In this document: positions 1 through 64,000 of the stretch, in pieces
Layout of the letters: every line of letters starts with the position of its first letter
Position numbering within the stretch: position 1 is the stretch's first letter
Source: Okamejei kenojei
Taxonomy: Eukaryota
Direction of reading: 5' to 3'
Assembly (NCBI GenBank): GCA_035221665.1
Contig: CM069133.1
Coordinates: 7,378,001 to 7,442,000 of the forward strand
Length of the DNA stretch: 64,000 nt
Notes under the pieces: model-generated
Database searches by the model: none
Seen by the model: the letters and a program-made list of their open reading frames with translations, nothing else
What the model was told of the DNA's origin: nothing
Translations under genes and position numbers: made by a program

Positions 1-2045
1 CCCGAATTGTCTTTTTAGTATCTTCTGTTGCTCTTTGAACATTCCCCAATCCTCTTGCTTCCCGCTCAAGTTTGCTACGTTGTACTTCTTCTCTTTCATT
101 TTTATACTGTCCCTGACGTCCCTTGTCAGCCACGGTCACCCCTTACTCCCCTTGGAATCTTTCTTCCTCATAGGAATGAACTGATCCTGTACTTTCTGTA
201 TTATTCCTAGAAATACCTGCCATTGTTCCACTGTCATCCCTGCTAGTGTATCTTTCCAGTCAATGTTGGCCAGCTCCTCCCTCATGACCCCATAGTCCCC
301 TTTATTCAACTGTGACACTGACACCTCCGATCTACCCTTCTCCCTCTCCAATTGTAGATTAAACCGGGCCATATTATGGTCACTACCTCCTAATGGCTCA
401 TTAACCTCAAGTTCCTTTATTAAATCCAGTTCGCGACATAACACTAAATCCAGAATTGCCTTCTCCCTAGTAGGTTCCGATACAAGCTGTTCTAAGAATC
501 CATCTCAAAGGCACTATAAAGTCCCTTTCTTGGAATCCAGTACCAACTTGATTTTCACAGTCTACCTGCATGTTGAAATCACCCATAAAAACCACAGTAT
601 ATTACCTTTGCCACATGCCAATTTTAACTCCTCATTCAACTTGCTCCCTATGTCCAGGCTACTGTTTGGGGGCCTGCAGATAAGTCCCATTAGGGTCTTT
701 TTACCCTTACAATTCCTTAATTCTATCCATACTGACTCCACATCTCCTGATTCAATGTCACCCCTTGCAAGGGACTGAATTTCATCCCTCAACCAACAGA
801 GCTATCCCACCCTCTCTGCCCACCTGTCTGTCTTTTCGATAGGAGGTATACCCTTGGATATTCAGTTCCCAGCCCTGGCCCTCTTGCAGCCATATCTCTG
901 TAATTCCCACAACATCATACCAGCCAATTTCTAACTGAGCCTCAAGCTCATCCACTTTATTTCTAATACTTTGCGCATTCATATACAACACTTTGACCTC
1001 CGTATTCATGTCCCCCCTCGCACCGCTCGTAATTGGCCCTGACCTTACTCTTTTATCCCTTCTCGAACTTCCCTTCCCATTAATCCAAGAATCTTTTGTA
1101 ATTTTTCCTATACTCACTTCCCCTTTATACTCCAACTTTATACGCCCAATTTGTCAACCCCCCCCCCCAAAACCCACTATTTAGTTTAAACCCACACATG
1201 TAGCCCTAGCAAACCTGCCTGTCAGAATGTCGGCCCCCCTCCAGTTAAGGTGTAACCCATCCCTTTTGTACAGGTCACCCCTACCCCAGAAGAGATCCCA
1301 GTGGTCTATAAATCTAAATCCTTGCTCCCTGCTCCAGCCCCTCAGCCACACATTCAGATCCCCTATCTCCCTGTTCCTGTCCTCACTAGCACGAGGTACT
1401 GGAAGCAATCCAGAGATAACCACCCGAGAAGTCCGGCATTTCAGTCTTCTTCCCAACTCTCCTTCCTCTTCGTCCCGATGTCGTTTGTGCCTACATGCAC
1501 AACTACTGCCGGCTGTTCACCTTCTCTCTCGAGGATGTTCTGAATTCAGCTCGCCACATCTTGAACCCCGGCACCAGGGAGGCAACAGCCCAGCCTCGTG
1601 TCTCGTCTACCGCCACAGAATCTCATGTCTGCTCCTCGGACAATGGAGTCACCCACCACTAGGGATCTGCCCAACGCTGGTTGAGTCCCATCTCTAGGAT
1701 TGGAGTCACCGACCTGTCTGCCGCTTGGACTGGAAGCATCGTCTCCCCGGACAGTTCCCAAGAGGGCATACCTGGTTTCATTAGGCACAGCCACCTGCGT
1801 CTCCTGCACTCCACGGTCACCACCCTTTCTCTCAGTCACACATCTTCGTTCTTCCCATGACAACCTAATTGTAGGTCCTGTCCAGGAAACTCTCATTTTC
1901 CCAGATGGCCCTGAGGTCATCCAGCTGCTTCTCCAGTGCCCCAACACAGTCCTTCAGGAGCTGAACCTGAAAACACTTGCCACTGTTGTAGCAGCCAGAT
2001 GCTCCATCCCTGTCCCTGGGCTCCCACATCCTGCAAACTGCCTCA
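1..2045 (-). mobile_element. CR1 LINE, 5' portion (ORF1 SGNH-esterase region and ORF2 APE endonuclease), degenerate; probable 5'UTR remnant continues at ~2496-2640
   Basis: Minus-strand ORFs contain LVVGDSIVRG...CCLPGA and VVISGLLPVPRA (CR1 ORF1 esterase) and YMNAQSIRNK...DVVGITEIWL and EPLGGSDHN (APE endonuclease). Confidence 0.9.
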
Positions 2046-2495
2046 TCAGTAGGTTCACGAGATTGATCCCTGGGATGGCGGGACTGTCATATGAGGAAAG
2101 ATTGAAAGGACTAGGCTTGTATTCACTGGAGTTTAGAAGGATGAGGGGGATCTTATAGAAACATATAAAATTATAAAAGGACTGGACAACCTAGATGCAG
2201 GAAAAATGTTCCCAATGTTGGGCGAGTCCAGAACCAGGGGCCACAGTCTTAGAATAAAGGGGAGGTCATTTAAGAGTTACGTGAGAAAAAACTTTTTCAT
2301 CCAGAGAGTTGTGAATTTATGGAATTCCCTACCACAGAGGGCAGTGGCCAAATCACTGGATGGATTTAAGAGAGAGTTAGATAGAGCTCTAGGGGCTAGT
2401 GGAGTCAAGGAATATGGGGAGAAGGCAGGCACGGGTTATTGATATGGGACGATCAGCCATGATCACAATGAATGGCGGTGCTGGCTCGAAGGGCC
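2046..2495 (+). mobile_element. CR1 LINE 3' fragment inserted into the preceding CR1
   Basis: [18 protein letters not shown]...GLYSLE and RTRGHSL...FFIQRVVNLWNSLP C-terminal ORF2 motifs plus CR1 3'UTR. Confidence 0.9.
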
Positions 2496-3889
2496 ATCTT
2501 ACCGCTTCTTCTTCAGCTTTTTGCGTAGCCTCCTCTCCCAAGACTATCGAGCCAAAAATTCCCACTTCCCTCACTGCCGCTCCACTAGGGCAGCCTTACT
2601 CATACTGACTGATAAATTTACCAATGTACAAACCAAATTCCTCAGTTTTAAACTGTTTTTCCCCTGTGACTTAATCACCTTTCCCACGGGTTTCAGCCAA
2701 TAAGCTCTTCTCCCTGCTTCTCTTTGATTGCTGCTTGTCCAAGATCCACGTAAGCACTGGACTTTGTCAAGGGTTACCCTCCCCTATAATATTTGTTTGA
2801 AAAACAGTTGTGGGGGCTTTGATCAGTATATGAGCAGTACATTCCTCTGCTCTTGTAGAATTTGAACGAACAATGTTTATGGAGATAACCATGTATTCAC
2901 CAGTGGAGTCATTGCCCCCAAAGTGACTCTAGCGGATATACCGATAATACTTAGCTGTGATTAAATAGTTAAATGAAGGACGGGTTCTAGCGGTGCAAAG
3001 AAATTGACTTTTGAATGAACTGTCATCGATGTCCGTTCAATAGACAATTTTCGGTACCAGAAACATGGCGGCTCTTTGTGCATTACTTAGGTGAGGTCTG
3101 CTGTGTGATTTTACTAGATGGTATGCAAAAATAAAGAATTTCACTGTACCTAGCTGCATGTGGCAATAAAGTATCATTGAATCGTTGAATCATTGTATTG
3201 CGGTGCATTAATTTACTAAAACAAAGCGAAATATAAATTAATTGACAATTAAATCATAGAGGTTGATAGGTTTAACATAAGCGCATGGCAGTGCATGCGC
3301 CAAAGGGGTATTTCTACCGCACTCAATAGTCAGACAGAGATGACTGGTGCAGGAAATACGCGGGAGTACACATGGATCGCAGCATTGGTCGATTTGTTAA
3401 ATAACTGTGTGCTCTGGCTAAGGAACATGGAATTCAGACCCCACTGATCATCCCAGATATGTTTTACATTTTCACACATGCCTACATTATATCACCCAGT
3501 GACCTTCACACATAAGAGTTCACTTCATATGTTCTGCTTCAGTGTGCAAAGGGATACAATGTGGACACCTCTGGCCTTCGCTAAGCTGGAAGATAATGAG
3601 CATCCATTCGGTATTTTACTCATTTTTACTCGGGTCACTATCTGTGTGGTGTGTGACTAGCAATCATACCCACTATATGAACTACCTTATAACTGTGTGT
3701 CAGATCATCTCTAAACAGATTCCATACAGAATCCAAGAGACATCGATGCCCACTGTACACGTGATAGCTAATCACAATCAAACACAGAACCCGGGATATG
3801 CATGATCAGAATTGATACTCTTGACAATTTAATCGAAATGGTGCAGCATGTAACCAATAAGATTGGTAGCTGGAAGTTCGCTAGATATA

Positions 3890-6800
3890 CAGTGGCTTGC
3901 AAAAGCTGTCATACCCCTTGAACTTTTCCACATTTTGTCACGTTACAACCACAAACGTAAATGTATTTTATTGGGATTTTATGTGATAGACCAACACAAA
4001 GTGGTGCATAATTGTGAAGTGGAAGGAAAATGATACATGGTTTCCAAATTTTATTACAAATAAAAAACTGAAAAGTGTGGCGTGCAAAAGTATTTAGCCC
4101 CCTTGAGTCAATACTTTGTAGAACCACCTTTCGCTGCAATTACAGCTGCAAGTCTTTTGGGGTATGTCTCTACCAGCTTTGCACATCTAGAGACTGAAAT
4201 CTTTGCCCATTCTTCTTTGCAAAATAGCTCAAGCTCAGTCAGATTGGATGGAGAGTGTCTGTGAACAGCAATTTTCAAGTCTTGCCAGAGATTCTCAATT
4301 GGATTTAGGTCTGGACTTTGACTGGGCCATTCTAACACATGAATATGCTTTGATCTAAACCATTCCATTGTACCTCTGGCTGTATGTTTAGGGTCGTTGT
4401 CCTGCTGGAAGGCGAACCTCCACCCCAGTCTCAAGTCCTTTGCAGACTAACAGGTTTTTCTTCCAAGATTGCCCTGTATTTGGCTCCATCCATCTTCCCA
4501 TCAACTCTGACCAGCTTCGCTGTCCCTGCTGAAGAAAAGCATCCCCACAGCATGATGCTGCCACCACCATGTTTCACAGTGGGGATGGTGTGTTCAGGGT
4601 GATGTGCAGTGTTAGTTTTCCGCCACACATAGCGTTTTGCATTTAGGCCAAAAACTTCCACTTTGGTCTCATCAGACCAGAGCACCTTCCTCCACATGTT
4701 TGCTGTGTCCCCCACATGGCTTGTGGCAAACTGCAAACGGGACTTCTTATGGCTTTGTTTCAACAATGGCTTTCTTCTTGCCACTCTTCCATAAAGGCCC
4801 GATTTGTGGAGTGCACGACTAATAGTTGTCTTGTGGACAGATTCTCCCACCTGAGCTGTGGATCTCTGCAGCTCCTCCAGAGTTACCATGGGCCTCTTGG
4901 CTGCTTCTCTGATCAATGCTCTCCTTGCCCGGCCTGTCAGTTTAGGTGGACGGCCATGTCTTGGTAGGTGCAGGAGTCCCCTGCGGTCATCTCCCTCCTA
5001 AACAGGTATACCATTTTGGATACTGTTGAGGGAGATGGCTCATCAGGGGAATGCAGCAGCTGCCAAGTTCATGGCACCATGGGTGGCTCTGCAGCACATG
5101 AGGGGGGAAAAAAGAGGGGAAGGGCAATAGTAATAGGGGATTCAATTGTCAGGGGAATAGATAGGCGTTTCTGCGGCCGCAAACGAGACTCCAGGATGGT
5201 ATGTTGCCTCCCTGGTGCAAAGGTCAGGGATGTCACTGAACGGCTGCAGAACATTCTGGAGGGGGAGGGTGAACAGCCAGTTGTCGTGGTACATGTTGGC
5301 ACCAACGATATAGGTAAAAAAAGGGATGAAGTCCTACAAGGTGAATTTAGGGAGCTAGGAGATAAACTTAAAAGTAGGACCTCAAAGGTAGTAATCTCCG
5401 GATTACTACCAGTACCACGGGCCAGTCAGAGTAGAAATAGGAGGATATTGCAAATGAATACGTGGCTTGAAAAGTGGTGCAAGGGGGAGGGATTCAAATT
5501 TTTAGGGCACTGGGACCGGTTTCTGGGGGAGGTGGGACCGGTACAAACAGGACGGTTTGCACCTGGAATGGAATGGAACCAATGTTCTTGGGGGAGTGTT
5601 TGCTAGTGCTATCGGGGAGGATTTAAACTAATGTGGCAGGGGGATGGTACAAGAGCAGAGAGGCAGGTGGTGTAAAATGAGGGTAGAAGCAATAGGTAGC
5701 AAGGTGAAAAGTAAAAGTGGCAGGCAGACAAAACCAGGGCAAAAATCAAAAAGGGCCACTTTTCAGCAAAATTGTATAAGGGGTAAGTGCGTTGTAAAGA
5801 CAAGCCTGAAGGCTTTGTGTCTCAATGCAAGGAGTATTCGTAATAACGTGGACGAGTTGAACGTGCAGATAGATATTAATGATTATGATATAGTTGGGAT
5901 CACGGAGACATGGCTCCAGGGTGACGTAGGCTGGGAGCTGAACATCCAGGGATATTCAATATTCAGGAGGGATAGAGAGAAAGGAAAAGGAGGTGGGGTA
6001 GCGTTGCTGGTTAGAGAGGTGATTAACGCAATGGAAAGGAAGGACATTAGCTTGGAGGATGTGGAATTGGTATGGGTAGAGCTACAAAACACTAAGGGAC
6101 AGAAAACGCTGGTGGGTGTTGTGTACAGGCCACCTAACAGTAGCAGAGAAGTTGGGGATGGTATCAAACAGGAAATTAGAAATGCGTGCGACAAAGGCAA
6201 AACAGTTATAATGGGTGACTTCAATCTACATATAGATTGGGTTAATCAATTGACAGGGGTGCTGAGGAAGAGGATTTTTTGGAATGTATGCGGGATAGTT
6301 ATCTAAATCAACATGTAGAGGAACCAACGAGAGAGCAGGCTATTTTAGACTGGGTTTTGAGTAATGAGGAAGGGGTAGTTAGCCGTCTTGTTGTACGTGC
6401 CCCCTTGGGCAAGAGTGACCATAAATGGTTGCGTTCTTCATTAGGATGGAGAGTGACATTGTTAATTCAGAAACAATGGTTCTGAACTTAAAGAAAGGTA
6501 TCTTTGAGGGTATGAGACGTGAATTGACTGGCAATTAATTCTAAAAGGGTTGACGGTGGATATACAATGGAAGACATTTAAAGACTGCATGGATGAACTA
6601 CAAAAATTGTTCATCCCAGTTTGGCAAAAGAATAAATCGGGGAAGGTAGTGCATCCGTGGATAACAAGGGAAATCAGGGATAGTATCAAAGCAAAGGATG
6701 ATGCGTACAAAGTAGCCAGAAAAAGCAGCATACCAGAGGACTGGGAGAAATTCAGAGACCAGCAGAGGAGGACAAAGGGCTTAATTAGGAAAGGAAAAAT

Positions 6801-9218
6801 AGATTATGAAAGAAAACTGGCAGGGAACATAAAAACTGACTGCAAAAGTTTTTTATAGATATGTGAAGAGAAAGAGGTTAGTTAAAACAAATGTAGGTCC
6901 CTTGCAGTCAGAAACAGGTGAGTTGATCATGGGGAACAAGGATATGGCGGACCAATTGAATAACTACTTTGGTTCCGTCTTCACTAAGGAAGACATAAAT
7001 AATCTGCCGGAAATAGCAGGGGACTGTGGTTCAAAGGAGGAATTGAGTGAAATCGAGGTTAGCTGGAAGTGGTGTTGGGTAAATTGAATAGATTAAAGGC
7101 CGATAAATCCCCAGGGCCAGATAGGCTGCATCCCAGAGTACTTAAGGAAGTAGCTCAGGAAATAGTGGATGCATTAGTGATAATCTTTCAAAACTCTTTA
7201 GATTCTGGAGTAGTTCCTGAGGATTGGCGGTAGCAAATGTAACCCCTCTTTTTAAGAAGGGAGGGAGAGAGAAAACGGGGAATTACAGACCAGTTAGTCT
7301 AACATCGGTAGTGGGGAAACTGCTAGAGTCAGTTATTAAAGATGGGATAGCAGCACATTTGGAAAGTGTGAAATCATTGGACAAAGTCAGCATGGATTTA
7401 CAAAAGGTAAATCATGTCTGACGAATCTTGTGGAATTTTTCGAGGATGTAACTAGTACGTGGATAAGGGAGAACCAGTGGATGTGGTATATCTGGACTTC
7501 CAGAAGGCTTTCGACAAGGTCCCACATAAGAGATTAGTATACAAACTTAAAGCATACGGTATTAGGGTTCAGTATTGATGTGGATAGAGAACTGGCTGGC
7601 AAACAGGAAGCAAAGAGTAGGAGTAAACGGGTCCTTTTCACAATGGCAAGGCAGTAACTAGTGGGGTACCGCAGGGCTCAGTGCTGGGACCCCAGCTATT
7701 TACAATATATATTAATGATCTGGATGAGGGAATTGAAGGCAATATCTCCAAGTTTGCGGATGACACTAAGCTGGGGGGCAGTGTTCGCTGTGAGGAGGAT
7801 GCTAGGAGACTGCAGGGTGACTTGGATAGGCTGGGTGAGTGGGCAAATGTTTGGCAGATGCAGTATAAATGTGGATAAATGTGAGGTATCCACTTTGGTG
7901 GCAAAAACAGGAAAGCGGACTATTATTTAAATGGCGGCCGATTGGGAAAAGGGAGATGCAGCGAGACCTGGGTGTCATGGTACACCAGTCATTGAAAGTA
8001 GGCATGCAGGTGCAGCAGGCAGTGAAAAAAGCGAATGGTATGTTTAGCTTTCATAGCAAAAGGATTTGAGTACAGGAGCAGGGAGGTTCTACTTCAGCTG
8101 TACAGGGTCTTGGTGAGACCACACCTGGAGTATTGCGTGCAGTTTTGGTCTCCAAATCTGAGGAAGGACATTATTGCCATAGAGGGAGTGCAGAGAAGGT
8201 TCACCAGACTGATTCCTGGGATGTCAGGACTGTCTTATGAAGAAAGACTGGGATAGACTCGGTTTATACTCTCTGGAATTTAGGAGATTAAGAGGGGATC
8301 TTATAGAAACTTACAAAATTCTTAAGGGGTTGGACAGGCTAGATGCAGGAAGATTGTTCCCGATGTTGGGGAAGTCCAGGACAAGGGGTCACAGCTTAAG
8401 GATAAGGGGGAAATCCTTTAAGACCGAGATGAGAAAGACTTTTTTCACACAGAGAGTGGTGAGTCTCTGAACTCTCTGCCACAGAGGGTAGTTGAAGGCC
8501 AGTTCATTGGCTATATTTAAGAGTGAGTTGGATGTGGCCCTTGTGGCTAAGGGGATCAGAGGGTATGGAGAGAAGGCAGGTACGGGATACTGAGTTGGAT
8601 GATCAGCCATGATCATATTGAAATGGCGGTGCAGGCTCGAAGGGCTGAATGGCCTGCTCCTGCACCTAATTTCTATGTTTCTATGTTTCTAACCATACTC
8701 TTTCCATTTTCGGATGATGGATTGAACAGTGCTCCGTGATATTTTCAAAGCTTGGGATATTTTTTTATAACCTAACCCTGCTTTAAACTCCTCCACAACT
8801 TTATCCCTGACCTGTCTGGTGTGTTTCCTTGAGCTTCTTGATGCTGTTTGTTCACTAATATTCTCTAACAAACCTCTGAGGCCTTCACAGAACAGCTGTA
8901 TTTATACTGAGATTAGATTACACACAAGTGGGCTCTATTTACTAATTAGGTGACTTCTGAAGGCAATTGGTTGCACTGGATTTTATTTAGGGGTATCAGA
9001 GTAAAGGGGGCTGAATACTTTTGCATGCCACACTTTTCAGTTTTTTATTTGTAATAAAATTTAGAAACCATGTATCATTTTCCTTCCACTTCACAATTAT
9101 GCGCCACTTTGTGTTGGTCTATCACATAAAATCCGAATAAAATACATTTACGTTTGTGGTTGTAACGTGACAAAATGTGGAAAGGTTCAAGCGGTATGAA
9201 AACGTTTGCAAGCCACTG
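3890..9218 (-). mobile_element. Tc1/mariner (DD34E) DNA transposon with ~210-bp TIRs, interrupted by a 3.7-kb CR1
   Basis: TA|CAGTGGCTTGCAAAAG at 3888-3890 and TTTGCAAGCCACTG|TA at 9218-9220. Transposase pieces (VLWSDETK, FQQDNDPKH, SPDLNPIE) at 4108-4916, N-terminus at 8693-8871. Empty TA site present in the paralogous arm at 27827-27828. Confidence 0.96.
4968..8691 (+). mobile_element. Near full-length young CR1 LINE (ORF1 esterase, ORF2 APE-RT), many 1-bp frameshifts
   Basis: ORF 4968-5606 (GDSIVRG, VHVGTND), ORF2 pieces [32 protein letters not shown]; 3'UTR hairpin and (TTCTATGT)n tail. Confidence 0.95.
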
Positions 9219-9802
9219 TAGACTGTGAGGTAGCTTTTTTATTTTTGTTAGTTGTAATTCACATCAGAGTTTTCAGTCTTTGAGCATCAGACCGAAAGCG
9301 CCTGATTAGTTTAGCAGCACGGTCGACACAGGTGTTTCCTTTCAGTTACATGGTGAGCTCTTGCCCATCGTTCACAATATCGCCACAGAAATATAAAAGA
9401 GGGGGGTTAATCTGGTTCAGCAGAATCTTAATGCATTCCTTCCTTATGCTATTAGTCATTTTATCATTTATTCCATGCGCACTCTTATGATAATAAGGAC
9501 CATCTGTGCAGAGCCACATAAAAACAACCAATTAGAGGGAAGTATGAGGCGTAAATAAAGTTAGTTTTCCCCACTTCGATTTAATGGACAACAGTAGACT
9601 TGTAGAAGACACGAAGAACCTGCTCGATATGTCAGCAAATTAAAATGAATTTGCTATAACACAGGCAGACAAAAGGTAACCGTTAAATCGCACGAGAGGG
9701 CCGTTCGATCTCAGTTTCTTGTTTTGAAACATAGAAAGGTAGAAATATAGAAAATATTCCTCAGGAAAATATTTCAGAATTTCCCTGAGGGGATCAATAA
9801 AG

Positions 9803-9806
<4 letters not shown>

Positions 9807-9853
<47 letters not shown>
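9807..9853 (+). repeat. (ATT)n microsatellite, about 15 units (about 5 units in the paralogous arm near 26770)
   Basis: Read directly. Confidence 0.9.
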
Positions 9854-9854
<1 letters not shown>

Positions 9855-11790
9855 AGGTGCAGGAGTAGGCCATTCAGCCCTTTGAGCCCTTTGACCATTC
9901 AATATGATCATTGCTGATCATCCAAAATCAGTACCCTGTTCTAGCTTTTTCCCCATAACCCTTGATTCTTTTAGCTCAAAGAGGTAAATCTAACTCACTC
10001 TTGAAAACATCCAGTGAACTGGTCTTCTGTGGCAGATAATTCTACAGATTCACATCTCTCTGAGTGAAAAGGATTTGCCTCATCTCAATCGGAAATGGCC
10101 TATCCCTTAATCTTAAACTGTGACCCCAGCTTCTGGACTCGCCCAACATCGGGACCATTTTGCTTGCATCTATCCTCTAAGAATTTTATATGTGTCTACA
10201 TGATCCCCTCTTATCCTAAATTACAGCGAATACAAGCCCAGTAGACGCATTCTTTAATCATATTGACGCACCCCTAATCCCGGCAATTAACATGCCGAAC
10301 CTATGGTGCACCCTCAATAGCAATAATGTCCTTTCTCAAATTAGGAGACAATACTCCAGGTGTGTTCTCACCATGGCTCTGCACAGCTGCAGTAGGGCCT
10401 CCATGCTCCTAAACTCACATCCTCTCACTATGAAGGCCAACATGCCATTTGCTTACTCCACTGTCTGCGGTACCTGCATGCTTACTTTCTGTGACTGATG
10501 TACAAGCAGAGCCAGGTCTCGTTGCACCTCCCCTTCTCCTGACCCCATTCAGATAAACATCTACCTTCCTGTTCTTGCCACCAAAGTGGATAACCTCACA
10601 TTAATCCACATTAATTGCTACTCTTTGCTTCCTGTTTGCCAACCAGTTCTCTGACCATGTCAATACCCTACCTCCAATACCAAGAGCTCTAATTTTGCAC
10701 ACTAATCTCTTGTGTGGGATCTTGTCAAAGGCTTTCTGCAAGTCTTGATACACCACATGCACTGGCTCTCCCTTATCCAGTCGACTTGTTACATCCTCAA
10801 AAAATTCCAAAAGATTAGTCAAGCATCATTTCCCCTTCTTAAATCCATGCTGACTTTGAACGATACCGCCACTGCTTTCCAAGTCACTGCTTTCCTGAAG
10901 GGACCTGACTGACTGTAAGGGACCTACATATGTCTTCGCTAATCTTTTTCTTTTTACATACCTAATAAACATTTACAGTCAGTTTTTATATTCCCTGCAA
11001 AGCTTTCTTTCATGCTCTCCCCCCTCTTAATAAATCCCTGTGTCCTCCTTGGTTGAGTTTCAAATTTATCCAAATCCCCCGATTTGCTGCTTCTTCTGGC
11101 CAATTTATAAGCCTCTTCCTTGGCTTTAACACTATCCTTGTCTTCCCTCCTCAGCCACAGTTGAGCCGCCTTTGCAGTTTTATTTTTTTGCCAGGGAGCG
11201 CAGGGGGGTGATGAGGGGAGTTCATTTCGAGGTATACAAAATCATGAGAGGAATAGATCGGGAAGATGCACCGAGTCTTTTGCCCAGAGTGGGGGAGTCG
11301 AGGACCAGAGGACATAGGTTCAAGGTGAAGGGGAAATGATTTATCAGGAATCCGAGGGGTAATGTTTTCACACGAAGGGTGGTGGGTGCATGGAACAAGC
11401 TACGCCTGCACCTCCAGACTCAGCAGGGCGGGTCCCAGAGCAGCTTTAGCTCTGGGGATGAAGCTGTTCCTGAGTCTGGAGGTGCAGGCGTAGAAGGCCT
11501 TGTAACGTCTGCCGGAAGGTAGGAGTTCGAACAGACTATTACAAGGGTGTGAGGAGTCTTTGTGGATGCTGACGGCCTTCCTGAGGCACCGTGTGTAGTA
11601 GATGCCCTCCAAGGCTGGTAGCTGTGTCTCAATTTCCCTAATTTCCTGATTCATGCTATCCCAAACCTCCCTCCTGCTGTTTGGTGGTCTGTATACCACT
11701 CCAACAAGCGTTTTCTGCCCTTGACTATTTCGCAGTTCTACCCATACCGATTTGACAGCATCCAAACTAATTTGTCTCCTTGCTATTGCA
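9854..11790 (-). mobile_element. Degenerate CR1 with nested fragments of another CR1 (~11190-11400) and a Rex/L2-like 3' end (~11400-11630)
   Basis: TNLLEFFEDVT...DLQKAFDKIPH, VWVELRNSQGQKTLVGVVYRPP, SHPCNSLFELLPSGRRY. Confidence 0.82.
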
Positions 11791-12792
11791 TTATAGCTTA
11801 TTGGTCATTCAACTTGATCATGGATGATCTTCCAAAATGTTACGTTGTCCCTGCTCGGAAAAGTGCTGAAAAGCAGGACCTCCAGCGTGGTTATGTCCGG
11901 TTTGCTTCCAGTTCCTCGTACTGGCGAGAGCAGGATCAGGGAGATAAAGGACCTGAATGTGTAACTGGTGCAGGGGGCAGGGATTTAGATTCTTAGACCA
12001 CTGGGATCTGTTTTGGAGCAAGGGGGAACTGTACAAAAGGGATGGATCGCATCTTAACAGGTGGGGGACTGGTATTCAGGCAGACAGGTTTGCCACTGTG
12101 ACACAGGTGGTTTTAAACTAAATCAGGGGGGATGAGGGGGATGTCAAATGGGATAGACAAGGACAGAGTTAAAGAGAAAGGGAGTAAAGGGATAGTTAAT
12201 GACCCCAGAATTAACGGGAAAGGAGGCTCACAAAGGGATAGGAGAGTATGGCCAAGTGTAATAGGGATCGATGTGAATGGTGAGATGCGTAAGGAATTAA
12301 AAGTGCTGTTTTTGAATGCGCGAAGTATAAGTAAAGTAGATGAGCTTGGGGCTCAAATAGAGGTTGGTAGATATGACATTGTGGGGATTACCGAGACGTG
12401 GCTGCAGGAGGATCAGGTCTGGGAACTTAATATTCAGGGTTATACATCCTATAGAAAGGACAGGCAGGTGGGCAGAGGAGGGGGGTAGCTCTGCTGGTGA
12501 GCAATGGAATTCAGTCCCTTGCGAGGGAAGACATAGAGATTGACGAGGTAGAGTCACTGTGGATTGAGTTTAGGAATTGTAAAGGCAAGAAGACACTAAT
12601 TGATGTTATCTACAGACCCCTAAATAGTAGCCCGGATGTAGGGTGTAAGTTCCAGCAGGAGTTAAAACTGGCATGTAACAAAGCTAATGCCACTGTGGTG
12701 ATGGGGGATTTCAATATGCAGGTAGACTGGGAAAATCAAGTTGGTTCAGGACCCCAAGAAAGAGAGTTTGCAGAGTGCCTCTGAGATGGATT

Positions 12793-15700
12793 ATTTTTAA
12801 AAATATATAATATTTTTATTAGAAGTTATATAGAATAGGGTACATAAGAATATAATACATTTCATATACAAGCTGTTTTATAATTTAATAATAAAAAAGA
12901 AATATAAGCAAAAAGAGAGAAAAATAAAGTTAGATAAGTTGTGAAAGTGATAGTTCGTGAAAAGTACAAGAAAAAGAGAGAAAGGAGGAGAGATTTTTTT
13001 AAAAATTTAAAAAATATATAATAAAAGGACAATGAAATGGGATATACCTGCTTCGTATGTTTGCGCACCCCTCACCCGGTTCTGAAACAGTTTATATCCA
13101 GGATTATGTTGCACCATATGCTTGTAATAAATCGATAAAGGGAGACCAATTCTTTAAGAATTGGTCTGATTTGCCTGCTAGGACGAATCTCACATCTTCT
13201 AGGTGTAACAATTCAGACATGTTTGAAATCCACATTTTAAGCGTTGGTGTTGGTGCATTTTACCAGAATTATAATATGTTTTTTTGCCGTTATTAAGCCG
13301 TAGTTAAGGAACCTCTCTTGGAACAAAGTCAGCTCAGAGCCAGTCTCCAGTGTTCCGTAGATAATCAATTCTGCGTTGGGGTTCATTTCTGTTTTAAATA
13401 CTTTTGTAAAAATTTTGAAAATTTAATTCCAAAACTTCTGAAGTTTTATGCAAATGACAAAAGATAGTGCTATGGTTGCATCTTGAGATAAGCATTTATC
13501 ACAGATGGGGGAGACATTTGGAAATATTATATTCAATTCAGTTTTTGAGTAATATAATCTATGTAAAATTTTAAATTAATTAAGGTATGTCTTACATTTA
13601 TCGACCATTTATGTACATATAGCAAATATTCATCCCATCTATCTTTTGAGATATTTATAGATAATTCTTGTTCCCAGTCTCTTCTGATTGCATCAGATGG
13701 TGGTATCTCTATGTTTAAAAAGGTATTATACAAATATGATATTAAATTATTAATCCACCTTTCTGTTCATAGCTTCATCTAGTATATCTGAAGTCAAAGT
13801 TTTATGTTCTTTTGTATGTATTTTCAAGTAGTCATGGATTTAGATATTTAAAGTATTGATTACTTTTCAGGTTATATTTAAGTTGTTGTTGTTGGAATGA
13901 TAAACGATTTCCCATTTCATAAATTTCTCCAAAGGTTTTAATTCCTACTCTTCCCAGATAAACGTTTTATCAATAGTAGATGGTTTAAATGACGGATTAT
14001 TAACAATAGGAGAGAGACGCGATAGATTTCTTAATTTGAAAGTTAATTTATTTGTTTCCACGTTCGTATTGTACTATGAATAATTGGATTTTTCTTGTAT
14101 ATTGTATTATTCAGTTTTATCGGTGAGAGAAGGATCGCTTCTATATTAAACGGAGAGCAATCCTCTCTTACCATTGCTATCCAATACTTCAATTCAATTC
14201 AAATTTAATGTCATTGCACAGATACAAGTATGGGTACAAAACGAAATGCAGTTTTAGTGTCAGTACGTAGTGATAGCAATGTTTAGATAAATGCAGATAA
14301 ATAAATACATATGTGGGAATCTATCGGCGGGACTCCGAGTTCAGCAGTGCGATGGTGTTATTGTAGAAGCTACTACTCATCCTGCTGGTGCGGGACCTGA
14401 GGCTCCTGTACCGCCTCCCCGATGGTAGGAGGGCAAACAGTCCATGGTTAGGGTGGGAGGGGTCCTTGATGATCTTCCCAGCCCGTCTCAGACACCGTTT
14501 TCGGTGGAGGGCATCCAAAGCAGGGAGCGGGGCACCGATGATGTGCTGGGCGGTTTTCACCACCCGTTGTAGTGGCCTTCCTGTCTGCTACGGTGCAACT
14601 GCTGTACCATACCGTAAAGCAGGTGGTCAGGATGCTTTCGATGGTACAGCGGTAGAAGTTGGTCAGGATCTGGGGGACAGGTGGGCTTTTTTTGAGCCTC
14701 CTCAGGAAATAAAGGCGCTGCTGCGCCTTTTTGACCAGCTTGGAGGTGTTGAGGGACCAGGACAGATCCTCCGAGATGTGTACCCCGAGGAATTTGTAGT
14801 TGGAGACCCGCTCCACCTCAGTCCCGTTTATATGGATGGGGGTGTGTCTGCCCCCTCTGTTCTTCCTGAAGTCGACAATGATCTCCTTCGTCTTTTGGGA
14901 GTTAAGGACAGGTTGTTATTGGCACACCAGGTTGTCAGGTGCTGGACCTCCTCCCTGTAGGCTGACTCGTCGTTATCGCTGATCAGTCCTACCACCGTGG
15001 TGTCGTCGGCAAATTTTATGATGGCGTTGGAGCTAAACTTAGGGATGCAGTCATGGGTGAAGAGAGAGTAGAGGAGAGGACTGAGCACACAGCCTTGTGG
15101 CACGCCAGTGTTCAGTGTTATAGTGGAGGAGGTGAGGTTGTTGATCCTAACAGACTGGGGTCTGTTAGTGAGGAAATCCAGTGTCCAATTGCAGAGGGAA
15201 GTGGAGATGCCAAGACCGCTGAGTTTGGTGATCAAGCTAGCGGGTATGACAGTGTTAAAGGCGGAACTGAAGTCGATGAACAGCAGCCTGATGTAGGTGT
15301 TATTGCTGTCCAGGTGGGTCAGGGCCGCAGATATGGCGTCTTCTGTTGACCTATTGGTCCGGTAGGCAAACTGATGGGGGTCCAGTGTGGGGGGAGGCTG
15401 GCTTTTGAGGTGAGCCAAGATCAGCCGCTCGAAGCACTTGGCGATGACAGGGGTGAGTGCCACTGGCCGGAAATCATTGAGACTCCCTGTCGCTGATTGT
15501 TTGGGCACTGGCACAATGGTAGATATCTTGAGGCAAGTGGGGACGACACCCTGGGCCAGTGAATCTACCTGTTGGGCAGAATTGTCCAACAAGTAAATTA
15601 TATTTTTAATGTTCATTGCCCAGTGATAGTACAGAAAGTTGGGTAGTGTCAGTCTGCCAAATTCCTTGGGTTTACACAGGTGTCTGCTTTGAATTCTATG

Positions 15701-16186
15701 GGACATCATAAATTTCATATGGGACTATATCAGAGTCAAGTTAAAAAATAATAATTTAGGTAAATATATTGGTATTGATTGAAATAAATATAAGATTTGT
15801 AGTGGAAAAATCATTTTTATGGCATTTATTCTGCCTATTAAAGACATTGGTAGTGTTTTTCAAAATGTAATCAAAGCATTTAATTTAGTAAGTAAGGGCA
15901 TATAGTTTCCATTGAATAAATATTTATATTTTCTAGTAATTTGAATACCCAGATATTTAAAATTTTCTGTGGCAATTCTAAAGGGGAAATTTAAAAGGTG
16001 TGTCAGTTCTTGAAAAGGATCCAAATTCCTCTATTAAATTTAATATATTTGCTAAGCTGATTTGTGATTTTGTAATATATAATAATACATCGTCTGCATA
16101 TAGTGATATTTTATTATTTGAATGTTTTGTATTATAACCATGGATGTTCGGATGCATTCTTATACTTTCTGCTAAGGGTTCTATCA
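12793..16186 (-). mobile_element. 5'-truncated L1-clade LINE (AT-rich), interrupted by a Rex-type LINE
   Basis: IEPLAESIR...KISLYADDVLLY at 15978-16187; similar to the 18374-23149 element; flanked by CTGAGATGGATT at 12781-12792 and 16187-16198. Confidence 0.88.
14186..15561 (-). mobile_element. Rex1/Babar-type LINE, 5'-truncated
   Basis: RT motifs [42 protein letters not shown]; C-terminal SHPNHGLFALLPSGRRY; (TTGAA)n tail; AAT duplicated at the junctions. Confidence 0.88.
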
Positions 16187-17109
16187 CTGAGATGGATTCT
16201 TCTGAGATGCCTCCGAGATGGATTCTTAGAGCAGCTTATAATGGAGTTGACCAGAGAAAAGGAAATTCTGGATTTAGTGTTTTCCAATGAACCAAATTTG
16301 ATAAGAGAACTTGAGGTAAAGGAACCGCTTGGAGTTTTAGTCTGCAATTTGAGAAGGTTAAATCAGAAGTGGCAGTGATGCAGCTGAACAAAGGCGATAA
16401 TGAAGGCAGGAGAGAGGAGCTTGCCAAGATAGACTGGAAAGGGATACTAGCAGGAATGACGGTGGAACAGCAATGGCAGGAATTTCTGGGCATAATCTGG
16501 AACACGCAGGATAATTTCATTCCAATAAAGAAGAAAGATTCTAAGGGGAGTAGGAGGCAACCGTGGCTGACAAGAGAAGTTAGGGATAGAATAAAACTAA
16601 AAGAAAAGATGTATAACACAGCAAAGAGTAGCCGGAAGCCAGAGGATTGAGAAACTTTCATAGGACTACAGAAGGAAACAAAACAGGCAATATGGGCTGA
16701 AAAGATGAAGTACGAGGAGAAGCTGGCCAGAAATATAAAGAAGGACAGTAAAAGCTTCTTTAGACATGTTAAGGGAAAAAGAGTAGCAAAGTCAAATGTG
16801 GGTCCCTTGAAGGCAGGGACAAGTGAAATTATTATGGGTAACAAGGAAATGGCAGAAGAGTTGAATAGGTACTTCGTATATGTCTTCACTAAGGAAGACA
16901 CAAACAATCTCCCAGATGTACTGGAGGATAGAGGATCTAAGGGGGTAGAGGAACTGAAATAAATTTTAGAGAAATTAGAGGAGAAATAATATTGGGCAGT
17001 GCTAATGGGACTGAAGGATGATAAATCCCTGGGGCTTGATGGACTGCATCCCAGGGTCCTCAGGGAGGTGGCTCTAGAAATAGTGGACACATTGGTGATC
17101 ATTTTCCAA

Positions 17110-17790
17110 TCTATGTTACTAAAAGTCTGATCTTGACCGCTTTTGGCTCTCTGTGGTGTGATTTCCGAGAGAACGCCGCCACCTATGGGGGTCATTGTTG
17201 GCCAACTCGCTCAGAGCCCCCCTCCGCCTTCCTGGAGCAGGAGATTTTTCCCATCGATTAAAAATCAGAGATATATTAATGTTTAAAAAAATACACCATA
17301 CTCTCTGCTGCCCCTGCTGGAGGGAGGGGAAGGGACTATAAATACAGGAAGTGTCTCACTCAGTCTCTGCAAGATGGAGGAAGCCAGCGGGTCACATCTT
17401 TCTGAGTTCCGAATAGCACTGAACAAATGTCTACTCAACTGTGAGTGTAGTTAATGTAGTTTGAAAATGAAAATATGGTTGGTTTGAAGTAAAAAGGCAC
17501 TGCCTGCAAATGGTGGCTTGGATGCTTTGGTTGAAGTTAAAAGGCACTACTGCAAATGGTGGCTTGGGTGCTTTGGGTTGAAGTTAAAAGGCACTACTGC
17601 AAATGGTGGCTTGGGTGCTTTGGGTTGAAGTTCAAAGGCACAACTGCAAATGGTGACCTGCGTGCTTTGGGTTGAAGTTAAAAGGTACTACTGCAAATGG
17701 TGGCTTGGGTGCTTTGGGTTGAAGTATGAGGCACTACTACAAATGGTGGCTTGGGTGCTTTGGGTTGGAATTAAAAGGCACTTGGGTTAA
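17110..17790 (+). mobile_element. Helitron 5' fragment (non-autonomous)
   Basis: Begins A|TCTATGTTACTAAAA exactly at the A/T of the CR1 sequence TTCCAA|TGTT; shares internal modules with elements at 37.7-42.4 kb that end in hairpin+CTAG. Confidence 0.8.
17486..17786 (+). repeat. 47-bp minisatellite inside the Helitron (~6 copies; related copies at ~37790-37930 and ~39056-39188)
   Basis: Unit GAAGTTAAAAGGCACTACTGCAAATGGTGGCTTGGGTGCTTTGGGTT. Confidence 0.92.
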
Positions 17791-18373
17791 AAGATACATC
17801 CGGGCAACTATTTGGGGTTCTGTAGATAACATCAATTAGTGTCTTCTTGCCTTTGAATTCCTCAACTCATCCACAGTGACTCTACCTCGTCTGTCTCTAT
17901 GTCTTCCCTCGCAAGGGACTGAATTCCATCCCTCACCAGAAGAGCTACCCTCCCCCTCCTCTGCCCACCTGCCTGTCCTTTCTGTAGGATGTATAACCCT
18001 GAATATTAAGTTCCCGGACCCGATCCTCTTGCAGCCACGTCTAGGTAATCCCCACAATGTTATATCTACTAACCTCTATCTGAGCCTCAAGCTCATCTAC
18101 TTTACTTCACGCATTCAAATACAGTACTTTTAATTCCCTATGCATCTCACCTTTCCCATCGATCCCAACTACACTTGGCCATACTCTCCTATCCCTATCC
18201 TTGACTATCCAATTTGACACCTCCCCCCTTATTTAGTATAAAACCACCTGTGTCGCAGTGGCAAACCTGCCTGCCTGAATGCCGGTCCCCCACTTGTTAA
18301 GGTGCGATCCGTTCCTTTTGTACAGTTCCTCCTTGCTCAAAAACAGATCCCAGTGGTCTAAGAATCTAAATCC

Positions 18374-21300
18374 TTAGATTGACTCCTCCCCGGAGTGGGG
18401 AACAGGGGGTAAATATAAGGAAATAGATTAATAATAGACTAAAATACTAACTCATAATATACGGCTTCAGCCCTAATTATGTTTGGGAAGAGGTGAGAAG
18501 ATTCAGATCCTTGGCAAACAGCCAGGAGTCTGACTGGTTAACCCCTTCCAACCAGCAGTTGATTATTACTGAATATGAAGCAAATGTAAAAACTGTTAAC
18601 ATAAGTAAATGGTAGATAATTCAAAGACTTAATTAGATAAGACTTAATTAGATATATATATATGTATATACTGTAACTGATACATATAATTCGGATTTGA
18701 ATTGGGCCCCATCTCCCTTTTGCAAGATTTTTCAAGGGAGCGGAGCTAAATGTGTATTAACAACAATGGAAGTCAACATATTTGTAACTACCACCATTAG
18801 GTGGCTAATTTGTTACAGTGTCACTATTTTTAGACACTGTAATATCACTTTAAAAAAAAAATTGTCACAACAATTCACACATTTTTGTCTTTTTGCTTAA
18901 GGACAACTTTAAAAGGGATGTACCAACAGAGGTTAATAGCGGTAAATGCTCCCCCAACACCCAGAGACCTGAAGTATCTGTTGCACCGTATGTCTTAAAG
19001 GTATCAAAGTAATTTAAAATGCAAGACGATAAACAAAATAAACTAGGAGGAATCACATTTTGTAGTTGGAATATAAGGGGTATTAACGAACCAATTAAAA
19101 GGGGTAAGATTTTCACACAATTGAAATCGCTCAATTCAGATATCATCTTCTTGCAAGAAACACATCTAAAAATGCAAGCTCAGATTAGATTGAAGGCAAA
19201 CTGGATAGGTCAAACATATCAGTCTTCATATATCTCTAAATCTAGAGGTACGGCAATTATAATTCGTAAAGGTATACCATTTGAATCAAAGAATATTATA
19301 ACAGACAAGGAAGGGAGATATCTTATAGTTACCAGGACATTCATGCTACCCCAATTACCATGGTAAATATTTACGCGCCTAATTTTGATAACCCCCAATT
19401 TTTAAATAAAATCCTGAATATAATTTCGGAGTTTAATTATCAAAATGTGATAATTGGGGGAGATTTTAATTACGTTTTAGATCCATATCTGGATAAATCC
19501 ACACAATAAAAGAGGGGCAATACAAAATCTAAAACTAGTGAAATCCTAAATACATACATAAAAAACACAAATATAACAGATGTTTGGAGGATCACTAACC
19601 CAGTTGGAAGGGATTACTCGTTCTATTCAACGGTACACAAAACTTACTCAGTATTGACTATTTTCTAGTGGACACAAAACTAATTCCCTACACAATGAAC
19701 CCAAAATATCATAACAGCATCATTTCTGATCACTCCCCATTAACTTTTTTTTTTAAACTGGAAGGGATGCCTAATAAAAAATCATTTTGGAGGTTTAATC
19801 CTCAAATCCTAAATGACCCACAAGGTGGTATATGCTTAAAAAAACCGATGAAACTTTTTTTCGAGACCAATGACACCCCAGATATTTCATCTGTTTTACT
19901 ATGGGAATCTTTTAAAGCATTTATCAGAGGATCTATAAATTCATATCAAGCTTTTCAAAATAAAAAGAATAAAAATGAACAAATGAACAGAAGAACGAAT
20001 TAGACAATTGGATCTAGATAATGCTAAAGAGCCAACTATAGATAAATATAATAAAATAACAATACTAACATTTAAATTAAATCAAATATTATCAGCAAAA
20101 GTTATAAGATATTTCAAATTACAAAACAGGAAAACTTTGAATTTGGTGATAAACCACATAAACTTTTGTCACGTCTGCTGAAAAAAGGGGAAAAAGATCA
20201 TACGATTTTAAAGATTAAATCAGATAAAGGGGAATTGTTAACACTACCTAATGATATTAATAAAAGATTTGCTCAATTTTATCAAAATGTATACACATCT
20301 AAAACGTCAGCAGATATTACTAAAGTTATAGAGTTCTTGGATAACTGTAATCTCCCAAATCTCAACCCAATTGAACAAGGGGAATTAGGAGCACAGATCT
20401 CAATTAAGGAAATAGAAGAAACAATAAACTCATTGAAGAATGGAAAAACACCAGGACCAGATGGGTTTAGTAATGAATTTTATAAAAGATTTTATGAAAT
20501 AATTTCACCACGCTTACATAAAATGTACACATATGCTTTCAAAGAACAAATATTACCAGAAACATTAGCGGAATAAACGATTACACATACCTAAAAAAGA
20601 TAAAGATTTAGAAAACCCTGGTTCATACAGAGCCATTGTTAAATACAGATAAAAAAATATTAGCGAAAACATTAGCTAGAAGATTAAGTAAATGCGTTAG
20701 TAAATAAATAAATGCAGATCAAACGGGGTTTATACCCAAGAGATACTCATGCAATAATCTGAGACGTCTGTTTAATCTAATGCATTCATATAAAACTGAA
20801 GAACAAGACTTATCAATTATCTCATTGGACACAGAAAAAGCTTTCGATCAAGTGAAATGGGACTACATGGTTAAAGTATTGCAAAAATTTCAAATGGGAG
20901 AGAATTTTATTTCATGGGTAAAACTATTATATGACAGGCCCACTGCTAGAATATTAACTAATAACATGTTGTCTCAGAAATTTCAATTAACCGGGGCAAT
21001 AGACAGGGATTCTCACTATTACCCCTGATATTTGCTCTTGTCATTGAACCGCTAGCTGAAAACATTAGAACACATCCAAACATCCTTGGTTATAATACAA
21101 AATGCTCAAAATACAAAATATCATTATACGCAGATGATGTACTACTGTACATCACAAAATCACAAATTAGCATACCAAATATATTAAATCTAATAGAGGA
21201 ATTTGGATCATTTTCAGGATATAGAACAGACTGGAAAAAAAGTGAAATTATGACAATAAAACCTCAAGACGCAACACATCTGCTAAAATTCCCTTTTAAA

Positions 21301-23149
21301 ATTGCTACAGAAAATTTTAAATACTTGGGAATCAAAATTACCAGAAAATATAAATCTTTATTTAATGCAAACTATATGCCCTTACTTAATACATTAAACA
21401 CCCTGATTAAGTTTTGGAAAACTCTTCCGATGTCTTTAACAGGACGAATAAATGCTATAAAAATGATCTTTTTACCACAAATTTTATATCTATTCCAATC
21501 AATACGAATATACTTACCTAAAAAGTTAAAAAAAAACAACTGGATTCTGATATTACAAATTTCATATGGGACTATAAATCACATAGAATTCAAAGAAGAC
21601 ATTTGTGCAAACCCAAAGAATTTGGTGGATTAACACTCCCTAATTCTTTGTATTATTATTGGGCAGCAAATGTCAAAAATGTGATTCACCTGTTGGACAA
21701 CTCTGCCCAGCGGGTGGATTGGATAGTAATGGAGAGAGAGGATTGCGCCCCTTTTAATATAGGAGCGATTCTTCTCTCACCAACAAAATTGAATAATACA
21801 ATGTATAGTAAAAATCCAATTATTCATAGTACTATTAGAATTTGGAAACAAATAAAATTAACGCTTAAATTATGAAAGTTATCACTTCTTACCCCTATAG
21901 TTAATAATCCGTTGTTTAAACATTCTAGTATTGATAAATAATTTACATATTGGGCAAAGAATAGGAATTAAAACGTTTGGAGACATGTATGAAAATGGGA
22001 ATTTCTTATCATTTCAACAACTACAACTTAAATACAACCTGAGAAGTAATCAATATTTTTAATATTTTCAAATTCGTGATTATTTGAAAAAAATATACAC
22101 AAGAATATCAAAATGTGTCTCCAGACTTATTAGACGAAGCAATGAATATAAAGGCAGATTCAACTAATTTAATATCATACTTGTATAATATTATCCTAAA
22201 TATAGAAATACCATCATCTGATAGAATTAGAAGAGACTGGGAACAAGAACTAGCTATAAAAATCTCGAAAGAGAGTTGGAATAAACACTTGTTATATGTA
22301 CACAAATACTCGATCAATGTAAGACATATTTTAATCCAATTTAAAACTTTACATAGACTATATTATTCAAAAACTAAAATAAGTACATTTTTTCCAAATG
22401 TCTCCCCAATTTGTGATAAATGTCAATCCCAAGACGCAACCTTTGTTTTTTGCATAAAAATCCAAAAATTCTGGAATGAAATCTGTGACATTTTTACAAA
22501 ATTATTCAAAATAAAATTGAAACCGAATGCAAAATTGATTATTTTTCGAACAATGGAAGCCAGCTTTGAGCTGACTTTGTTCCAAAAGAGCTTTCTTAAT
22601 TATGGCTTAATAATGGCAAAAAAAGTATACTTAAAATCTGGAAAAACGCTCCCACACCAACGATAAAAATGTGGATTTCAAATATGTCTGAAATGTTACA
22701 CCTAGAAGATATGAGATTCCTCCTTGCAGGCAAATCAGACCATTTCCAAAAGATTTGGTCTCCATTTATCGACTTATTACAAGCATAGGGTGCAACACAA
22801 CTCTGAAAATAAATGGTATCACGACCTGGTGAGGAGTGTGTAAAGATACGAAGGAGGTACATCCCTTTTATCTTAGCTTATTCTACTTTCTCATATTTTC
22901 TGTCTTCTATTTATTTTTTCTTTCTTTTCCTTTGTTTTTCTTTTTTTAATCTTTCTTGTGTCTTACGTTTCTACGGGTTCTTCCGGATCACTCTCTCACG
23001 CATTTACTATCCTATCTAACTCTCTCTATTCTTCTTCTTATTCTTCTTCTTCTTAAAGTATAAAATAAGAAGTGGTACAGGAAATATATTATGTTATTTT
23101 TGGCTTATATCATTGTAATGTACATTACTTCTAATAAAGAAAAAAAAAA
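18374..23149 (+). mobile_element. L1-clade LINE with a complete but disrupted ORF2 and a poly(A) tail
   Basis: SWNIRGIN...FLQETHL, ISDHSP (APE), KTPGPDGF, SLDTEKAFD, LYADD (RT), CDKC; AATAAA at 23133 followed by an A-run; AATCC repeated at both ends; host CR1 continues on both sides. Confidence 0.92.
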
Positions 23150-23339
23150 TTGAATCCCTGCCCCTGTTCCCCAACCACACATTCAGGTCCTGATCCTGCT
23201 CTCGCCAGCACGAGCAACTGGAAGCAAACTGGAAATAACCACCCTGGAGGTCCTGCTTTTCAGCACTTTTACGAGCAGGGACAACGTAACATTTTGGAAG
23301 ATCATACATGATCAAGTTGAATGACCAATAAGTAATAAT

Positions 23340-26300
23340 GCAATAGCAAGGAGAGACATTAGTTTGGATGCTGTAAAATCGGTATGGGTAGAACTGCAAA
23401 ATAGTCAAGGGCAGAAAACACTTGTTGGAGTGGTGTACAGACCACCAAACAGCAGTAAGGAGGTTCGGGATAGCATGAATCAGGAAATTAGGGAAATTGG
23501 GACACAGCTACCAGCCTTGGAGGGCATCTACTATAAACGGTGCCTCAGGAAGGCCGTCAGCATCCACAAAGACTCGTCACACCCTTATAATAGTCGGTTC
23601 GAACTCCTACCTTCTGGCAGACGTTACAAGGCCTTCTACACCCGCACCTCCAGACTCAGGAACAACTTCATCCCAGAACAATAGCTGCTCTGATCCGGCC
23701 CTGCTGAGTGCCCCCCCCCACCCTCATGAACTGTCTCCCTCGGATGGTCACGTCGCACATCGACCCGGCACAGACATATTTGCACTTTAGACTGTTTTAC
23801 TGTTTTACTGTTCTTTTTTTTATAATCCATGTTTCTCGGGGTATCTAAATTTTATTAGTTGTTTAAGTTATGACATCGGATGGAAGCTGCACACCAAATC
23901 TCGTTGCACCTCTGTGCAATGACAATAAAAGATATTATTATTATTATTATCATTACTATGTGTAGCAAAGGTACAGCGGTTATCATGGGTGACTTTAATT
24001 TATCTATAGATTGGACCAACCAAATTGGTAACAGTGCTGATGAGGAAGATTTCCAGGAATGTATACGGGTTGAGTTTTTAAACCAATATGCAGAGGAACC
24101 AACTCGAGGGCCGGCCATCCTAGACTGGGTATTGTGTAACGAGGAAGGATTAGTTAGCGATCTTGTTGTGCAAGGCCCCTTGGGCAACAGTGACCATAAT
24201 ATGGTGGAATTCCGCAGTAGGATGGAGAGTGACATGGTTAATTCAGAGACTAGGGTCTTGAACCTGAATAAAATACTTTGAAGGTATGAGACGGGAACTG
24301 GCTAGGATAGCTAGGCAAAGGGTTGACAGTGGAGATGCAATGGTGAAGATTTAAAGAACGCTTGGATAAACTCCATAAATTGTTAGTCACAGAGTCATAG
24401 ATTGATATATTGCGGGAACGGGCCCTTTGGCCCAACTCGCCCACATCGGCCAACAATGTCCCAGCTACACTAGTCCCACTTGCCTGCACTTGGTCACTAT
24501 CCCTCCAATCCTGTCCAAATATGTACCTGTCTAACTGTCTCTTAAACAATGGGATAATCTCAGCCTCAACTACCTCCTCTGGCAGCTTGTTCCATACACA
24601 ACCACCCTTTGTGTGAAAATGTTACCCCTCGGATTCCTGATAAATCATTTCCCCTTCACCTTGAACATCTAGTCCTCAATTCCCCCACTCTGGGCAAAAG
24701 ACTCGGTCCATCTGCCCGATCTATTCCTCTCATGATTTTGTATACCTCTAACAGATATCCCCTCATCATCCTCCTGCGCTCCCTGGCAAAAAATTAAAAC
24801 TGCAAAGGCGGCTCAACCGTGGCTGAGGAGGGAAGACAAGGATAGTGTTAAAGCCAAGGAAGAGGCTTATAAATTGACCAGAAGAAGCAGCAAATCGGGG
24901 GATTGGGATAAATTTGGAACTCAACAGAGGAGGACAAAGGGATTAATTAAGAGGGGGGAGAGCATGAAAGAAAGCTTTGCGGGGAATATAAAAACTGACT
25001 GTAAAAGTTTATTTGGGTATGTAAAAAGAAAAAGATTAGCGAAGACATATGTAGGTCTCTTACAGTCAGAGACCGGTGAATTTATAATTTAAACAAGGAA
25101 ATAGCAGACAGTTAAAAACTTCTATTCTGTCCTCAATAAGGAAGATACAAACAATCTCCCATAAAGACTAGGGGACTGAGGATCTAGTGGGAGGGAGGAA
25201 CAGAAGGGAATCCTCATTAGTCAGAACATGATGTTAGGTAAACTGTTGGGACTGAAGGCAGATAAATCCATAGAGCCTGATGGTCTGCATCCGAGAGTCC
25301 ACAAGGAGGTGACCCTAGAAAGGTTGGATGCAATAGTGATCATTTTTCACAGTTCTCTCGACTCTGGATCAGTTTCTGTGGACTGGAGAGAAGCCATTGT
25401 AACAGCACTTTTTAAGAAAGGAGGGAGAGAGAAAACGGGGAATTATAGGCTAGTTAGCCTTACATCGGTAGTGGGGAAGATGCTTGAGTCAATTATGAAA
25501 GATGTAAAGCAGCACATTTGGAAAGCAGTCAAAGTCAGCATGGATTTAATAAGGGGAATTCATGCTTGACTGATATTTTGGAATTTTTAGAGGATGTAAC
25601 AAGTCGAATGGATAAGGGAGAGCCAGTGGATGTGGTGTATCAAGACTTGCAGAAAGCCTTTGACAAGATCTCACACAAGAGATTAGTGTGCAAAATTAGA
25701 GTTCTTGGTATTAGAGGTAGCAATTAACAGGTCGTTTTCAGGCAGTGACTCGTGGGGTGTCGAAAGGCTCCCTGCTGGGACCCCCGTTGTTTACAATATA
25801 TATTAACGATTTAGACGAGGGAATTAAATAAATTAAACATCTCTATGTTTACGGGTGATGCAAAGCTGGTTGGCAGTGTGGGTTGCGAGGAAGATGCTAT
25901 GAGGCAGCAGGACTCATATCATCTTGCAAAGGTTGGGTGAGTGGGCAGAAGCATGGCAGATGCAATATAATGTCGGTAAATGTGAGGTTATCCACTTTAG
26001 TGGCAAGAACAGGAAAGTAGATGTTTATCTGAATGGTGTCAGATTAGGAGAAAGGAAGGTACAACATGAGACCTGGCTCTGTTTATACATCAGTCACTGA
26101 AAGTAAGCATGCAGGTCTCGCAGACAGTGAAGAAAGGAAATGGCATGTTGGCCTTCATAGCAAGAGGAGTTGAGTTTAGGAGCAAGGAGGTCGTACTGCA
26201 GTTGTACAGAGCCATGGTGAGGACACACCTGGACTATTGTGAGCAATTTCTGTCTCCTAATTTGAGGAAGGACATTATTGCTATTGAGAGGTGCACCATA

Positions 26301-26765
26301 GGTTCAGCATGTTAATTGCCGGGATGGCGTAAATGTCAATAAGATTAAAGAATGCGTCTACTGGGCTTATATTCACTGTCATTTAGAAGGATAAGAGGTG
26401 ATAATGTAGAAATATATAACATTCTTAGAGGATTGGACAGGGTAGATGCAAGCATAATGGTCCCGATGTTGGGGGAGTCCAGAAGCAGGAGTCACAGTTT
26501 AAGATTAAGGGATTTCAGACTGAGATGAGGCAAATCCTTTTCACCTAGAGAGATGTGAATCTGTTGAATTCTCTGCCACAGAAGGCAGTGGAGACCAGTT
26601 CACTGGATGTTTTCAAGAGTGAGTTAGATTTACCTCTTTGGGCTAAAGGAATGAAGAGTTATGGGGAAAAAGCTAGAAAGGGGTACTGATTTTGGATGAT
26701 CAGCAATGATCATATTGAATGGCGGTGTAGGCTCCAAGGGCTGAATGGCCTACTCCTGCACCTGT
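23340..26765 (+). mobile_element. Degenerate CR1 with nested Rex/L2-like tail (~23497-23950) and a minus-strand CR1 fragment (~24390-24783)
   Basis: GDFN, ILDWVL, SDHN, NYRLVSLTS, DLQKAFD motifs; paralogue of 9854-11790. Confidence 0.85.
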
Positions 26766-26956
26766 TTTAATAATAATAATAATAAATACTTTATTGACCC
26801 CCTCAGGGAAATTCAGAAATATTTTCCTGAGGAATATTTTCTATATTTCTACCTTTCTATGTTTCAAAACAAAAAAACTGAGATTGAACGGCCCACTTAT
26901 CTGTTACCTTTTGTCTGCTGGTGTTATAGCAAATTCATTTTAATTCACTGACATAT

Positions 26957-27424
26957 CATAGAAACATAGAAACATAGAAAATAGGTGCAGGAGTAGGCCA
27001 TTTGGCCCTTCGAGCCTGCACCGCCATTCAGTATGATCATGGCTGATCATCCAACTCAGTATCTTGTCCCTGCCTTCTCTCCATATCCCCTGATCACTTT
27101 AGCCACAAGGGCCACATCTAACTCCCTCTTAAATATACCTAATGAACTGGCCTCAACTACCTTCTGTGGTAGAGAATTCCACAGATTCACCACTCTCTCT
27201 GTGAAAAATGTTTTTCTCATCTCGGTCCTAAATGTCTTTCCCCTTATCCTTAAACTGTGACCCCTTGTTCTGGACCTCCCCAACATCGGGACCAATCTTC
27301 CTGCATCTAGCGTGTCCAACCCCTTAAGAATTTTGTAAGTTTCTATAAGATCCCCCCTCAAACTTCTAAATTCTAGTGAGTACAAGCCGAGTCTATCCAA
27401 TCTTTCTTCATATGAACAAGTGTT
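26957..27424 (-). mobile_element. CR1 3' fragment, arm-specific
   Basis: (CATAGAAA)n tail, ORF2 C-terminus, CATAT duplicated at 26952-26956 and 27425-27429; uninterrupted site near 9627. Confidence 0.9.
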
Positions 27425-27851
27425 CATATCGAGCAAATGTCTTCTACAAGTCTACTAGTGTCCATTAAATCGAAGTGAGGAAAACTAAATTAACTTTATT
27501 AACGCCTCATACTTCCCTCTAATTGTTTGTTTTTATGTGGCTCTGCACAGATGGTCCTTATTATCATAAGAGTGCGCATGGAATAAATGATAAAATGACT
27601 AATAGCATAAGGAAGGAATGCATTAAGATTCTGCCGAACAAGATTAACTATATTTTCTGTGGTAATATTGTGAACGATGGGCAAGAGCTCACCATGTAAC
27701 TGAAAGGAAACACCTGTGTCAACCGTGCTGCTAAACTAATCAGGCGCTTTCGGTCTGATGCTCAAAGACTGAAAACTCTGATGGTGAATTACAATTAACA
27801 AAAATAAAAAAAACTACCTCGCTATCTATATCTAGCAAACTTCCAGCTACC

Positions 27852-30475
27852 TGGGTGGAACTGAGAAGTGGGAACGGTGTAGCAACACTTTTAGGGGTGT
27901 ACTATAGACCGCCAAATGGGAAGAGAGAATTGGAAGAGCAAATATGTAAGGAGATAGCAGATATTAGTAGTAAGCACAAGGTAGTGATTGTGGGAGATTT
28001 CAATTTCCCAAAAATAGACTGGGAAACACATTCTGTAAATGGGCTGGATGGTTTGGAGTTTGTAAAATGTGTGCAGGATAGTTTTTTGCAGCAGTACATA
28101 GAGGTACCGACCAGAGAAGGGGCAGTGCTGGACCTCCTGTTAGGAAATGAGGCAGGACAGGTGACGGAGGTATGCGTTGGTGAGCACTTCGGGACCAGTG
28201 ATCACAATACCATTAGTTTCAATATAATTATGGAGCGAGTCAGAACAGGACCTAGAGTGGAGATTTTTGATTGGAGAAAGGCTAATTTTGAGGGAATGCG
28301 TGAGGATTTTAAAGGAGTGAATTGGGACACTTTGTTTCATGGGAAGGATGTAGAAGAGAAATGGAGGACATTTAAAAGGGAAATTGTAAGAGTACAGAAT
28401 CTTTATGTCCCTGTTAGGTTGAAAGGAAATAGTAAAAATTGGAAAGAACCATGGTTTTCAAGGGAAATTAGACACTTGTTTCGAAAAAAGAGAGATATCT
28501 ACAATAAATATAGGAGGCATGGAGTAAATGAGGTGCTAGAGGAGTATAAAGAATGTAAAACGAATCTTAAGAAAGAAATTAGGAAGGCTAAAAGAAGATA
28601 TGAGGTTGCTTTGGCAAGAAAGGTGAAAGTAAATCCAAAGGGTTTCTACAGCTATATTAATAGCAAAAGGATAACGAGGGATAAAATTGGACCATTAGAG
28701 AACCAGAATGGACAGCTATCTGCAGAGCCAAAAGAGATGGGGGAGATATTGAACAATTTCTTTTCTTCGGTATTCACCAAGGAGAAGGATATTGAACTCT
28801 GTGAGGTAAGGGAAAAAAGTAGAGTAGCTATGGAAACTATGAGATTCAAAGAGGAGGAAGTACTGACACTTTTGAAAAATATAAAGGTGGATAAGTCTCC
28901 AGGTCCTGACAGGATATTCCCTAGGACATTGAGGGAAGTTAGTGTAGAAATAGCAGGAGCTATGACAGAAATATTTCAAATGTCATTAGAAACGGGAATA
29001 GTGCCGGAGGATTGGCGTACTGCGCATGTTGTTCCATTGTTTAAAAAGGGTTCAAAGAATAAACCTAGCAATTATAGACCTATTAGTTTGACGTCAGTGG
29101 TGGGCAAATTATCGGAAAGGATACTTAGAGATAATATATATAAGCATCTGGATAAACAGGGTCTGATCAGGAACAGTCAACATGGATTTGTGCCTGGAAG
29201 GTCATGTTTGACAAACCTTCTTGAATGTTTTGAAGCGGTAACTAGGGAAATTGATGAGGGTAAAGCAGTGGATGTTGTCTATATGGATTTCAGTAAGGCC
29301 TTTGACAAGGTTCCCCATGGAAGGTTGGTTCAGAAGGTTCAATCTTTGGGTGTTTAATGGCGTAGTAGCAAGATGGATTCAACAGTGGCTGAATGGGAGA
29401 TGTCAGAGAGTAATGATGAATGGCTGTTTGTCAGGTTGGAAGCCGGTGACCAGTGGGGTGCCTCAGGTATCTGTGTTGGGTCCACTGTTGTTTGTCATGT
29501 ACTTCAATGATCTGGATGATGGGGTGGAAAATTGGATAAGTAAGTATGCAGATGATACTAAGATAGGTGGTATTGTGGATAATGAAGTAGATTCTCAAAG
29601 TCTACAGAGAGATTTGGGCCATATGGAAAAGTGGGCTGAAAGATTGCAGATGGAGTTTAATGCTGATAAGTGTGAAGTGCTACATCTTGGCAGGACAAAT
29701 CAAAATAGGACGTACATGGTAAATGGTAGGGAATTGAGGAATGCTGTGGAACAGAGGGATCTAGGAATAACTGTGCATAGTTCCCTGAAGGTGGAATCGC
29801 ATGTAGATAGGGTGGTAAAGAAAGCCTTTGGTGTGCTGGCCTTTATAAATCAGAGCATTGAATATAGGAGTAGGGAAGTAATGTTAAAATTGTACAAGGC
29901 ATTGGTAAGACCAATTCTGGAGTATGGTGTACAATTTTGGTCGCCTAGTTATAGGAAGGATGTCAACAAAATAGAGAGAGTACAGAGGAGATTTACTAGA
30001 ATGTTCCCAGGGTTCCAGCAACTATGTTACAGAGAAAGGTTGAACAAGTTAGGTCTTTATTCTTTGGAGCGCAGAAGGTTAAGGGGGGACTTGATTGAGG
30101 TCTTTAAAATGATGAAAGGGATAGACAGAGTTGACGTGGATAAGCTTTTCCCATTGAGGGTAGGGAAGATTCAAACAAGAGGGCATAACATGAGAATTAA
30201 GGGACAGAAGTTTAGGGGTAACGTGAGGGGGAACTTCTTTACTCAGAGGGTGGTGGCTGTGTGGAATGAGCTTCCAGCAGAGGTGGTGGAGGCAGGATCG
30301 ATTTTAACATTTAAAAGTAAAGTGGATAGGTATATGGACGTGAAGGGAATGGAGGGGTATGGTCTGAGTGCAGGTAGATGGGACTAGGGGAAAACAAATG
30401 GTCGGCACAGACTGGAAGGGCCGAGAGGGCCTGTCTCTGTGCTGTAATTGTTATATGGTTATATGGTTATATGGT
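27852..30475 (+). mobile_element. 5'-truncated CR1 of a second subfamily; ORF2 broken by a single frameshift
   Basis: ORFs 27855-29357 (500 aa) and 29251-30387 (378 aa, KYADDT); (ATATGGTT)n tail; TACC duplicated at 27848-27851 and 30476-30479; empty site at 3865-3868. Confidence 0.95.
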
Positions 30476-31209
30476 TACCAATCTTATTGGTTTCATGCTG
30501 CACCATTTCGATTAAATTGTTAAGAGTATCAATTCTGATCATGTATATCCCGGGTTCTGTGTTTGATTGTGATTAGCTATCACGCGTACAGTGGGCATCA
30601 ATGTCTCTTGGATTCTGTATGGAATCTGTTTAGAGATTATCTGACACACAGTTATAAGTTAGTTCATATAGTGGGTATGATTGCTAGTCACACACCACAC
30701 AGATAGTGACCCGAGTAAAAATGAGTAAAATACCGAATGGATGCTCATTATCTTCCAGCTTAGCGAAGGCCAGAGGTGTCCACATTGTATCCCTTTGCAC
30801 ACTGAAGCAGAACATATGAAGTGAACTCTTCTGCGTGAAGGTCACTGGGTGATATAATGTAGGCGTGTGTGAAAATGTACTTTAGCCAGAGCACACAGAC
30901 ATTTAACAAATCGACCAATGCTGCGATCCATGTGTACTCCCGCGTATTTCCTGCACCAGTCATCTCTTTCTGACTCTTGAGTGCGGTAGAAATACTCCTT
31001 TGGCGCATGCACTGCCATGCGCTTATGTTAAACCTATCAACCTCTATGATTTAAATTGTCAATTAATTGTACATTTCGCTTTGTTTTAGTAAATTAATGC
31101 ACCGCAATACAACGATTCAATGATACTTTATTCCCACATGCAGCTAGGTACAGTGAAATTCTTTATTTGTGCATACAATCTAGTAAAACCACACAGCAGA
31201 CCTCACCTA

Positions 31210-32836
31210 CAGTGGCTTGCAAAAGTATTCATACCCCTTGAACTTTTCCACATTTTGTCACGTTAAAACCACAAACGTAAATGTATTTTATTGGGATTTT
31301 ATGTGATAGACCAACACAAAGTGGCGCATAATTGTGAAGTGGAAGGAAAATGATACATTGTTTTCAAATTTCTTTACAAATAAAAAACTGAAAAGTGTGG
31401 CGTGCAAATGTATTCAGCCCCCTTTACTCTGATACCCCTAAATAAAATCCAGTGCAACCAATTGCCTTCAGAAATCACCTAATTAGTAAATAGAGTCCAC
31501 TTGTGTGTAATCTAATCTCAGTATAAATACAGCTGTTCTGTGAAGGCCTCAGAGGTTTGTTAGAGAACATTAGTGAACAAACAAAGTTCCTTGGGCATCA
31601 TGGAGCCCAAGGAACGCACCAGACAGGTCAGGGATAAAGTTGTGGAGAAGTTTAAAGCTGGGTTAGGTTATAAAAAAATATCCCAAGCTTTGAACATCTC
31701 ATGGAGCACTGTTCAATCCATCATCCGAAAATGGAAAGAGTATGGCACAACTGCAAACCTACCAAGACATGGCCGTCTACCTAAACTGACAGGCCGGGCA
31801 AGGAGAGCATTGATCAGAGAAGCAGCCAAGAGGCCCATGGTAACTCTGGGGAAGCTGCAGAGATCTACAGCTCGGGTGGGAGAATCTGTCCACCGGCCAA
31901 CTATTCGTCCTGCACTCCACAAATCGAGCCTTTAAGGAAGATTGGCAAGAAGAAAGCCATTGTTGAAACAAAGCCATAAGAAGTCTCGTTTGCAGTTTGC
32001 CACAAGCCATGTGGGGGACACAGCAAACATGTGGAGGAAGGTGCTCTGGTCTGATGAGACCAAAATTGAAGTTTTTGACCTAAATGCAAAAGGCTATGTG
32101 TGGCAGAAGACTAACACTGCACATCACCCTGAACACACCATCCCCACTGTGAAACATGGTGGTGGCAGCATCATGCTGTGGGGATGCTTTTCTTCAGCAG
32201 GGACAGGGAAGCTGGTCAGAGTTCTTGGGAAGATGGATGGAGCCAAATACTGGGCAATCTTGGAAGAAAACCTGTTAGAGTCTGCAAAAGACTTGAGACT
32301 GGGGCGGAGGTTAACTTTCCAGCAGGACAATGACCCTAAACATACAGCCAGAGCTACAATGGAATGGTTTAGATCAAAGCATATTCATGTGTTAGAATGG
32401 CCCAGTCAAAGTCCAGACCTAAATCCAATTGAGAATCTCTGGCAAGACTTGAAAATTGCTGTTCACAGACGCTCTCCATCCAATCTGACTGAGCTTGAGC
32501 TATTTTGCAAAGATCAATGGGCAAAAATGTCAGTCTCTAGATGTGCAAAGCTGGTAGAGACATACCCCAAAAGACTTGCAGCTGTAATTGCAGCGAAAGG
32601 TGGTTCTACAAAGTATTGACTCAGGGGGCTGAATACTTTTGCACGCCACACTTTTCAGTTTTTTATTTGTAATAACATTTGGAAACCATGTGTAATTTTC
32701 CTTCCACTTCACAATTATGCACGACTTTCTGTTGGTATATCACATAAAATCCCAATAAAATACATTTACGTTTGTGGTTGTAACGTGACAAAATTTGGAA
32801 AAGTTCAAGGGGTATGAATACTTTTGCAAGCCACTG
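31210..32836 (+). mobile_element. Full-length 1627-bp Tc1 element with ~210-bp TIRs and TA TSD
   Basis: TA|CAGTGGCTTGCAAAAGTATTCATACCCCTTGAAC...TTTTGCAAGCCACTG|TA; empty TA at 3088-3089 in the paralogous arm. Confidence 0.97.
31600..32619 (+). pseudogene. Tc1 DD34E transposase (339 codons) with one in-frame stop at 31933-31935
   Basis: ORFs 31573-31935 and 31942-32619 share a frame; WSDETK, QQDND and LNPIE with 34 residues between the second D and E. Confidence 0.93.
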
Positions 32837-33454
32837 TAAGTAATGCACAAAGAGTTGCCATGTTTCTGGCACCGAAAAATGTCGATTGAACGGACATCGA
32901 TGACAGTTCAGTCAAAATTCAATTTCTTTGCATCGATAGAACCCGTCCTTGATTTAACCATTTAATCGCAGCTAAGTATCATCGGTATATCCGCTGGAGT
33001 CACTTTGGTGGCAATGACACCACTGGTAAATAAATGGTTATCTCCATAAACATTGTTCGTTCAAATTCTACCAGAGCAGAGTAATGTACTGCTCATATAC
33101 TGATTAAAGCCCTCAACTGTTTTTCAAACAAATATTATAGGTAGGGTAACCCATGACAAAGCCCAGTGCTAACGTGGGTCTTGGACAAGCAGCAATCAAA
33201 GAGAAGCAGGGAGAAGAGCTTATTGGCTGAAACCCGTGGGAAATGTGAGTAAGTCACAGGGGAAAAACAGTTTAAAACTGAGGATTTTTTTTTTTGTAAA
33301 TTGGTAAATTAGGCAATTTATCAGCCAATATAAGCAAGCTGCTCTTGGAGAGCGGCAGTGAGGGAAGTGTGAGTTTTTGGCTTGATAGTCTTTGGAGAGG
33401 AGACTACGCAAAAAGCTGGAGAGGATGGGAAGCGGTGAAGACATGACGGGTAAG

Positions 33455-34014
33455 ATGAAACATAGAAAAACAGAAAATAGGCGCAGGAGGAGGCCATTTG
33501 GCCCTTCGAGCCAACACCGCCATTCATTGTGATCATGTCTGATTGTCCCGTATCAATAACCTGTGCCTGCCTTCTCCCCATATCTCTTGACTCCACTAGC
33601 CCCTCGAGCTCCATCTAACTATCTCTCAAGTCCATCCAGTGATTTGGCCTCCACTGGACTGGACAAGCTAGATGCAGGAAAAATGTTCCCAAAGTAGGGC
33701 GAGTCCAGAACCAGGGGCCACAGTTTTAGAATAAAGGGGAGGCCATTTAAGACTGAGGTGAGAAAAAACATTTTCACCCAGAGAGTTGTGAATTTGTGGA
33801 ATTCCCTGCCACAGTGGGCAGTGGAGGCCAAATGACTGGATGGATTTAAGAGAGAGTTAGATAGAGCTATAGGGGCTAGTGGAATCAAGGGATATGGGGA
33901 GAAGGCAGGCACGGGTTATTGATTCGGGACGATCAGCCATGATCACAATGAATGGCAGTGCTGGCTCGAAGGGCCAAATGGCCTCCTTCTGCACCTATTT
34001 TTTATGTTTCTATG
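33455..34014. mobile_element. Two CR1 3' fragments joined in opposite orientation (minus ~33455-33655, plus ~33656-34014)
   Basis: CR1 3'UTR and tail at both outer ends; orientation switches at GGCCTCCACT|GGACTGGACAAG. Confidence 0.85.
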
Positions 34015-34944
34015 CTACACCTGTGTCTCACTTAATTTATTAGCCTCAGAACTCGCCTTTAAAGCTTCAATTTTTAATGCATGGCATTTCATATTTATTC
34101 ATATTTATTCTGATTCCAATTGATTTCACCTTTCCCCTACATATTATGTGGCTGAAGTCCAACACTCCACCGTTAGCAAAGAGCGGGAATAACTGAACGG
34201 AAGCACCTGTGGATTATTTAGAGAAATGAATGTACTGATTCCAGCCCGATGCACAGATCTGCTGACTGCAAACTAACAACTCCAAGATCTGCCCAGCAAC
34301 ACGTGTCTCGTACCCTCAACTGGCGACGCTATTGGATAACCAATAGATCATTAGGATTCATAATTTAAATGTGCTCTTCTGATAGTTTGGACCCAAAGTC
34401 ACTTTGGACTGAAAGTGAGAAGTGCAATTGATTAAAAGATAGAATGGATGTTCATTACATCCATTCACAAATTTGCTAGATAGAGTTCTGAGCATTGTAG
34501 GGATCTAACAATATTTTGAATAATCGGGCACATGTCGATCAGCAATGATCAGGTTGAAGGCTGAACCGGTTTTAAGAGCCAAATGGCCTCCCCTGCTCCA
34601 ATCTTTAATGTTCTTGTCAAGTGGTGATCCATTACTATAAATATTATTCAGTGTGCAACACTGTTCATCATGAAATTGCGTTACAAATATTTCCCTGGAG
34701 CATGTCCCATGTGGAATAACATGGTAAAAATGACGTATCAGAGAGTTTAAATGTGAATAAATGGTGATAATTCACCCTGAGTTTAGGACTTGACGCTTCA
34801 TGTCTACAGAGAGTGTTACTGACATGGAGAAATGAAATAGAACAACGGAAATGCACGAGGACAATCTCTGTGACTGAACTCTGCTTTCAGGATCTCTCTG
34901 TCTCCATCACAAAAGGTAGAGTACGCACAGACGCCCATTAATAC

Positions 34945-37405
34945 GCGCTGACTCTCAGTTACTTTGACTGCATCCTTCCAATCTGCCTCTTGCAAGGACG
35001 CCATCCCTTACTCTCGATTTCTCCGTCTCAGCTATTTCCAAGAAACCGCTTTTCACCCAGCGACACGCGGAACATTCCTTTAATTTCAGTAGCCGTGGTT
35101 TACCCCGTGCAGTTGTGGATTTCACCTTCATCCATATCTTCCCTGTGTCTCGCAGTTCTACTCTTGATCGCCCTTCCTCAGACGGAACAAGGATAATGTT
35201 CCTCTGGACCTTGCTTTTCACCACACCGATCTGCACATTTAATATATCATTCTCTGACATTTCCAATATCTTCAAGGTGATCTCATCTGCAGCCGCATCC
35301 AGTCACTGGAAGTGCCATGAGAGCAGTCAGGGTTTACGTTGAGGAATTACTGAAACCGAGGGAGATGGTGGAAGGATGCTTCTCGGACTGGATGCCCGTG
35401 ACTAGTGGTGAGCCACAGGGTTCGGTGCTGGGCCCGTTACTGTTTGTCATCTACATCAATGATTTGGATGAGAACATACAGGGGAAGATTAACAAGTTTG
35501 CTGATGATACAACAGATAGTGAAGATGGTTGTAAACTATTGCAGCAGGATCTGGATCGATTGGCCAGGTGGGTGGAGGAATGGTTGATGGAGTTTAATAC
35601 AACAAAGTGTGAGGTGTTGCCTTTTGGGACGTCTAACAAGGGCAGGACAATACACAGTAAATTGTAGGCATCTGGGGAGTGTTGTAGAACAGAGGGATCT
35701 CGGAGTACAGGTGCATGGTTCCTTGAAGGTCGAGTCGCAGGTAGATAAGGTGGTCAAAAATGATTTTGTCACTTTGGACTTCATCAGTCAGAGTGTTGAG
35801 TATAGAAGTTGGGAGGTCATGTTGCAGTTGTATAAAACATTGGTGAGACCGCATTTAGAGTATCGTGTTCAGTTCTGGGCACCATGTTATAGTAAAGATA
35901 TTTTCAAGCTTGAAGGGGTTCAGAAAAGATTTACGAGGAACTTGCCAGGACTAGAGCGTGTGAGCTGGAGGGAGAGGTTAATAAGCTGGGTCTCTATTCC
36001 ATGGAGTGTAGGAGGATGAGGGGAGATCTTATAGTTATACAAAGTCATAAGAGTAGGGGAATCGAGAACCAGAGGACGTAGGTTCAAGGTAAAGGGGAAA
36101 AGATTTAATAGGAATCTGAGGGGTAACTTTTTCACACAAAGGGTGGTAGGTGTATGGAACAAGCTGACAGAGGAGGTAGTTGAGGCTGGGACTATCCCAT
36201 CGTTCAAGAAACAGTTGGACAGGTACATGGATAGGACAGGTTTGGAGGGTTATGGACTAAGCGCAGGCAAGTGGGACTAGTGTAGCTGGGACATTGTTGC
36301 TCGGTGTGGGAGAGTTGGGCTGAAGGGCATGTGTCCACACTGTATCACTCTATGTCTCTATGACTCTATCTTTCCGTTTCCGCCCCTTCCGCTTTCCGTA
36401 GAGACCACATTGCCCGCAGTTGCTTCATCTGCTCATCTCTCCCCACCGAAACCGCTCCATTCCCAAGCATTCTCCCTGCATCCGCACAAGATGTAACGCC
36501 AGGACCGACAGCTCCTGTTTCACTTCCACCAGCCACGCAGACAGTCATCCCAGGTCAGACTGAGATTCACATGCACCTCTGGAGATCACGTGTGCAGCAT
36601 CTGTTTCCCGTGATGTTCATTCGTGTACATTGGTGAGACTAAGCGTACATTAGGCGACCCTTTTGATGATCATTTTCGCTCTATCCGTAAAGGTTCACAG
36701 CCAGTTTAGCTTTGCTTCCCATTCCCACACCGAGCCTCTTCCATTGTCAACCTTTGCCACATGCAGCATCCCATGATCCGCTTAGATATCTTACAATGGA
36801 TCAGTATAAATACCGATTTCTCCAATTTCGAATCATAGTACCATGCACACGCTCTCTTTCTCATTCTTGTGCATATATTTTTCTCCCCATCACCGAGCTC
36901 TCAAGTCATTTAAATGTAAAAACTCTACCTCCGCTACATGAACGACTGCATCGGTGCCATCTCCTGCACTAATGCGGAACTCACTGACCATTAACGTCAC
37001 AACCAAATTCCCATCTTGCACTGAAATTCACTTGGACCATCTCCGACATCTCCATGCCATTTCCAGATCTGACCGTCGCCATCACAGGAGACAGGCTGTC
37101 GACTGACATCTATGACAAACTCACTGACTCTCATTGCTATCAGGACTATACTTCTTCACAGCCCGTTTCATAGAAACATAGAAAATAGGTACAGGAGGAA
37201 GCCATTTGGCCTTCAAGCCAGCACCGCCATTCATTGTGATCATGGCTGATCGTCCCCTATCAATAACCCATGCCTGCCTTCTCCCCATATCCCTTGACTC
37301 CACTAGCCCCTGTTAGGGTTTCCTGTAAAGAGTCTCCCCCTACTCCCAATTCCTCTGCCTACGCCGCATCTGCGCCCACGATGAAGTGTTCCATACCAGG
37401 TCAAT
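34945..37405 (+). mobile_element. Penelope-like element relics (RT and GIY-YIG), interrupted by CR1 fragments
   Basis: YIGETKRTLGDPFDDHFR at 36626 (GIY-YIG half-motif); LYLRYMNDCIGA near 36932 (RYxDD-like RT motif). Confidence 0.72.
35364..36365 (+). mobile_element. CR1 3' fragment
   Basis: [29 protein letters not shown]; (CTCTATGA/T)n-type tail. Confidence 0.9.
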
Positions 37406-37708
37406 AGGTATGGACAATAGACAATAGGATCATCCCCAATCAGTACCCCGTTTCTGCCTTCTCCCCATATCCTCTGACTCCATTATCTTTAAGAGGCCTA
37501 TCTAGCACTCTCTTGAAAGTATCCAGAGAACCGACCTCCACCGCCCTCTGAGGCAGAGAATTCCACAGACTCACAACTCTCTGTGAGAAAAGGTGTTTTT
37601 TCATCTCCGTTCTAAATGGCTTACCCCTTATTCTTAAACTGTGGCCACTGGTTCTGGACTCCCTCAAAATCGGGAACATTTTTCCTGCCTCTAGCGTGTC
37701 CAAACCCA

Positions 37709-38511
37709 GTGCTCTGAATAGCACTGAGCACATGTCTATTCAACTGTGAGTGCCCTTAATGTGGTTTGAAAATGAAAATATGGTTGGTTTGAAGTAAAAA
37801 GGCACAGCCTGCAAATGGTTGTTTGGGGGGTTTGGTTTGAAGTTAAAATGCACTACTACAAATGGTGGCTTGGATGCTTTGGGCTAAAATTAAAAAAGCT
37901 CTACTGCAAATGGTGGCTTGGGTGCTCTTTGGGAGGGAGATGTCATGACTCTGTCTGAGCTGTGAATAAACTGAACACACTGAATGTCTACTGAACTGTG
38001 AGTTTTGGTGTTTTGTGTGGTTTTATGGTGGTTTTATGGTGGTTTCACCCTGCTTGAAATGGTATGAAATTGCATTTGAATGTGGTGGCCTTGCACCATG
38101 CATGAAATGGTATAAAACTGCATTTGAATGTGGTGGCATTGCACCCTGCATGAAATGGTATGAAGCTGCATTTGAATTTGATGGCCTTGCACCCTGCTTG
38201 AAGTGGTATGAATCTGCACTTGAATTTGGTGGCCTTGCACCCTGCTTGAAATGGTAGGAAAATGAATTTGAATTTGGTGGCCTTGCACCCTGCTTGAAAT
38301 GGAATTTCAAGGAATAGCCATGAGTCAACTGCCAGCCCACCAGCTGTGAGTGAGCTGCCAGCACATCAGGCTTGAGGGACTGAGCTGCCACCCCAAGAAC
38401 ACATACCAGCACTCCAGAAAGCCCCCCCACTGTCCACCAATATTGGAATTGGTGGAGAGGTGGAATATTGCGTCAGGGGACCAGCCCTCCCGTGTGAACC
38501 TGGGACCCTAG
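37709..38511 (+). mobile_element. Helitron fragment with 47-bp and 48-bp minisatellites; 3' hairpin half deleted
   Basis: Ends TGGGACC-CTAG|T; subterminal region nearly identical to those ending at 39986 and 42406. Confidence 0.8.
38045..38302 (+). repeat. 48-bp minisatellite (~5 copies; second array ~39558-39806)
   Basis: Unit TGCACCCTGCTTGAAATGGTATGAAATTGCATTTGAATGTGGTGGCCT. Confidence 0.92.
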
Positions 38512-39055
38512 TAATCTTTTATGTTTCAATAAGATACCCTCTCATCCTTCCAAACTCCAGAGTATACAAGCCCAGCCGCTCCATTCTCTCAGCATATGCA
38601 GTCCCGCCTTCCCGGGTATTAACCTTGTCAACCAAAGCTGCACTCCCTCAATAGCAACAATGTCCTTCCTCAAATTAGGGACCAAAACTGCACACAATAC
38701 TCCAGGTGTGGTCTCACTATGGCCCTATACAACTGCAGAAGGAGTTATTTGCTCCTATACTCAACTCCTCTTCTTATAAAGGCCAACATGCCATTCGCTT
38801 TCTTCACTGCCTGCTATACCTGCATGCTTACTTTAATTGACTGATGAACAAGGACCCCCAGATCACATCGTATTTTGCCTTTTCCCAACGACACCATTTA
38901 GATAGAAATCTGCCTTCCTGTTTTTGCTACCCGAGATGTCCTCATTCTTCAGTGAATGCGGGATTCCCTCTTCCACTATAGATGAGACTCACTAGGGTCT
39001 CGTCGACATCCTGCAGCTCCTCACTTACTCTCCCTCCCCCCATTCGTAACAAGAT

Positions 39056-39986
39056 AAAAGGCACTGCTGCAAATGGTGGCTTGTGTGCTTTGGGCTGAAG
39101 TGAAAAGGCACTGCTGCAAATGGTGGCTTGTGTGCTTTGGGCTGAAGTGAAAAGGCACTGCTGCAAATGGTAGCTTGGGTGCTTTGGCTAACTTCTAGTT
39201 TTCACTCTATATTGATTTTAGATAAAATGCCACCACTTACGGCTGTGATTTTTGGCCATCTTACTCAGTCCCCCTGCGCTCTGCAGGTGCAGAGGATTCT
39301 TCCCATCAATGAAAAATAAAAGTGTTATTTGTGTTTAAAAAAATTTGAGAATCTCTCTCCTGTCATGAAGGCCATACCTTTTCCGGTGGGAGGGGAAAGG
39401 GTTATAAAACCTGGATGTGTGGGTGTGGCTCAGTCTCTGCATGATGGGGGAGGGAGATGTCATGACTCTGTCTGAGCTGTGAATAAACTGAACACATTGA
39501 ATGTCTACTGAACTGTGTTCGGTGTTTTGTGTGGTTTTATGGTGGTTTTATGGTGTTCACCCTGTTTGAAATGGTATGAAGCTGCATTTGAATTTGGTGG
39601 CCTTGCACCCTGCTTGAATGGTATGAAATTGCACTGAATTTGGTGGCCTTGCACCCTGCTTGAAGTGGTATGAAACTGCACAAATGTGGTGGCCTTGCAC
39701 CCTGCTTGAAGTGGTAGGAAACTGCACTTGAATTCGGTGGCCTTGCAGCCTGCATGAAGTGGTAGGAAACTGCACTTGAATTTGGTGGCCTTGCACCCTG
39801 CTTGAAGGGGGAAGGCAGCACATCAGGCTTGAGGGACTGAGCTGCCACCCCAAGAACCCATACCATCACTCCAAAAAGTCCCCCCACAGTCCACCAATAT
39901 TGGAATTGGTGGAGAGGTGGAATATAGCGCCGGGGGACCAGCCTTCCCGTGTGAACATGGGACCCAACGGGTCCCACTTAGTCTAG
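39056..39986 (+). mobile_element. Helitron fragment with intact 3' terminus
   Basis: Hairpin TGGGACCC-AAC-GGGTCCCA at 39958-39976, then CTAG at 39983-39986 followed by T. Confidence 0.88.
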
Positions 39987-41412
39987 TATCATTATATAAA
40001 TACATACACACATGAATAAATAAACTGATAAAGTGCAAATAACAGATAATGGGTTATTAATGATCAGAGTTTTGTCTCTCTGAGCTGCGAATAACACTGA
40101 AGGGTTTGTCGAGGTAGATCTACTCGACGGTGAGTCCCCTCGATGTGGTTGTGAAGTGTTTGCCAAATTGGCTTGGCTTTTAAAGATTCTTCAGAAAATG
40201 TGTTGGCTGTTTGCAAAGTGTTTGCCAAATTGGCTTGGCTTTTAAAATCGTTGCAACAGTTTTCGGATGGATAAAGCATGAATAAACATTTTATTAGATT
40301 ACGACTGTGTTTAATTGCAAAATTGGCACTCATTCTGTAACTTCTGCTTAGTGGCAAGATGGTGTCGATGGCGTAATTTCTGGTTAGCGGCAAGATGGCG
40401 CTGAGAGCGTAATTTCCGGTTAGTGGCAAAATGGCGCTGACTGCAGAAGGCACAGAGTGAAGACACCATTGAATAATTCAAGAGAGCTGGTGAGTGTGTT
40501 TGTTGGACGATATTTAAAGCACATTTTTGCTTCAGCAGCAGCCTCTACAGGAGGCTTTCAACGTTTGAATCATTCGGTTTACACACTGTATGTTTACCAT
40601 GTTCTGAAGTTACTTGGCATTTTAGTATTGGGTGTGAGTGAGTGAGCCTGTGTGTCTGTGTGTGTGTGGTGGAGCGTGTGTGTATGATCAACAAATAACA
40701 AATAGTACAAATAATATAGTCTTTCATAGTTCAGACCTTATTTGGTGTTTAATAGCCTGATGGCTATCAGGAATAAGCTGTTCCTCAATGTGGATGTTAC
40801 ATTTTTCAGTTTACAAAAGTCGGACGTGACTCCAGAAGTCGGGCACAAGTCAGTCAGTCCACAAGCCGTGATTCAGTCTGTTAGTCCAGAGACCATGAGT
40901 TAGTCCAAAGGCAGTGCGTGAGGCCAGAGGCCATGAGTAGGTCGCTCGCCACCCCCCACACTGACATCCCCCACCTCAAGACGCTGCCCTCCACCTGACT
41001 ATAGGATGCTCCCTGTCCTGAACCTGCCCCCATCCCCCACTGCAGGACATCCCCCTCCCTCATCAATCCATGAGAGCCTCTGCCTAAAGCCATCCCTCTC
41101 CCTCGGCTGCAGGACATTTGCTACCCTCCCCCCCTCACCCCACCCCACCCCACCCCGACAGCCCCCGCCTCAAAGAAATGTTTTGCACAAATTATTCAGT
41201 GAGTCCAGAGGATTGAGAATTACAACAAAACAATGGAATCCTTTAATTTGCCACAACCGAGAAATGGAAGGATGCACCTTGATGATGACAATCCAGATTT
41301 GCTGCAGGAATTGCTGCACGATTGAACTGAACAACAGCAATTTGTTGAGGAGAATGGGCCTCTGCTGAATGCTGAGCAGTGAGCAGTGTATGCAGTCAAT
41401 TTAACAGAAGGT

Positions 41413-41610
41413 GTAGACATTCCCCTTCAGCAGACCCAATTCCCCATTCAATTAAGTTTGGCTATGACGATCCATAAAGCACAAGGACAAACAATGCAGG
41501 TGTTGATCTACCTCGACAAACTGGTATTTCAGCATGGACAACTATATGCGTCTCTAAACCGAGGAAAGATGAAGGGAAATGTCAAAGTTTTTCTGAAGGA
41601 TGGAACATCG
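41413..41610 (+). pseudogene. Helitron Rep-helicase C-terminal remnant (PIF1-family motifs V/VI)
   Basis: QFPIQLSLAMTIHKAQGQT...VFQHGQLYASLNR resembles QFPxxLAFAMTINKSQGQT...VFSHGQLYVALSR. Confidence 0.88.
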
Positions 41611-41764
41611 ACCAAGAATGTTGACCTAATGGGCAGGAATGGGATGCTCTGTGGGAGAGCCACTAAGAGTGTATGGGGGGAGGTTGTGGGGAGATGGGCT
41701 GAATGCGTGGGGGGGGGGGGAGGGGAATGGCAAGGAGTAGAGAGGGAGGCTAAAGGGAGCAGGG

Positions 41765-42200
41765 GTGACTGAGTGAACTGCCAGCGTACCAGGCGTGAGT
41801 GACTGCACTGCCAGCACACCAGCTGTCAGTGACTGCACCACCAGCCGTCAGTGACCGTCAGTGACTGAACCCATGAGCCGTGAGTGACTGCACTGCCAGC
41901 CCACGAGCCGTGACTGCACTGCCAGCCCACCAGCCATGAGTGACTGCACTGCCAACCCACCAGCCATGAGTGACTGCACTGCCAACCCACCAGCCATGAG
42001 TGACTGCACTGCCAGCCCACCAGCCGTGAGTGACTGCGCTGCCAGCCCACCAGCTGTGAGTGACTGCACTGCCAGCCCACCAGCCATGAGTAAGTGAACT
42101 GCCAGCCCACCAGCCGTAAGTGACTGCACTGCCAGCCCACCAGCAGTGAGTAAGTGAACTGCCAGCCCACCAGCCATAAGTGACTGAGCTACCAGCCCAA
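41765..42200 (+). repeat. 30/32-bp minisatellite (~14 copies)
   Basis: Unit GTGAGTGACTGCACTGCCAGCCCACCAGCC. Confidence 0.92.
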
Positions 42201-42469
42201 GAATCCATTCGGCCCACCATGTCCATACTAGCCCTCTGGAAACTAGTCCCTTTGACCCACAACACCCATACTAGCTCAACAGAAAGTGTCCCCCCCCCCC
42301 CCCCCACTGGCCAGCAATATTGGAATTGGTGGAGAGGTGGAATATTGCGTTGGGTGACCAGCCCTCCCATGTGATGCTGGGACCCAACGGGTCCCATTTA
42401 GTCTAGTATGGTCTCTGCGGGACAAAGACAAGTTTAGATAAAACAACAAGTTAGGCAATATATCGTGAG

Positions 42470-44045
42470 CTTGAAGGAAATCCACAGGAAATGGTGTTGG
42501 GTAGACTGATGGGACTAAAGGCTGATAAATCCCTAGGGCCTGATGGTCTTCGTCCCAGGGTACTTAAGGAAGTGGCTTTAGAAATCATGGACGCATTGGT
42601 GCTAATTTTCCAATGTTCTATAGATTCAGGATCAGTTCCTATGGATTGGAGAGTAGCTAATGTTATCCCACTTTTTAAGAAAGGCACGAGAGAGAAAACA
42701 GGGAATTATAGACCAGTTAGCCTGACACCGGTGGTGGGGAAGATGCTGGAATCAATTATAAAATATGAATTAGCAGCTCATTTTAATAATAGTAACAGGA
42801 TTGGTCCGAGTCAGCATGGGTTTATGAAGGGTGAAATCATGCACGACTAAATCTTCTGGAATTTTTTGAGGATGTAACTAAGAAAATGGACAAGGGAGAG
42901 CTAGTGGATGTAGTGTAGCTGGACATTCAGAAAGCATTTGATAAGGTCCCACATAGGAGAATTGGTTGGCAGACAGGAAATAAAGCATAGGGATTAACGG
43001 GTCCCTTTCAGAATGGCAGGCAGTGACTGGTGAGGTACCGCAAGGCTCGGTGCTGGGACTGCAGCTATTTACAATATACATCAATGCTTTTGATGAAGGG
43101 ATTCAAAGTAACATTAGCAAATTTGCAGATGACATAAAGCTGGGTGGCAGTGTGAACTGTGAGGAGGATGCTATGACAATGCAGGGTGACTTGGACAGGT
43201 TGGGGGAGTGGGCAGATGCATGGCAGATGAAGTTTAATGTGGATAAATGTGAGGTTATCCACTTAGGTAGCAAAAACAGGAAGGCAGATTATTATCTAAA
43301 TCGTGTAAAGTTGGGAAAAGTGGAAGTACAACGGGATCTGGGGGTCCTTGTTCATGTCAATGAAAGTAAGCATGCAGGTACAGCAGGCAGTGAAGAAAGC
43401 GAATGGCATGTTGGCATTCATAACAAGATGAGTTGAGTACAAGAGCAAAGAGATCCTTCTGCAGTTGTATAGGGCCCCAGTGAGACCACACCTGGAGTAT
43501 TGTTTGCAGTTTTGGTCCCCTAATTTGTGGAAGAACATTCTTGCTATTGAGGGAGTGCAGTGTAGGTTTACAAGGTTAATTCCCGGGATGGCGGGACTGT
43601 CATATGCTGAGAGAATGGTGCGGCTGGGCTTGTATACTCTGGAGTTTAGAAGGATGAGAGGGGATATCTTATTGAAACATATAAGATTATTAAGGGTTTG
43701 GACACACTGGAGGCAGGAAACATATCCTGATGTTGGGCGAGTCCAGAGCCCAGGGCCAAAGTTTAAGAATAAGGGGTAAGCCATTTAGAACGGAGACGAG
43801 GAAACACTTTTTCTCACAGAGTTGTGAGTCTGAGGAATTCTCTGCCTCAGAGGGCAGTGGAGGCCGGTTCTCTGAATACTTTCAAGGGAGAGCTAGATAG
43901 GGCTCCCACAGATAGCGGAGTCAGGGGATATGTGGGGAAGGCAGGAACGGGGTACTGATTGTGGATGATCAGCCATGATCGCATTGAATGGCGGTGCTAG
44001 CTCGAAGGGCCGAATGGCCTACTCCTGCACCTATTGTCTATTATT
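42470..44045 (+). mobile_element. CR1 3' half
   Basis: KSLGPDGL, NYRPVSLT, PQGSVLG, KFADD; (TATTGTC)n-type tail. Confidence 0.9.
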
Positions 44046-44199
44046 GTCCATTAAATAATCAACATGTTATAAATGGGTAAAATGCATGTCGCCTCTGAAC
44101 GCGGTGAATACAGAAAACAGACTAATATATACACAGGTGCAGATATTTATTGAATATTGGCTGTAACAGAACATTAGGACCGCAATGTTTGTAGCGAAC

Positions 44200-47100
44200 A
44201 TTATGCTGAATTAAACTGACCTCTCTGTCTTGATCCACATCCTTGTACTCTCTGAACTTCCCTGTGCCTACATGGAGCCTCTTAAACACTGCTATCATAT
44301 CCACCCACACCACCATCATATGTTCCAGGTCCGTACCACACTCTGTGTGAAAAAACTTGCCTCTCCCATCTGCATTAAATGTTCCCCCTCCCACATTATA
44401 GCTGTGTCCTCTTGTGTTGGGCATTCCCATCCCGGAAAATGATTCTGATGGTCTGCCCTATCAATGCCTCTCATTATTTTATATCAAGTCTCCCATGAAA
44501 TCGGAAGTGTCAGTGATGCAGCTGAACAAAGGGGACTATGAAGGCTGAAGTAGGAAGGGAAGCTGGCCAGGAATATAAAGAAGGACAGTAAAAGCTTCTT
44601 TAGATATGTTAAGGGAAAAAGAGTAGCAACGTCTAATGTGGGTCCCTTGAAGGCAGACACAGGTGAAATTATTATGGGCAACATGGAAATGGCAGGAGTT
44701 GAATAGGTACTTTGGATTTGTCTTCACTGAGGAAGACACAAACAATCTCCCAGATGTACTGGAGGACAGAGGATCTAAGGGGGTAGAGGAACTGAAATAA
44801 ATTTTCATTAGGCGAGAAATAGTATTAGGTAGGCTAATTGGACTGAAGGATGATAAATCCCCTGGACCTGATGGTCTGCATCCCAGGGTCCTCAGGGAGA
44901 TGGCTCTAGAAATAGTGGACGCATTGGTGATCAATTTCCAATGTTCAATAGATTCAGGATCAGTTCCTGTGGATTGGAGGATAGCTAATGTTATCCCCCT
45001 TTTCAAGAAAGGAGCGAGAGAGAAAACGGGGAATTACAGACCAGTTAGCCTGACCGGTGGTGGGAAAGATGCTGGAGGCAATTATTAAAGAGGTAATAAT
45101 GGGGCATTTGGATAGCAGTAAAAGGATTAGTCCAAGTCAACATGGATTTATGAAAGGGAAATCATGCTTGACTAATCTTCTGGAATTTTTTGAGGATGTG
45201 ACAAGTAAAATGGATAGAAACATAGAAACATAGAAATTAGGTGCAGGAGTAGGCCATTCAGCCCTTCGAGCCTGCACCGCCATTCAATATGATCATGGCT
45301 GATCATCCAACTCAGTATCCCGTACCTGCCTTCTCTCCATACACTCTGATCCCCTTAGCCACAAGGGCCACATCCAACTCACTCTTAAATATAGCCAATG
45401 AACTGGCCTCAACTACCCTCTGTGGCAGAGAGTTCCAGAGACTCACCACTCTCTGTGTGAAAAAAGTCTTTCTCATCTCGGTCTTAAAGGATTTCCCCCT
45501 TATCCTTAAGCTGTGACCCCTTGTCCTGGACTTCCCCAACATCGGGAACAATCTTTCTGCATCTAGCCTGTCCAACCCCTTAAGAAGGGGTGAAGGGGTG
45601 CGAGTGGATATAGTATAACTAGACATTCAGAAAGCATTTGATAAGGTCCCGCACGGGAGACTGGTGACTAAAATTTGAGCACGTGGTATTGGGGGTAGGG
45701 TGTTGACAGGGATAGAAAATTGGTTGGCAGACCAGAAGCAAAGAGTAGGAGTGAACGGGTCCTTTTCAGAATAGCAGGCAGTGGTGAGTGGAGTGCCGCA
45801 AGGCTCGTTGTTGGGGTAGCAACCGTATATATTAATGATTTGGAAGAGGAGCAACACTAGCAAGTTTGTGGATGACACAAAGGGTGGCAGTGTGAACTGT
45901 GAAGAGGATGTTAGGAGGCTGCAGGGTAACCTGGACAGGTTGAGTGAGTAGGCAGATGCATGGCAGATGCAGTATAATATAGATCAATGTGAAGTTATCC
46001 ACTTTGGCAGCAAAAACAAAGGGGTAGATTATTATCTCAATGGAAGTTACGTTAGGTAAGGGGGAGGTACAGCGAGACCTGGGTGTCCTTGTACACCGGT
46101 CACTGAAAGTTGGCTAACAGGTACAGCAGGCAGTGAAGAAAGCTAATCGAATGTTGGCCTTCATCACAAGAGGATTTAAGTATAGGAGTAAAGAGGTTCT
46201 TCTGCAGTTGTGTGGGGCTCTGGTGAGACCACATCTGGAGTACAGTTGTGGTCTCCTAATTGTGTACAGTTTTGGTCTCCTAATTTGAGGAAGGACATCC
46301 TTGTGATTGAGGCAGTGCAGCGTAGGTTCACGAGATTGATCCCTGGGATTGGCAGGACTGTCATATGAGGGAAGATTGAAAAGACTAGGCTTGTATTCAT
46401 TGGAGTTTAGAAGAATGATGGGGGATCTTATAGAAACATATAACATTATAAAAGGACTGGACAAGCTAGATGTAGGAAAAATGTTCCCAAATTTTGGGCG
46501 AGTCCAGAACCAGGGGCCACAGTCTTAGAATAAAGTAGAGGCCATTTGAGACTGAGGTGAGAAAAACCTTTTTCACCCGGAGAGTTGTGAATTTGTGGAA
46601 TTCCCTGCCACAGAGGGCAGTGGAGGCCAAATCACTGGATGGATTTAAGAGAGAGTTAGATAGAGCTCTAGGAATCAAGGAATATGGGGAGAAGTCAGGC
46701 ACGGGTTATTGACAGGGGACGATCAGCCATGATCACAATGAATGGCAGTGCTGGCTCGAAGGGCCAAATGGCCTCCACCTGCACCTATTTTCTATGTTTT
46801 ATGTCACCCATTCCTTCTCTCCAGAGATGCTTCCTGTCCCGCTGAGTTACTCCAGCATACTGTGGATGTGTAGAAACATCCTTTTTTTCTATGTTTCTAA
46901 TGTTCTCCCTACTCTGGATCCATTCCTGTGTACTGGAGGGTAGCCATTGTACCTCTACTTTTTGAGAAAGGAGCGAGAGAGAAAACAGGAAATTATAGAC
47001 CAGTTAGCCTTATATCGGTCGTGGGGAGGATGCATGAGTCAACTATTAATGATGGTATTGCGGCCCATTTGGAAAGCAGTGACAGGATCGGTCAAAGTCC

Positions 47101-49362
47101 GAATGGCTTTATGAAGGGGAAATCATGCTTAACTAATCTTCGGGAATTTTTTGAGGATGTAACCAGAAGAATGGATAAGGGAGAGCCAGTAGATGTGGTG
47201 TATCTGGACTTTCAAAAAGCCTTTGACATGGTCCCACACAAGAGATTGGTGTGCAAAATTAGATCACATGGTATTTGGGGTAGGGTATTGACATGGATGG
47301 CAGACAGGAAGCAAAGAGTAGGTCCTTTTCGGAATGGCAAGCAGTGACTAATGGAGTGCGGCAAGGCTCGGTGCTGGGACCCCAGTTATTTACAATAAAT
47401 ATTAACGATTTAGATGAGGGAATTAAATGTGATGTCTCCAAGATACGTTTACGGATGACACAAAGCTGGGTGGCAGTGTGATCTGCGATGATGATGCTAT
47501 GAGGCTGCAAGGTGACTTAAAATAAGGCAGATGCACGGCAGATGCAGTATAATGTGGATACATGTGAGGCTATCCACTTTGATGGCAACAACAGGAAGGC
47601 AGTTTATTATCCGAATGGTGTTAGATTTGGAAAAGGGGAGGTTGAACGAGACCTGGGTGTGCTTCAGTCAATGAAAGTAAGCATACAGGTACAGCAGGCA
47701 GTGAAGAAATCTAATGGAAAAAATGCTGGAGAAAGCGGGCAAGGCAGCATCTATGGAGCAAAGGATATAGGCAACGTTTTGGGTCGAAACCCTTCTTCAG
47801 ACTGATGTGAGGGGGGGGGGGGGGGGCTGCTGGAAGAAGAAAATCCTAATGGCATGTTGGCCTTCATTGCAAGATGATTTGAGTTTAGGAGTAAGGAGGT
47901 CCTACTGGCAGTTGGTCAGCCCCTGGTGACACCGCACTAGTATAGTGTGCAATCTTGGTCTCCTAATTTGAGGGACATTATTGCTATTAAGGGAGTGCAG
48001 TGGACTATAACATCCATTAATTTCACCAGGTTTATTCCCGGCATGGCGGGACTGAGAGGCTGGATGCAGGAAAAATGTTCCCAATGTTGGGGGAGACCAG
48101 AACCAGGGTCACAGTTTAAGAATAAGGGATAGGCCATTTAGGACTGAGATGACGATAAAATAATTCACCCAGAGAGTTGTGAGTCTGTGGAATTTTCTGC
48201 CACTGAAGGCATCGGAGGCCAATTCACTGGATCTTTTCAAGAGAGAGTTGGATTTAGCTCTCAGGACTAAATGAATCATGGGATATTGGAAAAAGCAGGA
48301 ACAGGATATGTTTCTCACACATGACGTTTCAAGTATCAGGAATGTATAATTTTCTTAAGTGCCGAGAGCGGTACAATTAAAATTCTTGCATGTTTGTATG
48401 TGCGTCTTGATACATACAAACATAGAAAGTTAGAAACATAGACAATAGGTGCAGGAGGAGGCCATTCGGCCCTTCGAGCCAGCACCACCATTCATTGTGA
48501 TCATGGCAGATCGTCCCCAATCAATAACTCGTGCCTGCCTTCTCCCCATATCCCTTGATTCCACTAGTCCCTAGAGCTCTATCTAACTCTCTCTTAAATC
48601 TATCCAGTGATTTGGCCTCCACTGCCCTCTGCAGCAGGGAATTCCACAAATTCACAACTCTCCGGGGGAAAACATTTTTTTTCTCACCTCAGTCCCAAAT
48701 GGCCTCCCCTTTAGTCTAAGACTGTGGCCCCTGGTTCTGTACTCGCCCAAAATTTGGGAACATTTTTCCTACATCTAGCTTGTCCAGTCCTTTTATAATG
48801 TTATATGTTTCTATAAGATTCCCCCTCACCCTTCTAAACTCCAGTGAATACAAGCCTAGTCTTTTCAATCTTTCCTCATATGACAGTCCCGCCATCCCAG
48901 GGATCAATCTCGTGAACCTACGCTGCACTGCCTCATTCACAAGGATGTCCTTCCTCAAATTAGGAGAGCAAAACTGTACACAATACTCCAGATGTGGTCT
49001 CACCAGAGCCCTATACAACTGCAGAAGAACCTCTTTACTCCTATACTGAAATCCTCTTGTTATGAAGGCCAACATTCCATTAGCTTTCTTCACTGCCTGC
49101 TGTACCTGCACGCCAACTTTCAGTGACCGGTGTACAAGGACACCCAGGTCTCTCTGTACCTCCCCCTTACCTAACCTAACCCCATTGAGATAATAATCTG
49201 CCTCCTTGTTTTTGCCGCCAAAGTGAATAACCTCACATTTATCTATATTATACTGCATCTGCCACGCATCTGCCCACTCACTCAACCTGTCCAGGTCCCC
49301 CTGCAACCTCCTAACATCCTCTTCACAGTTCACACTGCCACCCAGCTTTGTGTCATCTGCTT
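44200..49362. mobile_element. Cluster of nested CR1 fragments (minus ~44200-44485; plus ~44500-46802 with minus insert 45217-45585; plus ~46900-48305; minus 48421-49362)
   Basis: Repeated CR1 ORF2 motifs and 3' tails in the ORF track and the sequence. Confidence 0.85.
47772..47800 (-). ncRNA. Degenerate minimal hammerhead-ribozyme motif (Penelope-associated repeat)
   Basis: Reverse strand reads CTGAAGA-A-GGGTTTCGACCC-AAAAC-GTTG; core G12 changed to A. Confidence 0.5.
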
Positions 49363-50607
49363 TGTGATTCCTCCATTGACCTCGTTTGCTCAAACATTCC
49401 TGCAAGTGGAGATTCAAGTGGACAGGAAAATAATATTCTGAAGTGAATCCATAATTTAAAATCCCATCAATTTATTTGAACGAGAAATGAAGAAATAGAC
49501 TCCTTCAGAGAATTCAGTTGATTCGCGCCAACTGGCAATATCCTTAAAACATTTCATCGCCGTTCGAAAACGGTATCTTCATTGCCTTGTTTGTTTTGCT
49601 CTAAAAGTGGCTGGAAATAGAGATGAGCTGATTTAAATAAACGCTGATTTCAACAGCCCCAGACCTAAGTTCGTTTACTGAAGGACAGAAACAGAATCAA
49701 TGTTTCCCGAGAGGCGCAAAACAGATAAAGTGAGAAAGAAATGCAAATCTCCCAACAGATTACTTCAGAGACATTTATTTTAAGGTTGTCAACGTTCCCT
49801 CTTGTAGAAAAAATAAAGTTGAAGTGCATATGGATGATTGTAGTCAATAATATTTCCTACAAAGCTAGGTTAACTAAGAACATGCATCATATCCCTTATT
49901 TTCCAACAATGGATGGGATCAATAGCATTCTCTGCATACATTTTAATGCCACACGTAACAAATTCACAGATGCTTAAAAATACAATTAGTTCAAATTCAA
50001 GTCGTGGAACAATAGTATGTTGGAACGCAGGAACATTTATTTGCCTGTCTGCACCTTAAATGTTTGACATTCCTTGTGCTTTCCTCACAAATCGGTTAAT
50101 TACTGTTTCTATCTATCTCCTCAGATAACACTAGTGGATTCTTCTTCAGGTATCTCTATTAGATATTTCGATTAGACACCATCTGCCCAACCAATGCAGT
50201 CTGGATCATTGAAACACTGTCCAACAAATATGTTAATTGATTGATTGTTTGGAACATGCCTTCATTCAACTTTGCTCTTTGGAATATCAACACTACTGGA
50301 ATCATCCCTAATGCCGATAATTTCTCCAATTACTCAACAGATCTACAATTCCACTCCTGCACCATAACATCCATTAATTTCCTTTGGATCTCTTGATGTG
50401 ATTTTAATATAACTTTGTGGTTGCTTTATTATCATTTCTCCCTACTGCCTTTTATGTAACCAATCTTGAAATTGGAATGGACAGTCCTAATACTATTCGA
50501 TATTGACAACGAATGTGTAGGAAAGAACTGCAGATGCTGGTTTAAATCAAAGGTAGACACAAAATGCTGGAGTAACTCAGCGGGACAGACTGTATCTCTG
50601 GAGAAGT

Positions 50608-50632
50608 CTGAAGAAGGGTCTCGACCAGAAAC
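50608..50632 (+). ncRNA. Disrupted minimal hammerhead-ribozyme motif; its GTC end is displaced to 52782 by a CR1 nest
   Basis: CTGAAGA-A-GGGTCTCGACCA-GAAAC then [CR1s] then GTCACC. Confidence 0.5.
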
Positions 50633-52781
50633 TTCAGAATAAAGGGGAAGTCATTTAAGACTGAGATGAGAAACTTTTTCACCCAGAGTGTTGCGTGGCA
50701 GATGTAGTATAATATAGATAAATGTGAGGTTATCTTCTTTGGTGGCAAAAGCAAAGGGGAAGATTATTATCTCAATGGGGTTAGTTAAGGGGGAGGTGCA
50801 GCGACATCCGGGCATCCTTGTACACTGGTCACTGAAAGTTGGCTTACAGGTACAGCAGGCAGTGAAGAAAGCTAATGGAATGTTGGCCTTCATAACAAGT
50901 GATTTCAGTATAGGAGTAAAGAGGTTCTTCTACAGTTGTATAGGGCTCTGGTGAGACCACATCTGGAGTATTGTGTACAGTTTTGGTCTCCTAATTTGAG
51001 GAAGGACATCCTTGTGATGAGGCAGTGCACCGTAGGTTCACGAGATTGATCCCTGGGATGGCGGGACTGTCATATGAGGAAAGATTGAAAAGACTAGGCT
51101 TGTATTCACTGGAGTTTAGAAGGATGAGGGGGATCTTATAGAAACATATAAAATTATAAAAGGACTGGACAAGCTAGATGTAGGAAAAATGTTCCCAAAT
51201 GTTAGGCGAGTCCAGAACCAGGGGCCACAGTCTTAGAATAAAGAGGAGGCCATTGAGGTGAGAAAAAAACTTTTTCACCCAGAGTTGTGAATTTATGGAA
51301 TTCCCTGCCACAGAGGGCAGTGGACAAAGTCAGCATGGATTTACGAAAGGTAAATCTGACGAATCTTGTGAATTTTTCGAGGATGTAACTAGATGTGGTA
51401 TATCTGGACTTCCAGAAGGCTTTCGACAAGGTCCCACATAAGAGATTAGTATACAAACTTAAAGCATACGGTATTAGGGGTTCAGTATTGATGTGGATAG
51501 AGAACTGGCTGGCAAACAGGAAGCAAAGAGTAGGAGTAAACGGGTCCTTTTCACAATGGCAGGCAGTGACTAGTGGGGTACCGCAGGGCTCAGTGCTGGG
51601 ACCCCAGCTATTTTACCTGGATGAGGGAATTGAAGGCAATATCTCCAAGTTTGCGGATGACACTAAGCTGGGGGCAGTGTTAGCTGTGAGGAGGATGCTA
51701 GGAGACTGCAGGGTGACTTGGATAGGCTGGGTGAGTGGGCAAATGTTTGGCAGATGCAGTATAATGTGGATAAATGTGAGGTTATCCACTTTGGTGGCAA
51801 AAACAGGAAAGCAGACTATTATTTAAATGGTGGCCGATTAGGAAAAGGGGAGATGCAGCGAGACCTGGGTGTCATGGTACACCAGTCATTGAAAGTAGGC
51901 ATGCAGGTGCAGCAGGCAGTGAAAAAAGCGAATGGTATGTTAGCTTTCATAGCAAAAGGATTTGAGTACAGGAGCAGGGAGGTTCTACTTCAGTTGTACA
52001 GGGTCTTGGTGAGACCACACCTGGAGTATTGCGTACAGTTTTGGTCTCCAAATCTGAGGAAGGACATTATTGCCATAGAGGGAGTGCAGAGAAGGTTCAC
52101 CAGACTGATTCCTGGGATGTCAGGACTGTCTTATGAAGAAAGACTGGATAGACTCGGTTTATACTCTCTGGAATTTAGGAGATTGAGAGGGGATCTTATA
52201 GAAACTTACAAAATTCTTAAGGGGTTGGACAGGCTAGATGCAGGAAGATTGTTCCCGATGTTGGGGAAGTCCAGGACAAGGGGTCACAGCTTAAGGATAA
52301 GGGGGAAATCCTTTAAGACCAAGATGAGAAAGACTTTTTTCACACAGAGAGTGGTGAGTCTCTGGAACTCTCTGCCACAGAGGGTAGTTGAGGCCAGTTC
52401 ATTGGCTATATTTAAGAGTGAGTTGGATGTGGCCCTTGTGGCTAAGGGGATCAGAGGGTATGGAGAGAAGGCAGGTACGGGATACTGAGTTGGATGATCA
52501 GCCATGATCATATTGAATGGCGGTGCAGGCTCGAAGGGCTGAATGGCCTACTCCTGCACCTAATTTCTATGTTTCTATGTTTCTATGGAGGCCAAATCAC
52601 TGGATGGATTTAAGAGTTAGATAGTGTGCTAGGCGCTAGTGGAGTCAAGGGAAATGGGGAGAAGGCAGGCACGGGTTATTGATTGGGGACGATCAGCCAT
52701 GATCACAATGAATGGCGGTGCTGGCTCGAAGGGCCGAATGGCCTCCTCCTGCACCTATTTTCTATGTTTCTATGTTTTTAT
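50633..52781 (+). mobile_element. Nested CR1 fragments (younger copy ~51321-52586 inside an older one)
   Basis: ORF 51718-52488 is an intact CR1 ORF2 C-terminus nearly identical to 7820-8590; outer copy resumes at GGAGGCCAAATCACTGG. Confidence 0.88.
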
Positions 52782-53566
52782 GTCACCCATTCATTCTCTC
52801 CAGAGATGCTTCCTGTCCTGTTGAGTTACTCCAGCATTCTGTGTCTATCTTTGAAAACAATGAAAGCCTGTCTGTCTGTCTTCCTCAAATATTGCTCACA
52901 CACTGACATCTCTTTTCATTTTATTTCCCCTTTGTTCAGCCTGAATCTATGGTTTTCATCCTTCAGTTAATGTGGTCAACTGTCAATGCATGGGCCGTGC
53001 TTTGGCATCCTGGCATTTCAAGACCACTGAACAAAGCGGTGCAATGAAAAATAATCTCCCGAACTGATCCCTTGTTGGTCTGTTTCCAATTAGACTGCGC
53101 TGAATCACATGGGAAGGTTTCAACCTCCGTTACCTCACGTAGCTATCTCTGATGAAACATTTATTTTTTCCCAGTGGACTCCATATAGGTCTTGCGACGG
53201 ACGCATGGTCGTTTCTTGAGCCCATGTCATACTCGTCATTACATCGCTGCTGATTTTCCTGTTAGGCTCTTTGGAACACTGGAAGGATATTTTAACGCCA
53301 TAGTGTTTATTTCATTCAGTGGTATTTTAATAAGCGATAAAGATTATAAGGTCTGTCGCATTTTAACATAAATTTGAGGAATTCCAAGCATACTTAACGA
53401 AACAACTGCACCATGGAACCGATCTTTAAACCATCTTATTTACAACTATACCATGAGTTTATATTGTGTACCGGGCGCAAAAGCAAGCAGTTTTATTATA
53501 CTCTTGTGCATCTGTCGCAGTTAATAGATGTGAAAGCGTGAGGCCATCTTGCTGTTGAAGTTGGGA

Positions 53567-53971
53567 CTCGGCTTGTACTCGCTAGAATTTAGAAGATTAA
53601 GGGGGGATCTTATAGAAACGTACAAAATTCTCAAGGGGTTGGACAGGCGAGGTGTTGGGGAAGTTCAGAACAAGGGGTCACAGTTTAAGGATAAGGGGGA
53701 AGTCTTTTAGGAGCGAGATGAGAAAAACATTTTTCACACAGAGAGTGGTGAATCTGTGCAATTCTCTGCCACAGAAGGTAGTTGAGGCCACTTCATTGGC
53801 TATATTTAAGAGGGAGTTAGATGTGGCCCTTGTGGCTGAAGGGATCAGGGGGTATGGAGAGAAGGCAGGTACAGGATACTGAGTTGGATGATCAGCCATG
53901 ATCATATTGAATGGCAGTGCAGGCTCGAAGGGCCGAATGGCCTGCTCCTGCACCTATTTTCTATGTTTCTC
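53567..53971 (+). mobile_element. CR1 3' fragment inserted in the VH promoter region
   Basis: TGGGA duplicated at 53562-53566 and 53972-53976; CR1 3'UTR and TTCTATGTTTCT tail. Confidence 0.92.
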
Positions 53972-54154
53972 TGGGAGCCGTGTGTCGGCTCCGCCCGCTG
54001 CACCACTCGGTTTACAGGCCCTGCCCACAGTCACGCCCTCTTTTGCCGGGTATTTAATGCTCTCTGAGAGGGTCCGAAATCCAACTTCCTTGCAGTTGGC
54101 TTGTTGCGAGCTTCTTCTGTCCAGAAACAAACCGGGGTCACACTTCCCAGCGGG
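53972..54154 (+). promoter_or_regulatory. VH proximal promoter and 5'UTR, octamer-less
   Basis: GC box CCGCCC 53991-53996, TATA-like TATTTAA 54051-54057, ETS-like ACTTCC motifs; no ATGCAAAT/ATTTGCAT, as is known for cartilaginous-fish VH promoters. Confidence 0.6.
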
Positions 54155-54200
54155 ATGAGGTCGGCGGTTTCACTGAGTCTGTTCCTGGCGTTAATAGTCC
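54155..54200 (+). CDS. IGHV: Ig heavy-chain leader exon (MRSAVSLSLFLALIV)
   Basis: Hydrophobic signal peptide, 46-nt exon, GTGAGT donor at 54201, phase-1 intron ending TTGCAG at 54374. Confidence 0.95.
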
Positions 54201-54374
54201 GTGAGTAATGAGTTGGACAAATTCCTCACGCAAGTTTCTCAGTGGTATATCCACTCCACCGTTCCCCTTCTACCCACTCCAGCACCCTCCCAATTTATTT
54301 CCTCTTGATAATTAGAGTCGGGGATTAATGGTCAATATTTTATCCTCACCATTCATGCCTTTTATAACTTGCAG

Positions 54375-54676
54375 GTGTCCATTCCGATGTCGTTCTAACT
54401 CAGCCCAAGACAGCGAGCGCCCGGCCTGGAGGCTCCATCACACTGGAATGTAAAACCAGCGGGTTCACTCTTAGCAGCTACGCTATGTATTTGGTCCGTC
54501 AGGTCCCCGGGCAGGGGCTGGAGTGGCTGATTTACTACTACAGTCCTACTAGCAAGTACTTCGCTCCGGGGATAGAGAGCCGATTTACTCCGTCCAAAGA
54601 CAATTCGAATAATAAGTTCACCGTGACCGTCAGGGACCTGAGGATCGAAGACACCGCTGTCTATTACTGTGCGAGA
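54375..54676 (+). CDS. IGHV: Ig heavy-chain V segment (IgM-type), germline
   Basis: (R)VHS-DVVLTQPKTASARPGGSITLECKTSGFTLSSYAMYLVRQVPGQGLEWLIYYYSPTSKYFAPGIESRFTPSKDNSNNKFTVTVRDLRIEDTAVYYCAR; both cysteines present, open frame. Confidence 0.98.
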
Positions 54677-54715
54677 CACAGTGTGGGGATTCAGTGACAG
54701 ACCCGTACAAGAGCG
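54677..54715 (+). other. VH 23-RSS
   Basis: CACAGTG, 23-bp spacer, nonamer ACAAGAGCG (3 mismatches to ACAAAAACC). Confidence 0.92.
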
Positions 54716-55062
54716 GCACGTTGGGAAGTCCAGCTTTTACCATCAAAGACCAGAGGTGAGCATTTTTTTCAACAGCTATAATAACATTCGGAAAATGGAG
54801 CGCAAACTACCATTCGCAAATCCAACACGATATTCACAAATGTAACCAGCGCATTCAAGTGAGATTTATTTGTTCTTTCCTCACTCGTACCGCCAGACTT
54901 GTGTACAATCATAGACCACGAGAATATGCTCATTCCATTACGCAAGTGAGATGCAGGGAGATAGTTGGTGTTATGTTTACTATGTTCTCTGTGAACTGCT
55001 GGTCGATTTAAAATCGTGTCGAAGGCCATTTCAAATGAAACCTGAGTGTGAACTGTATGGGA

Positions 55063-55140
55063 GGTTTTTGTGCGGGTGTGTCTCACTGTGTATACAGTGG
55101 GTCACGGTGCTGCAAACGGCGACTTCCCCGTACAAAAACC
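55063..55140 (+). other. IGHD: D1 segment TATACAGTGGGT (55091-55102) with 5' 12-RSS and 3' 22-RSS
   Basis: GGTTTTTGT-12-CACTGTG [D] CACGGTG-22-ACAAAAACC. Confidence 0.97.
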
Positions 55141-55389
55141 TGGACACCTAGTTTTCTCCTGTTCGAACCTACAAGCACAGCTGGAGAGCCGAGTGAAGCA
55201 AATTCAAATGAAAGTTCACTGCTTAAAGTTACATGGATTGTTTTGAGAAATGTCCAACTGTCTTCCAACCAATTAACGTTATTTTATGTGAGCTTTGGAA
55301 GAACACCGTTTAGCTTTAAAAGTGACAGCGAAGAGTACCCGGGGACATATCCTCTGTGATCAGTGCATGCATCAGATTTTGAAGAGTGA

Positions 55390-55453
55390 AGTATTTGACA
55401 TGGTGTGTTTCACTGTGTATACTGGCACAGCGGTTCATACCAATGCAAAAACA
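55390..55453 (+). other. IGHD: D2 segment TATACTGG (55418-55425) with 12/12 RSS
   Basis: AGTATTTGA-12-CACTGTG [D] CACAGCG-12-GCAAAAACA. Confidence 0.95.
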
Positions 55454-55780
55454 TCCACAACACATAATACCGTGGGCTGGGTCAGTATATGCTATTTTCA
55501 ATTTAATATATCATACTACAGGAGTATAAACATGTCCAGGAATATTTTAGCACGTTTTATTGTATAGGCAACTTGTGATAATTTATATTTTACATGTAAA
55601 TTATTGTAATCACATTTCGCTGCCCTGTAAAATACACGGCACCTTGGCACCTGATTATTGTTGGAAATTATATTTTTAACGCATTCATTATTTTCAAAGA
55701 GCAATAAGGCATTCGCCTTTGGTGCGAAATACAAATACTTACAGGAATTGTATTCTTTTTTGCCTGCCTGGTGCAGATCA

Positions 55781-55819
55781 TGTTATTGTGTGAAGAAACC
55801 CATAGAATGTAACACCGTG
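55781..55819 (+). other. JH 23-RSS
   Basis: TGTTATTGT-23-CACCGTG. Confidence 0.92.
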
Positions 55820-55867
55820 ACTATCTTGGCTACTGGGGCGGAGGCACCATGTTGACCGTAACCAACG
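55820..55867 (+). CDS. IGHJ: JH segment (YLGYWGGGTMLTVTN)
   Basis: WGxG motif, GTAAGA donor at 55868, phase 1. Confidence 0.97.
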
Positions 55868-57600
55868 GTAAGAAACTTCATCCTATTCAGTCTCTAGATA
55901 TATCCAGTTGTAGTTTTAATATATATTTCCAATAATTGTCTTCTGCATTAATTACCCATTCATTGCAATGTTGATCGATGTTGCTTTAGAATGTCATGTG
56001 ATTTAGCTGCAGTGAGATTCCCGAATTAAACTTGCCTTATGTGCTATGACTTCGATCCTTTGACGATGGAACGGATGTGATTTAGTTCCTAATTAGTCGA
56101 AAAATGTGCTTGAATTTGCCTTCACCATGCTTTCAAATTGTTTGAGATTGCTGTGGTCCTAGATCAGCGATGCATCTAACTGTGTTTTCTGATCAACAGC
56201 AGATACTTTGTCTCAGTTTGTTTGTTCTCGGCGCATAGAACCACAGAAAGGGATTAATCCTGGGTGTAAAATGTTCAAGTTTTGTATTTAAGAAGTGTAT
56301 GTATTAATTGGTGGAATCGCATTGCCACCTTTAATCCAATCGCTAACAAAACTTGCATTGAAGAAGTAACGTTTTCTTGGAAAAAACACAGAAGTGCAAA
56401 GTTCTTTCAGGGTACTCAAGGCGGTGTGTCTCCAAATCGTGGAAGCATTGGTAATCACTTTCCAATGTCCTATAGATTTTGGATCAGTTCCTGTGGATTG
56501 AGGATAGATAATGTAATCCCACTTTTCAATAAAGGAGGGAGAGAGAAAACGGGGAATGACAGAGCAGTTGACCTGGCATCGGTATTGGGGAAGATGCTGG
56601 AGTCGATTAGCAAATAAGCATTTGGTTAGCAGTAACAGGATCTATCTATTGTCTATGTATTGGTGTTGTCCATTTGTTATTATGTTATTCATTATGATTC
56701 AACAATGATTGGCTCGGTGGTCTTTGGACCAATGAGTTTCGGTGGTCTATGGACAGAGATGTTTGGATTTTTGTGAAGAGTTTCAGTAAATGTGTGTTGT
56801 GCGATGCAGCCCATCGGCGGTAGCATTCAGCTGGTCATTGCGGGAGACGGTATTGTTGCACAATTGGACGTTTTTGTATGTTCAATTCGAATGGCAACGA
56901 CCGGGTATTGCTGTCGGATTAGGTTATTTCAATAAACGCAATGAAGATGTATGTTTAAAAATAAAAATAAGAAGAAATTGATGTAAATTGATAAGACCAA
57001 TAAATTCTGCAAACACTTAAAGGGTCACGCAACCTGTGGCGAAAGTCAAATCTCAGGCAGGGGACCAGAAAGTTGGTAGCGCCAGAGAACCGACTTCGTT
57101 TCCGAAATCGGTGGCAGACTGTGCAGGTTTGCAGGTTCGTTGAGCTGTGTGATTGTCCCTGGTGTGTCAGGGGTGGATGCGATAGTGCTATAACGTAGAA
57201 CGTGTGTGTCGCCGTGGATTCGGTTGGCAGAAAGATCTATTTCTTTGCTACTTCTCTAATCTTAACTGAATTTGCCATGAATTGGTCATCCAAGTATCGT
57301 TGACCTGGAAATATATTGGTTTTCTCTTTCCACAAGTGCTGCCCAACCCGATGACCCATGTCTCTATTTTCTGTTAAATATCACGAGTTTACCTATTTGG
57401 AAAATACGTTGAATGTCAAATGGGGAAATTTCGGAACGGCTGTAGTATTTAAATAATTTTTAATCCACGCATTTATTAGAAAGACAATTTGAATTCATTT
57501 TTGTCTATGGCGCCCAATGTCATTTAAACATAACGTTCCTCTATTTACTAAATTGCTAATGAAAAATGTAATTTACGAATAGTTACGGTTTAAAAAAAAA

Positions 57601-58860
57601 GAAAATTGGGGAAATGAAGTGGAATGTTGGAAACGAAATGTTCTGCTATTTTAACTATAGAACAGGGTATCCTACTAATCCTTGAATAGAATCAGAATTT
57701 AAATCGATGGCTCAAAGGAGGGTTTGAGTGACGTTCAAAATTACATTTGCATTTAATTAGCAACTGCGCATTTTCACTTTTAAAAGTAAACTTCCTCTAT
57801 ATGAATTAAATACTTTTGGGGTTGAAGTCACGAAGCAAACTTAGATTTTTTTTTCATAGATTGCAGATTGTAATTTATGATGGGTATATTTTTTTTATTC
57901 GTTTCCTATCAGACAGTGATACAACGTTAATCAGTCGTTCTTCAGTGCCGATGATATTGTAAACGTAAACTCGTTTTAAAGATGCTGGAAACGGAACTGA
58001 GCGTCATTGCAAAAACATTAATTTTCATTTGATTATTATTGAACCCATTAAGGGACAGTCCATTGCAATGGTGCACACAGACAAACATTTGAAACCTGTG
58101 CCAATTGATTTAATTAACATGTATTAACATGTTCTTACAATTTATATGCTACATTTAGTCTCCAGATGTTGCAGATAACGTTTATTAATTTAGACATTAT
58201 ATTGAGAGAGTTAATTAAAATCTTTACCAATGCAATCTCTTACATATTTTTAATCCGGTATGAATGTAATGTTCTTATCCAATGTGGGCTGGTTTGCTTT
58301 TCGGAATTTACTTGCAATTACTGTCGGCATACAAATGATCAGGATATTTTTGTGATTGGTAGGAGGACAAAATGTGCAAAGTGACATTTTAGGTGTGTTA
58401 TTTGTCGTTAAATAACAGAGCTTCCATTTCAATCCCATCCACCTCCTTAGTTGGTTTTGTTCGATTGACACATTGTAGGGAACATCTCATGAACAAGATT
58501 GTGATTTTTTTTTATTTTTGCCTTCTCCCAATTTATGTTCGAGAGCCCGATATGGTAAACCAGTCATCTTTCCATTTTCTGTGAATTGATCGGATAGTCT
58601 CTGAACCATTTATAAAACCAAAACTCTTGTCTCCAAATCAAATGTTTTGCCATGGGCACGCTCATGGGTCCAAGCGAAACCTACCTAAATTATTTAATTT
58701 TAATTAAATTAATGCAAATGTAATTTTGAACGTCAGTCAAATCCTCCTTTGAGCCATCGATTCCAATAATCATTCTATTCAAGTATTAGTGGGATACCCT
58801 GTTCTATAATTAAAATAGCAGAACATTCCGTTTCCAACATTCCACATTTCACCAATTTCC
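57601..58860. repeat. Inverted repeat (arms ~57601-57756 and ~58708-58860) in the J-Cmu intron, each arm with a perfect octamer
   Basis: Arms align as reverse complements at roughly 90% by eye; ATTTGCAT at 57745-57752 and ATGCAAAT at 58712-58719. Confidence 0.93.
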
Positions 58861-58899
58861 ATTTGGTTGGGTACATGGAACAACCCCTGACACAGACTG

Positions 58900-59335
58900 C
58901 CCCTATCCCAGAATTCTTCCTTGTGTACCCATGGAGAACTCATGGACTTCATTAGCTACTAACTGAGACCCTACGATCAAATTCATTGGGTCCATCCCCG
59001 ACACATACCTCCACTTTGTTGATCTCACCGTCTCCATCGCAGGAGAAAGACTATCGACTGATGTAAATTGCAAATCTATGGACTCTCACAGCTGTCAGGA
59101 CTACAGCTCTTCCAGCCTTGCCTCCTGCAAACACTCTATGTCCTATTCCCAAATTCACCTGTCTCCGCGCAACTGCTACCAACATGAGTTGTTCCATACC
59201 AGAATATCCGCGGTCCTCATTCTTTAGGGAGCGGGTATTCCCCACTTTTACCATAGATGAGGCCCTCACACGTGTCCACCCTGCATCCCGTAGTTCTGCC
59301 CTTACTCCATCATCCCCAGTCACAACAAGGAGTTT
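58900..59335 (+). mobile_element. Penelope-like relic in the J-C intron
   Basis: Similar to 36980-37400 (GATCTCACCGTCTCCATC, GACTCTCACAGCT, TATTCCCAAATTC). Confidence 0.6.
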
Positions 59336-59753
59336 GGTGAGGTTGTAACCCATACGCCAACATTAGTTATAGCCATTGAGCATTCCTGAGAAACCCTGGG
59401 AATTTTACAGTAATTAATACTGGAGGCCTATCGATATATTTCCAACTTGAGATTGTGCGTAGAGTAACTGCCAGATTACCCCAAGAAGTTTTCAGCCAAG
59501 GTGGGATCAAGGCGGAATGTTGAAGCAGCCATGATCACAACGAATGGCAGTGCTGGCTCGAATGGCCTCCTCCTGCACCTATTTTCTATGTTTCTATTTT
59601 CTATGTTGAACTAATAGTTTATGATACTCGGGTGAAATTTCATGAAATAGAATATTGCGTAACGAATTGCTGTATAATGATTCTTTCGCACTGAATATTT
59701 TGCAAAATGAGCGAGAGAGAGAGTTTAACATTCATGTGACCTTTGACTTGCAG

Positions 59754-60050
59754 TGGCTGATTCTGCCCCCAGCCCCTTCATTCTCTTCACCTGTGAGGAT
59801 CACGGCTCCAGTGGTTCGTTCACCTACGGTTGTTTGGCGTTGGGCTATTCCCCTGTGGGTGCCAGGGTCTCTTGGAAGAAAGATGCTACAGACCTGAAGA
59901 ATGGAGTGAAGGAATACCCGGCAGTGTTCAATAAGTTGGGAACTTACACCCGGAGCAGCGAGTTAACCATCACTGAGGCGGAGGCAGGGGGAGGCGACAT
60001 CTTCTGTGTGGTGCAGCACAACCAAAAAGAGTATAAACTGAAAGTACCAG
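59754..60050 (+). CDS. IGHM: IgM constant exon Cmu1
   Basis: (V)ADSAPSPFILFTCEDHGSSGSFTYGCLALGYSP...VSWKKD...YPAVFNKLGTYTRSSELTITE...IFCVVQH...VP; C1-set domain with an extra N-terminal Cys (expected light-chain bond); AG/GT, 297 nt. Confidence 0.95.
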
Positions 60051-60219
60051 GTTGGTGATGGGGTGCACCGCGAGGCCGAGGGTGGAGTTGGGAGTCAAGA
60101 GTGTTTTATTGTCATATGTCCCAGATAGAACAATTAAATTCTTGCTTCCTGCAGCACAACACAATATGTGAACATCATAAATAATATGATAAAACGAGAG
60201 TGAGATAGATATAGATATA

Positions 60220-60505
60220 GATTCAGGGTTATACATCTTATAGAAAGGACAGGCAGGTGGGCAGAGGAGGGGGGGTAGCTCTGCTGGTGAGGGGGAATCT
60301 TATAGAAACATATAAACATATAAAATTATAAATGGACTGGACAAGCTAGATGCAGGAAAAATGTTCCCAATGTTGGGCGAGTCCAGAACCAGGGGCCACA
60401 GTCTTGGTATAAAGGGGAGGTCGTTTAAGACTATGGAATTCCCTGCCACAGAGGGCAGTGGAGGCCAAGTCACTGGATGGATTTAAGAGAGTGTTAGAGC
60501 TAGGT
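60220..60505 (+). mobile_element. Internally deleted CR1 fragment in the Cmu1-Cmu2 intron
   Basis: Endonuclease-region DNA joined directly to C-terminal ORF2 DNA at GTGAGGGG. Confidence 0.75.
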
Positions 60506-60851
60506 TCCTAGAGGTTTTTGTCAGTCTCCCTAATGGTCGAAAGTGGTTTCTGCTTCTCTATGTCCCGGCGAACCGCACGGATACCTTGGGTGGGGCGCAA
60601 ACTCTCCAGAGGTTTCCGTTCAGGTTTTCTAAGTGGGACGGGCATTACCGAGCTATCATTTCCCCATTTACGAGCACTCGATGTACCGCGAAAAACAAAG
60701 AATTTAAGAGCATCTCTTGCAAGTCCAAGTGAGTGGGCGGCTACGTTTAAGCGGAAAACGTGATTTTTTTTTTTGTTTGTCAAAATAAAGTGTGTCAATA
60801 TTAATGGACGATTGTTTAAGAGCAATTCCAATGAAGTTTATTTTCTTTCAG

Positions 60852-61166
60852 ATCGCGTGGTACATCATCCAACCGTCACCATTACCATAAATGCCCTGGA
60901 TGAAATCAAGCGCAGCAAAAAAGCGATCGCCGTGTGTTTGGTCAATGATTTCTCCCCAGCGAAATTTACTGTGAACTGGCTGAAGAATGGAAAGCGAGTG
61001 GATTCTGGCATCGTCACCTCTCCCGCCTTCCAGGTGAATGGTAACGGTAACTTCTCGGCGACCAGCCAGTTGACATTCCCAGCTCTAGAGTGGATCGGAC
61101 ATGCCGTCTATACCTGCCAAGTCAACCATGGAAAATATATCAAAAGCCAAAATATCAGTCGGCCAG
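60852..61166 (+). CDS. IGHM: IgM constant exon Cmu2
   Basis: DRVVHHPTVTIT...AVCLVNDFSP...VNWLKNG...SGIVTSP...NFSATSQLT...EW...YTCQVNH...NISRP; AG/GT, 315 nt. Confidence 0.96.
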
Positions 61167-61668
61167 GTAAGAAATACATCCGTGGTGTGTCTCGGGTATT
61201 AGTGTAAACATCAGCGCACACGGTGGTAAAACTTCACTGACATTGTAAAAGCCCATGTGTAGGAAGAAAGTGCTGATGCTAGTTTACACCGAAAGTGGAC
61301 AGAAAATGCCGGAGTAACAGCGGGTTAGGCATCTCTAGATGCGGGTTAGGCATCTCTAGAGAAAAGGAACAGGTGACGATTCGGGTCGGGACTTCTTCCG
61401 GCTAGTATTAGTGGAGAGGGGCACTAAAGGTATGAGAATGTACAAAGAAAACGAAAGCCCATGATGCGATCTCTCATTTAATTCACTGTGTTGTTCTCTG
61501 CTCAGAGACTAGAGTCGGTTCAAGACGATTTAGGACCACAGTTCCTAGAATCACAACTCGGAAGCGATCGTGTACACATTAAAGTTCTGGGGGCGAATGA
61601 TTGGTGTAAACCGTCCATCCCGGTTACTCCTGGAAATGGTTATGTTCACATTAATTATTATGCTACAG

Positions 61669-61971
61669 ATGATGGTTCCTGCGACGAACTGAAGATTACA
61701 ATCCTTCCACCACCTGTTGAACAAGAGTTAATGGAGACGACCGTGACGTTAACCTGTCTGGTATCTGATGCACCTTACGGTATCACAGTATCTTGGAACC
61801 GCATAAAGGTGCCTTTGGCATTAGAGATCCAGTCCACAGAACATGGGGATATCGTAGAGAGCAAACTAAACATTTCGACACGTGACTGGCTGAGTGGGGA
61901 TTATTTTGAATGCGTGGTGAGCCATGTTGATATGCCGACTCCAAAAACTGAACAAATCAACTGGAAGAAAG
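61669..61971 (+). CDS. IGHM: IgM constant exon Cmu3
   Basis: DDGSCDELKITILPPPVEQELMETTVTLTCLVSDAPYGITVSW...NISTRDWLSGDYFECVVSHVDMPTP; AG/GT, 303 nt; APYG and WLSG motifs typical of shark Cmu3. Confidence 0.96.
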
Positions 61972-62104
61972 GTGAGTCGGGGTAGATGCATAGAGGTTCT
62001 GTGGGCCAGAAGTGACTGGTGCACTTTTTTTCTGAGATAAAGCTAAAATTAATGATTGAGATCACTCCGTCGGAGAAGAAATATCTATGCAAAATGAAAT
62101 ACTG

Positions 62105-64000
62105 CGGGACCTTATCAAAGATAATTTTACTTGTCACATCCTCAAAAAATTCCAGAAGATTAGTCAAACATGATATTCCTTTCATAAATCCATGTTGACT
62201 TGGACTAATCCTTTTTACTGCTATCTAAATGCCCCATTATTACATAGAAACATAGGTGCAGAGGTAGGCCATTCGGCCCTTCGAGCCTGCACCGCCATTC
62301 AATATGATCATGGCTGATCATCCAACTCGGTATCCTGCACCTGCCTTCTCTCCATACCCCGATCCCTTTAGCCACAAGGGCCACAACCCCTTAAATATAG
62401 CCAATGAACTGGCCTCAACTACCTTCTGTGGCAGAGAATTCCAGAGACTCACCACTCTGTGTGAAAAATGTTTTCCTCATCTTGGTCCTAAAGGAATTCC
62501 CCCTTATTCTTAGACTGTGACACCCTTGTTCTGGACCTCCCCAACATTGGGAACAACCTTCTTGCATCTAGCCTATCCAACCACTTAAGAATTTTGTAAG
62601 TTACTATAAGATCCCCCCATCAGTCTTCTAAATTCTAGTGAGTGTAAGCCAAGTCTATCCAGTCTTTCCTCACATGAAAGTCCTGACATCCCAGGAATCA
62701 GTGTGGTGAACCTTCTCTGTACCCCCTCTATGGCAAGAATGTCTTTCCTCAGATTAGGAGACCAAAACTGTACGCAATACTCCAGGTGTGGCCTCACCAA
62801 GACCCTGTACAACTGCAGTCGAACCTCCCTGCTCTTGTACTCAAATCCTTTCGCTATGAATGCCAACATACCATTCGCTTTTTTCACTGCCTGCTGCACC
62901 TGCATGCCTACTTTCAATGACTGGTGTACCATGACACCCAGGTCTCGCTGAATCTCCCCTTTTCCTAATCGGCCACCATTCAGATAATAGTCTACCCTCC
63001 TGTTTTTGCCACCAAAGTGGATAACCTCACATTTATCCACATTATACTGCATCTACCATGCATTTGCCCACTCACCCAGCCTATCCAAGTCGCCTTGCAG
63101 CCTCCTAGCATCCTCCTCACACCTAACACTACCCCCCAGCTTCGTGTCATCCGCAAACTTGGAGATGTTGCATTCAATTCCCTTGTCCAAATCATTAATA
63201 TATATTATTAAAAGCTGGGGTCCCAGCACTGAGCCTTGCGGTACCCCACTAGTCACTGCCTGCCATTCTGAAAATGACCCATTCACTCCTACCCTTTGCT
63301 TCCTGTCTACCAGCCACATCAATACTGAACCCCCAATAACCTCTTTAATAATTGACTCCTGCATCTTTCCCACCACCGAAGTCGGGCTAACTGGTCTGTA
63401 ATTCCCCGTTTTCTCTCTCGCTCCTTTCTTGAAACATGGGATAACATTAACTATCCTCCAATCCACAGGAACTGATCCTGAATCTATTGAACATTGGAAA
63501 ATGATCACCAATGCGTCCACTATTTCTAGAGCCACCTCCCTGAGGACCCTGGGATGCAGACCATCAGGCCCAGGGGATTTATCATCTTTCAGTCCCATTA
63601 GCCTACCCAATACTATTTCTCACCTAATGAACATTTCTTTCAGTTCCTCTACCCCCTTAGATCCCCATGTCCCCAGTACATCTGGGAGATTGTTTGTGTC
63701 TTCCTTAGTGAAGACAGATCCGAAGTACCTGTTCAACTCTTCTGCCATTTCCTTGTTCCCCATAATAATTTCACCCGTGTCTGCCTTCAAGGGACCCACA
63801 TTTGACTTTGCTTTTTCCCTTAAATATCTAAAGAAGCTTTTACTGTTCTTCTTTATATTCCTGGCCAGCTTCCTCTCGTACTTCATCTTTTCAGCCTGTA
63901 TTGCCCGTTTTGTTTCCTTCTGTTGTCCTATGAAATTTTCCCAATCCTCTGGCTTCCGGCCACTCTTTGCTGTGTTATACATTTTTTCTTTTAGTCTTAT
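62105..64000 (-). mobile_element. Nested CR1 elements in the Cmu3-Cmu4 intron, running off the window
   Basis: ORFs 62585-63052, 63053-63610 and 63620-63982 carry CR1 ORF2 motifs; tail at ~62244. Confidence 0.9.

Follow-up and report, generated by a model that had tools for sequence, protein, structure and literature searches.

An octamer-bearing inverted repeat in the J-Cmu intron of skate IgM clusters, a candidate B-cell enhancer

All nine IgM clusters found in the genome of the skate Okamejei kenojei carry, between J and Cmu1, one or both arms of an inverted duplication that is old and was copied along with the clusters. The window analysed here, a stretch of 64,000 nucleotides (positions 7,378,001 to 7,442,000 of contig CM069133.1), contains one of these clusters. 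Its left arm shows a modest signal at the level of motifs, and the repeat is a reasonable candidate for an enhancer. Judged from sequence comparison, the left copy may be the core of a B-cell enhancer present once per cluster, its inverted right twin being dispensable, a tentative reading to which we assign a probability of about 0.45. The initial annotation had proposed such a per-cluster enhancer in palindromic form. The retained motif module of the left arm speaks for the enhancer, but the palindrome is left unsupported, because both octamers are intact in only two (A and I) of the six clusters having both arm cores.

The repeat and its host gene

The host is an intact germline IgM cluster, with the repeat lying within its J-Cmu intron. 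V, two D segments with their RSSs, J and Cmu1 to Cmu3 are all in the window, the V, J and C frames being open, while Cmu4 with its secretory tail and the TM exon are located just past the window end; this layout agrees with the intron position assigned at the outset. The constant exons match four-domain mu-type proteins, the best named one (84%) coming from Amblyraja radiata. The cluster is identified as IgM, and an identity as IgW was rejected, on the strength of four C domains followed by a mu-type secretory tail and a TM exon. A PDB search with Cmu3 returned generic Ig constant domains only. The features discussed below are listed in window coordinates, with clusters lettered A to I, A being that of the window.

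54377 to 54676, plus strand: VH exon, open frame
55820 to 55866, plus strand: JH segment behind a 23-bp-spacer RSS; the intron begins after it
57597 to 57759, plus strand: left arm of the inverted repeat, candidate enhancer core (pairwise alignment and motif conservation)
57610 to 57619, plus strand: near-consensus ETS-IRF site, GGAAATGAAG, with one mismatch; not retained in other clusters
57629 to 57638, plus strand: perfect GGAAnnGAAA (ETS-IRF composite consensus); retained in 5/6 clusters with a left core, altered in E and H
57648 to 57652: site of a SINE-like insert of about 150 bp in seven other clusters; empty in A
57729 to 57734, plus strand: CRE half-site of the left arm; retained in 6/6 left-core clusters
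57744 to 57749, plus strand: E-box CATTTG overlapping the left octamer; first base altered in cluster I
57745 to 57752, minus strand: perfect octamer of the left arm; retained in 6/6 left-core clusters
57760 to 58704: spacer, 945 bp, AT-rich; present only in the same nine IgM loci, in constant orientation where present
58705 to 58864, minus strand: right arm (pairwise alignment and cluster comparison); motifs decayed in most other clusters
58712 to 58719, plus strand: perfect octamer of the right arm; retained in 4/9 clusters
58730 to 58735, minus strand: CRE half-site of the right arm; retained in 8/9 clusters
59756 to 60049, plus strand: Cmu1 exon; the intron ends before it

Aligned without gaps, the arms (57619-57759 and 58705-58845) form a pair of 141 nt that is 91% complementary, with a separation of 945 nt; with gaps (57597-57759 and 58705-58864) the pair extends to 163 columns at 88% identity (E 6e-55). 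The inverted repeat itself is far beyond chance. The octamers have to be considered otherwise: the window contains four perfect ones for 4.38 expected, and the two in the arms are a single duplicated site. The distance from CRE half-site to octamer is 10 bp in each arm, and the right-arm E-box lies at 58715. Motif names and consensus strings (octamer, CRE half-site, GGAAnnGAAA as ETS-IRF composite) follow general usage. The initial annotation had described two inverted arms of about 155 bp, some 950 bp apart and about 90% identical, each with a perfect octamer (57745-57752 and 58712-58719) overlapping CATTTG and a TGACGT half-site about 10 bp away, without a target site duplication (TSD) and without a counterpart elsewhere in the window, and in all these respects it was correct. 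Its ETS-IRF near-match in the left arm is indeed present at 57610-57619, but it is not retained elsewhere, and the perfect GGAAnnGAAA at 57629 had been overlooked. The latter is the sole perfect match within 53901-59760; its 5' flank is pyrimidine-rich, a context poor with respect to the preference of PU.1.

Several other elements were sought. No perfect octamer occurs between 49749 and 57744, a range that spans the VH exon, and no E2A-type E-box (CAGGTG, CAGCTG or CACCTG) within 57597-58864, where only CATTTG and other CANNTG sequences are found. A TSD scan at 16 x 17 boundary positions for lengths of 4-11 bp gave nothing except a single 4-bp match, and no further arm copy exists in the 64-kb window. 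A structured RNA family was rejected, an Rfam search giving no match at E 0.5. Matches resembling MEF2 or kappaB sites at 58694, 58804 and 58877 were set aside as AT-rich or imperfect, those at 58804 and 58877 being variable among clusters.

Searches of the genome with the left arm, the right arm and the spacer (13, 15 and 9 candidates, all scored) converged on the same nine loci, and a search with Cmu1 (91 of 91 candidates scored) gave the identical nine, all of them IgM clusters:

A: the window
B: C3:7.52M
C: C2:161.29M
D: C2:163.07M
E: C2:156.42M
F: C2:163.80M
G: C2:163.73M
H: C12:73.99M
I: C24:44.63M

An arm precedes Cmu1 within collinear intron sequence in 9/9 clusters. The matches are confined to the J-C introns of IgM clusters, and none of the nine clusters is devoid of an arm, the first outcome that the initial annotation had named as support for its claim. 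This confinement follows from the duplication of the clusters, the whole intron being common to them at the same identity. A 21-nt pattern, with one mismatch allowed, has 15 matches in the genome, 14 of them inside arms; its reversed control also has 15, so that only the placement, not the count, is informative.

Unequal fate of the two arms

While the octamer and the CRE half-site of the left arm are unchanged wherever the left core is present, the left GGAAnnGAAA is shifted in one such cluster, G. The right-arm octamer is intact in A, E, H and I only, and the position corresponding to GGAAnnGAAA is intact in 0/9 right arms. At least one perfect arm octamer persists in all eight clusters other than the poorly sequenced B. 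The SINE-like insert occupies the left arm of C, D, E, F, G, H and I, A being without it, and in five of the six left-core clusters it separates the ETS-IRF site from the octamer. The left arms of C, D, F and I retain a further GGAAnnGAAA within the repeat, which A has lost. In D, the V exon is frameshifted, yet the motifs are kept. A single shared deletion has removed the left core, together with some of the spacer, from E and H, and both have broken exons, with indels in Cmu2 for E and a stop in Cmu2 together with frameshifts in V and Cmu3 for H. The coincidence of a deleted left core with broken exons speaks for an enhancer; against it speak the motifs kept in D, the tolerance of the left arm for the insert, and four non-IgM heavy-chain clusters that lack the arm.

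Two of the clusters have to be read with caution. B and G display many single-base indels, each near a 500-N gap, and the left arm of B is missing from the sequence examined. Clusters B (C3:7524216-7531500) and G are either of low assembly quality or decayed copies, and the upstream DNA fetched for them holds no V or J. As a separate matter, V directly abuts J in clusters F, I and E, with no D interval, meaning that they are germline-joined; F and I retain the left-arm motifs.

Taken as a whole, the arms show no excess of conservation over the neighbouring sequence. When A is compared with C, D, F and I, the left arm has 85-89% identity, the right arm 84-87% and the spacer 85-89%, next to 87-92% in the 3' flank, 82-85% in the 5' flank and 85-89% in the Cmu1 exon. 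At the level of motifs, the octamer, the CRE half-site and the ETS-IRF site of the left arm have all their bases invariant in these five clusters (22/22), as compared with 106 of the remaining 138 arm bases (P 0.005), or with 97 of the 118 bases at which the two arms of the window agree (P about 0.02); adding the E-box base makes it 22/23 (P 0.10). This test is post hoc, the arm and the ETS-IRF site having been picked after inspection, and it covers some three independent lineages, C, D and F being nearly identical. On a tree of both arms, from which B, G and the left stubs of E and H were excluded, octamer and CRE half-site account for 3 changes in 14 sites, against 63 in 141 (P 0.15). Over 36 kb of cluster A, about half of it alignable, the octamer at 57745 is the sole perfect one kept in all five clusters, and the GGAAnnGAAA at 57629 the sole one of its kind; the scan includes about 16 kb past the TM exon, only partly aligned. 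Among 2000 shuffles of the intron, an octamer arose in 751, an octamer with an ETS-IRF site within 160 bp in 17, and all three motifs within 160 bp in none, for a motif set that was not fixed beforehand.

These figures bear directly on the most serious alternative, in which AT-rich intron DNA with an octamer in it by chance underwent a neutral inverted duplication and was spread passively as the clusters duplicated, the enhancer being elsewhere, for example 3' of Cmu as in catfish. Such a history is quite possible, if on balance doubtful. It accommodates arms that drift at the rate of their flanks, a chance-level number of octamers, the loss of right-arm motifs, the deletion of the left core in E and H and the insert in the left arm. 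It also fits a genome where short-range inverted repeats are common: 56 were counted in the 454 kb examined, most of them derived from dispersed repeats, although 19 have at most 21 matches in that DNA (the IgM repeat being counted twice), and one, of 219 bp at 93%, is in the window itself. It fits less well with the invariance of the left-arm motif bases, or with the fact that no other octamer or ETS-IRF consensus is common to the five clusters, including in the partly aligned DNA past the TM exon. If it were true, the repeat would be one among many short inverted duplications in this genome.

Should the left copy be an enhancer core instead, the following course of events, in which origin, factor binding and activity are what we infer from the observed distribution and motif retention, may be envisaged. 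Before the clusters multiplied, a small motif module would have been doubled by one local inverted duplication. On their inner side the arms cease to be homologous at a self-complementary AT run, which fits template switching. Thereafter the left copy would have remained under motif-level constraint while the right copy drifted, with occasional gene conversion perhaps keeping the arms alike. The left arm would be occupied by Oct1/2, by a factor of the ATF/CREB type and by an ETS-IRF pair, and might then contact, by looping, the VH promoter, which lies about 3.5 kb upstream and has no perfect octamer.

Arm pairing and mobile-element origin

Pairing itself could matter, if a stem formed by DNA or pre-mRNA looped out the spacer and, maintained by conversion, helped long-range contacts, splicing or switching between clusters. 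A predicted RNA fold does join the arms of A end to end (-414 kcal/mol, a value with no shuffle control), and the mammalian 3' regulatory region (3'RR) provides a precedent, its palindrome arms being self-matching without sequence conservation (PMC3068965). Arms sort mostly by position, which places the duplication before the split of the clusters. At four sites, however, the two arms of A agree with each other but not with either arm of C, D, F or I, compared with three sites that sort by arm across lineages (P 0.001-0.07 according to comparator and assumption), a hint of arm-to-arm gene conversion in a test where the comparators are related and one site stands beside an ambiguous indel. By contrast, the arms have diverged by 10-19% within clusters, the insert interrupts the stem in seven of them, and E and H have lost most of one arm. 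The presence of this insert and this deletion argues that pairing is not required. In addition, the spacer is collinear, with no inversion, in the clusters that hold it. In one other organism an opposite-strand joint (57826/58699, with a side of 119 letters) evoked an inversion of the spacer; a paralogous left arm, whose 119 bp following the insert align to 58698-58816, is the best explanation for it, and the inversion was discarded. All told, a role for pairing as such appears improbable.

The scarcity of related sequences concerns a further possibility, namely that a non-autonomous DNA transposon, a MITE or foldback with terminal inverted repeats of about 160 bp, inserted before the clusters duplicated and left the pair as its relic. 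Long inverted ends do flank a non-coding core, and a genuine dispersed inverted-repeat element does occupy the J-C intron of other heavy-chain clusters. That element served as positive control: taken from another heavy-chain cluster, it yielded 1131 candidates, with dispersed matches down to about 70% identity, so that a family of arms of such an age would have appeared. All candidates being scored, the genome search found no copy of arm or spacer outside the IgM clusters; the many dispersed, TSD-flanked copies that the initial annotation had named as the sign of a MITE are absent, and the inverted repeat is not a detectable MITE family. The arm is also absent from ten other V-bearing regions (four non-IgM heavy-chain clusters, four light-chain clusters and two without class) chosen from 26 non-IgM V matches. 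In four other organisms (4 of 24 listed runs), contigs cover all 30 bins of 57130-59500, and contig depth over the arms, which is not a copy number, resembles that of the spacer and is far below that of two repeat bins. Long pieces span the right-arm core in three of the four, and letters of the left-arm insert are seen in three. With no copy outside the IgM clusters, no repeat-like depth and no TSD of 4-11 bp save one 4-bp match, a transposon origin is very unlikely.

The control element deserves a description of its own. GC-rich and dispersed, with inverted ends of about 160 bp and a purine-rich core, it is located in the J-C intron of four non-IgM heavy-chain clusters, presumably IgW-like (L050:6299-6768, L051:6227-6696, L048:2726-3214 and L046:3276-3734). 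Before C1, the inverted repeat was called in three of these and matched in all four. An architecture common to IgM and non-IgM heavy-chain clusters was rejected, this GC-rich repeat being unrelated and dispersed. In two of the four (L046 and L048, contig C376) V is followed directly by J. On another contig (C241), neither a J nor a C match follows within 20 kb downstream of the two V exons of L042 and L044.

Counterparts in other vertebrates

Emu contains YY1, E-box (uE2, uE4), Ets1, PU.1, IRF and octamer sites (PMC3972084). The skate repeat resembles mammalian Emu (IgHEi) in its position in the J-Cmu intron, its perfect octamer, its candidate ETS/IRF-type site and its AT-rich surroundings. 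It differs from Emu in having no E2A-type E-box in arms or spacer, and in having a CRE half-site beside the octamer and an inverted pair, one per cluster. The lack of E2A-type boxes is the reason why we do not file it as Emu; the likeness rests on position and motif content.

Among fish, the Emu3' enhancer of channel catfish, located 3' of the mu gene and driven by Oct2 through two octamer sites (PMC1800861), likewise associates a pair of octamers with an IgH locus. It has variant octamers and a uE5 site, whereas in the skate repeat, which is 5' of Cmu, the octamers are of consensus type and a uE5-type box is lacking. The palindrome of the mammalian 3'RR (hs3-hs1.2-hs3) also has inverted arms around a spacer, with an enhancer copy per arm in rodents (PMC3068965 and PMC9936319); its arms are of about 3 kb against 160 bp, it lies 3' of Calpha and not in the J-Cmu intron, and its central enhancer flips, while in the skate repeat the spacer does not flip and one arm decays. 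MITE and foldback elements share with the repeat inverted ends around a non-coding core and differ from it by their dispersed copies and TSDs.

In shark, IgH promoters have no upstream octamer, and a limiting promoter-enhancer complex has been proposed for cluster rearrangement (PMC2435157); OCA-B orthologues exist in sharks (PMC13043367). A more ambitious view would make the skate repeat the cartilaginous-fish counterpart of Emu, a head-to-head pair of Oct/CRE/ETS-IRF modules kept alike by conversion, one per IgM cluster, which would supply the Oct input that VH promoters lack and act as a scarce, stochastically assembled switch limiting the number of clusters that rearrange in each B cell. 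We consider it unlikely; were it true, an IgH enhancer in intronic position and palindromic control DNA of IgH would both date back to the base of jawed vertebrates. With three named sites in 160 bp, and with the insert, the deletion and the decayed twin as natural variants, the candidate makes the limiting-complex model directly testable, and it would show whether the intronic (Emu) or the 3' (catfish) position of the enhancer is ancestral. No description of a cartilaginous-fish IgH enhancer, or of this repeat, was found in the literature listings covered, older horn shark and skate papers, key nurse-shark papers and supplements being outside their scope; the words enhancer and octamer do not occur in PMC5192425 and PMC4279169, nor in the 9,779 characters covered of PMC2192082.

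Some observations concern the neighbourhood of the repeat. The CpG observed/expected ratio is 1.27 at 57501-58000, a figure based on only 16 CpGs, against 0.42 for the whole window, a contrast in favour of an enhancer. It ranges from 0.5 to 1.3 over the V-D-J-intron region (53001-58000), which suggests germline hypomethylation. Directly 3' of the right arm, 58970-59290 is a decayed fragment of a high-copy repeat common to the clusters, with very high contig depth in the four other organisms. The inverted repeat of 219 nt mentioned above (31205-31423 and 32623-32841, 93% complementary, 1199 nt apart) is of low copy number, with eight matches in 4 of 40 stretches examined. A TGACGT near 56865 is present in other clusters and altered in that of the window. 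Finally, 56731-56800 is among the intron blocks best conserved between clusters (94%, 45/50 invariant).
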